A DNA stretch of 64,000 bases from an uncultured Rhodospirillaceae bacterium. GTDB lineage: Bacteria > Pseudomonadota > Alphaproteobacteria > SP197. Both the position numbers and the translations under genes were made by a program. Shown here in pieces: positions 1 through 64,000 of the stretch. The stretch's first letter is position 1. Every line of letters begins with the position of its first letter. Where the stretch lies: NCBI GenBank assembly GCA_937880925.1, contig CALGGB010000065.1, positions 6,004-70,003 of the forward strand, given 5' to 3'. Below the pieces are notes generated by a model. It did not search any database. It saw only the letters and a program-made list of their open reading frames with translations, and was not told where the DNA came from.

Positions 1-729
1 GGGAAGTGCACCGTGATGAAGGCGATCTGGAAACCGCAGACGAAGAACCCTGTGGTGAGCAGGAGGTAGCCGCGATGACCGGCGGCCTCGCGCAGGGCCT
101 GCCCGACCGACTGGTTGCTGGCGATTTCACCGACGCCGGCGTTTGACTTCGGCAGCACGAAGGCGAGCGGGATGATCGCCATGGCGGTGGCGGCGAGAGC
201 GATCAGCGCGCCCTGCCAGCCCAGCAGCGAGATCGCACCCTGTCCGCCCAGCGCGAAGATCACCTGGCCCAGCGACCCTGAGGCAGTGCCAAGGCCCAGC
301 GCCAGCGAGCGCATGTGCGGCGGCACGACGCGGGCCATGGCCGCCAGCGCCAGGGAAAAGCCGGTGAAGGCGACGCCGATGCCCACCGCCACGCCCGCGA
401 CCAGGGTGAAAAGCACGCTGTTGTCGACCACGCCCATGGCCCAGGTCGCGGCACCAAAGATCAGCGCGCCGAGCACGATGACGCGGGCCGGGCCGTAGCG
501 GTCGGCCAGCGCGCCCGCGACCGGCGCGGCAAGGCCCCACACCAGGTTCTGCACGGAAAGGGCGATGGAGAAGGTCTCCCGACTCCAGCCCTGCGCTTCC
601 GTGATGGGATCGAGGAAAAAGCCGAAGACCGAGCGGATGCCGAAGCCGATCACGGCGATGGCGCAACCGGCCAGGATCACGACCATCGGCGTGCGCCAAC
701 CGGCTGCGGGAGCGGCAGAAGATGTCGAC
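1..729 (-). CDS. MFS transporter, N-terminal portion; the gene runs off the window start
   Basis: The reverse-strand frame reads MSTSSAAPAAGWRTPMVVILAGCAIAVIGFGIRSVFGFFLDPITEAQGWSRETFSIALSVQNLVWGLAAPVAGALADRYGPARVIVLGALIFGAATWAMGVVDNSVLFTLVAGVAVGIGVAFTGFSLALAAMARVVPPHMRSL... Multiple hydrophobic helices and an MFS-like DRYG motif. The start codon is the complement of 727-729. The frame continues past position 1. Confidence 0.6.
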
Positions 730-830
730 ATGCGAACTCTAAAGGCGGGCCCGCCAAACGGCGGTGGGGCTTGCAGGACCCGAACTAGACACCCTCATGA
801 CGTGCGGCGCAATCGCAGCGGCAGGGCCCG

Positions 831-1043
831 TCAGTCCTTCAGCAGCCGGCCGATCATGCGGCCTGCCGTGCGCGCGGGATGTTCGCCAGGCTGGCCCTCG
901 CCGGCGGCCTGGCGCGCGGACTGCAGCTTGCGCTCGATCACAGGCTTGGCCTGGGTGTGATAGACCTCGGCCGCCTTGGCGCGGACCTTGGGGTCGGCGG
1001 CAACGCGGCGGGCGGCCATGGTGAGGAGCTGGCGCAGGATCAT
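831..1043 (-). CDS. Small hypothetical protein (70 aa)
   Basis: A 70-aa ORF in the gap between the MFS gene and the downstream oxygenase-like gene. Basic/Ala-rich; no recognisable family. Confidence 0.25.
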   Translation of the reverse strand: MILRQLLTMAARRVAADPKVRAKAAEVYHTQAKPVIERKLQSARQAAGEGQPGEHPARTAGRMIGRLLKD

Positions 1044-1052
1044 GGGGCCATT

Positions 1053-1700
1053 CTACAGCATCGGCACGGTCACCGCACCGACCGCGTCGGGGGCAGGCGC
1101 GAAGAACAGCAGGATCACCAGGCGGCCGTCCTCGATGGTGGTGCCGAAGCCGTCGCCGCTGGAATGCCAGAACCAGGGCCGGAAGAGGACGCAGCGGTTG
1201 AACTTCATCGGCAGGGTATGGGTCAGCTCCCAGGCGTCGGGGTCGCTGCCGTTCTCGACCGTCAGGATCTCCATCAGCGCCTCGCGCGGGGTCGGCTTGC
1301 CGTAGATCGCCTGGGCCTCGGCGTCGTCCAGCGGCGCACGGTCGGTGCCGTAGCGCAGGTTGCGGAAAAAGTCGGTGCCTCCGGCGGCATCCTCGTCGCG
1401 CGAGAGATAGATGATGCCTGCCCAGGTGGCGCCGGGATCGACATGGACCCGGCCGCGCCGCTCATCGGCCGCCAGGGTCAGACGCGCGCAGCCGTGGGAC
1501 CACTTGTTGATGCCGATGATCTTCTCGCCGACAAGCTGGCTGAACATCTGGTCGCTGCCGGGCCATGCCATCGACTGCCTGGAATTGCGACCGGGATAAT
1601 AGACCTGCCCGGGATCGGGATAGTCGAGACCCAGCGCCACCTCGCGCGCCTTGTCGGGGCGGTCGAAGAAGTCGTCGATCATCATGAACGAACGCTGCAT
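1053..1700 (-). CDS. Hypothetical protein with 2OG-Fe(II)-oxygenase-like HxD...H motifs
   Basis: A 215-aa ORF with VHVDPG (H-x-D) and a later WFWHSSGDG histidine, consistent with a double-stranded beta-helix oxygenase fold. No closer family recognised. Confidence 0.45.
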   Translation of the reverse strand: MQRSFMMIDDFFDRPDKAREVALGLDYPDPGQVYYPGRNSRQSMAWPGSDQMFSQLVGEKIIGINKWSHGCARLTLAADERRGRVHVDPGATWAGIIYLSRDEDAAGGTDFFRNLRYGTDRAPLDDAEAQAIYGKPTPREALMEILTVENGSDPDAWELTHTLPMKFNRCVLFRPWFWHSSGDGFGTTIEDGRLVILLFFAPAPDAVGAVTVPML

Positions 1701-1706
1701 GGGAGG

Positions 1707-2651
1707 TCAGCCTGCCATCAGGCGGTCGATTTCGGTCAGTTCGTCGCCGCTCATGCGCCAGGCCATGACCGCCTTGGCATTGGCCCTGGCCTGAGACGGC
1801 TTGGTCGCACCGCAAATGACCGTGGAGACGACATCGTGGCTGGCCAGCCAGCCGATCGCCAGTTCGAGAAGACTGTGGCCATGCGCGGCGGCAAAAGCCT
1901 CCAGCCGGTCGACCCTGTCGAAGTTGGCATCGCTCAGCACCTCGGCGTAGCGCGGATCATCGCCCGCCAGCCGCATCGATTTCGCGGGCCGCTTGCCCCG
2001 GCTGTACTTGCCCGAGAGCAGGCCCATGGCGAGCGGGAAATAGGGCATGATGCCCAGACCGAAACGGCGTGCGGCGGGCACCACCTCGTCCTCCACGCCG
2101 CGGCTGAACAGGTTCCACTCGCTCTGGCAGACCACGTAGGGGTTGAAGCGGCGATCGGCGGAGGTCCAGGCGGCGTCGGCAATCTGCCAGCCGGCATAGT
2201 TGGAGCACCCGGCATAGCGGATCTTGCCCTGGGCGGTGAGGCGGTCGAAAGCCTCCAGGGTCTCCTCGATGGGTGTGACGGGATCGGGCGCATGGTGCAG
2301 GTAGAGGTCGATCCAGTCAGTCTTCAGCCGCTTCAGGCTGGCCTCGCAGGAGCGGATGATGTGGTCGCGCGAACCGCGCCGGACATGGGCGGGTGTAGCC
2401 GCCGTCTTCATGCCCACCTTGGAGACCACCACGACATCCTTGCGCTGCTTGCCCAGCGCCTTGCCCAGGATCGTCTCGGAAACGCCGTCGTCATAACAAT
2501 CGGCCGTGTCGAACAGCGAGATGCCGGCATCAAGCGCACCGTGGACGACCTTGGTCCCCTGCGCTTCATCGACCCACCAGCCCAGGGTGTTGCAGCCCAT
2601 GCCGGCCAGAGAAACGGAGAGGCCCGAGCGGCCCATGGTGCGGAATTCCAT
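1707..2651 (-). CDS. Aldo/keto reductase family oxidoreductase
   Basis: 314 aa. The N-terminus MEFRTMGRSGLSVSLAGMGCNTLG...FDTADCYDDGVSETILGKAL is the classic AKR signature. Stops 3 nt before the start of the upstream gene. Confidence 0.85.
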   Translation of the reverse strand: MEFRTMGRSGLSVSLAGMGCNTLGWWVDEAQGTKVVHGALDAGISLFDTADCYDDGVSETILGKALGKQRKDVVVVSKVGMKTAATPAHVRRGSRDHIIRSCEASLKRLKTDWIDLYLHHAPDPVTPIEETLEAFDRLTAQGKIRYAGCSNYAGWQIADAAWTSADRRFNPYVVCQSEWNLFSRGVEDEVVPAARRFGLGIMPYFPLAMGLLSGKYSRGKRPAKSMRLAGDDPRYAEVLSDANFDRVDRLEAFAAAHGHSLLELAIGWLASHDVVSTVICGATKPSQARANAKAVMAWRMSGDELTEIDRLMAG

Positions 2652-2752
2652 TGCGGCGATCCTCCAAAACAGGACGCCATCCTAGACGGCCCGCGCCGGG
2701 CCGGTCCACGGCGGCGGTTGCCGCGCCCGAGCCCGCAGGCTAGTTCAGAACC

Positions 2753-3382
2753 ATGAACCACGATTTTGCGATCAACGAGGCCCTGCGCGCGGCGATGGCG
2801 CAGCGGCTGGCGGCTTTCCCGCGCCAGAGCCAGAGCGGCGAAGGCCTCAAGCGCGCGGCCGTCACCATGACCGTGGTCGATGACGGCTATGGCCAGGGCG
2901 CCTTCATCCTGACCAAGCGGGCTCCGCGCATGAACCGCCACGCCGGACAGTGGGCCCTGCCCGGCGGCCGCCTGGACCCAGGCGAGACGCCCGAGCAGGC
3001 GGGCCTGCGCGAGCTCCACGAGGAGGTCAATCTCGAGCTTGGTGCAGCGGCAATCCTGGGGCGCCTTGACGACTATCCCACCCGTTCGGGTTATCTCATC
3101 ACGCCAGTGGTGATCTGGGCCGGCAGCAAGGCCGAGCTCGTGCCCAACCCGGCCGAGGTCGCCTCGATCCACCGCATCGCTTTCCGCGATCTTTTCGTCC
3201 CGGGATCGCCCGAGTTCGTCAGTATTCCCGAGAGCGACCGCCCGGTGATCCGCATGCCGCTGGCCGGCAGCAGCATCCATGCGCCCACCGCCGCCGTGCT
3301 CTACCAGTTCCGCGAGGTGGCGCTGGCTGGCCGCGCGACGCGCGTTGCGCACCTGGAACAGCCGGTCTTCGCCTGGCGATAG
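2753..3382 (+). CDS. NUDIX hydrolase (CoA pyrophosphatase-like)
   Basis: 209 aa. Nudix box GGRLDPGETPEQAGLRELHEEVNL (GX5EX7REUXEEXGU). Confidence 0.8.
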   Translation: MNHDFAINEALRAAMAQRLAAFPRQSQSGEGLKRAAVTMTVVDDGYGQGAFILTKRAPRMNRHAGQWALPGGRLDPGETPEQAGLRELHEEVNLELGAAAILGRLDDYPTRSGYLITPVVIWAGSKAELVPNPAEVASIHRIAFRDLFVPGSPEFVSIPESDRPVIRMPLAGSSIHAPTAAVLYQFREVALAGRATRVAHLEQPVFAWR

Positions 3383-3392
3383 AACGCGCAGG

Positions 3393-3417
3393 GGAACGCT
3401 CCGGCGCACCCGGCGTT
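3393..3417 (+). promoter_or_regulatory. Candidate EcfG-type general-stress-response promoter (GGAAC-N16-CGTT)
   Basis: GGAAC at 3393-3397, a 16-nt spacer, then CGTT at 3414-3417, about 65 nt upstream of the Pmp3/YqaE start at 3483. Matches the alphaproteobacterial sigma-EcfG consensus. Confidence 0.4.
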
Positions 3418-3482
3418 GTATTCAGCGACATCAGCGCGCATATGCGCTCGACTCCACAACATGATCCATTCCGGGGGCCGAC

Positions 3483-3641
3483 ATGGATATCATTCGCATC
3501 ATCTGCGCCATCTTGCTGCCGCCGCTCGGCGTCTTCCTTCAGGTCGGCTTCGGGCTGCATTTCTGGCTCAACATCCTGCTGACGCTGTGCGGCTATCTGC
3601 CGGGCATCATCCATGCCATCTGGATCATTGCAAAACGCTGA
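3483..3641 (+). CDS. YqaE/Pmp3 family small membrane protein (52 aa)
   Basis: MDIIRIICAILLPPLGVFLQVGFGLHFWLNILLTLCGYLPGIIHAIWIIAKR. Two TM helices; typical Pmp3/UPF0057 proteolipid. Not in the ORF track because it is under 60 aa. Confidence 0.75.
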   Translation: MDIIRIICAILLPPLGVFLQVGFGLHFWLNILLTLCGYLPGIIHAIWIIAKR

Positions 3642-3687
3642 TCCCGACACCCAGAGGCGGCTGGACCGGCTGCGCGCCCTGGCGCGT

Positions 3688-3978
3688 ATGCAGGACAGCC
3701 GCTTCGGCCTGCTTGGCATCCGCTTCGGCTGGGACAGTGTCATCGGGCTGATTCCCGGTATCGGCGATACCGTGACGACGGCGCTTGCGACCTATGTTGT
3801 GGTCGAGGCGGCGCGTCTTGGTGCGTCCAAACCCGTGCTCGCGCGCATGGCCTTCAATGTCGCCGTCGACTTCGTGCTGGGCGCGACACCGCTGATCGGC
3901 GACCTGGCCGATGTCGCCTTCAAGGCCAACCTGCGCAACGTGGCGCTGCTCGAACGCCACCTCAACGGCACCAGCTAG
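3688..3978 (+). CDS. DUF4112-like membrane protein
   Basis: MQDSRFGLLGIRFGWDSVIGLIPGIGDTVTTALATYVVVEAARLG... The ORF-track start at 3613 would overlap the Pmp3 gene by 29 nt, so I prefer the internal ATG at 3688. The start is uncertain. Confidence 0.5.
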   Translation: MQDSRFGLLGIRFGWDSVIGLIPGIGDTVTTALATYVVVEAARLGASKPVLARMAFNVAVDFVLGATPLIGDLADVAFKANLRNVALLERHLNGTS

Positions 3979-4039
3979 CCCTGCAACAAAAGGAGCGCTC
4001 CCACGTTGGTAGGGACAAGACACCAACGGGAGTACGCCC

Positions 4040-4492
4040 ATGACCACTACTTCTCCAAACGTCGCGGCGGCCCAGGCCGACGTGAAGCACAACGCCGAGC
4101 GCCTCAAGGCCGACGGCAGCGCCCTGGTCGACGACCTCAAGGGCCAGGCCGAGGAATACGGCGAGGTCCGCAAGGATCAGTTCGCCGATCGCGTCGGCGG
4201 CATCGCCGATACCCTGCGCAGCACCTCCAAGAAGTTCCGCAAGCAGGACGAAGGCGCCGCTGCCGGCCTGACCGACACGGCGGCCGACCAGCTCGACCGC
4301 GTCTCGGCGTCGCTGCGCAACAAGGACCTTTCGACCATGATGTCGGAAGCGAGCGACCTGGCGCGCAGTCATCCGGCGATCTTCCTGGGCGGCGCCGTTG
4401 CCCTGGGCTTTGTTGCCGGCCGCTTCCTGCGCGCCAGCAGCGAGGAAGTGCAGGACGACCATCAGGACATGCCCGCCACGCCGGGCGTCTGA
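4040..4492 (+). CDS. Stress-associated protein with a C-terminal membrane anchor (ElaB/YqjD/DUF883-like)
   Basis: 150 aa. Charged, helical N-terminal region and a single C-terminal TM (AIFLGGAVALGFVAGRFL). First of three conserved co-oriented genes. Confidence 0.55.
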   Translation: MTTTSPNVAAAQADVKHNAERLKADGSALVDDLKGQAEEYGEVRKDQFADRVGGIADTLRSTSKKFRKQDEGAAAGLTDTAADQLDRVSASLRNKDLSTMMSEASDLARSHPAIFLGGAVALGFVAGRFLRASSEEVQDDHQDMPATPGV

Positions 4493-4495
4493 TCC

Positions 4496-4918
4496 ATGGA
4501 ACGGGGCGAAAGCCACAGGTCCGAGAACCACAGGCCTGAAGGCCATCGGACGGTGATCGATATCCTGCGCGCGCTGGGTGACGACCTGCAGAGGCTGGTC
4601 GGCATGCAGATCGAGCTGGCGATCGCCGAGGTCCACCAGAAGATCAGCCAGGCGGGCCACGCCCTGCTGGCACTGGCCTGTGGCCTGCTTCTGGCGCTGG
4701 CCGCGTTCCTGGTCGTGCTTCAGGCCGTGGTCCAGGCCCTGGCGCAGTCGATGCCGGCCTGGCTTGCCGCAGCCCTGATCGGCGGTGTGGTTGCCGCCGT
4801 GGCGGCAGTCTGGATCTGGGCCGCCCTGCGCGCCCTGCACACCGAAAACCTCATGCCGCGCCGCACGATGGATGCCATCCGGCGCGACAAGCAACTCATC
4901 AAGGAGACACTCTCATGA
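4496..4918 (+). CDS. Phage holin family (Holin-X-like) small membrane protein
   Basis: 140 aa. Two predicted TM helices after a charged N-terminus (DILRALGDDLQRLVGMQIELAIAEV...). Begins 4 nt after the preceding gene. Confidence 0.55.
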   Translation: MERGESHRSENHRPEGHRTVIDILRALGDDLQRLVGMQIELAIAEVHQKISQAGHALLALACGLLLALAAFLVVLQAVVQALAQSMPAWLAAALIGGVVAAVAAVWIWAALRALHTENLMPRRTMDAIRRDKQLIKETLS

Positions 4919-5694
4919 CCACCCAGCATGGCGTCGAAAACGCCACCACCCAGACCAACCGTACGCCCGAACAGATTCAGCGCGAGTTGGGCAACACCCG
5001 TTCGCGCATCGATAACGGCCTGGACGAACTCGACAATCGTCTGGGCAGCGGTGACGCGATCAAGGAAGCCGCCAGTCACATGCGCGACAGCGCCGCGGAG
5101 ATTTCCTCCAGCGTCGGCCGCGTGATCCGCGAGAACCCCGTGCCCGCATTCCTGATCGGTGCCGGTGCCGCCTGGATCGCGATGAGCGCGCTTTCCAACA
5201 CCCGCCGCGGCCAGGAAGTGCGCGCCCGGGTCGGCGAGCGGGCCCATGATGTTGCCGTGCGCGCCGGCGATCAGGCCGAAGGCCTGCGCCATCGCGCCGA
5301 TGCCTTCAAGCAGCGTGCCGGCGAAACGGTCGAGCAGGCCCGCCAGCGCGCCATCGATGCCGGCCATCGTGTCCGCGAGAGTGCCGGCCAGGTCGCAGGC
5401 AAGGCAACCGACGCCTTCGAGAGCCAGCCCCTGCTGATCGGTGCCCTGGGCATCGCCGTGGGTGCGGCCATCGGCGCCAGCATCCCCTCGACCCGCCGTG
5501 AGAACGAGCTGGTCGGCCCGCTGCGCGACCGTCTGAAGAACGATGCGGTCGACTACGGGCGCGAGCAGATCCAGCGCGCCGGCGATGCCGCCCACGAAGC
5601 CATCGAGGGTGTCCGCGAGGAGACCAGCAAGGCGGTCAAGGACATGAAGGCCGAAAACAACGACAAGAACACGACGGCCAAGGCCGCGAGCTGA
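4915..5694 (+). CDS. DUF3618 domain-containing protein
   Basis: 259 aa. The N-terminus TPEQIQRELGNTRSRIDNGLDELDNRL is typical of DUF3618. Central TM (AFLIGAGAAWIAMSAL). Its start overlaps the preceding stop by 4 nt (ATGA). Confidence 0.6.
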   Translation: MTTQHGVENATTQTNRTPEQIQRELGNTRSRIDNGLDELDNRLGSGDAIKEAASHMRDSAAEISSSVGRVIRENPVPAFLIGAGAAWIAMSALSNTRRGQEVRARVGERAHDVAVRAGDQAEGLRHRADAFKQRAGETVEQARQRAIDAGHRVRESAGQVAGKATDAFESQPLLIGALGIAVGAAIGASIPSTRRENELVGPLRDRLKNDAVDYGREQIQRAGDAAHEAIEGVREETSKAVKDMKAENNDKNTTAKAAS

Positions 5695-5718
5695 TCGCGG
5701 CAGGCGCCTTGCGATTCA

Positions 5719-5750
5719 GGGGCGGTCCTTCGGGGCCGCCCCTTTCTTTT
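5719..5750 (+). terminator. Rho-independent terminator between convergent genes
   Basis: Stem GGGGCGG (5719-5725) pairs with CCGCCCC (5736-5742), followed by TTTCTTTT. Sits between the DUF3618 gene (+) and the molybdopterin oxidoreductase (-). Confidence 0.5.
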
Positions 5751-5754
5751 GTCC

Positions 5755-7842
5755 TCAGGCCGGGCGCAGCCAGACGGCCGTGTCGTGGAACAGGCCGCCG
5801 CCTACCGGGGCGCCGGGTTCTGCCGAAACCAGCAGGTTGATGCCGATGCCTTCCTCGAAGGCGGCGTTGGGCCAGACGCTTTCGACGATGGCGGTGCCGG
5901 CCACCATGCCGTCGAAGAGTTCGGCGTGGAGAACCAGGCTGCCCTTGGCATTGCCCATGCGCACCCGCTCGCCCTCGCCGATCGCCAGGCGCGCGGCGTC
6001 TTCAGGATGCAGCTTCACGGTAGGCCGGCCTTCGCGCGCCCTGGAGGTCGGCGTCTCGGTGAAGCTGGAATTGAGAAAGTTGCGCGCCGGAGCAGTGACC
6101 AGACGGAAGGGCCGCTCCGCATCAGCGCGGTCGATGACGTCCCAGTGATCGGGGAAGCCCGGCATGTTGCCCGGCGTGCCTTCCGGCCCGAAACGGTTGA
6201 GCGGATGGGACCAGTCGGCGCGGAAATGGAACTTGCCATCGGCATGGCCAAAGCCGTCGAGAAAGTGAGACGTGCGGAAACCCGGCTGGATGTCGATCCA
6301 GCGCGCCGCTTCCAGGGCGCCCAGATCGCCATGACCGGAATCGCGCAGGGTCCGGTCGGCGAGTTCGCGCGGGCTCATGGCAAAACCCTCGTGGGCGTCG
6401 GCGACGCCCAGACGGCGGGCGAGATCGCAGATCACCTCGTGGTTGGAGCGGCAGCCTTCGGGCGCCTGCACCAGCTTTGGACCCCACATGATGTGCTGAT
6501 GGCCGCCGCCCTGGTAGAGGTCGTCGTGCTCCACGAACATGGTGGCGGGCAGCACGATGTCGGCGGCCTGCGCGGTCTCGGTCATGAACTGCTCGTGGAC
6601 CGCGACGAACAGGTCCTCGCGCGCGAAGCCCTTGTGCACGAGGCCCAGATCTGGCGCGACCATCATGGGGTTGGTGTTCTGGATCAGCAGGGCCGTCACA
6701 GGCGGGCCATCGCCGAGATCGCGGCGGTCGCCGGTCAGCACCGGGCCGATACGCGACTGGTCGAGCACGCGGATGTCGCGGTCGCGCAGGTCCAGGCCCT
6801 CGATCACCGTGCGGTCCCAGCCGTAGATCGCACCGTTGTTGTGGAAGGCGCCGCCGCCCTCGTGGCTCCAGGCGCCGGTGACGGTGGCGATGGAAGCTGC
6901 GGCATGCATGGCGACGGCCCCGTTGCGCCCGCGGCAGAAACCGTAGCCCAGGCGGAAGAAGGTGCGCGGTGTGGTGCCGACGAGACGCGCGAAGGCCTCG
7001 ATCTGTTCGGCCGGTACGCCGCAGATGGCTTCTGCCCATTGCGGGGTGCGGCTTTCGAGGTGCGCGGCCAGGCCATCGGGATCGTCGGCGTACTGGCGCA
7101 TGTAGTCCCAGTCGGCCAGGCCGTCGCGCAGCAGGACGTGCATGACGCCGCAGGCAAGGGCCGCGTCGGTGCCGGGTTTCACGCAGAGGAACATGTCGGC
7201 CTGTTTGGCCGTACCGTTGTTGTAGGTATCGACGGCGACGATCTTCGCACCGCGTTCCTTGCGCGCCTTCACCGCGTGGGTCATGACGTTGACCTGGGTG
7301 TTGACCGGGTTGGTGCCCCAGATCACCACGACATCGCTCTTGGCCATCTCGCGGGGATCGACGCCGCGCAGGGCGCCGGTGGCGGTGATCCAGCCGGTCC
7401 AGGCGAGCGTCGTGCAGATCGTGCTGTGCTGGCCCGAGTAACGCTTGGCATGGCGCAGGCGGTTGATGCCGTCGCGCATCACGAAACCCATGGTACCGGC
7501 ATAGTAGTAGGGCCAGACCGTCTCGCTGCCGTGGCGCGCCTCGGCCTCGGCAAAACGGCTCGCGATCTCGTCCATGGCCTCGTCCCAGGAGACCGGGGCA
7601 AAGCGGCCCGAGCCCTTGGGCCCGACACGGCGCATCGGCCGGGTCAGGCGGTCGGGATGGTGCAGGCGCTCGGCGTAGCGCGCGACCTTGGCGCAGATGA
7701 CGCCGGCCGTGTAGCTGTTGTCGGCGGCGCCGCGCACCCGGCCGATGCGGGCGGGCCCCAGCACCTCGACCTCCAGCGCGCAGGTCGAGGGACAATCATG
7801 GGGACAGGCGCTGTAGCCCAGGGTGATCGCATCAGGGGCCAT
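5755..7842 (-). CDS. Molybdopterin-dependent oxidoreductase (bis-MGD family, formate-dehydrogenase/BisC-like)
   Basis: 695 aa. N-terminal 4Fe-4S cysteine motif CPHDCPSTCAL. Molybdopterin oxidoreductase and C-terminal molybdopterin dinucleotide-binding regions. Confidence 0.85.
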   Translation of the reverse strand: MAPDAITLGYSACPHDCPSTCALEVEVLGPARIGRVRGAADNSYTAGVICAKVARYAERLHHPDRLTRPMRRVGPKGSGRFAPVSWDEAMDEIASRFAEAEARHGSETVWPYYYAGTMGFVMRDGINRLRHAKRYSGQHSTICTTLAWTGWITATGALRGVDPREMAKSDVVVIWGTNPVNTQVNVMTHAVKARKERGAKIVAVDTYNNGTAKQADMFLCVKPGTDAALACGVMHVLLRDGLADWDYMRQYADDPDGLAAHLESRTPQWAEAICGVPAEQIEAFARLVGTTPRTFFRLGYGFCRGRNGAVAMHAAASIATVTGAWSHEGGGAFHNNGAIYGWDRTVIEGLDLRDRDIRVLDQSRIGPVLTGDRRDLGDGPPVTALLIQNTNPMMVAPDLGLVHKGFAREDLFVAVHEQFMTETAQAADIVLPATMFVEHDDLYQGGGHQHIMWGPKLVQAPEGCRSNHEVICDLARRLGVADAHEGFAMSPRELADRTLRDSGHGDLGALEAARWIDIQPGFRTSHFLDGFGHADGKFHFRADWSHPLNRFGPEGTPGNMPGFPDHWDVIDRADAERPFRLVTAPARNFLNSSFTETPTSRAREGRPTVKLHPEDAARLAIGEGERVRMGNAKGSLVLHAELFDGMVAGTAIVESVWPNAAFEEGIGINLLVSAEPGAPVGGGLFHDTAVWLRPA

Positions 7843-7853
7843 GGCCGCCTCTC

Positions 7854-8747
7854 CTACCAGCGCAGCAGCGGCATAACCCCGGCGGGGCGCACCCCGTGCT
7901 CGGCGCAGGCCGCGAGAACCCGATCTTGCGGCGGCGGCGCCTCGGCCGCCACACCCCAGAAATGGGCAGGCAGGCCGCCGGTGATCCAGACGGCGTCGAT
8001 GCCGGCGTTGTGCGCGCCCAGGATATCGGTCTCGATCCCGTCACCCACCGCCAGCACGCGGTCGGGCGCAATGCCGCCCATCAGGGCGAGACTCCGCCGG
8101 TACACCGCCGGATAGGGCTTGCCTTCCTGGCGCATGTCGCCGCCGCGCGCCGCGTAATCCAGCGCAATCGCTCCGGCGCAGATCTGGCGCACGGGGCCGC
8201 GCAGTACAAAACGATCCGGGTTGGCCGAGGCCATCGGCAGCCGGTGGTCCAGGCAGGCCTGGGTTTCCGCGGCAAAGGAAGCGAGCGTGTCGTCGCCGTC
8301 ACGGATGCCGCAGCAGAGCACGAAATCAGCCTGATCCAGGGCGCTGGCGCGACGGAAGCGCAGGCCCTCCAGCAGGTTGGCGTCCCGCTCGGTGCCGATG
8401 TGGTGAAAGCGGTCGCCCAGGGCGGCGTACCAGGGATCGCTTGCTTCATCGATCTCCAGGCGCAGGGCCTCGCCCGCGGTCATCACCGCATCATAGGCAT
8501 CACCGGGAACGCCAAAGCCTTCCATCTGGCGGATCACCGCATCGTTGCGCCGGGGGGCGTTGGAGACCAGCACCACCCTGCCGCCGCCCGCGCGGTAACG
8601 CTGCAGGGCATCGACCGCGGCGGGATAGGCCGTGACGCCGTTGTGCAGGCAGCCCCAGAGATCGACCAGCAGGCCGTCGTAACGGCCCGCCAGTGCCTTG
8701 AGGCCATCGACAAGCGGAATCGGCTGGGCTTCGCGCGTGGCATTCAT
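7854..8747 (-). CDS. HAD-superfamily class IIA hydrolase (TIGR01459-like)
   Basis: 297 aa. LVDLWGCLHNG (DxxG variant of the HAD motif I region) and C-terminal AVGDGIETDILGAHNAGIDAVWITGG (motif III/IV). Confidence 0.7.
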   Translation of the reverse strand: MNATREAQPIPLVDGLKALAGRYDGLLVDLWGCLHNGVTAYPAAVDALQRYRAGGGRVVLVSNAPRRNDAVIRQMEGFGVPGDAYDAVMTAGEALRLEIDEASDPWYAALGDRFHHIGTERDANLLEGLRFRRASALDQADFVLCCGIRDGDDTLASFAAETQACLDHRLPMASANPDRFVLRGPVRQICAGAIALDYAARGGDMRQEGKPYPAVYRRSLALMGGIAPDRVLAVGDGIETDILGAHNAGIDAVWITGGLPAHFWGVAAEAPPPQDRVLAACAEHGVRPAGVMPLLRW

Positions 8748-8843
8748 CGGGGCGCGGCCATGCTGGCGGAGGCGGGTTTCATGGCGGGCCTCGTGCCACA
8801 GCCCGCCCGCACCCGCAAGCGGTGCAGGCCCCTGCCCGCGCTT

Positions 8844-9968
8844 TTACCGCCGCAGGGAGAGCAGGACACGCACCGCCTGGATCATCGCGACATGACCCAT
8901 GGTCCCGGTTTCCTCCGGCGCAACGTGGGAAAATCCCGGAATCAGGAAGACCCTGCTGCCCGGTACCGCATCGGCAAGACGCAGGCTTTCGCTAAAGGGT
9001 ATGACGGGGTCGGTCTCGCCATGGACAAGCACAATGCGGCCCGCCAGTGCGGCAAGGTCGAGGCGCGAGGGTGAAAGCGCGGTGAGATCATCGTGCGCCT
9101 TCGGCGGCAGGGCCTCGATCAGCGTGTCCACCCGTTCCGGCTCGGTGTTGGCGATGAGACCCAGGATGGCCCGGGCGTCCGGGCCGCCCTGGGCCATGGC
9201 CTGGGTCGTGGCGACCAGTCCCGGCGCGCCCCCGGCGGCGCCCACCCGTGCGAGTTCGGCCAGGCGGTTGCGGTCAAGCGCCGAGGGGACGTGCTCGAGC
9301 AGGGAGTAAAGCAGCAGCCAGCGGGCGCGGGAATCGGGATGGCCCATGCGGGTGATGCCGTCGCGCGGGTCGGTGAACCAGCCGGTGGTGGCGTAGGAAA
9401 CGACGGCGGCACCGTCGAAGTAACCGCCCAGGCCCAACACCATGGCGATGCCCTGTGCACGCTCCGGCGCGGCGGCGGCGGCCAGCGCGGGCGCCAGGCC
9501 GTAGGACACCGCGACCACGCCCAGGGGCAGGCCATTCTCGGCCTGCTCCGCGACAAGGTGGTCAAGCAGCAGGCGCAGCACCGCAGAATCCTCCCGGCCA
9601 GCGGACAAGGCCATGGCGCCGGGCAGATCCGGCGTGACGACGCGGAAGCCGGCTCCGGCCAGCACACCCGAGACGCCCACGACCCGGCTGTCGGACTTGC
9701 CCGCAGAGGTGAGGCCGGGCACGAAAAGCAGCACGGCGCGCGGCTCGGCAGGCTCGTAGATGTCGGCCTGGACCGTTGCGTCGCCGCTCAACAGGAGCAG
9801 CGGCTGGCGCGTCACGCCGGGCGGCAGGGGCTCGCCCGAGGCGTTGACCAGCCCGGCCAGGACCCGCACCGATTCGCCGTAGACCAGCCATAGCCCCGCG
9901 CCCGCGGCAAGCAGCAACGCAAACGCGATGGAGGCTGCCATGAGCCAGGGACGCAGACGTCGCATCAT
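8844..9968 (-). CDS. Alpha/beta hydrolase fold protein with an N-terminal membrane anchor
   Basis: 374 aa. N-terminal TM (LMAASIAFALLLAAGAGLWLV). The GxSxG-like region VAVSYGLAP and C-terminal GFSHV are consistent with a serine hydrolase. Confidence 0.55.
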   Translation of the reverse strand: MMRRLRPWLMAASIAFALLLAAGAGLWLVYGESVRVLAGLVNASGEPLPPGVTRQPLLLLSGDATVQADIYEPAEPRAVLLFVPGLTSAGKSDSRVVGVSGVLAGAGFRVVTPDLPGAMALSAGREDSAVLRLLLDHLVAEQAENGLPLGVVAVSYGLAPALAAAAAPERAQGIAMVLGLGGYFDGAAVVSYATTGWFTDPRDGITRMGHPDSRARWLLLYSLLEHVPSALDRNRLAELARVGAAGGAPGLVATTQAMAQGGPDARAILGLIANTEPERVDTLIEALPPKAHDDLTALSPSRLDLAALAGRIVLVHGETDPVIPFSESLRLADAVPGSRVFLIPGFSHVAPEETGTMGHVAMIQAVRVLLSLRR

Positions 9969-10070
9969 CCCGTCCAGGCCATGACGACGTCATACCGTTG
10001 CTTCACGGGTCCAGCGCTCCCCATCCGGCTGCGCCATGGGTGGCATGCCAGCGTGGCGAAGATGGGGCGC

Positions 10071-11054
10071 TCAGGCGGCAGGCTTGCGGTTGTGATCGAA
10101 GTTCCGCCCGGTGAAGGCCAGGATGTGATCGAGATAGCGGATCGGTTCGTGGCGCGGCGGGTTGTCCGTCCCCTGGCAGGTTGGCAGGCAGGCGATCATC
10201 GCCTCCAGATCGGGATCGAAGAAGAACGGCATGGAAAAACGCTGTCGCCCCGAGAGGTTGATCACGCGGTGGGGCGTGGAGGGATAGAGGTCGTTGGTCC
10301 AGCGCGTCAGCATCTGACCGATGTTGACCAGGAAGTGGCCGGGCAGGACGGGCGCCTGGCGCCAGCTTCCGTCGCGGTGCAGGATCTCCAGGCCCGGCAC
10401 CTCTGCCTGGGCGAGCATGGTCATGAAACCAGCATCGGTATGGGGCCCGGTGCCGAACTCCTCGCCGTCGAAACCCTCCTGGGGCGGGTAGCTGGAGATG
10501 CGCAGGGTGATGCTGGGCTGCACAAAGAAGGCGGCGAAATGGTCGTCGGGCAGGTCGAGGCTGCGGGCATAGAGCGGCAGCATGGCAAGGCCCAGAGACT
10601 CCATGGCCTCCATGTAGGCAAGCATCGTCGGACGGAATTCGGGCAATTGCGCCGGCCACTGGTTAAGACCCCGCAGGGGCAGGTCGGCGAGCACCTCGGG
10701 CGCGTCGGCCGCGCGCTCACGCTTCATAAAGAAGGAGGCGACCAGATTGGGCTTGGTCGCCTTGTGGACGGTCGAGCTCCTCTGCATGCTCGCCCGCGAG
10801 GCCATGTAGCCGATGTTGTGACGGTTGATTGCCAGCGCCGCCTTGGCCGCTTCCGGCAATGCATGGAAGGCTGCCGTCCGGGCGAAGGCGGCATCGACCA
10901 GCCTCTGATCGACCCCATGGCCGCCGACATAGAAGAACCCGACGTCGAGACAGGCCTGACGCAGATCCTGCGCCAGGCGGTCGCGCGCGCCCGCTTCGCC
11001 GCGCCGCCAGGGCCCCAGGTCCAGCACCGGAATGCCGTCCGCACCGTCCGCCAT
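10071..11054 (-). CDS. 2OG-Fe(II) oxygenase (isopenicillin N synthase family)
   Basis: 327 aa. Non-haem Fe(II)/2OG oxygenase N- and C-terminal regions: IPVLDLGPW... and HTDAGFMTML...HRV. Confidence 0.75.
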   Translation of the reverse strand: MADGADGIPVLDLGPWRRGEAGARDRLAQDLRQACLDVGFFYVGGHGVDQRLVDAAFARTAAFHALPEAAKAALAINRHNIGYMASRASMQRSSTVHKATKPNLVASFFMKRERAADAPEVLADLPLRGLNQWPAQLPEFRPTMLAYMEAMESLGLAMLPLYARSLDLPDDHFAAFFVQPSITLRISSYPPQEGFDGEEFGTGPHTDAGFMTMLAQAEVPGLEILHRDGSWRQAPVLPGHFLVNIGQMLTRWTNDLYPSTPHRVINLSGRQRFSMPFFFDPDLEAMIACLPTCQGTDNPPRHEPIRYLDHILAFTGRNFDHNRKPAA

Positions 11055-11103
11055 CGCCTTGCCTCCAGAAAGCCGGCGTCAGTCTAGCGCAGGGACAGCG
11101 CCG

Positions 11104-12612
11104 TCACGAGGCGGCGTTCAGACAATCCATCAGGCTGCCGCCGGCGATCAGTTCGGAAACGGCGATGACATCGAAGGTGAAGCTGCGGTCGTCGTCGAGC
11201 GGGGCAACGATGGCGCGCACATGGTCGCGCAGCGCCCGTGCCACCGGCGCGCAGCGATCGAGATCACGCAGGTCCAGCGCCTGGGCCGAAACCATCAGTT
11301 CGCAGGCCGCGACCTGGCGCAGGAGGCCGAGGATCTGCACCGCCTTGCGCACCGCAAGCGGCGTCATGGGCGCGTGATCCTCCACGTTATAGCCCGAGGA
11401 ATCGAAGATGCTGGCGGGCTGGCACAGGATGTGGATGTCCTTGACCAGGGTGTCGGCGGTGTGGCTGAGCAGGCCGAGACCGGCATGGGTATCGCCCCGG
11501 CTGCTGAGGCGGTCCGGGAGATCGGTCATGGCGCTCTGCAGCATCCGCGCGGTGCGCTGTGAGGACATCACGGCGGTCTGGGCCATGGCCAGCGCAAGGG
11601 CATCGAAGGCCACGGCCATGGCCGGGGTGTGGAAGTTGCCGTTGGAGAGGATGATGCCGTCGTCGGCGATCACCAGCGGGTTGTCGCCCGCGCCGTTGAG
11701 TTCGACCTCCACATTGGGTGTGCAGAAGTCGATGGCCGCACGCAGGCTGCCGTGGACGTGGCTGGCGCAGCGGATCGAGATGGGATCCTGGACGCGGCGC
11801 GGCACGCCTTCGTCGAAGAGAGCCGAGCCCGCCAGCTTTTCGCGCATGCTCTGCGCTGCGCGCGCCTGGCCGGGGGCACCGCGGGCGCGCACGATGCGCG
11901 GATCGATCGGGCTGGGGTTGGCGCGGAAGCCTTCCATGGTCAGGACGACGATGCCGTCGAGCAGCTCCATCAACTGCGAGAGATCGGCCAGAAGCAGGGC
12001 GCCAAGACCGACCGAGATGGAATTGGCGCTGCACAGGGCAAGGCCTTCCTTCTCCTGCAGCGCCACGGTGGCGACCCCGGCGCGCGCCATGGCCTCGGCG
12101 CCTGCGATCAGTTCGCCGCCGTATTCGGCCCGGCCCTCGCCGATCAGCGGCAGGGCGAGGTTGGCGCAGAGCGCGAGGTCCGAGGCGCCGACCGAGCCGA
12201 TGGAGGGCACGTAAGGGTGCACACCCGCGGCCAGCATGGCGCACTGGGTTTCCACGATCAGCGGACGCACGCCCGCCCCGCCCCGCGCCATGGAGGCGGC
12301 ACGGGCGAACTGGGCGGCGCGCACCGCCTCGCGCGGCAGCGGATCGCCGCCGCCGCAGGCGCGTGCCAGGACGACGACACGGCTGTAGTCGGCGCGCTCC
12401 TGGGGCGAGATCTCGTTGACCACCCGGCCGCCCAGGCCACGGGTGACGCCATAGGCCGGCAGGTTTTCGGCGGAGTAGCGGTCGACCACCGCGCGGCCGG
12501 CGTTGAGCCGCGCCAGCGCCGTCTGGTCCAGGCTCACCCCGGCGCCATGGCGGGCTACGGCGACGACGTCGTCGATACCGATGTTGCGGCTGCCGAGGGT
12601 GATGGCGTTCAT
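11104..12612 (-). CDS. Aromatic amino acid ammonia-lyase family protein (HutH-like), with the MIO triad degenerated to Ala-Ser-Asp
   Basis: About 502 aa from MNAITLGSRNIG. The HAL-family core is present throughout. The canonical GSVGASGDLAPL is GSVGASDLAL here (GCC TCG GAC at 12178-12186). The Gly of the MIO-forming Ala-Ser-Gly is absent. Confidence 0.75.
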   Translation of the reverse strand: MNAITLGSRNIGIDDVVAVARHGAGVSLDQTALARLNAGRAVVDRYSAENLPAYGVTRGLGGRVVNEISPQERADYSRVVVLARACGGGDPLPREAVRAAQFARAASMARGGAGVRPLIVETQCAMLAAGVHPYVPSIGSVGASDLALCANLALPLIGEGRAEYGGELIAGAEAMARAGVATVALQEKEGLALCSANSISVGLGALLLADLSQLMELLDGIVVLTMEGFRANPSPIDPRIVRARGAPGQARAAQSMREKLAGSALFDEGVPRRVQDPISIRCASHVHGSLRAAIDFCTPNVEVELNGAGDNPLVIADDGIILSNGNFHTPAMAVAFDALALAMAQTAVMSSQRTARMLQSAMTDLPDRLSSRGDTHAGLGLLSHTADTLVKDIHILCQPASIFDSSGYNVEDHAPMTPLAVRKAVQILGLLRQVAACELMVSAQALDLRDLDRCAPVARALRDHVRAIVAPLDDDRSFTFDVIAVSELIAGGSLMDCLNAAS

Positions 12613-12862
12613 GGGGGTCTCCTGCGTGATGGGCGCGCACCATGTCACAGGAAATCGGCCCGCCGCCAGTGGCCATGCCCATCACCGGAAGGTGATCGGA
12701 GTCACTGGTATCCAGGCGCGGACGGCACCATCTCTGAAACAACACCGAATACCGCAGTGCCGAGCGCGCAAACCTCCGGAACTGCTCCATGAGCCCCGCT
12801 CCGGCACCTCAAGCCGGGACGGGGTTCGGTCGTTCAAGATTAAGGTGTGCCGAGCGTCCCGG

Positions 12863-13603
12863 TCAGTTGATTGCGACCCGCTGGACCTCTGCGTTCAGCA
12901 CGTAGCCGCTTGAGCGCACCGTCACCAGAATCTGGGCGGCCCGGGGATCGTCACCGATCTTGCGGCGCAGATGGCCGACCAGCACATCGATGGTACGGTC
13001 GGCAGGCGAAAACTGTCGCCCCATGCGCTCGAGCAGGACCTCGCGGCTGAGCAGGTCGCCACCGTCCTCAAGCAGGATCAACAGAAGCTGCGATTCGCTG
13101 ATCGTGAGCACCTCGACCTCGGTGCCTTCGCGCGTGATCGTGCGACGGATCGGATCGAACAGGCGGCCGGCGAATTCGAAGCCGAAGTTCTGCGTGCCGT
13201 GTGCGCTCACTTCCGCGTTGCGCCATTCCAGCTTGCGGCACTGTGTCTTGACGGCGCCGACCAGTTCCTCGGCCGAAAACGGCTTGGTGATGTAGTCGTC
13301 GGCACCCATTTCCATGAAACGGCGCTGCCATTCCCGTTCCGCCAGAGCGGTCAGCATGATGACCGGGGTCAGCCGGGTCTCCTGCCGGGAGCGCAGCAAC
13401 CCGATCAGGTCCAGCCCGTCGCTCTGCGGCATCATGATATCGCTGACGATGACATCAGGCGAAAACTCCTGGGAAAGGCGCAGACCTTCGCGCACCGAAC
13501 TGGCGCCGCGCGTCTCGAATCCTTCAAAACCGAGAATCCGCACGATCCGGTCGCGGATGCCATCCTCATCCTCGACCACGAGAACTTTCGAAGCATGTCC
13601 CAT
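12863..13603 (-). CDS. Two-component response regulator, OmpR family
   Basis: Receiver domain (KVLVVEDEDGIRD...DYITKPF) plus a C-terminal winged-helix trans_reg_C domain (VLVGHLRRKIGDD...VRSSGYVL). Start taken at MGHASKVL. Confidence 0.8.
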   Translation of the reverse strand: MGHASKVLVVEDEDGIRDRIVRILGFEGFETRGASSVREGLRLSQEFSPDVIVSDIMMPQSDGLDLIGLLRSRQETRLTPVIMLTALAEREWQRRFMEMGADDYITKPFSAEELVGAVKTQCRKLEWRNAEVSAHGTQNFGFEFAGRLFDPIRRTITREGTEVEVLTISESQLLLILLEDGGDLLSREVLLERMGRQFSPADRTIDVLVGHLRRKIGDDPRAAQILVTVRSSGYVLNAEVQRVAIN

Positions 13604-13807
13604 TGCAGCCCGTGCTCCCCTTATCGGACGTACCCAGGGCAAATCGTGCCTTTGCCCGCGGCCACGTTATCAGAAATGTAACAGGAGAACTCCTGCAACT
13701 GAATCCTTGCATCACACCTGCAGAGCCGCCATTTCGAAGACTGGCATGCCTATGTTACGGTCCTGTACCTGCGGCCGTTCATCGCTCCCGGGGAGGTTCG
13801 TTCCGCC

Positions 13808-15853
13808 ATGCGCAAGATCATTATCGCCGTTGTCGCCGTTCTTGGCGTCCTTGTCGTCGCTGCGCTGGTGGCGCCATTCCTGATTCCTCTCGACTGGGTC
13901 AAGGACAAGGCGATCGCACAGGTCGAGGCCACAACCGGGCGCAAGCTGACCATTGCCGGCGATGTCAGCCTTTCCCTGCTGCCCAACGTTCAGGTCAAGG
14001 TGTCCGATGTCAGCTTCGCCAACCGGCCCGGCAGCGATGTTGCCGACATGGTGACGCTCTCCGATCTGGCGCTCGACGTTTCGCTGATGCCTCTGCTCGA
14101 TGGCGAGCTGGTGATCAACGAATTCGTCCTGGTCGATCCGGTGATCTATCTGGAAACCGACGCATAGGGCACCGGAAACTGGATGATGACGGCCAAGCCT
14201 CAGTCCGATGCAGGCTCGGAGAATGCCGATAGCGGCGGCAGCGACCAGGCCGGCGGCGGCACGGTCGGTTCGGAGCTCAAGAACCTGCGTCTGGGCGATG
14301 TGCGCATCGAAAACGGAAAGGTGACCTACCACGACGGCCAGACCGGCGAGACGACGGAGCTTTCGGCGATCAACGTCACGCTTTCCCTGCCCGACATGAG
14401 CAGCCCCTTTGCGGGCAACGGCAGCCTCGTCTTCAAGGACCAGACGATTTCCTTCGACACCGGCGTCAGCTCGCTTCAGACCCTGATGGACGGCCAGAGC
14501 ACCCAGGCCAGCGTGACGCTCGAGAGCGACCCCATGAAGGCCAGCTTCGACGGCAACGTCGCCACGGGCGGTGCGCTCGACGGCCAGGTCGAGCTCTCGA
14601 TTCCCTCCGTGCGCGCGCTTGCGGCCTGGCTTGCAGAAGCCCTGCCGGAAGGCTCGCCCGCGCCAGAGGTTGTGACCGTTTCGGGCCGGCTGGCCATGAA
14701 CGGCAACAACATCGACTTCACGGGCGCGCAGATCGCCGCCGACGACCTGAAGGCCGCCGGCGACCTGGGCCTCGACCTTTCCGGCCAGCGCCCCTACATC
14801 AGCGCCAACCTGACCTCGGAGATGCTCGACCTCAATCCCTACCTGCCGCAGACCGAAAGCGAGCAGGCTGCGGCCGAAAACGGCGGCAGCGGCGGCTCGG
14901 GCGACAGTGGCGACGGTGAAACGGCGGAAGGCTGGAGCCGGGAGCCGATCGATTTCTCCGGCCTGGACATGGTCAATGCCGATCTTGCCTTCGAACTGGC
15001 CGGTCTGAAGGTCCGTGCCATCGAAATCGGCCGCAGCGTGCTGAAGATCGCGGTCAACAACGGTTCGGCCAATCTCGATCTGGTCGAGGCCCAGCTCTAT
15101 GGCGGCACGGGCAGCGCCACCGTCGACATCGACCGCAGCGGCAACCGCCCGGCCATCAGCAACACGCTGTCGGTCAAGGGCATCAATGCCGAACCCCTGC
15201 TGACCGCGGCTGCCGGTTTCGACAAGCTCTCCGGCACGGGTGACATCGGGCTTGATGTCACCACCACCGGCGACAACCAGCGCCAGCTTGTCGAGAACCT
15301 GGCCGGCAACGGGTCGTTCCTGTTCCGTGACGGCGCCTTCAAGGGCGTCGATCTGGCCGCCATGGCGCGCGACGTTTCGCTCGACTCGGTCCTGAAGGCG
15401 GCCGACAGCGGCGGCTCGACGGATTTCGCGGAGCTTTCAGCAACCTTCCAGATCACCGACGGCGTCGTGCGCAACGATGACCTGTTCATGGCCGCCCCGC
15501 TGGTGCGCGCGGCGGGCAAGGGCAACGTCAACATGCCGCCCCAGACCCTGGACTACACCCTGTCCCTGAAGCCCGTTGCCAACCTGCAGGGCCAGGGCGC
15601 CAGCACCGACGAGGCCGGCGGCGGCATCCCGATCCTGGTGCGCGGCCCCTGGAGCAATCCCTCGTTCGAACCCGACATGGAGGCGATCGCCAAGGGCCTG
15701 CTGTCGGACCCCGATGCCATCGGCGAGACGCTGCAGAACCTGGGTGTCGGCGGCAGCGACGGAGAAGGCAGCGGCGGTGCCGGCGGCCTGCTGGACAGCC
15801 TGGGCGGCGACGGCGGCGACGCCGCGGACGCGATCAAGGGCCTTTTCGACTAG
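13808..15853 (+). pseudogene. AsmA-family outer-membrane assembly protein, interrupted by one in-frame TAG at 14165-14167
   Basis: The N-terminal 119-aa ORF (signal anchor plus AsmA N-domain) and the 556-aa downstream ORF are in the same frame, separated only by a TAG codon. The sequence reads ...VIYLETDA*GTGNWMMTAKP, matching the AsmA consensus ...RDAQGRGNW..., so CAG to TAG (Gln to amber) is likely. Confidence 0.6.
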
Positions 15854-15906
15854 TCAGGGAAACTCACCGGGGGGCGGACTGCCCCGCGCCTCTCTGCGCT
15901 GCCGCA

Positions 15907-16794
15907 TCAGGTGCCCGGCGCCGGGCGCTGTTCGGCGGCCCATGCTTCCCATTCGGCACGGTCCGCACCGAAGGGCTGGCCGGTGATCGTGCGCAGGGAC
16001 CATGAGGCAAACCAGCGCACGTCTTCTGCCTGGTCGCTCAAGGTGACGATCAGCGGGCCGATCGCAACGGGGTCGCCGATGCGGCCCAGCGACCAGGCCG
16101 CTTCCCAGCGGACCCGTTCATGTTCGTCATCCAGCGCCTCGATCAGATCGGGCACAACGGCGGCATCGCCGATATCGCCCAGCAGCGAAGCAACATTGTA
16201 GCGCAGGGCCGGATCGGGCTCGAACAATGCGGGAGCAATGGCCTCCACGCCCCAGACCTGCGCCACCGCCGAGGCAAGCTGACGCACGAACCCGCCCGGC
16301 TGCAGCAGGGTGGTGTCGAAGGGGGCATTGGCCGGATCCTCGTAACCCAGGTTGAAGGCCAGGCGGAACGGCCGCTGGGTCTCCGATACGAAGCTGGTGA
16401 TGACGGGGGCCTGGCCGGGCCGCTCGATCACGACCTCCCCGGTGATCCGCGCGCCGGTGTAAAGATAGGCTTTGACCGGCTCGAAATAGCCCCCGCCGTT
16501 GGCCCGGCCCTGGACCAGGACACGGATCACGGCATCGGCCTCGCCGGCATCGTCTTGCAGCAGGGTGTCGATACCTGCGGCGAAGAACAGGTCCTCCACC
16601 AGATCGGCGACCGGCAGATCCATGCCCTCGATGGGCCGGTAGGTGATCGTGGAGGCCGGGCGGTACTCGTAACTCTGGTCGATCACGATGCGCACGCTCT
16701 CGGGCAGCGCATCCGCGGCAACAGGCGCCACCGGCGCACAGAGCGCCAGGACTGCAAGCGCAGGGATCGCGGATCTCAGGCAGGAAAGGTGCAT
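15907..16794 (-). CDS. Secreted HEAT/PBS-lyase repeat protein
   Basis: 295 aa. Signal peptide MHLSCLRSAIPALAVLALCAPVAPVAA. C-terminal HEAT-like repeats (DAAVVPDLIEALDDEHERVRWEAAWSLGRIGDPVAIGPLIVTLSD). Confidence 0.55.
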   Translation of the reverse strand: MHLSCLRSAIPALAVLALCAPVAPVAADALPESVRIVIDQSYEYRPASTITYRPIEGMDLPVADLVEDLFFAAGIDTLLQDDAGEADAVIRVLVQGRANGGGYFEPVKAYLYTGARITGEVVIERPGQAPVITSFVSETQRPFRLAFNLGYEDPANAPFDTTLLQPGGFVRQLASAVAQVWGVEAIAPALFEPDPALRYNVASLLGDIGDAAVVPDLIEALDDEHERVRWEAAWSLGRIGDPVAIGPLIVTLSDQAEDVRWFASWSLRTITGQPFGADRAEWEAWAAEQRPAPGT

Positions 16795-16859
16795 GGCCCG
16801 CCAAGCCTAGATCGGAAGCCGATCAGGGGGAACCGGCGGGCCGGAAGGGGCCCAACGGC

Positions 16860-17480
16860 TCAGTGGCTTGCGCGCCAGTCCTGCAAGGCGGCTTCGGCGG
16901 CAGCCAGACGGTCGTCGGGCATCGCATTCATCAGGGTCGCAAGATTGGCAGCCGCGGCGCCGTCACCGGCCTCGGCGGCAAGCTTGAGCCAGCGGTAGGC
17001 CACGATACGGTCGCCCGCCGAGGTTGCCAGCAGCCAGCCCAGCAGGGATTGCGCATCGCTGTCACCGCCCTCTGCGGCCGGCTCAAGCACGGCGATGGCG
17101 CCCAGCGGATCAACCGGACCGCCACGACCCTCCAGCAGCATCAGGGCAAGACGCAGGGCGGCACGGGGATGGCCCTGGTCGGCTGCGGCGCGATACCATT
17201 CGCGGGCCGACTCCGGATCGACCTTGCCGCGCACACCGGTTTCCAGCCCATAGCCCAGCAGATACTGCGCCTCGGCATCGCCCGACCGCGCGGCCTGGCC
17301 ATACCAATCCATGGCATCGCCATAACTCTCGGCGCGCAGCGGGCCGGCATGCATCAGGAAAAGGGCCGCCAGGACCGCGCCCAGCAGCGCAGCGCCGATC
17401 GGGCCGCGGCGGCAGCGGCCGCAGGTGTCGCGATCAAAACCAAGCACGTCTGAACTGTCCCCCACGGCACCGGGCGGCAT
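16860..17480 (-). CDS. Sel1/TPR-like repeat protein
   Basis: 206 aa. Repeated A-Q/GD-x-x-AQ-xxLG motifs (SGDAEAQYLLGYGLETG, GHPRAALRLALMLLEG, GDSDAQSLLGWLL). N-terminal hydrophobic segment. Confidence 0.55.
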   Translation of the reverse strand: MPPGAVGDSSDVLGFDRDTCGRCRRGPIGAALLGAVLAALFLMHAGPLRAESYGDAMDWYGQAARSGDAEAQYLLGYGLETGVRGKVDPESAREWYRAAADQGHPRAALRLALMLLEGRGGPVDPLGAIAVLEPAAEGGDSDAQSLLGWLLATSAGDRIVAYRWLKLAAEAGDGAAAANLATLMNAMPDDRLAAAEAALQDWRASH

Positions 17481-17578
17481 GCCCGAAGCGAGCCGTCCCT
17501 GTGGCTCCGGCGCGACTGTAGCGGTGCAACAAGCCCGTCACAATCGCAACGGCATGCGGCACGCCTGGGCGGTCCGGC

Positions 17579-18541
17579 TCAATCCCCGGCCAAGGCAGCC
17601 TGGAGCAGAGCCTGGGCTGCTGCATCCAGGTCCAGTTCGCCGGTATCGATGCGCGCGAGCAGGCGATCGGCGACGGCGCCGTCCAGCGCGGCAAGACGCA
17701 TGCGGGCAAAACGCTCGGCTTCGCCCAGCAGACGGCGGCGGCGGCGCTGACGGGCGCGCTCGCCTGATTGCACGTCATGGCCGGCGGCCAGGGCGGCGGC
17801 GGCATCGGCAAGTGCCGGTACACCGCGCCCCGACAGCGCGGCGGTCGTGAGCACCCGTGGCGGCGCAGCGGCGTAGGATGCCGCGCTGCGCAGGGCCGCT
17901 TCGGTCGCGGCAGCCTGGGGCAGGTCGGCCTTGTTGACGACGATCAGGTCGGCGATTTCCAGAATGCCGGCCTTGGCCGCCTGCACGTCGTCGCCGGCGC
18001 CGGGCGCCCAGACAACGATGCGGACATCGGCCAGTTCGGCGATCTCGATCTCGCTCTGGCCGACGCCGACCGTCTCGACCACCACGACATCGCGGCCCGA
18101 TGACGCCATGACATCGGCCACCAGGGCGGCATTGCGCGCCAGGCCGCCCAGATGGCCGCGCGAGGCCAGGCTGCGGACAAACACTCCGGCGTCGCCGGCA
18201 TGGCGGCTCATGCGGATTCGGTCCCCCAGCAGCGCGCCGCCGGTGAGCGGGCTGGATGGGTCAACCGCCAGAACGGCAACGGTGAGACCCCGGCTGCGCA
18301 GCTCACCGACATAGGCGCCGACCAGCGTGGACTTGCCGGCACCGGGCGCACCGGTGATGCCCACGACCATGGCGCGGGCCGGGGCAGCGCGCGCGGCGGC
18401 CAGCACGGCAGCGGCAAACGGGCCGTCGTTCTCGACCTCCGTGACGGCACGGGCCAGGGCCGCACGCTCGCCGCCAAGGAAGGCCGCAAGCCAGGGAGGG
18501 GCGGAAGGGTTCGGATTTGTCGCCATCAGGGCCGCGAGCAT
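17579..18541 (-). CDS. meaB: Methylmalonyl-CoA mutase-associated GTPase MeaB (ArgK family)
   Basis: P-loop GITGAPGAGKSTL, VETVGVGQSE, NKADL. The ORF-track entry 17579-18904 carries a spurious 121-aa N-terminal extension; the start is taken at MLAALMATNP (18541). Confidence 0.8.
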   Translation of the reverse strand: MLAALMATNPNPSAPPWLAAFLGGERAALARAVTEVENDGPFAAAVLAAARAAPARAMVVGITGAPGAGKSTLVGAYVGELRSRGLTVAVLAVDPSSPLTGGALLGDRIRMSRHAGDAGVFVRSLASRGHLGGLARNAALVADVMASSGRDVVVVETVGVGQSEIEIAELADVRIVVWAPGAGDDVQAAKAGILEIADLIVVNKADLPQAAATEAALRSAASYAAAPPRVLTTAALSGRGVPALADAAAALAAGHDVQSGERARQRRRRRLLGEAERFARMRLAALDGAVADRLLARIDTGELDLDAAAQALLQAALAGD

Positions 18542-18566
18542 ACGCAGGCGACGCGCCCCGGCAAGC

Positions 18567-19676
18567 GTGCTCGTCTTGAATGGCGCCCCGCTTCGACGCA
18601 CGATCCCGACCGTGGACAGCGCAAACGCCTTGGAACTCCAGTACCTGGCCGGCGCCGACGGCCGTTCGGCCCCGGTGGGCGATGTCACGTTCACCGTCCC
18701 GGCAGGCAGCAGCCTTGCGGTGCTGGGCCCGCCGCAATCGGGCAAGACCTCGCTGCTGCGCCTGATCGCCGGTTTCGGCAGCACGGTCGGCGGCCGCGTG
18801 CTGTTCAACGGCCACGACCTTGCCCGCGTGTCGCCGCACAAAAGACCTTTCAGTTTCCTGGGCAGCCAGGATGCCCTGTTCCCGCACATGAACGTGGCCG
18901 GCAATGTCGCCTATGGCCTCAAAGCCCAGGGTCTGGGGCGCAGCGAATCGCAGCGCCGCGTCGCCGATGCCCTGGACCTGGTCGGCGCCGCACATCTGGA
19001 GAGCGCTGCGCCCGAGGCGCTGACCCGTGCCGAGCGCCAGAAGGTGGCGCTCGCCCGCTCACTCGCCATCGAACCACTGGTCCTGCTCCTCGACGAGGCG
19101 CTGACCGCGCTGGATCCCCTGGAGGCCGCACGGGTGATGACGATCCTGTCGCGCCTGCAGCGCAAGGTGGCGCTGACCCTGATCTTCAGCACCACCGACG
19201 GCATGGCCGCCATGGCGCAGGCCGATGCCATCGCGGTGCTGTCGGCCGGCCGGATGATTCAATGGGGCGAGCCCGGTGAACTCTATGACCGACCGGACCA
19301 TGCGGTGACCGCGCGCCTGACCGGGCCGGTCAATCTGCTGGCAGGACGGGCGAGCCGCCATGGCATCGAGATCGCGGGCCTGGGCGACATCACCGCCCAC
19401 GGCAACGTCGCCCAGGGCAACATGGCCGCACTGGCCCTGCGCCCGGACCGCATCGACCTGCATCTCAAGGCGCCCGAGGGCTTTGCCTTCGAGGGCGAGA
19501 TCGAACGCGTGGCCTTTTCAAACCTGGGGCTGACCGCCCATATCCAGCTTGCGGGGCCGGGCGAGCGGATCGCCGCTCGGGTCGATACCCGGCGGCTGCA
19601 AAGCGACGACTTGCCCGAAGGGCGCCGAGTGTGGTGTACCTTTGCGCCAGACGACGCCCGCCTCGTGCGGGTATGA
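18567..19676 (+). CDS. Orphan ABC-type ATP-binding protein with a C-terminal TOBE-like domain; signature motif and H-loop degenerate
   Basis: Walker A GPPQSGKTS, Q-loop FLGSQD, Walker B LVLLLDEALTALD. The signature reads LTRAERQ instead of LSGGQ. The H-loop region reads IFSTTDG, with no His. GTG start at 18567 (or 18612). No permease gene adjacent. Confidence 0.6.
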   Translation: MLVLNGAPLRRTIPTVDSANALELQYLAGADGRSAPVGDVTFTVPAGSSLAVLGPPQSGKTSLLRLIAGFGSTVGGRVLFNGHDLARVSPHKRPFSFLGSQDALFPHMNVAGNVAYGLKAQGLGRSESQRRVADALDLVGAAHLESAAPEALTRAERQKVALARSLAIEPLVLLLDEALTALDPLEAARVMTILSRLQRKVALTLIFSTTDGMAAMAQADAIAVLSAGRMIQWGEPGELYDRPDHAVTARLTGPVNLLAGRASRHGIEIAGLGDITAHGNVAQGNMAALALRPDRIDLHLKAPEGFAFEGEIERVAFSNLGLTAHIQLAGPGERIAARVDTRRLQSDDLPEGRRVWCTFAPDDARLVRV

Positions 19677-19740
19677 AGCATCAAGAGCAAGAAGCAGCTT
19701 CGAACCAGGGATTTCACGGACCATTGCGGGGCACTTACCC

Positions 19741-21030
19741 ATGAGCGACGGCAAGACGATCGTGTTCTTTCCAGAGGCGGCCTTCGGGCCGGCTCTCAAT
19801 TCCGTGGGCATTGCCCAAGTCTGCCGCGAGATGGGCCATAACCCCGTCTTCGTCGCCGACCAGGGCTTTGCGGGCGTGTTCGCCAAGTACGGCTTCGAGG
19901 AGAAGCTGGTCGCCATGAGCGAGCCCATGGAGCCCGAGGCCATGGCGCGCTACTGGGTCGACTTCATCAACGGCCAGATTCCCAATTTCCGCACGCCGCC
20001 CATCGAGCAGGTTTCGACCTACATCAAGGCCTGCTGGGGAGCGATCATCGAAACCGCCTTCTGGGCGCAGAAGGACCTGCCCCGCGTGCTCGACGAGATC
20101 AAGCCCGACCTGATCTGCGTCGACAACGTGGTGCTCTATCCCGCGACCAAGCAATACGGCGTGCCATGGGTGCGCATCATCTCGTGCAGCGAGAACGAGA
20201 TCGAGGATCCGGACATCCCGCCCCATCTCTCCGGCTGCCGCGAGGACGACAAGGCCTGTTTCGAGGCCTATCGCACGCGCTTCGAGGAGGAAATCGCGCC
20301 CATCCACGCGAAGTTCAACGACTTCCTCAAGGAGTGCGGCGAGGATCCCTATCCCCTCGGCCAGTTCTTCGAGGCCTCGCCGTACCTCAACCTGCTGCAC
20401 TACCCCAAGCCTCTGGCCTTCAACCGGCGTCATCCGCTGGACCCCGAGAAGTTCGTCTACACCGAGGGCTGCATCCGCACGGAAGAGCCCTACGAAATTC
20501 CCGAGTTCGGTATCCACGAAGACAAGCCGCTGCTCTATGTCAGTTTCGGCAGCCTGGGTTCGGGCGATACCGACCTGATGGCCCGTCTGATCAAGACCCT
20601 GGGCAAGCTGCCCTATCGGGTGCTGGTCAACGTCGGCGACTATGGCGATGCCTATGAGGCGATCCCGAAGAACTGCCATGTCGAGAGCTGGTACCCTCAG
20701 CCCTCGGTGATCAAGCAGGTCGATGCGGTGATCCATCACGGCGGCAACAACAGCTTCAACGAGTGCCTCTATTTCGGCAAACCCGCGCTGATCATGCCCT
20801 ATTGCTGGGACGGCCACGACAACGCCACCCATATCGACGAGCGCGGCTACGGCCTCAAGCTGGACCGCTACATCTGGAGCGACGCCGACATGGCCGGGGC
20901 GATCGAGCGCATGCTGACCGACAAGGACATGGCCGAACGCCTGGAGGCGCTGGCCAAGCACATGCAGGCCCAGGATGGCCGGCGTACCGGCGCCAAGGCG
21001 CTCGACGATCTTCTCAAACGGAGCACGTGA
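19741..21030 (+). CDS. GT1-family UDP-glycosyltransferase (MGT/UGT-like)
   Basis: 429 aa. C-terminal PSPG-like motif WYPQPSVIKQVDAVIHHGGNNSFNECLYFGKPALIMPYCWDGHDNA. Start at MSDGKTIVFF. Confidence 0.75.
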   Translation: MSDGKTIVFFPEAAFGPALNSVGIAQVCREMGHNPVFVADQGFAGVFAKYGFEEKLVAMSEPMEPEAMARYWVDFINGQIPNFRTPPIEQVSTYIKACWGAIIETAFWAQKDLPRVLDEIKPDLICVDNVVLYPATKQYGVPWVRIISCSENEIEDPDIPPHLSGCREDDKACFEAYRTRFEEEIAPIHAKFNDFLKECGEDPYPLGQFFEASPYLNLLHYPKPLAFNRRHPLDPEKFVYTEGCIRTEEPYEIPEFGIHEDKPLLYVSFGSLGSGDTDLMARLIKTLGKLPYRVLVNVGDYGDAYEAIPKNCHVESWYPQPSVIKQVDAVIHHGGNNSFNECLYFGKPALIMPYCWDGHDNATHIDERGYGLKLDRYIWSDADMAGAIERMLTDKDMAERLEALAKHMQAQDGRRTGAKALDDLLKRST

Positions 21031-21392
21031 TGACCCAGCCCAAGGTTCCCCTGTTCAAGCAGGCAGCCGCGATCACCCCTGAGGAACTGACCGACTGGGG
21101 CCCGGTGGGTGAACCGATCGGTGCGCCGGTTTCCCAGACCTCCGGCAAGCTGCTGGTCGGCGGGCGCGGCGAGTTCCCCGAGGCCGGTTACTGGCGCTGC
21201 ACGGAAGGTTCCTGGCGCTGCGTGGTGGAGCGCGACGAGTTCTGCCACTTCCTGCACGGCGCCTGCACCTACACCGCCGACAGCGGCGAGACGATCGAGA
21301 TCAAAGGCGGCGACACCGCCTGGTTTCCGGCCGGCTGGTCGGGCCGCTGCGAGGTGCGCGAGGCGGTTGCCAAGGTCTTCCTGATCAGCTGA
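21030..21392 (+). CDS. Cupin-domain protein (DUF861/EutQ-like)
   Basis: 120 aa. Its start overlaps the glycosyltransferase stop (ATGA at 21028-21032). Cupin beta-barrel motifs (GEFCHFLHGACTYT...GDTAWFPAGWSGRCEV). Confidence 0.7.
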   Translation: MTQPKVPLFKQAAAITPEELTDWGPVGEPIGAPVSQTSGKLLVGGRGEFPEAGYWRCTEGSWRCVVERDEFCHFLHGACTYTADSGETIEIKGGDTAWFPAGWSGRCEVREAVAKVFLIS

Positions 21393-21396
21393 GCCT

Positions 21397-21777
21397 TCAG
21401 GGCGTCCCGGCCTCGGCATCGACATCCGGCGATAGCGGCCCGGCAGGCAGGGGCAGGCCGAGCGCAGCAGTCGTGCCCAGAACGGTCTGGTAGATCAGGC
21501 CGCCTCCTGGCCGGTCCATCTCCCCGGCCTCGTAGATGAAGGCAAAGGTCTCCTCTGCCTGCTCGGGCGTGACCACGACCGACAGCGTATCGACCTCGAT
21601 CATGTCACGGGCCGCGACGGTGGCCAGCATCCCGGCGCCGCGGCCATGGCTGTAGTGGAACGCGTCGATGCCCAGCGAGGCGTGCAACGCCTCGGCAATG
21701 TCGTGGGCGTGTCCGCGGCGCAGGTAGGCGACGATCAACCGCGGAGCGGCGCCATCGACTTCGGCTTCGCTGCTCAC
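21397..21777 (-). CDS. P-II-like (GlnB-like fold) signalling protein, paralog 2
   Basis: 126 aa. beta-alpha-beta core RLIVAYLRRGHAHDIAEALHASLGIDAFHYSHGRGAG and a Gly-rich B-loop-like DRPGGGLIYQTVL. No T-loop Tyr. Its start overlaps the stop of the upstream P-II-like gene (ATGA). Confidence 0.6.
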   Translation of the reverse strand: MSSEAEVDGAAPRLIVAYLRRGHAHDIAEALHASLGIDAFHYSHGRGAGMLATVAARDMIEVDTLSVVVTPEQAEETFAFIYEAGEMDRPGGGLIYQTVLGTTAALGLPLPAGPLSPDVDAEAGTP

Positions 21778-22157
21778 CGGAAGAACCTGCCGCGGCCCTG
21801 GCGCTCGCCGACACGCTCCAGAACATCGTGGGGGATGTAGGTCGCCGCCTTCTCCAGCGGCGTGACATACATGATGCCCATGCCCGGCGTGTCCAGGTTG
21901 CCCGCCAGGTACATGGCGTTGAAGACGCGGTCGACCTGTTCGCTGGAGACGACGATGTTGACGATCTCCTTCTCGACCTCGACCGCAACGCCCAGAATGC
22001 CCAGGCGCTCACGCACGCCAGAACCCCGGCCGAAATGCACCGTGGCCCCCTGGGCGCCGGCACTCTGGGCGGCCGCGACGATGGCGTCGGCATTGCCGCG
22101 CTGCACGATACAGGTGATCAGCGCGACATCGGTCAACACGACGATCTCGCGGCTCAT
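21774..22157 (-). CDS. P-II-like (GlnB-like fold) signalling protein, paralog 1
   Basis: 127 aa from MSREIVVLTDVALITCIVQRGNADAIVAAAQSAGAQGATVHFGRGSG... Aligns with the GlnB architecture (double beta-alpha-beta, T-loop region GRGSGVRERLG, B-loop-like TPGMGIMYV). Its start overlaps the DUF1538 stop (ATGA at 22154-22157). Confidence 0.65.
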   Translation of the reverse strand: MSREIVVLTDVALITCIVQRGNADAIVAAAQSAGAQGATVHFGRGSGVRERLGILGVAVEVEKEIVNIVVSSEQVDRVFNAMYLAGNLDTPGMGIMYVTPLEKAATYIPHDVLERVGERQGRGRFFR

Positions 22158-23941
22158 GCCGAAACCTCCAGGGCATTGGCAGACCGCGCCCTGCGCGCGG
22201 CCACAAGATGCAGGATCAGACCATAACCCAGAACCGCCAGGATCGGGCAGATCGAGGCCATCGAAAGGATGCCGAAGCCTTCGACCACTTCCATCGCATT
22301 GCCGAAACCCAGCCCCATGGCCAGCACCAGGGGCACGGTCACCGGGCCGGTCGTCACCCCGGCGCAATCCCAGGCAATGTTGACGAACTCCTCCGAGGAG
22401 ACCGCCGTCAGCACCAGGCCGGCGATGTAAAGCGGCACCAGAAGCCAGCCCAGCGGCAGATCAAAGGTGATCTTGGCCACCCCCAGCGCCAGGCCGAAGG
22501 CGACGCCGACGGCGACCACGATCATCAGCGCGCGCTTGCGGAAGGCGCCGTTGGTCAGGCTCTCCACCGTCATGCCCAGGGCGTTGAGCGCGGGCTCGGC
22601 CAGCGTCGCACCGAAACCCAGGAACCAAGCAAAGACCAGGGCAAGGGATACGCCCAGCACATAGGGGTAAAGCGGCGAGCCCACGATCGCCTCGATCGCG
22701 GTGAAGGCACCGGGCACGATACCGCCCGAAAGCGCCCCCAGGCGCGACAGGCCGAAGGTGAGCCCGATGTTGAAGATGATCATGCCGAGAAGGGCAAGAC
22801 CAATGCCGTAGGCCGTGATTCCGGCCCGGGGCATGCGTTCGCGCAACAGAACGCGCATGACCAGCCACAGGAAGGCGACCAGCGGCAGAATTGCCCGCAG
22901 GCCGGCCAGGGTCTCGGCCGCGGGCGTAAGCGAGAGCGGGCCCGGCTCGGCCGAAAGGGCCACCTCGCGGGCCGCAGCTGCGATCTCGCCCGGCGTTGTG
23001 GTGGCGGCCAGCACCAGCGCCAGGAGCAGCACGCCCAGCACCGGAAGGAGCGAGGCCAGCGTGACGATCCCAAAGCCAGAGAGCGAGGACTGGCTCTTGC
23101 CTGCCGCAGCCGACATGCCGATACCCAGGGCCAGGACCAGGGGCACCGTAATCGGCCCCGTGGTCACTGCCCCGCAGTCCCAGGCAAGGCCCAGCACGCT
23201 GGAGAGATCCGCATCACTCATGAAGTAGAGCGTCAGCAACAGCGTCGGGGCCACCGCCACGTAGATGAAGGGCTTCAGGCTCCAGCCGTAGAGGAAGCGC
23301 ACGGTACCCAGGACTGCCGCAATGCCCACGCCCGCACCCACGACCAGCACCAGGGCATCGCTCCAGCCGTTGAGCAGGGTGTGAAGATAGGGCGCGCGGC
23401 TGACATCGACGATGGAGCCCGCAGCCTGCAGTGCGCCGATCGCCGGCTCGGCGAAGGTCGCCCCGATCCCCAGGATGAAGGCGACGATCAGCACCACAGG
23501 CAGGCGCTGGCGCTGGGGCAGCCGGTTCCCGATCGCTTCCGCGAAGGGCATCAGGCCCAGGTTGAGGCCTTCCATGAACAGCATCAGGCCCAGGATCACC
23601 GCCAGCAGGCCCGACATGATGGCAACCTCGTCGCTGAGCGGCTGGCGCAGGACGATGAGCTGGAAGAGGACAAAGTAGATCGCGAGCGGCACGACGGCGC
23701 GCGCCTGGGCCCAGAAGCGCACGCTGATGTAGGGGCTGAGCAGACGGTAAACGTCGATGCCGCGCAGATTGACGCGCCCCGGTCGATAGGGTTCGGGCTC
23801 GCCCCGGCCATCGGTGGCGCGCGAACGGGTCAGTTCGTCGAAGCTGATGCGCCGCTGGCGCACGGTGGCTTCGCGCTGGAAATCTCCGAATCTCAACTGC
23901 ACCACGCCGAGAATCCCCCGCGCCCGGCCAGAATGGCCCAC
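22154..23941 (-). CDS. Polytopic membrane protein made of two tandem DUF1538-like repeats
   Basis: 595 aa with about 12 predicted TM helices. An internal duplication is visible: ...LAWDCGAVTTGPITVPLVLALGIG... and ...IAWDCAGVTTGPVTVPLVLAMGLGFG... The first 60 aa are non-hydrophobic, so the true start may be an internal GTG near VNLRGIDVYR. Confidence 0.7.
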   Translation of the reverse strand: MGHSGRARGILGVVQLRFGDFQREATVRQRRISFDELTRSRATDGRGEPEPYRPGRVNLRGIDVYRLLSPYISVRFWAQARAVVPLAIYFVLFQLIVLRQPLSDEVAIMSGLLAVILGLMLFMEGLNLGLMPFAEAIGNRLPQRQRLPVVLIVAFILGIGATFAEPAIGALQAAGSIVDVSRAPYLHTLLNGWSDALVLVVGAGVGIAAVLGTVRFLYGWSLKPFIYVAVAPTLLLTLYFMSDADLSSVLGLAWDCGAVTTGPITVPLVLALGIGMSAAAGKSQSSLSGFGIVTLASLLPVLGVLLLALVLAATTTPGEIAAAAREVALSAEPGPLSLTPAAETLAGLRAILPLVAFLWLVMRVLLRERMPRAGITAYGIGLALLGMIIFNIGLTFGLSRLGALSGGIVPGAFTAIEAIVGSPLYPYVLGVSLALVFAWFLGFGATLAEPALNALGMTVESLTNGAFRKRALMIVVAVGVAFGLALGVAKITFDLPLGWLLVPLYIAGLVLTAVSSEEFVNIAWDCAGVTTGPVTVPLVLAMGLGFGNAMEVVEGFGILSMASICPILAVLGYGLILHLVAARRARSANALEVSA

Positions 23942-24383
23942 GAACTACACTGGCGTCTTTTACGATACTTGGGCCATACGCGCGATAGACCGCCATCCGG
24001 CCCACCGTGAGGCGGGAAAGGTGTGAAATGGATTACGGCGGACATGGGCGGACTGGGGCAGGCTCAAAAACAAGACCCTGCGCCACCGATCTTCAAAGGG
24101 TAGGACTTTCGCCCTGGGGGGTCCCAACGAAGACCGGCGAACGCAGGGCCGACCGCGTCTGTTAGGAAGCGGTCAACCACCCCGTTATGGCCGGACGATG
24201 CCGGCCGCACGGTGGGTCTGGTGTGTATATAGGCCCATGACCTGACAGCCCCAGTGACAGAGGTCACTTGGGCGAGGCCATTCGGGGGTCCACGTAATGG
24301 CCATCACAGCCAGGGGCGCCATGGCTTCTGCCCATGGCGCGATGCCGCTATGGTGGGCGCCGGACGCGTATCGGAGCCCTGCC

Positions 24384-26510
24384 ATGAAACGTCTGCTTGC
24401 CGCCGCAGCATTTGCGGCCTGCCTTGGTGTGGCCGCGCAGGCATCGGCCGACATGGCCGAAGCCGATGCTCTCTATGACAACGGTCGATACGAAGAGGCC
24501 TTTGCCGCCTATGCCGAGCTTGCCAAGGAGCAGGACGGCGCGGCGATGCTGCGCATGGCGGAAATGTTCGAAGCCGGCGAAGGTGTGGCCGCCAGCAATA
24601 CCCGGGCACTGACCTGGTACCGCCGTGCCGCCGCCCACGACATCGCCGAGGCGCATTTCCGCATCGGTGAGATGTATGAGACCGGCATCGCCGCACCCCG
24701 CGACTACGGTGCAGCCGTGCGCTCCTACCAGGCTGCCGCGGACCTGGGCCATACCCAGGCGCTGATCCGACTGGCCAACCTCTATGTCGACGGTTCGGGC
24801 GCCATGCCGGATGCCAGCCAGGCCGCGCGCCTGCTCAAGCAGGCCGCCGACAGCGGCGATGCCGAGGCGATCGCGACGCTCGACCGCCTGGTCGCCAGCG
24901 GCATCGTGCCGCGCAACGTGCTTGACGAACTGGGCATCCCGCTGCCGCCGCCGGCCACGCTGCCCACGGTCGAGGAACTGGCGGCACAGGGCATCGCGAC
25001 CCAGAACGACGGCGGCTCGATCACCGCTCTGGCGGAGGCCGCCGAGATCGAGGAGTCGGGGGCCGCGGCACAGGTGCGGTCCGCGCTGACGGTCGCGATG
25101 GCCGGCCATGACAGCGAGGAGTCGACCCTCGACTACGGCATCGACATCGTCGAGAACGACGACGGCTCCATGATCGCCACGTTGCGCAGTGTCCGCCTGC
25201 TGTCCGAGGAGGGCACCTGGGAGATCGGTGACATCGTCTATGCTCTCAGCCCCGCGGGCGAGGCGACCTATGACACGGTGGTGACCTTGCCGCAGGTGAC
25301 CTCGATCTTCGACAACTCCGGCACGTCCGCAGGCGGCTCGACCATCGGCTCACAGGATATCAGGGGCACCTGGAACGTTGCGCTGAACCTGTGGAGCCAG
25401 GGCACGATCGACATGCGCGACGTGGAGCTGCGCATTGCGGCGCCCGGCCAGGAAGCCTTCACCATGACGATTGCCGCCATCACCGGCGACACCCGCCTGG
25501 AGGCCACGGCGCCCGGCAAGTGGGGTGGCGTGGCGCGCATGGCGCTCGAATCGATCGGGCTTGCCGGCAGCGACGGTGAAAACGCCGGTGTCGAACGGAT
25601 CAATATCGTCGTGGACCAGCGCGCGGTCGACTATGTGTTCTTCCAGGCCATGGGGATGGCGCGGGCGCAGTTCGAACAGCGTTTCGGCGCCAATCCGGAC
25701 CTGCAGGATCCCAGCGTTCAGCAGGCCATGTCGGAGATCACCGGGCCGGTGTTCGCGCTGGCGCGGGAACGCGCGCCCCTGATCGGCGACATCGGCATGG
25801 CGTTCACGATCAACGGCATTTCGGGCACGGATCCCGAGACGGGTGCGCCGATCACCATCGCACGGCTGCATTTCGGCATCTCGGCAGAGGACCTCGACCA
25901 CCCGACCGGCACCGTGAAGCTGGCTTATGAACACAGCGGCCTTGCCGTGCCCATCGACGGGATCATGCAGGACTACGTGCCCGGCGAGATGGCCTTCATC
26001 ATCGCCCTGCGCGACCTGCCGGTCGAGGATGCCGCGACCATGGCGCTGGAAATGTTCGAAGAAGGCATGACCAATCCGGCCGATTTCCAGGACAACGCCA
26101 TGATGGCGCTGACCTTCCTGGGTCTGGGCCTGCAGCAGAGCATGGCGGAATCGGGCAGCGCGCTGGAGATCGAGCGCATCGCCTATATCAGCCAGGGGCT
26201 GAAGGCCCACATCACCGGCACGCTGGTCGCCAGCGCCGCCTCGCCGCTGGGTGCGGTCGGCACGGTGACCATGGAGATCGAGGGCCTGGACGAAGCGGCC
26301 GCACAGCTTGCCGCACAGACCGATGACCCCGACGCCCAGGAGGCCGCCATGCCGCTGGCCATGCTGCAGGCCATGGGCGAGCGCGTCGAGGACGGCGGCG
26401 TGGTGCGCCACATCTACGTCGTGGAACTCACCGCCGACGGCCGCACCCTGCTCAACGGCAACGACATGGGCCCGATGATCGACGGCATGATGGGGAGCGA
26501 CGGCACCTGA
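24384..26510 (+). CDS. Secreted Sel1-repeat protein with a large uncharacterised C-terminal domain
   Basis: Signal peptide MKRLLAAAAFAACLGVAAQASA. Three to four Sel1 repeats up to about residue 200. A further 500 aa follow with no recognisable motif. The start is taken at MKRLL; the ORF-track start at 24297 is probably an artefact. Confidence 0.6.
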   Translation: MKRLLAAAAFAACLGVAAQASADMAEADALYDNGRYEEAFAAYAELAKEQDGAAMLRMAEMFEAGEGVAASNTRALTWYRRAAAHDIAEAHFRIGEMYETGIAAPRDYGAAVRSYQAAADLGHTQALIRLANLYVDGSGAMPDASQAARLLKQAADSGDAEAIATLDRLVASGIVPRNVLDELGIPLPPPATLPTVEELAAQGIATQNDGGSITALAEAAEIEESGAAAQVRSALTVAMAGHDSEESTLDYGIDIVENDDGSMIATLRSVRLLSEEGTWEIGDIVYALSPAGEATYDTVVTLPQVTSIFDNSGTSAGGSTIGSQDIRGTWNVALNLWSQGTIDMRDVELRIAAPGQEAFTMTIAAITGDTRLEATAPGKWGGVARMALESIGLAGSDGENAGVERINIVVDQRAVDYVFFQAMGMARAQFEQRFGANPDLQDPSVQQAMSEITGPVFALARERAPLIGDIGMAFTINGISGTDPETGAPITIARLHFGISAEDLDHPTGTVKLAYEHSGLAVPIDGIMQDYVPGEMAFIIALRDLPVEDAATMALEMFEEGMTNPADFQDNAMMALTFLGLGLQQSMAESGSALEIERIAYISQGLKAHITGTLVASAASPLGAVGTVTMEIEGLDEAAAQLAAQTDDPDAQEAAMPLAMLQAMGERVEDGGVVRHIYVVELTADGRTLLNGNDMGPMIDGMMGSDGT

Positions 26511-26523
26511 CGGCAGGAAGGCC

Positions 26524-27396
26524 TCAACCGCCGCGCGCGAGCTGCGCCTCGCGGCGGAAGACGTAGATGCCCGCGCCGGCGATCACAGCCGCGCCGACAA
26601 AGGTCCAGATATCGGGCCAGTCGCCGAAGGCGATCCAGCCCGCGATCACCGCCAGGACGATCTCGGCATAGGTAAAGGGCGCCAGGGTGCCGATGGGGGC
26701 ATAACGAAACGCCAGGATCAGGCAGATGTGGCCCAGCGAGGCCAGGCCGCCGATCGTCACCAGCATGGCCCAGTCAAGCGCGCCGGGCGGCTGCCAGATG
26801 CCGGGCACCGCCACCACCACGATACAGGACACCACGGCGCCGAAGACATTGGTCCACACCAGGCTGGTATCGGCGCTGTCGCTGCGCACCACCAGCCGCG
26901 TCGCGACATTGTAGCCCGCCATCATGACCGCCGCGGCCAGAGGCAGGAAATAGGCCCAGTGACGGTCCTCGAAGCCCGGCCGCAGAACAATCAGCATGCC
27001 GATGAAACCGATGGCGATGGCGCTCCAGCGGCGCAGGCCCACCTTTTCGCCCAGCACGGGAATCGACAGCGCCGTGCCGATCAGCGGCGCGATGAAGCCG
27101 ATGGCGATGGCGTCGGCCAGCGGCATGAAGGTGATCGCCGTGAAGAACACCGCCGTGGTCGAGACCAGCAGCACCGAGCGCAAAAGCTGCAGCCAGGGCC
27201 GCTTGGTGCGCAGGGAAACCCGCAGACGCCGCGGTGGCACCATGAGCGGCAGCAGCAGCACCGAAAAGAAGTAACGCCCCCAAACGACCTGCAGCGGATC
27301 GAGCACGCCACCCATGAACTTCGCCACGGTATCCAGGCTGACGAAGCAGAGGATCGCGAGCAGGACAAAGAGGATGCCGCGCGGAATGTTGTCCAA
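26524..27396 (-). CDS. DMT-superfamily (EamA-like) transporter, paralog A
   Basis: 10 TM helices. About 70% identical to the adjacent paralog. The ORF-track ATG at 27576 overlaps the upstream paralog by 120 bp. The real start is probably a TTG near LDNIPRG (about 27396). Start uncertain. Confidence 0.6.
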   Translation of the reverse strand: MDNIPRGILFVLLAILCFVSLDTVAKFMGGVLDPLQVVWGRYFFSVLLLPLMVPPRRLRVSLRTKRPWLQLLRSVLLVSTTAVFFTAITFMPLADAIAIGFIAPLIGTALSIPVLGEKVGLRRWSAIAIGFIGMLIVLRPGFEDRHWAYFLPLAAAVMMAGYNVATRLVVRSDSADTSLVWTNVFGAVVSCIVVVAVPGIWQPPGALDWAMLVTIGGLASLGHICLILAFRYAPIGTLAPFTYAEIVLAVIAGWIAFGDWPDIWTFVGAAVIAGAGIYVFRREAQLARGG

Positions 27397-27454
27397 GGCC
27401 GGATCCGGTTCGATATGGAGGAATGCGTCGCGTCGTTGCGGGCGGGGGGTTCTA

Positions 27455-28447
27455 TCACGTCCGCGGCGGCGCGGAAGACAGGCTGGCGCGTGCCTGGCGC
27501 GCCAGGATGGCCTCGCGTCGGAAGACGTAGATACCCGAACCGGCGACCACGGCGGCCCCGACCAGGGTCCAGGCATCCGGCCAGTCGTTGAAGATCAGCC
27601 AGCCCGCGATCACCGCCAGCACGATGTGCCCGAAGGTGAAGGGCGCCAGAGTCGAGACCGGGGCACTGCGATAGGCCAGGATCAGGCAGAAGTGCCCGAT
27701 CGAGCCGAAGGCGCCGATCGCCACCAGCAGGCCCCACTGGATGGCATCGGGCGCCGTCCAGACGCCGGGCAGCGACACGATCGCGATGGTCGAGACCACG
27801 GCGCCGAAGACATTGGTGTAGGCAAGGCTGGTGTCGGCGGTGTCGTGGCGCACGACCAGGCGGGTACAGACGTTGTAGGTCGCCATGAGCGTGGCAACGA
27901 TAAGCGGCAGGAAATAGGCCCAGTGGCGCTCCTCGAAGCCCGGCCGCAGCACGATCATGATGCCGACGAAGCCGATGGCGATGGCGCTCCAGCGCCGCAC
28001 GCCCACCTTCTCGCCCAGGATGGGGATGGCGAGTGCGGTGGCCAGCAGGGGCGAGACGAAGCCAATGGCGATGGCGTCGGCGAGCGGGATGTACTTGATC
28101 GCCGTGAAGAAGGTGGCGGTCGTTGCCGCCAGAAGGGCGCCGCGCAGCAGTTGCAGCCAGGGCCGCTTGCTGCGCACGGCCAGACGAAGGCGGCGCGGCC
28201 CCATCAGGAAGGGCAGCAGGAGAACCGAGAAGATATAGCGCCCCCAGACCACCTGCATCGGGTCGAGCGAACCGGTCATGAACTTCGCCGTGGAATCGAG
28301 TGAGACGAAGAAGACGATGGACAGCAGGACGAAGGTGATGCCGCGGGGGATGTTGTCCAAGAATGGTCCGATCCGGTGGGAACCCTCTGCTTCTAGTGCG
28401 GATCGCCAAGGGATGAAACCGATACCTTGGGCGCCAAAGATCGCCAT
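27455..28447 (-). CDS. DMT-superfamily (EamA-like) transporter, paralog B
   Basis: 330 aa. Same architecture and conserved blocks as paralog A (LDNIPRGI, RPWLQLLR, WSAIAIGF, GIYVFRREA). Confidence 0.7.
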   Translation of the reverse strand: MAIFGAQGIGFIPWRSALEAEGSHRIGPFLDNIPRGITFVLLSIVFFVSLDSTAKFMTGSLDPMQVVWGRYIFSVLLLPFLMGPRRLRLAVRSKRPWLQLLRGALLAATTATFFTAIKYIPLADAIAIGFVSPLLATALAIPILGEKVGVRRWSAIAIGFVGIMIVLRPGFEERHWAYFLPLIVATLMATYNVCTRLVVRHDTADTSLAYTNVFGAVVSTIAIVSLPGVWTAPDAIQWGLLVAIGAFGSIGHFCLILAYRSAPVSTLAPFTFGHIVLAVIAGWLIFNDWPDAWTLVGAAVVAGSGIYVFRREAILARQARASLSSAPPRT

Positions 28448-28500
28448 TGCCGACGCCCCGGCAACGGGTGTTCACTTTGGCAGTTGCGGAGATTTCAGCC

Positions 28501-29376
28501 ATGAACACGGCCTTGCCCCGGGCGATCACGCCTGAAGAGATCGAGACTTTCCAGCGCGACGGCGTCGTGTGCCTGCGGGGCCTGTTCGACGGCGACTGGG
28601 TCGAGGAACTGCGCCGGGGCCTGGCGCGCAACCGCTCCGAACCCGGCCACCGCTCCCGCATCTACGACCGCACCGCCGACAACCAGACCTTCTTCTATGA
28701 TTCCGATTCCTGGCAGCGCATCGCCGAATACGAACGGTTCGTGCGCAAGAGTCCGTGTGCCGAGATCGCCGCGACCCTGATGGGCTCATCCAAGGCCAAC
28801 CTGTTTTTTGATGCCGTCTTCCTGCGCGGCACGGGCCAGCAGTTCCGCACCCCATGGCACCAGGACGAGCCCTACTGGTCGATCCGCGGCATGCAGACCG
28901 TGAGCATCTGGATGCCGATGGTCGAGGTCGAGAAGAAGAGCGCCCTGGAATTCATCCCCGGCAGCCACCTGTGGACGCAGAACTACCGCCAGAAGGACTT
29001 CGCCGAGCTCAACCCCGACGGCCAGCAGGGCATCGCAACGGCAAAACTCGATGGCGAGGACTGGCTGCCCCTGCCCGATTTCGACGCCGACCCCGTACGC
29101 TGGAACGTCACCTCCTGGGACATGGCGCCGGGCGATGCCGCCTGCTTCAACGCCCGCCTGTTCCATGGCGGATCGGGAAGGCTGGCGGAAGGCCGCGAAC
29201 TCAGCGTCTTCAACACCAAGTGGCTGGGCGACGACGTGCGCTGCGCCTTCCGCCCCTATGGCATGGACCCCGACCACACAGGCAAGATGCGCGCCGCGGG
29301 CATGGCCGACGGCGACCCGATCGACGGCCGCGTGTATCCCCAGATCTGGCCGCCGATGGCCTCGCAGGCCGCCTGA
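28501..29376 (+). CDS. Phytanoyl-CoA dioxygenase (PhyH) family protein
   Basis: About 291 aa. HQDEPYW (His-x-Asp) facial-triad motif and a C-terminal Fe-ligand region (FHGGSG). Confidence 0.75.
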   Translation: MNTALPRAITPEEIETFQRDGVVCLRGLFDGDWVEELRRGLARNRSEPGHRSRIYDRTADNQTFFYDSDSWQRIAEYERFVRKSPCAEIAATLMGSSKANLFFDAVFLRGTGQQFRTPWHQDEPYWSIRGMQTVSIWMPMVEVEKKSALEFIPGSHLWTQNYRQKDFAELNPDGQQGIATAKLDGEDWLPLPDFDADPVRWNVTSWDMAPGDAACFNARLFHGGSGRLAEGRELSVFNTKWLGDDVRCAFRPYGMDPDHTGKMRAAGMADGDPIDGRVYPQIWPPMASQAA

Positions 29377-29450
29377 ACGGAACGCAACCACAAGCATCTG
29401 TTGCACCCGCGGTGCCGGCCTGAGAAGCTGTGGCCGAAGAGGAAGCCGGC

Positions 29451-31043
29451 ATGCAGCACGATGTCGATGTGCTTGTGGTCGGAGCGGGCCCGGTGGGGCT
29501 GTTCCTGGCCTGCGACCTGGCGCGGCGCGGTATCGCCGTGCGCCTGGTCGATCGTAATGGCGGGCCCACGGACCTTTCCAAGGCGCTGGGCATTCATGCC
29601 CGCACGATGGAGGCCTTCCAGGATCTGGGCATCGCCGAGAGGGCGCTGGAGCGTGGCCTGCCGATCCCTTCCGCAACGTTCCATTCCCACCGCCGCCAAC
29701 TGGGCCGTGTCCGCTTCGAGCGGCTGGAGAGCCCCTATCCGTTCCTGCTCGACCTCGAACAGGGCCAGACCGAACGACTGCTGATGGAGCACCTGGGCGA
29801 ACTGGGCGGGCGCGACGAACGCAATTGCGCGCTGACCGGCTTCGAACAGGATGAAGACGGCGTAACGGCAAGCCTGGAACACGGCGACGGAAGGCGCGAA
29901 ACCTGCCGGGCACGTTATCTGGTGGGTTGCGACGGCGCCCACAGCACGGTGCGCCATGCGCTGGGGCTGGGTTTTGCCGGCGAGTCGCTGCAGGCCAACA
30001 TGCTGCTGGCCGATGTCATGCTGGACTGGTCGATCCCCTACAACGAGGTGATCATCGCCTTTGCGGGCGGTTCGCTGCTGTTTGTCGCGCCGCTGGCATC
30101 GGGGCGCGCGCGCGTCATCGGCGACCTGCACGAAGACATGGAGGCGCCTGATCTGGCCACCGTCCAGGCCATGCTGGACGAACGCAGCCCGGTCGCGGCG
30201 CGCGCCAGCGATCCGGTCTGGATCACCAACTTCCGCATCAGCGAACGCCAGGTCGAACGCTACCGCGAACGCCGCGTCTTCCTGGCGGGCGATGCCGCCC
30301 ATATCCACAGCCCGGCAGGCGGCCAGGGCATGAACACCGGCATCCAGGATGCCTACAACCTGGCCTGGAAGCTGGCCCTGGCGGTGGGCGAGGCCGGCGC
30401 GCGCGGCCTGCTCGACAGCTATGATGCCGAGCGGCGCCCTGTGGGCGCACAGGTCCTGGCCCAGACCGGGCGCATGCTGCGCACCGCCCAGGTCGCCAAT
30501 CCTCTGGGCCGTTTCCTGCGCGACAGCGCCATCAGCCTGCTGATGGCGCGCAGGCGCGTGCAGAAGTCCATCACCCGCCAGCTTTCCCAACTCGCCGTGG
30601 AATACGGCGGCAGTCCCATCGTGATGACGTCCTGGCACCATGCCCACCAGGGCCTGCAGGCCGGTCAGCGTGCGCCTGACGGCCCTGTGGTGGATGCACG
30701 CGACGGCGCCCGCACGACCCTGTTCGAGGCGATGCGGGGTACGGGTCATGTCCTGCTGGGTTTCGGTGCGGGCGACGAGACAGGGCCCCTGCTGCAGGCC
30801 GCCGAGGCGGCCGTGGAACGCCATGGCAGCCATGTCCGCGCCCTGCTGGTGATGCCCGGCGAGGAAAGGCCGCCGGCAGGCTTCAGCCATGTCGACCCCG
30901 GCGGCAAGCTGCATGGGCTCTACGGTGCCTCGGCGCCCAGCCTCTATTGCATCCGCCCCGACGGCTATGTCGGCCTCGCCTGCAGACCTCCCGACATTGT
31001 CGCCGTGGGCCGATATTTCGCGCGTATCTTCCGTTCCGATTGA
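29451..31043 (+). CDS. FAD-dependent aromatic-ring monooxygenase (FAD_binding_3, phenol hydroxylase/MhpA-like)
   Basis: Dinucleotide fold [31 protein letters not shown]; DG motif CDGAHSTVR; GD motif [32 protein letters not shown]-terminal thioredoxin-like extension. RBS GAGGAAG upstream of the ATG at 29451. Confidence 0.8.
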
Positions 31044-31099
31044 GCGCGGCGTCACGGCGGGCGATAAGGCGCCCTGGAGTGCGTGAAGGGGGCCTTGCC

Positions 31100-31603
31100 A
31101 TGAACCAGGGATCAGCGCCGGTGGAACACACCGGCCTCGACGTCGTCGTGAAGCCCGAATGGATCGACTTCAACGGCCACATGAACATCGCCTACTACGT
31201 CGCCGCCTTCGACCTTGCGACCGACAACCTGTTCCGCATCGTCACACCCGACATCTGGGACGGCGACACCTTCCTTGGCGGCTTCTATGCCGTGGAGATG
31301 CACATCACCTACGAGCGCGAACTCTATGAGGGCCAGCCCCTGCGCTTCACGACACAGCTCCTGGGTGTCGACGACAAGCGCCTGCATTTCTTCCATCGCA
31401 TGTATCACGCAGAGGACGGCTATCTGGCCGCCACCAACGAGTTGATGTTCCTGTGCATCGATCGCGAAACCCGCCGCGCCGGGCCGATGGCGCCGCACCA
31501 CTTCGAGATCTGGGAGAAGCTGGCGCAGCGCCACGGCCTGATGCCCAGGCCGCACCAGGCCGGCCGCGTCATGTCGGTCAAATCGAGGAAGCCTGGGCGA
31601 TGA
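31100..31603 (+). CDS. Acyl-CoA thioesterase, hotdog fold (4HBT-like)
   Basis: 167 aa. DFNGHMNIAYYVAAFDLATDNLF is the typical 4HBT/YbgC active-site region. Confidence 0.7.
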   Translation: MNQGSAPVEHTGLDVVVKPEWIDFNGHMNIAYYVAAFDLATDNLFRIVTPDIWDGDTFLGGFYAVEMHITYERELYEGQPLRFTTQLLGVDDKRLHFFHRMYHAEDGYLAATNELMFLCIDRETRRAGPMAPHHFEIWEKLAQRHGLMPRPHQAGRVMSVKSRKPGR

Positions 31604-32829
31604 ACACCCCCAACGACATCGTCCGCCCGGAGATCGAGACCGGCTCGCCGCCCCATCCCGAGCCACTCCCCCTGACACCCGCACAGATGCGGCGCAGCCT
31701 GGGCGCGGTGATCGCCAGCGCCTTTGCCGCTTCGCTCACCTTCTCTGTCTGCATGCCGCTGCTCGCCCTGATCCTGGAGCGGCGCGGCACCTCCGACATC
31801 ATCATCGGCCTCAATACCGCGGCCTCGCCCGCGGGTCTGCTGATCTTCACCGTCCTGATGCCCCGGATCGTGGCCCGGCTTGGAACCATGCGCGCGCTGT
31901 ACCTGGGCTTCATCCTGATGATCTTCTCGATCGTCCTGTTCCCGGTGCTCGACAACGTGTGGCTGTGGTTCCCGCTGCGCTTCCTGATGGGCATCGGCAT
32001 CGCCATCCACTGGGTGGTGAGCGAGACCTGGATCAACACCCTGGTCGACAACCGCATCCGCGGGCGCGTCATGGGCATCTACGTCACCGCGCTGTCGGCC
32101 GGCTCGCTGGTCGGCATCCTGACGCTCTATCTGGTCGGCTCGGAAGGCACCGATCCGTTCTTCATCATCGCCGCGGTGATGGCCATGGGCGTCATGCCCC
32201 TGGTCCTGGCGCGCGATCTGGCGCCGGGCATCGCGGTGCACGAGAGCTTCGGCCTGCTGGCGGCCATGCGGCGGGCCCCGACCGTAATGTCGGCGGCACT
32301 GACCGACGGCTTCGTCATGGGCGCGCTCTTTGCCTTCTTCCTGATCTATGCCCAGCGCATGGGGTTCGATGAGGAGAACGCGCTGGTCATGTTCATCGTG
32401 CTGTCGGTCGGCAACGCCACCCTGCAATACCTGGTGGGCATGCTCGCGGACCGCTTCAACAAACGCATGCTGCTGATCGTTTTCGCCCTGCTGGTGGCCG
32501 GCGGCACGCTGCTGCTGCCCTTCGCGATGTCCGATCCGCTGCTGCTGTGGCCTACGCTGTTCCTGTGGGGCGGCATCATGGGCGGCATCTATACCTGCGG
32601 CATCGCGCTGATCGGCGAACGCTTTCGCCGCGACGAGCTGGCCGCGGCCAACGCGAGTTTCATCTTCACCTACGAGTTCGGCCATCTGCTGGGCCCGACG
32701 GTGGCCGGAATTGCCATGGCGCTCTGGGATCCACACGGCCTGATTGTGGTCGCCGTGGGTGCCGGACTGATGTTCGCGCTGGTCGCTTCCGTGCGCCAGG
32801 CAAGAATAGGCAGGAAGGTTGTCCGATAA
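31600..32829 (+). CDS. MFS transporter
   Basis: 409 aa, 12 TM helices. Its start overlaps the thioesterase stop (ATGA at 31600-31603). Confidence 0.8.
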   Translation: MNTPNDIVRPEIETGSPPHPEPLPLTPAQMRRSLGAVIASAFAASLTFSVCMPLLALILERRGTSDIIIGLNTAASPAGLLIFTVLMPRIVARLGTMRALYLGFILMIFSIVLFPVLDNVWLWFPLRFLMGIGIAIHWVVSETWINTLVDNRIRGRVMGIYVTALSAGSLVGILTLYLVGSEGTDPFFIIAAVMAMGVMPLVLARDLAPGIAVHESFGLLAAMRRAPTVMSAALTDGFVMGALFAFFLIYAQRMGFDEENALVMFIVLSVGNATLQYLVGMLADRFNKRMLLIVFALLVAGGTLLLPFAMSDPLLLWPTLFLWGGIMGGIYTCGIALIGERFRRDELAAANASFIFTYEFGHLLGPTVAGIAMALWDPHGLIVVAVGAGLMFALVASVRQARIGRKVVR

Positions 32830-32936
32830 AGGGCCGGAATCCAAACAACTGGACCCAAGCCACTGGTCGTGCCTATGCTGCTCGAAGATCGGCTTTCTCA
32901 TAATGGCCGCCAATACTCGCATCCATGGGAGGGCAC

Positions 32937-33959
32937 ATGATGCAACCTATCAAAACGATCGCACTATCCTTTGCAGCAGTTCTGCTGGCCGGACAGGCCT
33001 TTGCCGGAGCCACGCTGGACGGCATCAAGGCCAACGATTCGCTGCGCTGCGGCGTCTCCGGCAGCCTTGCCGGATTCTCGCTGCCTGACAGCCAGGGCGT
33101 AATGCAGGGTCTGGACGCCGATGTCTGCCGCGCCGTGGCCGCCGCCATCCTGGGCGACTCCGAGAAGGTGGAATTCGTACCTCTTTCGGCCCAGCAGCGC
33201 TTCACCGCCCTGCAGTCAGGCGAGGTCGATCTTCTCTCGCGCAACACCACCTGGACGCTCACCCGCGACACCTCGCTGGGCCTCGATTTCACCGGCGTCA
33301 CCTTCTACGACGGTCAGGGCTTCATGGTCCCGACCTCGCTGGGCGTTTCCTCGGTCAGCGAACTCGACGGCGCCGCGGTCTGCGTCCAGACCGGCACCAC
33401 GACCGAGAAGAACCTCACCGACTTCTTCCGCGCGACCGGCATGAGCTTCCAGCCTGTCGTGTTCGAAGGCTTCGAAGAGTCGGTCACGGCCTTCATCAAC
33501 GGCCGTTGCGACGCCTACACCACCGATGCCTCGGGCCTGGCCTCGATCCGCGTCTCCAACGTCTCGAACCCGGACGACTATGTCATCCTGCCCGAGATCA
33601 TCTCCAAGGAGCCGCTTGGCCCCGTCGTGCGTAACGACGACGGCGAAATGTTCGATGTCGTCCGCTGGACGGTCTTTGCGATGCTGAACGCCGAAGAGGC
33701 AGGCATCACCTCGGAGAACATCGACAGCTTCAAGGGCAGCGAAGATCCCAACATCGCGCGCATCATGGGCGATGAGCCCGGCATGGGCACGGCCATGGGC
33801 ATCGACGATACCTGGGCCTACAACGTCATCTCGCAGGTGGGCAACTACGGCGAGGTGTTCGAGCGCAATGTCGGCGCCAGCACGCCGCTGGGCTTCCAGC
33901 GCGGCATCAATGCCCTGTGGACGCAGGGCGGCCTGATGTACGGCCCGCCGATCCGCTGA
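32937..33959 (+). CDS. aapJ: General L-amino acid ABC transporter substrate-binding protein
   Basis: Signal peptide plus a family-3 solute-binding fold. Gene order and sizes match the rhizobial aapJQMP operon. RBS GGGAGGG upstream. Confidence 0.85.
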   Translation: MMQPIKTIALSFAAVLLAGQAFAGATLDGIKANDSLRCGVSGSLAGFSLPDSQGVMQGLDADVCRAVAAAILGDSEKVEFVPLSAQQRFTALQSGEVDLLSRNTTWTLTRDTSLGLDFTGVTFYDGQGFMVPTSLGVSSVSELDGAAVCVQTGTTTEKNLTDFFRATGMSFQPVVFEGFEESVTAFINGRCDAYTTDASGLASIRVSNVSNPDDYVILPEIISKEPLGPVVRNDDGEMFDVVRWTVFAMLNAEEAGITSENIDSFKGSEDPNIARIMGDEPGMGTAMGIDDTWAYNVISQVGNYGEVFERNVGASTPLGFQRGINALWTQGGLMYGPPIR

Positions 33960-33973
33960 TCGGAAGCAAACGC

Positions 33974-34005
33974 ACCGCCGCCCGGAGTTCTTCCGGGCGG
34001 CGGTG
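33974..34005 (+). promoter_or_regulatory. Intra-operon stem-loop between aapJ and aapQ
   Basis: Perfect inverted repeat GCCGCCCGGA-gttct-TCCGGGCGGC immediately after the aapJ stop. This is a typical attenuating hairpin that keeps binding-protein mRNA in excess of permease mRNA. Confidence 0.45.
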
Positions 34006-35214
34006 GCGGTTTCCGCCATGACCATTCAGCATCAGTCCAGCGATGTGCAAGCCGCCGCTCCGGCGCGCGCGGCCTTCTACAACGACCCCACCGTTCGCGC
34101 GATCTTCTGGCAGGTCGTGGTCTGCGGCGCGGTCCTGGCCCTGATCGGCTATCTGGTATCGAACGCGCTCGACAACCTTGCGCGCCAGAACATCGCCTCG
34201 GGCTTCGCTTTCCTCGATCTGCCTGCCGGTTTTGCCATCGGCGAAGGCATGATCGACTACGACCCTTCCAACACCTACCTGCGCGCCATCGTGCTGGGCG
34301 TGCTCAACACCATCAAGGTGGCGGTGGCGGGCATCATCTTTGCCACCATCATCGGCGTCATCGTGGGTGTCGCGCGGCTCTCGCCCAACTGGCTGGTGGC
34401 CCGCTTCGCGACTGTTTACATCGAAGCCCTGCGCAACGTGCCGCTGCTGCTGCAGCTGTTCTTCTGGTACGCGCTGCTGGTCGAGGCCCTGCCCATCGCG
34501 CGCGAGGCCTATGGCCCGATCATGGGTTTCTACCTTTCCAACCGCGGCCTCAACGTGCCGCTGCCCGACGACATCGGCTTTGTCTTTCCGCTGGTCGGAC
34601 TGCTGCTGGCGATAGCCGGTTCGGTCTGGCTCTACCGGCGCAACAAGCGCATCCATGACGCCACCGGAGAGACGCCCAACACGATTGTTCCCGTCCTCAT
34701 CATGCTGGTCGTCTTTCCCTTCCTGGGCTGGGTCGCCGGCGGTTTTCCGACCGCATTCGACACGCCCGAACTGAAGGGCTTTTCGTTCAACGGCGGCGGC
34801 GTGGTCTCGGCCGAATTCATGGCGTTGTGGCTGGGCCTGACGCTCTACACCGCCAGCTTCATCGCCGAGATCGTGCGAAGCGGCATCCAGGCCGTGACCA
34901 AGGGCCAGTGGGAGGCCGCGGGCGCGCTTGGCCTGCGCCGCGGTCAGATCCTGCGTTTCGTGGTCCTGCCCCAGGCTTTGCGCGTCATCATCCCGCCGAC
35001 CACCAGCCAGTACCTGAACCTGACCAAGAACAGCTCGCTTGCCGTCGCGATCGGATATCCCGACATCGTCTCGATCGCGGGCACGACGCTGAACCAGACC
35101 GGCCAGGCCATCGAAGGCATCGCCATCATCATGGCGGTCTATCTGACACTCAGCCTTTCGATCTCGGCGTTCATGAACTGGTACAACAAGAAGATCGCGC
35201 TGGTGGACCGCTGA
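34003..35214 (+). CDS. aapQ: General L-amino acid ABC transporter permease
   Basis: 403 aa. Long N-terminal periplasmic/TM extension plus a BPD_transp_1 domain (EAA-like loop ...IRSGIQAVTKGQWEAAGALGL). Confidence 0.85.
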   Translation: MAVSAMTIQHQSSDVQAAAPARAAFYNDPTVRAIFWQVVVCGAVLALIGYLVSNALDNLARQNIASGFAFLDLPAGFAIGEGMIDYDPSNTYLRAIVLGVLNTIKVAVAGIIFATIIGVIVGVARLSPNWLVARFATVYIEALRNVPLLLQLFFWYALLVEALPIAREAYGPIMGFYLSNRGLNVPLPDDIGFVFPLVGLLLAIAGSVWLYRRNKRIHDATGETPNTIVPVLIMLVVFPFLGWVAGGFPTAFDTPELKGFSFNGGGVVSAEFMALWLGLTLYTASFIAEIVRSGIQAVTKGQWEAAGALGLRRGQILRFVVLPQALRVIIPPTTSQYLNLTKNSSLAVAIGYPDIVSIAGTTLNQTGQAIEGIAIIMAVYLTLSLSISAFMNWYNKKIALVDR

Positions 35215-35215
35215 G

Positions 35216-36325
35216 ATGACCGAGCGCACCGTACAGCCGCACGAAGACTGGAGCCGCCCGCCGGCCGCCACCACCGGCGCCATCGGCTGGATGCGCAAGA
35301 ACCTGTTCAGCACCTGGCTCAACAGCGCGATGACCCTGGGCGCGCTCTACGTTCTGCTGACGACGATTCCGGGTCTCATACAGTGGGCCTTCATCGACGC
35401 CATCTGGGGCGACAACCCGCCCGAGGTCTGCAAGAACGTGCCCGGCGCCTGCTGGTCGTTCATCTACGAGAAGTACCGCTTCATCCTGTTCGGCGTGTAC
35501 CCGTGGGAGGAACACTGGCGCCCGCTGCTGGCCATGATCATCTTCCTGACCCTGATCTTCGGGTCCTGCATCAAGCCGCTGTGGGCGCTGGGCAAGTGGA
35601 TCATCGCGATCTGGGTCGTCGGCCTGACCATGGTCGGCATTCTGATGTGGGGCGGCATCCTGGGCATGGAATATGTCGACCAGTCGCAGTGGGGCGGCCT
35701 GCCGCTGACCCTGTTCCTGGCGACCTTCGGGGCCGTGCTCTCCTTCCCTCTGGCGATCCTGCTGGCGCTTGGCCGACGCTCGAACATGCCCGCGATCAAG
35801 GCGATCTGTGTCGCCTATATCGAGCTGATCCGCGGCGTGCCACTGATCTCCATCCTGTTCATGGCCTCGGTCATGTTCCCGCTGTTCCTGCCCACCGGCG
35901 TCTCCATCGACAAGCTGCTGCGCGCCGTCGTCGGCCTCATCCTGTTTTCGGCGGCCTATGGCGCGGAGATCGTGCGCGGCGGTCTGCAGGCGATCCCGCG
36001 CGGCCAGTACGAAGCCGCCGACGCCATGGGCCTCACCTACTGGCAGAAGATGGGCAAGGTCATCCTTCCCCAGGCCCTGCGCATCACCATTCCGCCCATG
36101 GTCAACGGCTTCATCGGCGGCTTCAAGGACACCTCGCTGGTCCTGATCATCGGCCTGTTCGACCTACTCTACACCACGCGCCTGGCCTTCCAGGACGTCA
36201 ACTGGCGACCCTATTTCGTCGAGGGTTATGTCTTCTGCGCGCTGATCTATTTCTGCTTCTGCTTCTTCATGTCGCGCTACAGCCAGTGGCTCGAGCGCGA
36301 TCTGGTCAAGGGCCAGAACTACTAG
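35216..36325 (+). CDS. aapM: General L-amino acid ABC transporter permease
   Basis: 369 aa. BPD_transp_1 with IVRGGLQAIPRGQYEAADAMGL. Starts 2 nt after aapQ. Confidence 0.85.
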   Translation: MTERTVQPHEDWSRPPAATTGAIGWMRKNLFSTWLNSAMTLGALYVLLTTIPGLIQWAFIDAIWGDNPPEVCKNVPGACWSFIYEKYRFILFGVYPWEEHWRPLLAMIIFLTLIFGSCIKPLWALGKWIIAIWVVGLTMVGILMWGGILGMEYVDQSQWGGLPLTLFLATFGAVLSFPLAILLALGRRSNMPAIKAICVAYIELIRGVPLISILFMASVMFPLFLPTGVSIDKLLRAVVGLILFSAAYGAEIVRGGLQAIPRGQYEAADAMGLTYWQKMGKVILPQALRITIPPMVNGFIGGFKDTSLVLIIGLFDLLYTTRLAFQDVNWRPYFVEGYVFCALIYFCFCFFMSRYSQWLERDLVKGQNY

Positions 36326-36334
36326 GAGACCGCC

Positions 36335-37108
36335 ATGGCAGCCTCAGACCATACCGCAGCGCAGCCCGACCACGACTATGTCGTCGAACTGCGCCATGTT
36401 CACAAATGGTATGGCGAGTTCCATGTCCTGAAAGACATCAACCTGCAGGTCGGCCACGGCGAACGGGTCGTGGTCTGCGGCCCCTCGGGCTCGGGCAAGT
36501 CGACCATGATCCGCTGCATCAACCGGCTGGAGGAGCACCAGCGCGGCAATATCTTCGTCGAAGGCAACGAGCTGACCAACGACCTGCGCCAGGTCGACGC
36601 CATCCGCAAGGAAGTCGGCATGGTCTTCCAGCACTTCAACCTGTTCCCGCACATGACGGTGCTGGAGAATCTGATCCTGGGGCCGACCTGGGTGCGCAAG
36701 ATCCCGCGCAAGGATGCGATCGACACCGCCATGATGTATCTGGAGCGGGTCAAGATCCCCGAGCAGGCCAACAAGTTCCCGGGCCAGCTTTCGGGCGGCC
36801 AGCAGCAGCGCGTGGCGATCGCCCGCTCGCTGTGCATGAAACCCAAGATCATGCTCTTCGACGAGCCCACCAGCGCGCTTGATCCCGAGATGATCAAGGA
36901 GGTGCTCGACGTCATGATCGAGCTGGCCGAGGAAGGCATGACCATGATCTGCGTCACCCACGAGATGGGCTTTGCCCGCACCGTGGGCGATACCATGGTC
37001 TTCATGGATCAGGGCGAGATCGTCGAGATGTCGCCGCCCAGCGAATTCTTCGCCAACCCGAAGAACGAGCGCACCAAGCTGTTCCTGTCGCAGATCCTGT
37101 CGCACTGA
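36335..37108 (+). CDS. aapP: General L-amino acid ABC transporter ATP-binding protein
   Basis: 257 aa. Walker [10 protein letters not shown], signature LSGGQQQR, Walker [13 protein letters not shown]-loop VTHEMGFA. Confidence 0.9.
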
Positions 37109-37118
37109 CCGGCAGGTT

Positions 37119-37568
37119 ATGAGCGGCCTCTATCTCGAGGACTATGCCGTCGGGCAGAGGTTCACCAGCGCCAGCCGCACCGTCGACACCGAGGCGATCA
37201 CCACCTTCGCCCGCCAGTACGATCCCCAGCCATTTCACCTGGACGATGACGCCGCGCGCGCGACGATCTTCAGCGGTCTTGCGGCCAGCGGCTGGCACAC
37301 CGCGGTCCTCACCATCGGCCTGCTGCTGGAAAGCGATTTCGTGCCCGCCAGCGGCATCGTCGGCGCGGGTTTCGATGAGTTCCGCTGGCCCCAGCCCGTG
37401 CGTCCCGGCGACACCCTGCATGCCGAATGCGAGATCCTGGAGGTGCGGGAGTCCAGATCCCGGCCGGGCCAGGGCCTGATCAAGGTGAAAACCACCACGC
37501 TCAACCAGAAGGGCGAGCCGGTGCTGTTCTTCATCGGCAACCTGATGGTGCCTGGCCGTCCCGCGTGA
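37119..37568 (+). CDS. MaoC-like (R)-hydratase/dehydratase, hotdog fold
   Basis: 149 aa. ...DPQPFHLDDDAARATIFSGLAASGWHTA... is the MaoC dehydratase motif. Confidence 0.75.
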   Translation: MSGLYLEDYAVGQRFTSASRTVDTEAITTFARQYDPQPFHLDDDAARATIFSGLAASGWHTAVLTIGLLLESDFVPASGIVGAGFDEFRWPQPVRPGDTLHAECEILEVRESRSRPGQGLIKVKTTTLNQKGEPVLFFIGNLMVPGRPA

Positions 37569-37575
37569 GGCCCCT

Positions 37576-38238
37576 TCAGGCGCCGGGAATACCGCCTTCG
37601 ACCACGACCTTGACGAAAGCGTTGCTCGCGGGATCGAGCGCCGTGAGCTGGCCCGTGGCGATGGCGAACCAGGCGCCATGCAACTGCAGGCGCCCGTCGG
37701 CCACGCGCTCGGTGATGAAGGGGAAGGTCTTGAGGTTCTCCAGCGACTGACGGATGCCCTCTTCCTCCACCGCGCGCTGCAACTCCGCCGGTGATGACTC
37801 GCTGGCGGTGCGCAGGGCATGGCCGCGCGCGGCATTGAGCAGCGACATCCACTTGCCGATGAAGCCGCGCGGACTGCCGTCGCTGTGCAGGCCCTCAAGG
37901 AAAGCCCCGATACCGCCGCACTGGCCGTGGCCCATGACCACGATGTGCTCGACCTCCAGCCCGGTGACGGCAAATTCCAGCGCAGCACTGGTGCCATGGT
38001 AGTCGCCATGAGGCTCCCACGGCGGCACCAGATTGGCGACGTTGCGCAGCACGAACAGCTCGCCGGGTCCGGCGCTGAAGATCGTGGCGGGATCGACGCG
38101 ACTGTCGCAGCAGGCCACGATCATGATGCGCGGTGTCTGCCCCTCGCTCTCAAGACGGCGATAGACCGAGGATTCCTGGACATAGCGGTTTTCCAGAAAG
38201 GCCCGGTAGCCCTCCATCAGGCGCTCGACACCCTGCAT
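37576..38238 (-). CDS. Beta-class carbonic anhydrase
   Basis: About 220 aa from MQGVERLMEGY. Zn-ligand motifs CCDSRV and HGQCGG. The ORF-track entry is extended upstream; the start is taken at 38238. Confidence 0.8.
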   Translation of the reverse strand: MQGVERLMEGYRAFLENRYVQESSVYRRLESEGQTPRIMIVACCDSRVDPATIFSAGPGELFVLRNVANLVPPWEPHGDYHGTSAALEFAVTGLEVEHIVVMGHGQCGGIGAFLEGLHSDGSPRGFIGKWMSLLNAARGHALRTASESSPAELQRAVEEEGIRQSLENLKTFPFITERVADGRLQLHGAWFAIATGQLTALDPASNAFVKVVVEGGIPGA

Positions 38239-38369
38239 GCATCGTCTCCGTTGTCGTGTGCGGCCCAGATAGGTCGTTGTCCCGCTGATGGCAAGCGGCA
38301 GGCGTTCGTGGACGCCCCGGCGGGCGGACGTTACGATTCCTTCCACGCCACGCCACCACGGAGGCACCC

Positions 38370-39968
38370 ATGTCGATCGGCCGCCCGCTGCGCCTGCTCC
38401 AGGGCCTGTTTTTCGCCGCCATCCTGATGCTGGGGGCCGCCCCTGCCTGGGCACAGGCAATTCACCTGGGCAATGGCACAGAACCCGAAAGCCTGGACAT
38501 CCACCAATCCTCGGGTGTTTCGGAAGCCAACATCCAGCGCGACCTGTTCGAGGGGCTGATCGCCGAGGGGCCGGACGCCAGCCTTATCCCGGGCGCAGCC
38601 GAAAGCTGGGAGATCAGCGAGGACGGCACCCTCTATACCTTTCATCTGCGCGAGGACGCGGTGTGGTCGAACGGCGATCCGGTGACGGCGGGCGATTTCG
38701 TCTATGCCTTCCACCGGGGCCTCGCGCCCGAAACGGCAGCCGCCTATGCCTTCATTCTCTATCCCGTGCTGAACGCCGAGCAATATGTCGCCGGCGAGAT
38801 CGACGACCCCGACGCCGTCGGCATCCGGGCGATCGACGACAGGACGCTGGAGATCACGCTGAAGGCGCCGACCGCCTATTTCCTCGACATGCTGACCCAT
38901 CACATGGCCTATCCGCTCCATCGGGCCTCGGTCGAAGCCCATCCAGGCGACTGGACGCGGCCGGGCAACCTGGTCTCCAACGGCGCCTTCACCCTGGCCG
39001 AGTGGGCGCCCCAGTCCTTCATCCGCCTGGAGAAGAACCCGCGCTATCACGGCGCCGACGAGGTCGCGCTCGATGAGATCTTCTACTATCCGACCGAAGA
39101 CGAAGGCCAGGAACTGCAGCGCTACCGCGCAGGGGAGCTGGATGTCACCTACGACATTCCCGCCGACCAGATCGACTGGATCGTCGCCAACCTGAACGAC
39201 GAGTACCGCAACTATCCTTATCTCGGCACTTACTACTACGCGCTCAACACCACGATCGCGCCGTTTGCCGGAAATATCGGCCTGCGCAAGGCGCTCTCGC
39301 TGGCCATCGACCGCGAAGTCCTGACCCAGAAGATCACGCGGGCCGGCGAAATCCCCGCCTATTCCTTCGTGCCGCCCGGCGTCATGGGTTATCAGCAGCA
39401 GAGCGAGGATTGGGCCGACTGGACCCAGGAGGCGCGCAACGCACGGGCCAGGGAGCTTTATGCCGCGGCAGGCTACGGCCCCGACAACCCGCTCGAGATC
39501 GAAATTCTCTACAACACCAGCGACAACCACAAGAAGGTCGCCATCGCGATCGCGGCGATGTGGAAACAGACCCTGGGCGTGCAGACCACGCTGCGCAACG
39601 AGGAATGGAAGGCCTATCTTTCCAGCCGCGACGAAAAGAACTTCGAGATCGTGCGCGCCGGCTGGATCGGCGACTACAACGACGCCAACACCTTCCTCGA
39701 ACTCTTCGTTTCCGATGCCGGCATGATGAACAACCCCGGTTACGACAACCCGCGCTACGACGAACTGGTCAAGGGCGGCGCCTTCGAGACCGACCTTGCC
39801 GTGCGCGAGGGCATGCTGGAGGAGGCCGAACGGATCTTTCTTGAGGACAGTCCGCTGATCCCGATCTACTTCTACACCACCCAGCACATGGTGAAGCCCA
39901 CGGTCGGAGGCTGGATCGACAACATCAAGGACGTCCATCCCTCCCGCTTCCTCTCGGTGGACGGCTAG
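38370..39968 (+). CDS. Peptide/opp-family ABC transporter substrate-binding protein (SBP family 5)
   Basis: 532 aa. Signal peptide; OppA/DppA-like fold. Confidence 0.85.
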   Translation: MSIGRPLRLLQGLFFAAILMLGAAPAWAQAIHLGNGTEPESLDIHQSSGVSEANIQRDLFEGLIAEGPDASLIPGAAESWEISEDGTLYTFHLREDAVWSNGDPVTAGDFVYAFHRGLAPETAAAYAFILYPVLNAEQYVAGEIDDPDAVGIRAIDDRTLEITLKAPTAYFLDMLTHHMAYPLHRASVEAHPGDWTRPGNLVSNGAFTLAEWAPQSFIRLEKNPRYHGADEVALDEIFYYPTEDEGQELQRYRAGELDVTYDIPADQIDWIVANLNDEYRNYPYLGTYYYALNTTIAPFAGNIGLRKALSLAIDREVLTQKITRAGEIPAYSFVPPGVMGYQQQSEDWADWTQEARNARARELYAAAGYGPDNPLEIEILYNTSDNHKKVAIAIAAMWKQTLGVQTTLRNEEWKAYLSSRDEKNFEIVRAGWIGDYNDANTFLELFVSDAGMMNNPGYDNPRYDELVKGGAFETDLAVREGMLEEAERIFLEDSPLIPIYFYTTQHMVKPTVGGWIDNIKDVHPSRFLSVDG

Positions 39969-40005
39969 AAGGCGCGGGCCGGTTCCGGCCGGCCCGGTCG
40001 CGGCG

Positions 40006-40923
40006 ATGTTCTCCTATACCCTGCGGCGTCTGGCCGGGGCGGTGCCCACCGTCTTCGTGATCATCGCCATCGCGTTTTTCATGATCCGGCTGGCGCCAGG
40101 CGGCCCCTTCGACCAGGAACGCTCCGTGCCGGCCGAAATCCAGGCCAACCTGGAGCGTGCCTATCACCTGGACGAACCGCTGACGACGCAGTTCCTGCGC
40201 TATCTCGGCAACATCCTGACCGGGGATTTCGGACCCTCCTTCCGCTACAAGGACTTCACCGTCACCGAGCTTCTGGCCGACGGGTTTCCCGTCTCGCTCA
40301 AGCTTGGCCTGGCGGCCATGGTCATTGCGCTGATCGTGGGTTTTGCCGCCGGGGCCTATGCCGCGCTGCGGCGCAACTCCGCCTTCGATGCCGCGACCAT
40401 GACGCTGGCCATGACCGGCATCGCCGTGCCCAATTTCGTCGTCGCGCCGCTGCTGACGCTGACCCTTGGGGTCTGGCTCGCCCTGCTGCCGGTGGGCGGC
40501 TGGGGCAGCTTCGACCAGGCGATCCTGCCCGTGGTGGCGCTCGCCATGCCCGAGATCGCCTACATCGCGCGCCTGACGCGGGGCAGCATGCTGGAAGTGC
40601 TGCGCGCCGATTTCGTGCGCACCGCCCGCGCCAAGGGGCTTTCCGAACGCGCCATGGTGCTGCGCCACGCCCTGCAGGCCGCGGCCCTGCCGGTCCTCTC
40701 GTTCCTCGGTCCCACCACGGCGGCTGTCATCACCGGTTCGGTCGTCATCGAGCAGATCTTCGGCATCCCCGGCATCGGGCGCCACTTCGTGCAGGGCGCG
40801 CTCAACCGCGACTACACGCTGGTGATGGGGGTGGTGATCTTCTATGCGGTGGTCATCATCGCCTTCAACCTGCTGGTCGATCTGCTCTATCCCCTGTTCG
40901 ACCCAAGGGTACGCCATGATTGA
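40006..40923 (+). CDS. Peptide ABC transporter permease (OppB/DppB-like)
   Basis: 305 aa. BPD_transp_1 with the EAA loop region ...EVLRADFVRTARAKGLSERAMVLRHALQ. Confidence 0.85.
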   Translation: MFSYTLRRLAGAVPTVFVIIAIAFFMIRLAPGGPFDQERSVPAEIQANLERAYHLDEPLTTQFLRYLGNILTGDFGPSFRYKDFTVTELLADGFPVSLKLGLAAMVIALIVGFAAGAYAALRRNSAFDAATMTLAMTGIAVPNFVVAPLLTLTLGVWLALLPVGGWGSFDQAILPVVALAMPEIAYIARLTRGSMLEVLRADFVRTARAKGLSERAMVLRHALQAAALPVLSFLGPTTAAVITGSVVIEQIFGIPGIGRHFVQGALNRDYTLVMGVVIFYAVVIIAFNLLVDLLYPLFDPRVRHD

Positions 40924-41779
40924 GGCGCTGGCCGCCCCTCCCCGCTCGCCCTGGCGCGATGCCGGCGTACGCCTGCTGCGCAACCGGGCGGCGATCGTTT
41001 CGTGCGTTGTGCTGGCGATGATCGCGGCGGCCTGTGCCCTGGTGCCTTCGTTTGCCCAATGGCCGCTCGATGCGGTGGACTGGTCGGCGATTCAGGCGCC
41101 GCCCTCGGCAGAGCACTGGTTCGGCACCGATGGCAATGGCCGCGACCTGTTCGTGCGCATCTTCTACGGCGGGCGCATCTCGCTCACCCTGGGCCTGGCC
41201 GCAACCCTGGTCGCCGTCATCATCGGCGTAGCCTGGGGCGCCACGGCAGGCTACGCCGGCGGCGCCGTCGACGGCCTGATGATGCGCGCCGTGGACGTGC
41301 TTTATGCCCTGCCCTTCATGTTCTTCGTCATCCTGCTGATGGTGTTCTTCGGGCGCGACATGGTGCTGATGTTCATCGCCCTGGGTGCGGTCTCCTGGCT
41401 CGACATGGCACGTATCGTGCGCGGCCAGACCCTGACCCTGAAGCGGCGTGAATTCGTGCGCGCGGCCCATGCCATGGGCGCACGCCCCACCGCCGTGGTC
41501 GTCCGCCACATCGTGCCGAACCTGCTGGGCCCGGTTGCGGTTTTTGCCACGCTGACGGTGCCCCGCGTCATCCTCTTCGAATCCCTGCTTTCGTTTCTGG
41601 GCCTTGGCGTGCAGGAACCGATGACAAGCTGGGGCGTGCTCATCTCCGAGGGCGCCAGCGCCATGGAATCGGCACCGTGGATGCTGCTCTTTCCCGCCGT
41701 CTTTCTCGCGACCACCCTTTTTGCCCTAAACTTCATCGGCGATGGCCTGCGCGACGCGCTGGATCCCCGCGACCATTAG
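40916..41779 (+). CDS. Peptide ABC transporter permease (OppC/DppC-like)
   Basis: 287 aa from MIEALAAPP. N-terminal OppC_N-like region plus BPD_transp_1. Overlaps the preceding permease by 8 nt. Confidence 0.85.
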   Translation: MIEALAAPPRSPWRDAGVRLLRNRAAIVSCVVLAMIAAACALVPSFAQWPLDAVDWSAIQAPPSAEHWFGTDGNGRDLFVRIFYGGRISLTLGLAATLVAVIIGVAWGATAGYAGGAVDGLMMRAVDVLYALPFMFFVILLMVFFGRDMVLMFIALGAVSWLDMARIVRGQTLTLKRREFVRAAHAMGARPTAVVVRHIVPNLLGPVAVFATLTVPRVILFESLLSFLGLGVQEPMTSWGVLISEGASAMESAPWMLLFPAVFLATTLFALNFIGDGLRDALDPRDH

Positions 41780-41788
41780 GAGACTGCC

Positions 41789-42382
41789 ATGCCACGGACC
41801 CTCGCCATCCTCGTTTTCGAGGGCTTCGAACCGCTCGACGTCGTCGGTCCTTTCGAGGCTTTCCTGTGCGCCGACGACGAGGCAGGCAACCCGCTCTTCA
41901 ATGTCGGACTGGTCGCCGCCACGGAAGGTCCCGTCACCGCGACCGGCCGCTTGGTGATGACGCCGCGCTGGAGTTTCGACACCCTGCCCCACACCGACAT
42001 CCTGCTGGTGCCGGGTGGCGACGGCACCGAGGCCGTCTGCGGCGACCGGGCCATGCTCGAATGGGTCACGGCCCGCGACAGCGAGGCTGAAATGACCCTT
42101 TCGGTGTGTACCGGCGCCCAGGTGCTGGCCTCGGCCGGCCTGCTGAAGGGCCTGAAGGCGACGACCTACTGGAAGTGCTACGACTGGCTGCGCAGCATCG
42201 ATCCCACGATCGAGGTGATGGAGGGCGCGCGCTGGGCCGACAACGGCCGCATCGTCTGTTCCTCGGGCGTCTCGGCGGGCATCGACATGGCGCTCCATGT
42301 CATCGGCCGGCTGCACGGCCAGACCTGCGCCGACACCACTGCCCGCGCCATGGAATACGAACACTGGCCGCTGCGGGATTGA
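41789..42382 (+). CDS. DJ-1/PfpI (ThiJ) family protein
   Basis: 197 aa. Nucleophile-elbow cysteine LSVCTGAQVLASAGLL. Confidence 0.8.
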   Translation: MPRTLAILVFEGFEPLDVVGPFEAFLCADDEAGNPLFNVGLVAATEGPVTATGRLVMTPRWSFDTLPHTDILLVPGGDGTEAVCGDRAMLEWVTARDSEAEMTLSVCTGAQVLASAGLLKGLKATTYWKCYDWLRSIDPTIEVMEGARWADNGRIVCSSGVSAGIDMALHVIGRLHGQTCADTTARAMEYEHWPLRD

Positions 42383-42586
42383 ACATCGCGCTTGTGGACG
42401 CAGGCTCTCGCCCGTCCTCGCGTCGCCACCGCGAAGGCGGGGACCTGTACGCACGGACGCAGAGGCAAGAGATGCGGCCCTAGAGCAGATCATCCTTATG
42501 CGGAATCGCTTCGCGATTGCGCTGAAGGATGTGAATTTGCTCTATCTCGTCGATGTAGAGCGTATTCATGGAGGCCCGCGGCCCGC

Positions 42587-44383
<1,797 letters not shown>

Positions 44384-44494
44384 GGCCGGGGCAATAGCAC
44401 GTCCGGTGCCGACCGCGCACCTCCTCTGCGCCTGCTTGCCCCGCCCGGAAGCCGGTGACAGGATGCTGGCTGGTTACCGTCGAGGGGATGCGAC

Positions 44495-45682
44495 ATGACC
44501 GAACTCACTGATCTGGAATCCATCGTTGCCGACATGCTGGAGGACGTTTCGCGTCCCACGGCACAGGCGCGCGGCCTGCCGGGCCTTGCCTTCCACGATC
44601 CGGCCTTCCTGGAGATGGAGAACCGGAGGCTGTTTCCCCGCTGCTGGGTCGCCGCGGGTGCCGCCAGCGACATTCCCGAGCCGGGCGATGCCCGCCCGGT
44701 AGAGGTCGCGGGCCTGCCGCTGGTGCTGCTGCGCGACCGCGACGGCGCCGTGCGCGCCTTTCACAACGTCTGCCGTCACCGCGCCATGACCGTGGTCAGC
44801 GAACCCTGCAAGGGCCTGAAGACCCTGCGCTGCCCCTGGCATGCCTGGTCCTATGCGCTGGACGGCCGTCTGGTCGCCACGCCCAACCTGGGCGGCATCG
44901 GCAAGGGCGAGGCCGAGGGTTTCGACAAGGGCGACCTGGGCCTCAAACCCGTGCGCGCGGGCGAATGGCTGGGCATCGTCTTCGTCAACATCGACGGGCT
45001 GGCGGAGCCCCTGGAGCACCACACCGGACCGTTGCAGCAGCGCTTTTCGGCCTTCGACTTCTCCTGCCTCCAGCATGGCGCCACCACCGAGCGCATCTTC
45101 GAGGCCAACTGGAAACTCGCCATCGAGGGCGGCATCGAGGATTACCACCTGCCCTGGGTGCATCCCCAGGCGGTGAACGGCGATGGCGTGGTCTGGACGC
45201 CGCGCACCGAATGGGACGCGCGCCACTATGTCGGCGTTTCCGGCAAGATCGCCAGGGAGGGTACCGGCCCGGCAGTCGAGGACAGCCGCCGCAAGGGCAC
45301 GCTGCCGACCTTCCCGAACCTGCCTGCCGACGTCGACACGAACGGCAGCTTCATCTGCCAGTTCCCCAATCTGGGCGTGGGCGTCTTCCACGATCATGTG
45401 GTGACGACCATCTTCACGCCGCTGGGGCCCGATCGCACCCATGCGCGCAAGGACTACTTCTTCGTCGGCGATGCCGCGACCGATCCCGCGCTGGCGGAGG
45501 CGCGTGCCGAGGTCATCGCGGGCTGGATCACCATCGGCGACCAGGACAAGCCGCTGGTCGAGCAGGTCCACCGCAACCACAAGGCGCGTGGGCGCGCGGG
45601 TATCGACACGGTTTTTTCGCCCTACTGGGAAGGCGCGGTGCAACATTTCCAGAAAACCGTGGCAAGCTACCTCGTCGACTGA
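44495..45682 (+). CDS. Rieske [2Fe-2S] aromatic-ring-hydroxylating oxygenase, alpha subunit
   Basis: 395 aa. Rieske motif CRHR...CPWHAW. C-terminal catalytic domain with mononuclear-iron region (DYHLPWVHP). Confidence 0.75.
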   Translation: MTELTDLESIVADMLEDVSRPTAQARGLPGLAFHDPAFLEMENRRLFPRCWVAAGAASDIPEPGDARPVEVAGLPLVLLRDRDGAVRAFHNVCRHRAMTVVSEPCKGLKTLRCPWHAWSYALDGRLVATPNLGGIGKGEAEGFDKGDLGLKPVRAGEWLGIVFVNIDGLAEPLEHHTGPLQQRFSAFDFSCLQHGATTERIFEANWKLAIEGGIEDYHLPWVHPQAVNGDGVVWTPRTEWDARHYVGVSGKIAREGTGPAVEDSRRKGTLPTFPNLPADVDTNGSFICQFPNLGVGVFHDHVVTTIFTPLGPDRTHARKDYFFVGDAATDPALAEARAEVIAGWITIGDQDKPLVEQVHRNHKARGRAGIDTVFSPYWEGAVQHFQKTVASYLVD

Positions 45683-45703
45683 TCCTTCGAGAAAGCCACA
45701 TCC

Positions 45704-46645
45704 TTGCCCCAGACCCGTGTGAACCTTTCGCTCACGCCGCGTGAGCGCTGGCTGCGCCGCGCCTGGATCTGGGCGGTAATGCTGTTCTGCGGCGGTATCT
45801 GGGGCCTGGTGCCGACGCTGGCCAAGACTGCCATCGAGGACGGCGCCCATCCCATCGGCCTGACCTGGTGGCAGGGCATCGGCGGCGGCGTACTGCTGTT
45901 GGTGATAAACCTGCTGCGCGGCAAGCGCCTGCCGCTCGACCGCCGGCACCTGCTGTTCTATGGCTTCTGCGGCCTGATCGGCACGATCATGCCCACAATG
46001 GCGCTATTCTACGCCGCGCCCCACGTTTCAGCCGGCGTGATGGCGATCCTGATGGCCGCCGTGCCGATCGGCGCCTATGTCTTTGCCCTGATGCTGCGCA
46101 TCGACCGGCTGGAGTGGCTGCGCAGTCTGGGCATTGCGCTGGGCATCGTCGGCGTGGCCCTGCTGGTGCTGCCCGGATCGAACGGCGGCATCTCGCCCTG
46201 GTGGGCGCTGGTCGCCCTGCTCATCCCGCTGGGTTATGCCGCCGAGAACATCTTCGTGGCGATCCGCAGCCCGCGCGAGACCGACACCACCACGCTGGTC
46301 TGCGGCATGGTGCTGACCGGCGGCATCCTGATCACGCCGGTCATGCTGGCGACCGGCACCTTTTATCCCATCAGCTTTCCGCTCACCGACGCGGCGCTCT
46401 CGATCGGCGCCATCATCGTCGTCAACGTGCTGAGCTATGCCGCCTTCCTGCTGCTGATCTACGCGGCGGGGCCGGTGTTTGCCTCGATGTCGGGTTATGC
46501 CACGGTGCTATCGGGTATCCTATGGGGCGTCGTCTTCCTGGGCGAGAGTCACGGCATGGTCTTCTGGGTGGCGCTCGCCACCATGTTCGTCGGCATGGCC
46601 ATGGTCCGCGAGCGGGCGGTGGCGCTCGATCCCGTGGCGACCTGA
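45704..46645 (+). CDS. DMT-superfamily (EamA-like) transporter
   Basis: 313 aa, 10 TM helices, two EamA-like halves. Confidence 0.7.
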   Translation: MPQTRVNLSLTPRERWLRRAWIWAVMLFCGGIWGLVPTLAKTAIEDGAHPIGLTWWQGIGGGVLLLVINLLRGKRLPLDRRHLLFYGFCGLIGTIMPTMALFYAAPHVSAGVMAILMAAVPIGAYVFALMLRIDRLEWLRSLGIALGIVGVALLVLPGSNGGISPWWALVALLIPLGYAAENIFVAIRSPRETDTTTLVCGMVLTGGILITPVMLATGTFYPISFPLTDAALSIGAIIVVNVLSYAAFLLLIYAAGPVFASMSGYATVLSGILWGVVFLGESHGMVFWVALATMFVGMAMVRERAVALDPVAT

Positions 46646-46649
46646 AGGC

Positions 46650-47225
46650 TCAGTCCTCGCCGCGCGCGATGTCCTCGGCGGCTTCGATGTCAGGCGCCTC
46701 AATGACCTTCCGGCAGAGTTCCAGGCCGTAACCCTTGCGCGCCAGGGCCGCCATGTCGCGGTCGTGGCGTTCCTCGCGCTCCTCGGCCTTGCGCCAGGGT
46801 CCGAGGCGACGGCGGCGGGCGTAGGCGACGGCGGCGGCGACATCGTCGTTCTCGGGTTCATCGAGATCAAGGGCGGCCTCCACCGTCTCGCGCGGCACGC
46901 CCTTGGCCGACAGCTTCATCGCGATGCCGCGGGTCGATTCCCCCTGGCGGCGCAGGGAGACGACCCGGCCCTCGGCATAGGCCCTGTCGTTGAGCGCCCC
47001 GGCGCGCTGGAGTCTGGCCACCACCTCCTCGATCCAGGCGGCGGCCTGCTCCTCGTCCACCGCGCCCTCTTCCTCGGACAGACGAGCGGCCTTCCAGACC
47101 TTGCGGGCTAGCACCCGGCGCAGGTTCTCGCTGGAGGTGGCGTAGCGCTCCAGATGGTGGAGGGCGGCCCGTTCCAGGTACTGGGGCGTGATGCGGCGGG
47201 GGCGTTTGCGGCGCTTTTCCTGCAT
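46650..47225 (-). CDS. recX: RecA regulator RecX
   Basis: About 191 aa from MQEKRRKRPRRITPQYLERAALHHLERYATSSENLRRVL... Typical RecX three-repeat helical protein. No recA adjacent. Confidence 0.75.
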   Translation of the reverse strand: MQEKRRKRPRRITPQYLERAALHHLERYATSSENLRRVLARKVWKAARLSEEEGAVDEEQAAAWIEEVVARLQRAGALNDRAYAEGRVVSLRRQGESTRGIAMKLSAKGVPRETVEAALDLDEPENDDVAAAVAYARRRRLGPWRKAEEREERHDRDMAALARKGYGLELCRKVIEAPDIEAAEDIARGED

Positions 47226-47276
47226 GGCTCCTAGGTAGCAGAAGCGGCCAAGAAAGGCTCGCCTCACCCCGGTGCT

Positions 47277-49328
47277 TTGGTCATAGTGCGCCGCTTTTTG
47301 CACTTTGCCCTTCAGCCCATTTCACGGAGTCCGGCCTTGGCCCTGACCCTCGGCATCGATACCGGCGGCACCTATACCGATGCGGTCCTGTTCGACACGG
47401 ACATGGGCGTCATCGCGTCCGCCAAGGCGCTGACGACCAAGCACGATCTCACCATCGGCGTGCGCGAGGCGATCGATGCGGTGCTGGGCGGGCGCGGCGC
47501 CGAGGTGGCGCTGGTCTCGATCTCCACGACGCTGGCGACCAACGCCATCGTCGAGGGCCAGGGCAGTCCCGCCGCCCTGGTGCTGATCGGCCATCCCGCC
47601 TCCGACCGGGAACGCCCCGATCTCAAGCGCGCGCTCGCCAGCGACCCCCTGATCGCGGTGGCCGGCGGCCACGATGCGCTGGGCGATGCACGCCAGCCCT
47701 TCGACGCACAGTCGCTCTCGACCCAGGCCCATGCCGTGAAAGACCGGGTTTCGGCCTTTGCCATCTCCTCCATGTTCGCCGTGCGCAATCCCGCCCACGA
47801 GATCGCCGCGCGCGACCTGCTGCACGCCGAGACCGGCCTGCCGGTCTCCTGCGCTCACGAACTCTCCAGCCAGCTCGATGCGCCGCGCCGGGCGCTGACC
47901 GCCCTGCTCAACGCCCGCCTGATCTCCCTGATCCAGGGCCTGATCCGCGCCGTCGAGGGGCTGATGGGCGAGCGGGCGATTTCCGCGCCGGTGATGGTGG
48001 TGAAAGGCGACGGCTCGCTGGTCGATGCCGCCACCGCCCTGCGCTCGCCCGTCGAGACGATCCTTTCGGGGCCGGCGGCCAGTGTCGTGGGCGCCCAGCA
48101 CCTGGCGCGCCTGGACGATGCCTTTGTCTCCGATATCGGCGGCACCACGACCGACGTGGCGCTGGTCAAGGACGGCCGGCCCCAGCTTGATCCCCTGGGC
48201 GCGCGGGTGGGCGGCTACCGCACCATGGTGCGCGCCGTGGCGGTCCATACCTTCGGCCTGGGCGGCGACAGCGAGGTGCGCCTCAACGACCGCGGCCGCC
48301 TGACCGTAGGTCCGCGCCGCGCGGTGCCGCTCTCGCTGCTGGCAAGCCGCTATCCGCAAGTCATCAGGACCATGGAGAACCAGGCCGAACGCGGCTGGCC
48401 GGGCGAATGGGACGGCGCCTTCGTGCTGCGCCAGCGGGCGCTGGATACCGACCCCGCCTCCCTCTCGCGCCCGCAGCGGCGCATCTGGGATGCGCTGGAG
48501 GATGGTCCGGTGAGCCTGGAGTGGCTCTACAGCGACCAGTCGCCGACGCTTTCCCTTGCCCGCCTGCTCGACCGGGGCCTCGTCATCATGGCGCGCCTGA
48601 CGCCCAGCGACGCCTCGCACCTGCTGGGCTTCCACCACGGCTGGGAGCGGCGCGGCGCCGAACTGGGCGCACAGCTCTGGCTGCGCTGGTGGAAGATCAC
48701 CGGCCACGACACACCCGAGACGCCCCAGGACCTCGCCCGCCTGATCGTCGATACGACAGTCACGTCCTCGGCACGCGCCCTGCTCGAATCGGCGATGATG
48801 GAGGAACATCGCACCGCCCTGCCCGGCGGCAACGCGGGCGAGGCGCTGGTCAATTCCGCCATCTCGGAGAAGGCGGGCGACCTGCTGCGCCTGCAGGCCG
48901 TGCTGGGCCGGACCATCGTCGCCGTGGGCGCGCCGGCGGCAACCTACTACCCCGAGATCGCCCGGCGCCTCTCCACCGGCGTCGTGGTGCCCGAACACGC
49001 CGAGGTCTGCAATGCGGTGGGTGCGGTCGCGGGCGGCGTCGCCCAGCGGGTCGACGCCCTGATCACCGCGCCGTCCGAAGGGCTCTACCGCTGCCACATG
49101 CCCGAGGGCATCGCCGATTTCCGCGACCTGGAGAGTGCGGCCTTCCACGCCGAGTCCGAGATCGGCCAGCGCGCCCGCCGCGCCGCCGAGGCGATCGGCG
49201 CCATCGACATCCGCCTCAAGATCGAACGCCACGACGAGGTCGTGCGCGCCGCCGACGGCACGGCGACCTTCATCGAATGCCGGCTGTCGGCCGTGGCCAG
49301 CGGCCGCCCTGCCCTGGCGACCGACTGA
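47277..49328 (+). CDS. Hydantoinase/oxoprolinase A (HyuA) family protein
   Basis: 683 aa. N-terminal LGIDTGGTYTDAVL (Hydant_A_N, ASKHA fold) and central Hydantoinase_A region. No HyuB partner nearby. The start may be slightly downstream (TTG near LALTLGID). Confidence 0.7.
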   Translation: MVIVRRFLHFALQPISRSPALALTLGIDTGGTYTDAVLFDTDMGVIASAKALTTKHDLTIGVREAIDAVLGGRGAEVALVSISTTLATNAIVEGQGSPAALVLIGHPASDRERPDLKRALASDPLIAVAGGHDALGDARQPFDAQSLSTQAHAVKDRVSAFAISSMFAVRNPAHEIAARDLLHAETGLPVSCAHELSSQLDAPRRALTALLNARLISLIQGLIRAVEGLMGERAISAPVMVVKGDGSLVDAATALRSPVETILSGPAASVVGAQHLARLDDAFVSDIGGTTTDVALVKDGRPQLDPLGARVGGYRTMVRAVAVHTFGLGGDSEVRLNDRGRLTVGPRRAVPLSLLASRYPQVIRTMENQAERGWPGEWDGAFVLRQRALDTDPASLSRPQRRIWDALEDGPVSLEWLYSDQSPTLSLARLLDRGLVIMARLTPSDASHLLGFHHGWERRGAELGAQLWLRWWKITGHDTPETPQDLARLIVDTTVTSSARALLESAMMEEHRTALPGGNAGEALVNSAISEKAGDLLRLQAVLGRTIVAVGAPAATYYPEIARRLSTGVVVPEHAEVCNAVGAVAGGVAQRVDALITAPSEGLYRCHMPEGIADFRDLESAAFHAESEIGQRARRAAEAIGAIDIRLKIERHDEVVRAADGTATFIECRLSAVASGRPALATD

Positions 49329-49329
49329 A

Positions 49330-49346
49330 AGCGCCCCGGCGCTTGA
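49330..49346 (+). terminator. Short GC hairpin immediately after the hyuA-like stop
   Basis: AAGCGC-cccg-GCGCTT, a 6-bp stem with a 4-nt loop. No clear T-tract; weak terminator candidate. Confidence 0.25.
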
Positions 49347-49373
49347 CTCCGGGCCGTTCCGGTCTCACATAGG

Positions 49374-49398
49374 CAATCAGGACTGGAAAGGTCCTGAT
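49374..49398 (+). promoter_or_regulatory. Perfect 9-bp inverted repeat upstream of the Rrf2-suf operon; candidate Rrf2 operator
   Basis: AATCAGGAC-tggaaag-GTCCTGATT, located 60-85 nt upstream of the Rrf2 regulator start (49457). Confidence 0.45.
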
Positions 49399-49456
49399 TA
49401 GGTCGCGGCCCGGTTTTCCGCGCTCCGCGACCGCCAACGACCGAACGGATAGCCGC

Positions 49457-49912
49457 ATGATTCGTCTCAGCCGCATGGCCGATTACGGCGTCGTCGTCAT
49501 GACCTACATGGCGATGCGCGCGCACCAGACCCAGACCACCCACCAGGTGGCGGAGTCGACCGGCCTGTCGGAAGCGACCGTCGCCAAGCTGCTGAAGGTC
49601 TTCGCCCGCGACGGCCTGCTCGAAAGCCATCGCGGCGTTCACGGCGGCTATGAACTGACGCGCCATGCCGAGGAGATTTCGGTCGCCGAGATCGTCACCG
49701 CGGTCGAGGGACCCATCGCGCTGACCCTGTGCGTCGATGAACACCCCGGCAACTGCGACGTCGAATCCCTGTGCCCCATGCGGGGTGGCTGGAACCGTAT
49801 CAACAACGCGCTGCGCGAGGCGCTTGAAGGTGTCTCGCTGGCTGCCATGGCGTTCCCGGATCTGCCGCCGCTCGGCGCGCTGTCCGTCGGCAATGCCCGC
49901 ACGGCGAGCTAG
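49457..49912 (+). CDS. Rrf2-family transcriptional regulator (IscR/SufR-like), first gene of the suf operon
   Basis: 151 aa. N-terminal wHTH ([19 protein letters not shown]...). Cysteine cluster C-x6-C-x5-C ([15 protein letters not shown]), as in Fe-S-binding IscR-type regulators. Confidence 0.85.
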
Positions 49913-49922
49913 GAGAAAAGCG

Positions 49923-51383
<1,461 letters not shown>

Positions 51384-51420
51384 AGGCCCGACGCGCACCG
51401 GGAACAAGAAGGGCAAGAAG

Positions 51421-52176
51421 ATGAGCATTCTCTCGATCAAGAACCTGCACGCCGAAGTCGACGGCAAGGAAATCCTCAAAGGCATCGACCTGGAGATCGG
51501 CGCGGGCGAAATCCACGCCATCATGGGTCCCAACGGCTCGGGCAAGTCGACGCTTTCCTACACGCTTGCCGGGCGCGAAGGTTACACGGTGACCAAGGGC
51601 GAGGTCGTCTATCAGGGCAAGAACCTGCTGGAGATGCTGCCCGAGGAACGGGCCCAGGCCGGCGTGTTCCTCGCCTTCCAGTATCCCGTCGAAATCCCGG
51701 GCGTGCCCACCGTCACCTTTCTCAAGCAGGCGATGAATTCCGTGCGCAAGGCGCGCGGCGAAAAGCAGCTCGACGCCTTCGAGTTCAAGAAGCTGATGGA
51801 TGCCCGCCTGAAGGAACTCAACATCGTCAACGACATGGTGCGCCGCGCGCTCAACACCGGCTTCTCGGGCGGTGAGAAGAAGCGCATGGAAGTGCTGCAG
51901 ATGGCGCTGCTGGAACCGACGCTCGCCATCCTCGACGAAACCGATTCGGGCCTCGACATCGACGCGCTGAAGACCGTCGCCGACGGCGTCAACGCCCTGC
52001 GCGCGGCCGACCGCTCCATGCTGGTCATCACCCATTACCAGCGCCTGCTGGACTATATCGTGCCCGACCATGTCCATGTGCTGTTCGAGGGCCGCATCGT
52101 GCGTTCGGGCGACAAGTCGCTTGCGCTGGAACTGGAGGAGAAGGGCTACACCGACATCACCGGCGCGGCCGCCTGA
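51421..52176 (+). CDS. sufC: Fe-S cluster assembly ATPase SufC
   Basis: 251 aa. Walker A GPNGSGKST, signature FSGGEKKR, Walker B LAILDETDSGLD, H-loop ITHYQ. Confidence 0.9.
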   Translation: MSILSIKNLHAEVDGKEILKGIDLEIGAGEIHAIMGPNGSGKSTLSYTLAGREGYTVTKGEVVYQGKNLLEMLPEERAQAGVFLAFQYPVEIPGVPTVTFLKQAMNSVRKARGEKQLDAFEFKKLMDARLKELNIVNDMVRRALNTGFSGGEKKRMEVLQMALLEPTLAILDETDSGLDIDALKTVADGVNALRAADRSMLVITHYQRLLDYIVPDHVHVLFEGRIVRSGDKSLALELEEKGYTDITGAAA

Positions 52177-52178
52177 TC

Positions 52179-53498
52179 ATGACGACAAGCAACGACAACG
52201 GCCTGCTGGCCGATCACACCGCCCTTGCCGCCGGGCTTCCGGGCGCCGGCGCCGGCTGGATCGATGCCCTGCGCGCCGACGGCGCCAAGCGCTTTGCCGG
52301 CCTGGGCCTGCCCACGCGCAAGGTCGAGGAATGGAAATACACCGACCTTTCGGCCCTGGCGCGCAGCCGCTTTGCGCCCTGCTGCGGCGCCGCGCCGGCC
52401 CACGCAAAGCCGGAGATCCCCGCGCCGCTGGTCAAGGACGGGCCCCAGGCGGTGTTCGTCAACGGCCGTTTCGACCCGGAGCTTTCTAGCCTGGGCGGCG
52501 CGCCGGAAGGCATCACCGCCCTGCCGCTGGCCGAAGCCATCGCGCAGATGCCCAAGCTGCTGGAAAGCTACATGGGCCGTGTCGCCGAACTGGGCCGCAA
52601 GTCGCTCGTCGCGCTCAACACCGCCTGGCTGGCCGACGGCTTCGTGCTGCATCTGGCCAAGGATGTCCGCCTGACGCGCCCGCTGGAGCTGGTCTTCTGG
52701 GGCGATTCGGGAAGCGATGGCGAGCGTTCGGCCTGGCATCCCCGCCATCTGATCGTGCTCGATCCCGGCGCCTCGGCGACCCTTCTGGAGCGCCACATTG
52801 GCCGCACGGGCGGTCATTTCGCCAACAGCGTCACCGAGATTGCCGCAGCCACCGGCGCCAGCCTGCGTCACTACCGCCTGCAGGACGAGCCGGGCGATGC
52901 GGTCCATATCGCGACCACCGAGGTGGCGCTTTCGGCAGGGGCCTCCTACGAGAGCTTCGTGCTTTCCAAAGGCGCGGTTCTGGCGCGCAACCAGATCGCC
53001 GTCACCCTGCAGGGCGAGGGCGCCAGCGCCAGCGTCAACGGCGCCTACATGGGCCGGGGCAGCCAGATCACCGACACCACGACCCTGATCGACCATGCCG
53101 CGCCGGGCTGCACCAGCAGCCAGACCTACAAGGGCGTGCTCGACGACCGCTCGCGCGGTGTCTTCCAGGGCCGCATCGTGGTGCGCAAGGACGCCCAGAA
53201 GAGCGACGGCCACCAGTCCAACAAGGCCATCCTGCTTTCCGACCGCGCCGAGATCGACGCCAAGCCGGAACTGGAAATCTATGCCGACGACGTGAAGTGC
53301 AGCCATGGCGCCACGGCCGGCGAACTCGACGACAACGCGCTCTTCTACCTGCGCGCCCGCGGCATTCCCGAGCATGAGGCGCGCGGCCTGCTGATCGACG
53401 CCTTCATCGACGGCGCTATCGGCACCATCACCCACGAGACCGTGCGCGATGCCTTCCGCGATCATGCCGAGGCCTGGCGCCAGGAGGGCGGAACATGA
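52179..53498 (+). CDS. sufD: Fe-S cluster assembly protein SufD
   Basis: 439 aa. SufD/SufB C-terminal beta-helix region. Position and size are right for sufD. Confidence 0.85.
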   Translation: MTTSNDNGLLADHTALAAGLPGAGAGWIDALRADGAKRFAGLGLPTRKVEEWKYTDLSALARSRFAPCCGAAPAHAKPEIPAPLVKDGPQAVFVNGRFDPELSSLGGAPEGITALPLAEAIAQMPKLLESYMGRVAELGRKSLVALNTAWLADGFVLHLAKDVRLTRPLELVFWGDSGSDGERSAWHPRHLIVLDPGASATLLERHIGRTGGHFANSVTEIAAATGASLRHYRLQDEPGDAVHIATTEVALSAGASYESFVLSKGAVLARNQIAVTLQGEGASASVNGAYMGRGSQITDTTTLIDHAAPGCTSSQTYKGVLDDRSRGVFQGRIVVRKDAQKSDGHQSNKAILLSDRAEIDAKPELEIYADDVKCSHGATAGELDDNALFYLRARGIPEHEARGLLIDAFIDGAIGTITHETVRDAFRDHAEAWRQEGGT

Positions 53499-54751
53499 AC
53501 GCCGCGCTCGCAGAGGCCCGGCCAAGCAACAGCGCCTTCGACGTCGAGAAGGTGCGCGCCGACTTCCCGATCCTGTCGCGCGAGGTTCACGGCAAGCCGC
53601 TGGTCTATCTCGACAGCGCGGCCAGCGCGCAGAAGCCGCGCCAGGTGATCGAGGCCGAGACGCGCGTCTATGAGGAGGAATACGCCAACGTCCATCGCGG
53701 CGTGCATTACCTCTCACAGGCCGCGACGCAGAAGTTCGAGGCGACGCGTACGCGCATCGCCTCCTTCATCAACGCCCCCGACGAGAACGAGGTCGTCTTC
53801 ACGCGCGGCGCCAGCGAGGCGATCAACCTGGTCGCCTTCAGTTATGCCGCCCATTTCCTCAAAGAAGGCGACGAAATCCTGATTTCGGAGCTCGAGCACC
53901 ATTCCAACATCGTGCCCTGGCAGCTTGCCGCACAGCGCAACGGTGCGGTGATCCGCGCCATTCCGATCTGCCAGGACGGCCAGATCGACATGGCCGCCTA
54001 TGCCGACCTTCTGGGGCCCAGGACGAAGATGGTCGCGATCACGGCGCAGTCCAATGCCCTGGGCATCATTCCGCCGCTGGAACGCATGATCCCCATGGCG
54101 CACGACGCCAGCGCAAAGGTGCTGGTCGACGGCTGCCAGGCGATCACCCACCGCCCGGTCGATGTCCAGGCGATGGGCTGCGACTTTTTCGCCTTTTCGG
54201 GCCACAAGATCTACGGGCCGACGGGCGTGGGCGCCCTCTGGGGCCGCGCCGAACTGCTGGAAGCCATGCCGCCCTGGCAGGGCGGCGGCGAGATGATCGC
54301 CCGCGTCGGCATCGAGAAGTCGACCTACAAGGGCATTCCCCACCGCTTCGAGGCCGGCACTCCGGCGATCGCCCAGGTGATCGCCCTGAAGGATGCGCTC
54401 GACTACGTCGATGGCCTGGGGATGGGCGCCATCGCCGAGCACGAGGCCATGCTGCTTGACCATGCGGTGCGCCGCCTGGAGGCCATGGACGGGGTCACGA
54501 TCATCGGCACCAGCCCGGCCAAGGCGAGCATCGTCTCGTTCCTGCTGGACGGCATCCACCCCCATGACATCGGCACCATCGTCGACCGCGAGGGTGTCGC
54601 CGTGCGCGTCGGCCACCACTGCGCCCAGCCGGTGATGGAATACTACGACATCGCCGCGACCGTGCGCGCCTCCTTCGGCCTCTACAACACGCTGGCCGAG
54701 GTCGATGCGCTGATCGCCTCGCTGGAGAAGACCAGGGAGATCTTTGCCTGA
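53495..54751 (+). CDS. sufS: Cysteine desulfurase SufS
   Basis: 418 aa. PLP-lysine region FFAFSGHKIYGPTGVGAL. Catalytic Cys loop RVGHHCAQP. Confidence 0.9.
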   Translation: MNAALAEARPSNSAFDVEKVRADFPILSREVHGKPLVYLDSAASAQKPRQVIEAETRVYEEEYANVHRGVHYLSQAATQKFEATRTRIASFINAPDENEVVFTRGASEAINLVAFSYAAHFLKEGDEILISELEHHSNIVPWQLAAQRNGAVIRAIPICQDGQIDMAAYADLLGPRTKMVAITAQSNALGIIPPLERMIPMAHDASAKVLVDGCQAITHRPVDVQAMGCDFFAFSGHKIYGPTGVGALWGRAELLEAMPPWQGGGEMIARVGIEKSTYKGIPHRFEAGTPAIAQVIALKDALDYVDGLGMGAIAEHEAMLLDHAVRRLEAMDGVTIIGTSPAKASIVSFLLDGIHPHDIGTIVDREGVAVRVGHHCAQPVMEYYDIAATVRASFGLYNTLAEVDALIASLEKTREIFA

Positions 54752-55206
54752 TGGACGACCTGCGCGATCTTTACCAGGAAGTCATCCTGGACCATGGAAA
54801 GAACCCCCGGAACTTCCGCCATCCCGAGGACGCCAACCGCCATGCCGAGGGCGACAACCCCCTCTGTGGCGACCGCCTGACGATCTACCTGAAGATCGGG
54901 CACAACGGCCTGGTCGAGGACGTCGCTTTCGAGGGCCGCGGCTGCGCCATCTCCATGGCTTCGGCCTCGATGATGACAGAGATCATCGCCGGCAAGACGG
55001 AAGAAGCGGCGCGCGCCCTGTTCCACCGCTTCCACGACTTCGTGACCGGCAAGGAAGAGATCGAGGGTGCGGACGACGAGGACCTGGAGAAGCTCATCGT
55101 GCTGGCGGGCGTGAAGCAGTTCCCCATGCGGGTGAAGTGCGCGACGCTCGCCTGGCACACCATGACGGCAGCGATGGACGGCGAAAACGTCGTGACGACG
55201 GAGTAG
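54751..55206 (+). CDS. sufU: SUF-system NifU-family Fe-S assembly/sulfur-transfer protein (SufU-like)
   Basis: 151 aa. NPLCGDRLTIYLKI...VEDVAFEGRGCAISMASASMMTE matches the SufU/IscU conserved cysteine motifs. Confidence 0.75.
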   Translation: MDDLRDLYQEVILDHGKNPRNFRHPEDANRHAEGDNPLCGDRLTIYLKIGHNGLVEDVAFEGRGCAISMASASMMTEIIAGKTEEAARALFHRFHDFVTGKEEIEGADDEDLEKLIVLAGVKQFPMRVKCATLAWHTMTAAMDGENVVTTE

Positions 55207-55209
55207 AGC

Positions 55210-55650
55210 ATGGACGAGACCACCACCCAGCAGGCCGAAGGCCAGCCGGCCGATGACACCGCGGCACCCGAGGCCAAGGTGCATGAAAGCTGGAGGCCCG
55301 GTGCCACCGAGGATGTCGATCCCCGCAGCATCACCCAGGAAGAGGGCGAGCCGCTGATCGGCGACATCGTCGATGCCCTGCGCACGGTGTTCGACCCGGA
55401 AATCCCGGTCAACGTCTATGACCTGGGTCTGATCTACGCCATCGACTCGCGCAAGGACGGCTCGGTCAAGATCGAGATGACGCTGACCGCGCCGGGCTGC
55501 CCGGTGGCCGAGGAAATTCCGATCTGGATCCGCGATGCGGTTGCCACGGTCGAGACGACCACCGATATCGAAGTCGAAATCGTCTGGGACCCGCCATGGG
55601 ATCCCTCGATGATGTCCGATTATGCTAAAATCGAACTGGGCATGTACTAG
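55210..55650 (+). CDS. sufT: SUF-system Fe-S assembly protein (DUF59/MIP18, SufT-like)
   Basis: 146 aa. DUF59 core IVDALRTVFDPEIPVNVYDLGLIY...TLTAPGCPVAEEI. Confidence 0.75.
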   Translation: MDETTTQQAEGQPADDTAAPEAKVHESWRPGATEDVDPRSITQEEGEPLIGDIVDALRTVFDPEIPVNVYDLGLIYAIDSRKDGSVKIEMTLTAPGCPVAEEIPIWIRDAVATVETTTDIEVEIVWDPPWDPSMMSDYAKIELGMY

Positions 55651-55672
55651 AGCCCACGGAGTGACAGGAATC

Positions 55673-56017
55673 ATGTTCGCGACACCCGACAAGAAGCTGC
55701 TTTCGCTCACCGACCGTGCTGCCGAACGGGTCAAGGCCCTGATGGCGCAGAACGCGGATGCCGTGGGACTGAAGGTCGGCGTCAAGATGGCCGGCTGCAG
55801 CGGTTTTTCCTACACCATGGACTACGCCACCGAGACCACAGGCAAGGAAGACGTGGTGGAGGACAAGGGTGTTCGCCTGCTGATAGAACCCAGCGCCGCG
55901 ATGTTCCTGCTGGGCACGGAACTGGACTGGCACGAGGACCGGCTGGAAAGCCGCTTCGTTTTCAACAACCCCAATGTCAAGGGGATGTGCGGCTGCGGCG
56001 AGTCCTTCACCGTCTGA
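55673..56017 (+). CDS. sufA: A-type Fe-S carrier protein (HesB/IscA/SufA family)
   Basis: 114 aa. MAGCSGFSY...NPNVKGMCGCGESF, with the three conserved cysteines. Confidence 0.8.
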   Translation: MFATPDKKLLSLTDRAAERVKALMAQNADAVGLKVGVKMAGCSGFSYTMDYATETTGKEDVVEDKGVRLLIEPSAAMFLLGTELDWHEDRLESRFVFNNPNVKGMCGCGESFTV

Positions 56018-56039
56018 CGCCTTTCCCGGGAGAACCCGC

Positions 56040-58007
56040 TTGTTGCTGACGCGTCTCTGCGGCGCGCTGGCGCTGCTTGTTTGCATCGCCGCCACCACAC
56101 CCGCTGCCGCCCAGGCGCTTTCGCAGGGCGACCAGACCATCTATCGCAGCGCCTTCGCCAAGGCTGACCAGGGGGACTGGAGCGGCGCGCGGGCCACCGC
56201 AGCGCAGGCCAGCGACCCGACGCTGGCAGAGGTCATCCTCTGGCTTCAGCTTCAGGACAGCAGCCGGACCGGCGACTTCGTCTCGATCGTTTCGTTCCTG
56301 GTGGAGAATCCCGGCTGGCCCCGCCTCAACGATCTGCGCCGGCGCGCCGAGGAGGCCATGCCCCAGGAGCTGGCGCCGGCCGATGTCATCGCCTATTTCG
56401 ATGCCTATCCCCCGCTGTCGGGCAAGGGCACGCTGCGCCAGCTTGCCGCCCTGGAGGCGCTGGGCCGCACCGAAGCGGTGCAACTGGCCGCGATCGACGC
56501 CTGGAACGGACGCGATTTCTCCTCCAACGACGAAAAGACCTTCCTGGAGCGTTACGCCCGGATCATTCCAGCAAGCCTTGCCTGGACGCGGCTGGACCGC
56601 CTGCTCTGGGAGGGACAGACGACGGCCGCCGAACGCATCCTGCCCTTCGTCGATGCCGACCATCGGGCCCTGGCGCGGGCCCGTATCGTGCTGCACAACG
56701 GCGGCCCGGGCGTTGATGCTGCGGTCAGCGCCGTGCCGCCGGGCCTGGCCGACGATCCCGGCCTGCTCTACGAGCGCCTGCGCTGGCGTCGCACCCACGG
56801 AAACGAGGCCGGCGCCATCGAGTTACTGGCGCGCGCACCTGCCGACCTTGCCTACCCCGACCTGTGGGCGCAGGAGCGCCTGATCCTGGCGCGCGACATG
56901 CTGGATGCCAGCAATGCCGCGGGCGCCTACCGCATGCTCGCCCAGCACTTCGAGTTGAGCGGGGCGGTCTATCACGAGGTCGAGTGGCTGGCGGGCTGGA
57001 TTTCCCTGCGCAAGCTGGGCAATGCGCGCAACGCGCTTGACCACTTCATGACCTTCTACGGCGAGGTCTCCTACCCGATCAGCCGGGCGCGCGGCGCCTA
57101 TTGGGCCGGCCGGGCGGCCGAAGCCCTGGGCGATACCGGGATCGCAGCAACCTGGTATGACCTGGCGGCTGACAACGGCACCACCTTTTACGGCCAGCTC
57201 GGCGCGGCCAAGCTCGGCATCCAGCCGCGCCTGCCCAGCGCACCCCAGCCGACCCAAGCCGAGATCGCCGCCTTCGCCGGCGACGAACTGACCACCATCG
57301 TGCGCCAGCTAGCCGAAATCGATCAGGAGCGCCTGGTGCGCGTGTTCCTCACGCGCATGACCGACGCCACCGATTCCGGCGCGCGGCACCAGCTGATCGG
57401 CCAGCTTGCCCTGGTCCTGGGGCGCCCGGACCTTGCGGTGATGGTTGCCAAACGCGCAGTCCAGGCAGGCACCGTGCTGGTGACGGCCGGCTACCCCATG
57501 ATCGCCCTGCCCCAGCCGGTGCCGGTCGATCCTTCGCTCGCCTACGCCATCATCCGCCAGGAAAGCGGCTTCGATCCCGATGTCGTCTCGCCCGCGGGTG
57601 CGCGTGGCCTGATGCAGCTCATGCCCGCCACGGCGCGCGAGGTCGCGGGCAAGCTCGGCCTTTCCTCCTCGGACGCCAAGCTGACCAGCGATCCGCAGTT
57701 CAACATGCGCCTGGGCACCACCTACCTTGCCCAGATGATCGAGAACCAGGACGGATCGTTCGTGCGCGCCATCGCATCCTACAATGCCGGCCCGGGCCGT
57801 GTGCGCCAGTGGGTCGGCGAGATGGGCGATCCCCATGCGCCCAATATCGATATCGTCGACTGGATCGAGGAGATCCCCTTCTCCGAAACCCGCAATTACG
57901 TGCAGCGGGTGCTGGAGGGCATGGAGGTCTATCGCATGCTCAACGGCCAGGAGACCGCAGGCCTGTTCGACGACATGAAGATGAACTGCACCGAGAGCGG
58001 TTGCTGA
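56040..58007 (+). CDS. Soluble lytic murein transglycosylase (Slt70-like)
   Basis: About 655 aa. TTG start with GGGAGA RBS. Signal peptide LLLTRLCGALALLVCIAATTPAAAQA. N-terminal superhelical repeats. C-terminal SLT domain AIIRQESGFDPDVVSPAGARGLMQLMPATA...SYNAGPGRV. Confidence 0.8.
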   Translation: MLLTRLCGALALLVCIAATTPAAAQALSQGDQTIYRSAFAKADQGDWSGARATAAQASDPTLAEVILWLQLQDSSRTGDFVSIVSFLVENPGWPRLNDLRRRAEEAMPQELAPADVIAYFDAYPPLSGKGTLRQLAALEALGRTEAVQLAAIDAWNGRDFSSNDEKTFLERYARIIPASLAWTRLDRLLWEGQTTAAERILPFVDADHRALARARIVLHNGGPGVDAAVSAVPPGLADDPGLLYERLRWRRTHGNEAGAIELLARAPADLAYPDLWAQERLILARDMLDASNAAGAYRMLAQHFELSGAVYHEVEWLAGWISLRKLGNARNALDHFMTFYGEVSYPISRARGAYWAGRAAEALGDTGIAATWYDLAADNGTTFYGQLGAAKLGIQPRLPSAPQPTQAEIAAFAGDELTTIVRQLAEIDQERLVRVFLTRMTDATDSGARHQLIGQLALVLGRPDLAVMVAKRAVQAGTVLVTAGYPMIALPQPVPVDPSLAYAIIRQESGFDPDVVSPAGARGLMQLMPATAREVAGKLGLSSSDAKLTSDPQFNMRLGTTYLAQMIENQDGSFVRAIASYNAGPGRVRQWVGEMGDPHAPNIDIVDWIEEIPFSETRNYVQRVLEGMEVYRMLNGQETAGLFDDMKMNCTESGC

Positions 58008-58083
58008 GTTCGGCCGCGCTTGAACCGGCTCAAAGGTTGCATCAAATTGCGACTGCGAATTATTTTCAGATAGGAGACGAAAC

Positions 58084-58725
58084 ATGGCCGCGACCATGAA
58101 CCAGGCCCCGGACAAGGTTGAGGCCGACCTGAACCGCATCGATGAACGCCCCATCGACCTGCTGACCTCGCGCCGCTCGGTGCTGGCGGCCCAGTTGATC
58201 GAACCGGGCCCCGATCCCGATGCGTTGCAGACCATGCTGGAAGCCGCGGTGCGCGTGCCCGACCATGGCCGCCTGACCCCCTGGTGCCTGCAGGTCGTCG
58301 GCAAACCCGCCCAGGCCGAACTGGGCGAGCTGTTCGTCAGTGAATTCGCCAGGAGCGAACCGGAGGCCACGGAGGAGCGCCTGCAACTGGAGCGCATCCG
58401 GCCGCAGCGCTCGCCGGTGCTGGTGATCGTCAGCAGCCACACCCACCGCGACCATGCCATTCCCGAAGTCGAGCAGCTTCTTTCCTGCGGCAATGTCTGC
58501 ATGAACCTGTTGCATGCCGCCACGGCCCTGGGCTTCGGCGCGCAATGGGTAACGAACTGGCCGGCCTACAACCCGGTCATCAAGGCCGCGCTGGGCATCC
58601 CCGAGGACGAACACCTGGTCGGCTTCATCCACATCGGCACTGCGAAATCGCCGCCGTCGGAGCGCGCCCGCCCGCATCTGGACGACGTGGTCCGCTTCCT
58701 GCCGACCCTGCCGCCGCGCCTCTGA
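58084..58725 (+). CDS. Nitroreductase family protein
   Basis: 213 aa. LLTSRRSV...RLTPWCLQVV...G.GAQWVTNW is the FMN nitroreductase fold. Confidence 0.8.
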   Translation: MAATMNQAPDKVEADLNRIDERPIDLLTSRRSVLAAQLIEPGPDPDALQTMLEAAVRVPDHGRLTPWCLQVVGKPAQAELGELFVSEFARSEPEATEERLQLERIRPQRSPVLVIVSSHTHRDHAIPEVEQLLSCGNVCMNLLHAATALGFGAQWVTNWPAYNPVIKAALGIPEDEHLVGFIHIGTAKSPPSERARPHLDDVVRFLPTLPPRL

Positions 58726-58735
58726 GGGCACTGCC

Positions 58736-60289
58736 CTACCCTGCCGCGACCTGCCCCCAGGGCGACATGACAAAGGCACAGCCGTGGCGTTCGACGCCCA
58801 GGTCATGGACCGCATTGGGGCAGGCATAGAGCGCCGGCGTCACCGCATAGGGCACCTCGGTCGTCTTCCAGCGTGCGGCGAGGGCAGCGCGGGCGTCCGC
58901 CGGCATACGCGTATCGGCCGCGACCAGGCTTGCGCCGCTGACATCCAGGCGCGGCGTGTGAAAGGCCTGATCCAGGGTCATGCCGTGATCGACCATGAAC
59001 GAGATGAGCTGCATCACCGCCGGGAAGATGCGCCGGCCGCCTGAGGCGCCGAGCGCGAAGTTGCCGCCCTGGCGCGTCACCACGGCCGGGCACATGTTCG
59101 ACAGGGGCCGCCGGCCCGGAGCCATGGCGTTGGGCCCGCCGGGGCGGGGATCGAACCACATGATGCCGTTGTTCATCAGGAAGCCGATGTTCGGCAGCAG
59201 CACGCGGCTGCCGAAGACCGAAAGCAGGGTCTGGGTCAGCGCCACCATGTTGCCCCTGGCATCGACCACGGTGAGATGGGTGGTGCAGCTTTCGCCATTG
59301 CCCTCGCCCATGGTTTCCAGCCGGTGGCGATAGGCGGCAAAGAGCGACTCGGCATAAGCGGTGTAGGCCGCCGCATCGGGTGTCTTTCCCGAAGCGCTCC
59401 AACCGTCTTCCAGCCGCGCCAGGGCATCGAGCAAGGTCGGGCCGGCGTTGAGGCCGGGCGGCACATGGATCGTGGCGTCGCGGTAACGCGCGGTCTGCGT
59501 GTCGACCAGGCGGGCCTCGTAGGCGGCCAGATCCTCCCGATCGAGCTTGCCGCCGACCGCGGCCATGTCCGCGGCGATGGTGGCGGCGATATCGCCCTTG
59601 TAGAAGTCATCCGGGCCGGCATCGCGCAGGCGCTCCAGTGTGGCGACCTGGGCGTCGGCCTGGAGCGTCATCAGGTTGTCGGGATCGATGCTGACCGGGG
59701 GCAGGCCGTCGGGCAGGAAGAAGTCGGCCGCCGCCCGGTTCTGGGCCAGGCCGCGGGCCTCCACGGCGATGCGCAGGGTGGCGTACCAGTCGACCTTCAT
59801 GCCACGGCGGGCAAGATCGATCGCCGGGGCGATGGCTTCCGCCCAGGGCAGCGTGCCGAAGCGCTCCAGCGCCAGCGCCCAGCCCGCGACCGTGCCCGGC
59901 GTGGCGACCGAAAGCGGCCCCTGGACATTGCGGTCGTCGACCACCAGCGGCCAGCCGAAGAGATCGTCGTCGGTGCCGCCTTCCTTCAGCGGATAGTCCG
60001 CGGGATCGAGACGCTTTGGCGCCACGCAGCCGAAGTCGATCGCCCTGGTCGAGCCCGTCTCGGCATCGTAGATCACCATGTAGCCGCAGCCGCCGATGCC
60101 GCTCATCCATGGCTCGGCCACACCGATGGCCAGACCCGTGGCGATGGCGGCGTCGACCGCATTGCCGCCGTCGGCCAGCACCTGGGCCCCGATGGCCGAG
60201 GCCTCGTGGTGATGGCTGGCAACCAGCCCCTTCTCGGAGACGACGGCGGGCTTGCTGACCTGCCAGGTTTCGGTGAGCCGTGCGGCCAT
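58736..60289 (-). CDS. ggt: Gamma-glutamyltransferase family protein
   Basis: 517 aa. Autoprocessing Thr region ESCTTHLTVVDARGNMVALTQTLL. GGT-family conservation throughout. Confidence 0.85.
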   Translation of the reverse strand: MAARLTETWQVSKPAVVSEKGLVASHHHEASAIGAQVLADGGNAVDAAIATGLAIGVAEPWMSGIGGCGYMVIYDAETGSTRAIDFGCVAPKRLDPADYPLKEGGTDDDLFGWPLVVDDRNVQGPLSVATPGTVAGWALALERFGTLPWAEAIAPAIDLARRGMKVDWYATLRIAVEARGLAQNRAAADFFLPDGLPPVSIDPDNLMTLQADAQVATLERLRDAGPDDFYKGDIAATIAADMAAVGGKLDREDLAAYEARLVDTQTARYRDATIHVPPGLNAGPTLLDALARLEDGWSASGKTPDAAAYTAYAESLFAAYRHRLETMGEGNGESCTTHLTVVDARGNMVALTQTLLSVFGSRVLLPNIGFLMNNGIMWFDPRPGGPNAMAPGRRPLSNMCPAVVTRQGGNFALGASGGRRIFPAVMQLISFMVDHGMTLDQAFHTPRLDVSGASLVAADTRMPADARAALAARWKTTEVPYAVTPALYACPNAVHDLGVERHGCAFVMSPWGQVAAG

Positions 60290-60387
60290 TGCTTGTTCTC
60301 TCCCTTTACCTATCGCGCGGGAGCCTACGTCGGCTAAGCTTGCGCGTCATCTTTCGCGCGACCGCACTGCCATCTGGAGTTCCCCTC

Positions 60388-61686
60388 GTGAGTCATCCCC
60401 TCTTTGCCGACGACATGAAGCTTACCCCCTACTGGTGGGATGATGCGCCGCGCCCGGAGATTCCCCACCAGCCGATCCCCGACAAGGTCGACGTCGCCAT
60501 CGTGGGCGCGGGCTACACGGGCCTGACCGCCGCCATCGTTCTGGCGCGCGCGGGACGCAGCGTGCATGTCTTCGATGCTCAGGACGCGGCGTGGGGGTGC
60601 AGCGCACGCAACGGCGGCCAGATCGGCTCTGGCGTCAAACCCGGTGTCGACGACCTGACGCGCCACTATGGCCGCGAGACCGCCCACGCCATCATGAACG
60701 AGGGCTACGAAAGCCTGCGCTACGTCAAATCCTTCATCGAGAACGAGGGCATCGACTGCGACCTGCGGACCTGCGGCCGTTTCATCGGCGCGCACCGGCC
60801 CAGCCGCTACGAGCAGCTCGCCGAGGGCTTCGAGAAGGTCAAGGACATCGTGCCGCTGGAGTGGCACATGGTGCCCAAGTCGGAGATGGCGAGCGAGATC
60901 GGCACGGACGCCTACCACGGCGGCGCGATCCTGCCGCACCATGCCGCGCTGCAGCCGGCCAAGTACGCCAACGGCCTGGTCGAGCTCGCGCAAAAGGCCG
61001 GCGCCGTGATCCACACCCATACGCCCGTGCTGGGCATCGACCAGAAGGAAGGCGCCAACGGCATCGTCACCAGCCGCGGCAAGACCATCGCGCGCGACGT
61101 GATCGTGGCGACCAACGGCTACACCAAGGGCATCACGCCCAAGCTGCAGCGCCGGGTGATTCCCATCGGCAGCTACATGATCGCCACGGAAGAGATCCCC
61201 GACGAGATCATGCGCCGCATCTACCCGCGCGAGCACGTCACCTCCGACACGCGCAAGGTGGTCTACTACTATCGCCCCTCGCCCGATCACAAACGGGTCG
61301 TCTTCGGCGGCCGCGTGGCGCTGAAGGAAAGCGATCCGAAGGTCTCGGGCCCGCGCCTGCACGCCGTGATGGCGGGCCTCTTCCCGGAACTGACTCACAC
61401 CAAGATCAGCCATACCTGGATGGGCTTCGTCGCCTACACCTTCGACCACCTACCCCATGTCGGGCAGCGCGACGGCCTGTGGTACGCCATGGGCTACTGC
61501 GGTTCGGGTGTGGCCTGGGCGAGCTACATGGGCCACAAGATCGGCCACAAGGTGCTGGGCGACGGCGAGGGCGGCACGTCCTTCGACAAGATCGATTTCC
61601 CGACCCGGCCGCTCTACACCGGCGACCCCTGGTTCCTGTCCCTGGCCGTCGCCTATTACCAGGCGATGGACCGATGGGGTCCGTGA
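60388..61686 (+). CDS. FAD-dependent oxidoreductase (DAO family; PuuB/DadA-like)
   Basis: GTG start. Rossmann motif VDVAIVGAGYTGLTAAIVLARAGRSVHVFD. DAO-family C-terminal region. Confidence 0.75.
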   Translation: MSHPLFADDMKLTPYWWDDAPRPEIPHQPIPDKVDVAIVGAGYTGLTAAIVLARAGRSVHVFDAQDAAWGCSARNGGQIGSGVKPGVDDLTRHYGRETAHAIMNEGYESLRYVKSFIENEGIDCDLRTCGRFIGAHRPSRYEQLAEGFEKVKDIVPLEWHMVPKSEMASEIGTDAYHGGAILPHHAALQPAKYANGLVELAQKAGAVIHTHTPVLGIDQKEGANGIVTSRGKTIARDVIVATNGYTKGITPKLQRRVIPIGSYMIATEEIPDEIMRRIYPREHVTSDTRKVVYYYRPSPDHKRVVFGGRVALKESDPKVSGPRLHAVMAGLFPELTHTKISHTWMGFVAYTFDHLPHVGQRDGLWYAMGYCGSGVAWASYMGHKIGHKVLGDGEGGTSFDKIDFPTRPLYTGDPWFLSLAVAYYQAMDRWGP

Positions 61687-61702
61687 GGCTGGCTGCTCCA
61701 GC

Positions 61703-62314
61703 TTAGGGCTGGGGTGCCGCCGCGCAGCAGGAACCGGGGCTGACCACCACGTCGTTGACGTAGTCCTGCGCGATGCCGTGGACGACATCGAGGCCGAAGC
61801 GTGCGGGATCGTAGGCGTGGCGCAGCCATAGTCCATAGGCCAGTGCAATCAGGGTCTGGGCAATGCCCTCGCGGCGCGCCTCGATCACCAGGTCGGCGAG
61901 AATCGGGCGCAGCAGTTCCAGCAAGCGGTCGTCGAAGGCGTTCTGGATGCGGGCAAAGCCGGCATGTTCGGAGACCTGTGTGTAGAAGCTGAGCCAGGCG
62001 CTGATCGCCTCGGGCGAGCGCTGGCCCGGCGCGAAATGGCCCTCGAGGAAACCCATCAGCCGCTCCAGCGGCGTCGTGCCGGCCGCGATTCCGGCCTCGA
62101 CGTCGGAAAGCGTCTGGTCGACCAGCATCTGCATGGTCTCCTCGAAGAGTTCGCCCTTGCCGTCGAAGTAGTGATTCACCAGGCCCACGGAAAGGCCCGC
62201 ACGCTTGCAGATGCGCGCGACCGTGGCGTTCTGGAAGCCGTCGTGGTGAATCGCGCCGATCGTCGCCTCGATCAACTGGCGGCGACGCACCGGCTCCATG
62301 CCGACCTTGGGCAA
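61703..62314 (-). CDS. betI: TetR-family regulator, BetI-like (choline-responsive repressor)
   Basis: 203 aa. MPKVGMEPVRRRQLIEATIGAIHHDGFQNATVARICKRAGLSVGLVNHYF... is collinear with E. coli BetI ([26 protein letters not shown]...). Confidence 0.75.
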   Translation of the reverse strand: MPKVGMEPVRRRQLIEATIGAIHHDGFQNATVARICKRAGLSVGLVNHYFDGKGELFEETMQMLVDQTLSDVEAGIAAGTTPLERLMGFLEGHFAPGQRSPEAISAWLSFYTQVSEHAGFARIQNAFDDRLLELLRPILADLVIEARREGIAQTLIALAYGLWLRHAYDPARFGLDVVHGIAQDYVNDVVVSPGSCCAAAPQP

Positions 62315-62318
62315 CGGC

Positions 62319-63998
62319 TCAGTCCACGATGCCCAGATCGCGTTTCTTCTGGGCCGCCCAAGCCTGGATGATGCGGTCGGCGATCATCGCCATCAGCGCC
62401 ATCGAGCCGCCGGCGATGAAACCCTGGCCGAAGCGCGCGTTGGTCAGGCTGTCGTAGACCCACTGGCCCAGGCCCTTGGTGCCGACCAGCGCGGCGATGA
62501 CCAGCATGGCCAAGGCGAACATGATGACCTGGTTGAGACCCAGCATGATCTCCGGAATCGCCAGCGGCAGCTTCACCCGCCACAGCACCTGACGTTCCGT
62601 GCAGCCCATCATGCGCGCGGCCTCGACCGCGACCGGATCGACATTGCGCAGGCCGTATTCGGTGTAACGGATGGCCGGCACGATGGCGTACATCATGATC
62701 GCCAGCAGGGCCGAGAAATCGCCCACCAGGAAGACCATGATGACCGGGATCAGGAAGACGAAGAGCGGCATCGTCTGCATGGTGTCGTTGATCGGCCGCA
62801 GCACGGCGCTCGCCCGGTCGCTCTGGGCCGCCCAGATGCCCAGCGCGCCGCCGATGACGAAGCAGAACAGCACCGAGGTGGCGGTCAGGTAAAACGAGAG
62901 CATAGCGCGCGGCCAGGCGCCGGTCGAAAGCATGAAGGCCATGCCGAGGAAAGCAAACAGCGCCGTCTTCCAGCCGCCGACCTGATAGGCGATCAGCGTC
63001 ACCGCGGCGACGAAGGCCGGCCAGGGTGTGCCCGTCGAGCCAAAGAAGTAGAGCACGCCCAGCAAACCGACCACGACACCCGCGCGCCAGTTGAACAGGC
63101 GCACCATGCCCGCACCCAGGCCCAGAACGATCGCCCAGTAGATCGCCGCCGCGGTCTGGGTCATGGAGAAGCCCCAGGACTGGGGCCGGGCGATGTTGTC
63201 GAGACCGGCCTTCATGGGCAGCATGAAGTAGTAGAGCGTCCAGGTCTTGACCGCGTCCGTGGCAAAGAAGAATTCGCGCGTGAACCAGCTCACCGCATCG
63301 TTGAGCGGCTCGGCGGGGTAGAAGACGAGTGCCGCGGGATAGTCCTTGAAGAAGGGCATCAGGTGCGAGAGCACGATGCCGATGCCGGTCGCCGCCACCG
63401 CCGCCCACAGATAGGGATGGCGCTGCAGGAAGTTGCCGCCGGCGTGCAGCGGGATATCGCCGGTGCGTTCGGCAAAGCCGCGGCTGATACGGTCCATGAT
63501 CATGGCCATGACCACGATGACGATGCCGGCAAGCAGGCTCTGACCCGTCTGGGCCTTGCGCATGGTCGAGAGCACTTCCCAGCCGATATCGGCAAAGCCG
63601 CCGATGATGGCTGCAATGATGACCATGGAGAGAGCAGCCATGATGGTCTGGTTGACGCCGACCATGATGGTCGGGGTGGCCGCCGGGATGCGCACCTGGA
63701 AGAGGAGCTGGAAACGGTTGCAGCCCGACATCTCGCCGCTCTCGATGACGTCGTCGGAGACGCGGCGCAGGCCCAGCATGACGTTGCGCACCATGGGCGG
63801 GCTGGCATAGATCGCCGAGGCGACCATGCCGACCACCGGGCCGACGCCGAACAGGATCAGGATGGGCACCAGATAGGCAAAGGTCGGCACAGTCTGCATG
63901 ACATCGAGCGTGGGCTCGACGACACGGCGCGCCCAGCGGTACTGGAAGGCCATCAGCCCCATGACCAGGCCGATGGTCAGGGACAGCGGCACCGACAT
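62319..63998 (-). CDS. Fused tandem-domain ABC transporter permease (glycine betaine/choline/proline type); may extend beyond the window end
   Basis: 559 aa with two BPD_transp_1 domains (two EAA-like loops: ...EAARMMGCTERQVLWRVKLPLA... and ...SGCNRFQLLFQVRIPAA...). Lies immediately upstream of and co-oriented with betI. The putative ATG at 63996-63998 is 2 nt from the window edge. Confidence 0.65.
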   Translation of the reverse strand: MSVPLSLTIGLVMGLMAFQYRWARRVVEPTLDVMQTVPTFAYLVPILILFGVGPVVGMVASAIYASPPMVRNVMLGLRRVSDDVIESGEMSGCNRFQLLFQVRIPAATPTIMVGVNQTIMAALSMVIIAAIIGGFADIGWEVLSTMRKAQTGQSLLAGIVIVVMAMIMDRISRGFAERTGDIPLHAGGNFLQRHPYLWAAVAATGIGIVLSHLMPFFKDYPAALVFYPAEPLNDAVSWFTREFFFATDAVKTWTLYYFMLPMKAGLDNIARPQSWGFSMTQTAAAIYWAIVLGLGAGMVRLFNWRAGVVVGLLGVLYFFGSTGTPWPAFVAAVTLIAYQVGGWKTALFAFLGMAFMLSTGAWPRAMLSFYLTATSVLFCFVIGGALGIWAAQSDRASAVLRPINDTMQTMPLFVFLIPVIMVFLVGDFSALLAIMMYAIVPAIRYTEYGLRNVDPVAVEAARMMGCTERQVLWRVKLPLAIPEIMLGLNQVIMFALAMLVIAALVGTKGLGQWVYDSLTNARFGQGFIAGGSMALMAMIADRIIQAWAAQKKRDLGIVD

Positions 63999-64000
63999 GC

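Follow-up and report, generated by a model that had tools for sequence, protein, structure and literature searches.

Results

Three genes occupy the minus strand at this locus, within a window (the whole stretch of DNA analysed) of 64,000 nucleotides; all features described below lie on that strand. The first encodes a fused double-DUF1538 membrane protein (22154..23941), whose longest ORF spans 595 aa with a UmpA-like N half and a UmpB-like C half. It is followed by PII-a (21774..22157, 127 aa), identified by Pfam P-II and PDB profile matches as the conserved P-II-like partner of DUF1538 transporters, and by PII-b (21397..21777, 126 aa), which BLASTP, hhalign and an AlphaFold2 model indicate to be a fast-evolving, degenerate PII-a paralogue. 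Reading the sequence confirmed the three ORFs at these coordinates, and the gene calls of the source metagenome agree (595, 127 and 126 aa). The membrane gene and PII-a overlap, stop on start, in ATGA (22154..22157), with a GGAGG Shine-Dalgarno sequence at 22165-22169 ahead of the PII-a start, and the PII-a stop overlaps the GTG start of PII-b in GTGA (21774..21777). A preliminary description had given all overlaps as ATGA. Both are 4-nt start/stop overlaps, but the second (21777-21774) is GTGA and the third gene starts with GTG. The true start of the membrane gene is probably the GTG at 23905, 12 codons later, giving a protein of 583 aa, because MVQLRFGDF is the N terminus of close homologues and a Shine-Dalgarno-like run, GGGGGA, lies ahead of that GTG.

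The 5' intergenic leader (23942..24296) is common to the operon and a divergently transcribed Sel1-repeat gene. A promoter scan recognized no sigma-70 promoter in this leader, and a terminator scan returned no more terminator-like sites than expected by chance. A search of the whole window for regulatory RNAs with Rfam at gathering score gave zero matches. At a relaxed E value, the leader gave chance-level matches only, for example, Fungi_SRP (20.7 bits; cut-off 65), and a search of 28 related loci returned a tRNA only, with no riboswitch to hint at the substrate. The three genes form a self-contained operon.

The membrane protein matches Pfam DUF1538 (PF07556) in two stretches (E 2.5e-102, 341.1 bits against a cut-off of 22.6), and its N and C halves are 34% identical (E 3e-24), in agreement with the tandem arrangement of two homologous halves proposed at the outset. 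Its homologues, with 57-91% identity, are spread over many phyla. Extra domains were sought in long DUF1538 representatives (770-990 aa), and DUF1538 alone was found. Based on half-versus-half identity, hydropathy and the count of Lys and Arg residues (K+R), repeat 1 (residues ~60-315, 22997..23764) contains seven hydrophobic segments and is predicted to be N-in/C-out, with 8 K+R in even loops versus 3 in odd loops. Repeat 2 (residues ~341-595, 22157..22921) also contains seven hydrophobic segments; its K+R bias is reversed (2 versus 9), and it is predicted to be N-out/C-in. Opposite K+R bias between unit A and unit B was likewise observed in all 67 of 67 split pairs, that is, loci in which the two units are encoded separately. 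The two halves are thus predicted to adopt opposite membrane topologies, as a 7+7 inverted repeat.

Each repeat carries two conserved motifs. In repeat 1, FAEPAIGAL (residues 163-171, 23429..23455) includes E165 and coincides with helix breaks at 163/166 in an AlphaFold2 model; its counterpart in repeat 2 is LAEPALNAL (residues 447-455, 22577..22603), which includes E449 and was delimited by conservation and the model. Within AEP, neither the Glu nor the Pro varies among all nine DUF1538 repeat units compared. The second motif, noticed already in the preliminary description, is the AWDC..VTTGP.TVPLVLA.G.G block, present at residues 253-275 and 523-545 and invariant or nearly so among homologues. 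In repeat 1 it reads AWDCGAVTTGPITVPLVLALGIG (23117..23185), includes D255 and is modeled as a helix, a break at TTGP (residues 260-264) and a second helix; 66 homologues all share D255, T260, T261, G262 and P263. In repeat 2 it reads AWDCAGVTTGPVTVPLVLAMGLG (22307..22375) and includes D525, assigned from sequence, conservation and the model. The Asp of A-x-D is invariant across all DUF1538 repeat units compared. The model is of moderate confidence (pLDDT 75.8), and no solved structure matches the fold predicted at that confidence.

The preliminary description had regarded DUF1538 as a family with no assigned substrate or function. This is out of date, given that a 2017 study (PMC5484666) reported a DUF1538 pair, UmpAB of Halomonas zhaodongensis, to be a Na+(Li+,K+)/H+ antiporter, and the window protein matches the NCBIfam models built for this pair. 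UmpA and UmpB, the only characterized DUF1538 proteins, form a heterodimer with pH-dependent antiport activity, which was reported by one laboratory from complementation of E. coli KNabc and from vesicle assays (PMC5484666). The clone that was active in E. coli is too short to contain a P-II gene (PMC5484666), so that transport needs no P-II, which fits a regulatory role for such proteins. A machine-learning study also lists DUF1538 as a feature of pH adaptation (PMC13255231). The window protein scores 207.6 bits against UmpA over residues 80-310 (equivalog cut-off 490) and 165 bits against UmpB over residues 347-584 (equivalog cut-off 500). It aligns end to end, UmpA then UmpB, over nearly the full models, and it outscores a Methylocystis split pair on both. 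By these scores it is a member of the DUF1538/UmpAB family and not a UmpA/UmpB equivalog, and it reads as a UmpA-UmpB fusion. Transfer of the UmpAB substrate to it is weak because the scores lie so far under the equivalog cut-offs (207.6 versus 490; 165 versus 500).

Of the profile matches anticipated for the three proteins, those of the membrane protein to PF07556 and of PII-a to PF00543 (35.4 bits, gathering cut-off 25) were obtained, but PII-b scores only 14.2 bits against PF00543, under the same cut-off. The PII-a profile matches archaeal GlnB/GlnK in the PDB with the whole domain covered (E 8e-6). PII-b aligns with PII-a at 33% identity by BLASTP (E 8e-12) and with a probability of 96.9% by hhalign; its AlphaFold2 model (pLDDT 74) has the order beta-alpha-beta-beta-alpha-beta, and the top Foldseek matches of this model are all GlnB/GlnK (PII), with a target TM of about 0.7. 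A double beta-alpha-beta (ferredoxin-like) P-II fold with T- and B-loops is thus predicted for PII-b from the model and for PII-a from alignment to solved GlnB/GlnK, and, judged by these alignments, PII-b is a paralogue of PII-a despite its sub-threshold Pfam score. That the two small proteins are P-II-fold paralogues had been proposed previously, as had their lack of a uridylylatable Tyr. Among PDB entries matched by the P-II profiles, 9p1x is NifI1-like in appearance and was rejected as a DUF1538-associated P-II; its NifI1-like chain is the only PDB chain that PII-b matches over nearly the whole domain, at a non-significant E of 0.37.

In alignments, the PII-a T-loop (residues ~45-60, 21978..22025, GSGVRERLGILGVAVE) is 5 residues shorter than that of GlnB and lacks Tyr51. 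The T-loop Tyr is absent from PII-a, PII-b and their homologues, which therefore do not carry the Tyr51/Ser49 modification site. R49, E50, R51, L52 and G53 of PII-a are nearly invariant inside the fused-long subfamily. By comparison to what we take to be the sequence of E. coli GlnB, the PII-a equivalents of G24, G27, T29, G35, G37, K58, G87 and G89 are retained family-wide, whereas the canonical residues R38, Q39, K90, R101 and R103 are lost and are V, R, I, T and I, respectively, in PII-a. In PII-b, the equivalents of G27, T29 and K58 are replaced by A39, H41 and D63. PII-a thus keeps the glycine/Lys58 scaffold without the phosphate- and 2-oxoglutarate-binding residues, and does not conform to canonical ATP/2-oxoglutarate binding; PII-b is, on the alignments, more degenerate than PII-a. 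Median identity is 69% to the window copy for PII-a (75 loci) and 33% for PII-b (66 loci). NCBI and JGI label PII-a "P-II family nitrogen regulator."

We surveyed about 150 loci from many phyla for linkage of DUF1538 and P-II genes. Among 74 loci encoding the ~590-aa fused form with room downstream, PII-a was detected in 71 and PII-b in 67, and most of the misses inspected reflect sequence gaps, a frameshift or a too-divergent third gene. Split DUF1538 pairs are accompanied by a single PII-a-like gene in 68 of 69 loci, and the clostridial fused genes by a tandem-P-II fusion (4/4); the P-II partners of both groups match the PII-a profile. Transporter-P-II linkage is present in every DUF1538 subfamily sampled, and the P-II-like genes stand in conserved co-operonic linkage with one cognate transporter, as do P-II-like transporter regulators. 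This distribution suggests that PII-b is limited to the ~590-aa fused subfamily and that PII-a is the ancestral partner. It also bears on three proposals of the preliminary description. The analogy with GlnK-AmtB and SbtB-SbtA is reasonable, because co-occurrence in gene neighborhoods proved so strongly conserved. A service of one P-II to each half is disfavored, and we reject it on account of the single P-II of split pairs, which comprise two different, oppositely oriented halves. Obligate co-translation with fixed stoichiometry stands in part: coupling is conserved, with a 4-nt overlap between the membrane gene and PII-a in 51 of 75 related loci, but an overlap shows no fixed stoichiometry. 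The PII-a to PII-b gap ranges from -11 to +42 nt in related loci.

One neighbor alone recurs beside the triad, a CPA1 Na+/H+ exchanger that carries a cNMP-binding domain; it is found in 14 of 80 loci and abuts the triad on the same strand in six. When 122 proteins encoded around related loci were scanned with Pfam, no other conserved neighbor and no nitrogen- or carbon-assimilation genes emerged; amtB, glnA and nif were found neither there nor in the neighborhood within the window. Carriers of the fused form include Nitrospina, Zetaproteobacteria, Mariprofundaceae, Thiotrichaceae, Chromatiaceae and a lucinid symbiont, many of them autotrophs. The module also occurs in heterotrophs and in gut or anaerobic Clostridia, and it moves as a self-contained unit, plasmids included. 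Our literature search found no paper on the DUF1538-P-II pairing, and papers on P-II "valve plugs," rTCA genomes and methanogen fitness do not mention the module.

Discussion

We propose, with moderate confidence, that this operon encodes a cation/proton antiporter together with a dedicated P-II-like sensor that gates it; of this proposal, we infer the substrate, the ligand, the contact and the direction of regulation. The operon would comprise a secondary transporter of the UmpAB type (DUF1538) and its own cytoplasmic P-II-like sensor. Each transporter unit would contribute two helix-break-helix elements, (F/L)AEPA..AL and AWD..VTTGP.TVP, and their buried acidic residues, E165/D255 and E449/D525, are the likely ion- and proton-binding sites. 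The likeliest activity is antiport of a monovalent cation (Na+/Li+/K+) against H+ to keep salt and pH in balance. The most likely role of PII-a is to assemble into an oligomer of the P-II type, dock at the cytoplasmic side and gate transport via its short conserved T-loop, dependent on a bound small ligand, probably an adenine nucleotide rather than the canonical MgATP/2-oxoglutarate. PII-b probably co-assembles with, or stacks on, PII-a as a non-sensing adaptor. Joint action of two P-II domains is plausible because tandem-P-II fusions exist in Clostridia. P-II proteins are trimers and the transporter a pseudo-dimer, so that the docking geometry is not obvious.

More tentatively, and as a possibility that we hold with less confidence, DUF1538 and PII-a may constitute a third ancient P-II-transporter partnership beside AmtB-GlnK and SbtA-SbtB, one that spans the DUF1538 family and places Na+/K+/H+ homeostasis under P-II-type control. 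The signal sensed by PII-a would then be non-canonical, such as AMP, cAMP, another nucleotide or even cations, the last via an invariant E-x-E-K-E and the T-loop Glu, and a hetero-oligomer of PII-a and PII-b would serve as a lid.

An unlikely alternative retains the architecture with another substrate: the DUF1538 protein would import bicarbonate, a different anion or some other solute, with the P-II pair acting on it as SbtB does on SbtA. SbtA-SbtB offers the nearest analogy at the operon level, chemolithoautotrophs or phototrophs are numerous among carriers of the fused form, and the UmpA/UmpB scores lie well under equivalog level. Against this, no carbonic anhydrase, RuBisCO or carboxysome gene is encoded among the 122 flanking proteins, and the lack of a recurrent carbon context in that scan leads us to give the bicarbonate reading less weight. 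The sole recurrent neighbor is instead a Na+/H+ exchanger, the module is also found in heterotrophs and in gut or anaerobic Clostridia, and likeness to SbtA is absent in both sequence and fold. The autotroph-rich set of carriers (Nitrospina, Zetaproteobacteria, sulfur oxidizers) would be consistent with an inorganic-carbon role, too.

We consider it improbable that the P-II-like proteins act as subunits obligatory for the structure or assembly of the transporter complex instead of as ligand-controlled regulators. In E. coli, antiport was obtained with UmpA and UmpB alone, from a P-II-free clone (PMC5484666), and the PII-a glycine/Lys58 cleft scaffold, kept in all subfamilies, argues for ligand binding. 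These points stand against near-universal linkage with translational coupling, the loss of key ligand residues in PII-b, and the stronger conservation of PII-a (median 69% identity) than of the membrane protein (57-72% best-segment identity) at the same loci, all of which speak for a structural role. It is likewise improbable that the transporter serves mainly as a membrane anchor or sensor at which PII-a and PII-b are sequestered, to be released onto unlinked targets as are GlnK and SbtB. Known P-II proteins are multi-target, as exemplified by GlnK with DraG and SbtB with glycogen branching enzyme, and PII-b could serve as an adaptor to another target; yet no conserved third partner is encoded nearby, and the module travels self-contained, plasmids included. 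Finally, that the small proteins are ordinary GlnB/GlnK nitrogen regulators and their DUF1538 adjacency incidental, as the NCBI/JGI naming of PII-a would have it, is effectively refuted by the linkage to DUF1538 in about 150 loci across phyla, by the neighbor scan, in which amtB, glnA and nif were not found, and by the absence of Tyr51 and of the canonical ATP/2-oxoglutarate residues. The database annotation "nitrogen regulator" is almost certainly wrong for these P-II genes.

P-II proteins are among the most widespread signaling proteins. To our knowledge, only two P-II-transporter partnerships, for ammonium and bicarbonate, are understood mechanistically, and we know of no role for many "P-II-like" genes. 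The module described here ties P-II signaling to a transporter family in which the single member studied is a cation/proton antiporter, and the linkage is nearly obligatory across the roughly 150 loci that we examined from many phyla. New here are this linkage in all sampled subfamilies, the predicted opposite topology of the two halves, a predicted fold with no solved match, and the residue pattern of PII-a and PII-b. If the third-partnership reading is true, Na+/K+/H+ (pH and salt) homeostasis would come under P-II-type control, in a transporter with a 7+7 inverted-repeat fold that has no solved counterpart. The system is tractable: it has three genes, an E. coli strain for assays is established, and the candidate residues are obvious. 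The natural series of one P-II, two P-IIs and tandem-fused P-IIs could be used to address how trimeric sensors couple to pseudo-dimeric transporters.

Among known systems, UmpAB (NF041627, NF041628) belongs to the same Pfam family and likewise consists of two homologous seven-segment units acting together (PMC5484666). In the window protein, by contrast, the units are fused in a single polypeptide, at whose N terminus a cytoplasmic extension of ~60 residues is conserved, the scores are far under the equivalog cut-offs, and P-II partners, which had no part in the UmpAB study, are present. In small transporters paired antiparallel, such as the EbrAB/YdgEF-type SMR pairs (dual-topology evolution), adjacent homologous genes likewise have opposite K+R bias, and a fused inverted-repeat version exists; this is an architectural analogy only, to an unrelated family whose units are much smaller than the DUF1538 units with 7 TM each. 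NifI1/NifI2 of methanogens and some anaerobes are two divergent tandem P-II paralogues that form a hetero-oligomer. They resemble PII-a and PII-b as paired divergent paralogues encoded in tandem, but their target is nitrogenase and not a transporter, the homology is at superfamily level (E 0.005 to 0.4), and no nif gene lies nearby. Compared to SbtA-SbtB and AmtB-GlnK, the DUF1538 transporter has an unrelated sequence and predicted fold, a pair of P-II paralogues or a tandem fusion takes the place of the single P-II, the T-loop is shorter, and the ligand residues differ from those of GlnK. In those two systems the T-loop plugs the cytoplasmic face under nucleotide control, and the present operon shares with them a P-II-superfamily gene that lies directly downstream of, and is conserved with, its transporter or channel.

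Organization of the triad

The gene of the fused double-DUF1538 membrane protein (22154-23941, minus strand; 595 aa, GTG start) is followed on the same strand by those of two small proteins, PII-a (21774-22157, minus strand; 127 aa, ATG start) and its divergent paralogue PII-b (21397-21777, minus strand; 126 aa, GTG start). The window belongs to an 89-kb contig of a JGI metagenome, whose gene caller predicted these three genes as well. At the first junction (...GGC ATG A...), the PII-a ATG at 22157-22155 overlaps the membrane-gene TGA at 22156-22154, and GGAGG stands 8 nt upstream of the PII-a start. The ATGA overlap that the preliminary description placed at both junctions is thus correct here, but the PII-a/PII-b junction (...CGG TGA...) reads GTGA. 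Because homologues of the membrane protein start with "M.QLRFGDF" and a GGGGGA run precedes GTG 23905 in the window, we consider that the true membrane product is probably a protein of 583 aa translated from this codon.

The triad is a self-contained unit. None of the flanking genes is related to it: a divergent Sel1-repeat gene, a convergent downstream Cupin_3 gene, and genes for MeaB, an ABC ATPase, EamA transporters, and a glycosyltransferase. The two EamA-family paralogues (26524-27576 and 27455-28447, both minus strand) form an apparent tandem duplication, with an overlap of about 120 nt between the longest ORFs, and the start of the downstream gene is probably overcalled. Likewise, the MeaB-like GTPase (17579-18904, minus strand) and the ABC ATPase (18327-19676, plus strand) have longest ORFs that share about 580 nt, although they lie on opposite strands, and both starts are probably overcalled in this high-GC sequence; the ABC protein has 369 aa in the JGI calls. 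A weak Rfam match to fungal SRP RNA in the operon's upstream leader (24126-24312, minus strand; 20.7 bits against a gathering score of 65, E 0.0066) was judged a chance match. No known riboswitch was detected by Rfam upstream of the triad in the 29 loci scanned.

Linkage of DUF1538 and P-II genes

A check of neighborhood conservation, as proposed in the preliminary description, located a P-II partner in nearly every locus with downstream room. Among 80 genome loci of the fused subfamily of about 590 aa, 74 had such room, and automatic detection found PII-a in 71 and PII-b in 67 of these. Split pairs, in which units A and B are separate genes, carry a single PII-a-like gene (68 of the 69 loci with downstream room, from 80 metagenome loci), and both split pairs with downstream room on alphaproteobacterial plasmids have a single P-II gene. 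All four clostridial loci with downstream room, taken from plasmid collection records and encoding fused forms of about 500 aa, have a tandem-P-II fusion of 217-224 aa. Most of the fused-subfamily misses that we inspected were not true absences: L058 is masked by a run of N, L018 has a frameshift, and in L067 the third gene has diverged too far to be scored. Masked N runs lie within PII-a at L058:7749-9518 and within a neighboring gene at L067:8744-9478, and the former yields an artefactual 589-aa ORF that fuses the PII-a start to the downstream gene. A 4-nt overlap at the membrane/PII-a junction is present in 51 of 75 loci.

The clostridial tandem P-II is a single protein (L081:4983-5651, L084:5470-6144, L086:4482-5135, and L087:4401-5318, the last with a longest ORF of 305 aa). 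It combines a divergent N-terminal domain with a PII-a-like C-terminal domain, an order opposite to that of the two P-II genes in the window. These fusions suggest that two P-II domains act together. The earlier proposal of one P-II protein per transporter half is disfavored since split pairs have a single P-II.

Properties of PII-a and PII-b

PII-a scores 35.4 bits on the Pfam P-II model (threshold 25), and a profile of 37 homologues matches archaeal GlnB/GlnK structures across the whole domain (E 8e-6). PII-b, which NCBI records list as "hypothetical" and for which no Pfam domain is precomputed, remains under the Pfam threshold at 14.2 bits, but is assigned through its paralogy to PII-a (BLASTP E 8e-12; hhalign probability 96.9%) and through an AlphaFold2 model with a beta-alpha-beta-beta-alpha-beta order, for which the top structural matches are GlnK/PII.

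Based on an alignment with a manually entered E. coli GlnB sequence, equivalents of G24, G27, T29, G35, G37, K58, G87, G89, and F92 are retained in the whole DUF1538-associated P-II group. The T-loop of this group is five residues shorter and lacks Tyr51, in agreement with the earlier observation that the uridylylatable Tyr is absent. There are group-wide replacements of R38, Q39, K40, K90, R101, and R103, which correspond to V48, R49, E50, I95, T106, and I108 in PII-a of the window. PII-b also replaces the equivalents of G27, T29, and K58 (A39, H41, and D63). Because of this pattern of retained and replaced residues, PII-a looks like a ligand-binding P-II protein in which either the ligand or the mode of binding is non-canonical, and PII-b resembles a degenerate partner. 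Median identity to the window copy across related loci is 69% for PII-a and only 33% for PII-b.

Architecture of the membrane protein

Pfam DUF1538 matches the membrane protein in two stretches (E 2.5e-102), and the two homologous halves described previously share 34% identity (E 3e-24). Its N half matches NCBIfam UmpA (residues 80-310; 207.6 bits, under the equivalog cut-off of 490) and its C half UmpB (residues 347-584; 165 bits, under the cut-off of 500). HMMER, run in full over 1.84 billion representatives, gave 2974 relatives, 490 of them with E <= 1e-30. The fused subfamily of about 590 aa is highly conserved, with a best-segment identity of 57-72% to the window protein across its 80 loci, which span Alpha-, Gamma-, and Zetaproteobacteria, Nitrospinota, Bdellovibrionota, Planctomycetota, Elusimicrobiota, Campylobacterota, and SAR324.

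Hydropathy indicates 7+7 segments. Counts of K+R in even versus odd loops flip from 8 versus 3 in the N half to 2 versus 9 in the C half, and the loops of units A and B are oppositely biased in 67 of 67 split pairs (L088-L167). As a consequence of these reversals, the DUF1538 family looks like an antiparallel heterodimer, fused in the window protein into an inverted repeat. The Glu-Pro of the AEPA motif and the Asp of the A-x-D..TTGP motif are kept in all repeat units compared, fused or split, and an AlphaFold2 model (pLDDT 75.8, pTM 0.77) positions both motifs at helix-break-helix elements.

Residues 14-60 (approximately 23762-23902) form a conserved, cytoplasmic N-terminal extension (RFGDF.RE...Q..IS...L...R..LR.ID.YRLL.PY). 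It is present in the compared fused homologues of about 590 aa, the same subfamily that carries PII-b, and missing from the shorter clostridial forms. Modeled at low confidence, it could be a docking element. Some DUF1538 proteins of 826-991 aa (P0310, P0321, P0359, P0346, P0323, P0302, P0328, and P0284) have N-terminal or linker extensions of 150-300+ residues, in which no Pfam match was found.

A putative antiporter with a proposed P-II sensor

The preliminary description regarded DUF1538 as lacking an assigned function, which is outdated given that the DUF1538 pair UmpA and UmpB of Halomonas zhaodongensis is reported to form a heterodimer whose Na+(Li+,K+)/H+ antiport, assayed in E. coli KNabc and everted vesicles, depends on pH (PMC5484666). 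We regard as the best-supported reading, with modest confidence, that the membrane protein would be a UmpAB-type cation/proton antiporter attended by a dedicated P-II-like cytoplasmic sensor, by analogy with GlnK-AmtB and SbtB-SbtA. For this module we infer the substrate, ligand, contact, and sign of regulation.

The DUF1538 transporter might carry a different substrate, for example, bicarbonate, which we consider unlikely. Cation/proton antiport is favored because of the homology to UmpA/UmpB, the invariant buried carboxylates at helix breaks, a recurrent Na+/H+ exchanger neighbor, and the ranking of DUF1538 among pH-adaptation features in a machine-learning study (PMC13255231). This neighbor, the only recurrent one besides P-II genes, is a CPA1 exchanger of about 828 aa with a C-terminal cNMP-binding domain. 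It adjoins the triad in 14 of the 80 fused-subfamily loci (for example, L007:3309-5795, minus strand; equivalents in L008, L010, L011, L013, L018, L019, L021, L022, L029, L038, L039, L046, and L078); in six of them the exchanger gene lies on the same strand and directly, or almost directly, abuts the triad. A Pfam scan of the 122 other flanking proteins identified neither recurrent families nor carbon- or nitrogen-assimilation genes. Adenylate/guanylate cyclase genes lie beside the triad in three further loci; together with the cNMP domain, they hint at a cyclic-nucleotide theme.

That the P-II proteins are obligate structural subunits is rather improbable, since PII-a keeps its ligand-cleft scaffold and a 4.2-kb clone lacking space for a P-II gene was sufficient for UmpAB function in E. 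coli (PMC5484666), both of which argue for a regulatory role. Slightly more doubtful still is a transporter that acts as a membrane anchor for the control of other targets. Ordinary nitrogen P-II proteins, as the existing database name of PII-a ("P-II family nitrogen regulator") would have it, are highly implausible.

Comparison with known systems

In the accessible parts of the open-access literature on DUF1538 and UmpAB we found no link to P-II, and the open-access P-II papers checked do not mention a DUF1538/P-II module. The transporter and the P-II proteins are each of a known kind, and their genes can be seen side by side in any genome that has been annotated. The transporter family already has a function, and the analogy to other P-II/transporter pairs is the expected one. 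What appears to be undescribed is the P-II linkage in all subfamilies sampled, the series from one P-II protein to two and to a tandem P-II, and the 7+7 inverted architecture, which appears to have no counterpart among solved folds.
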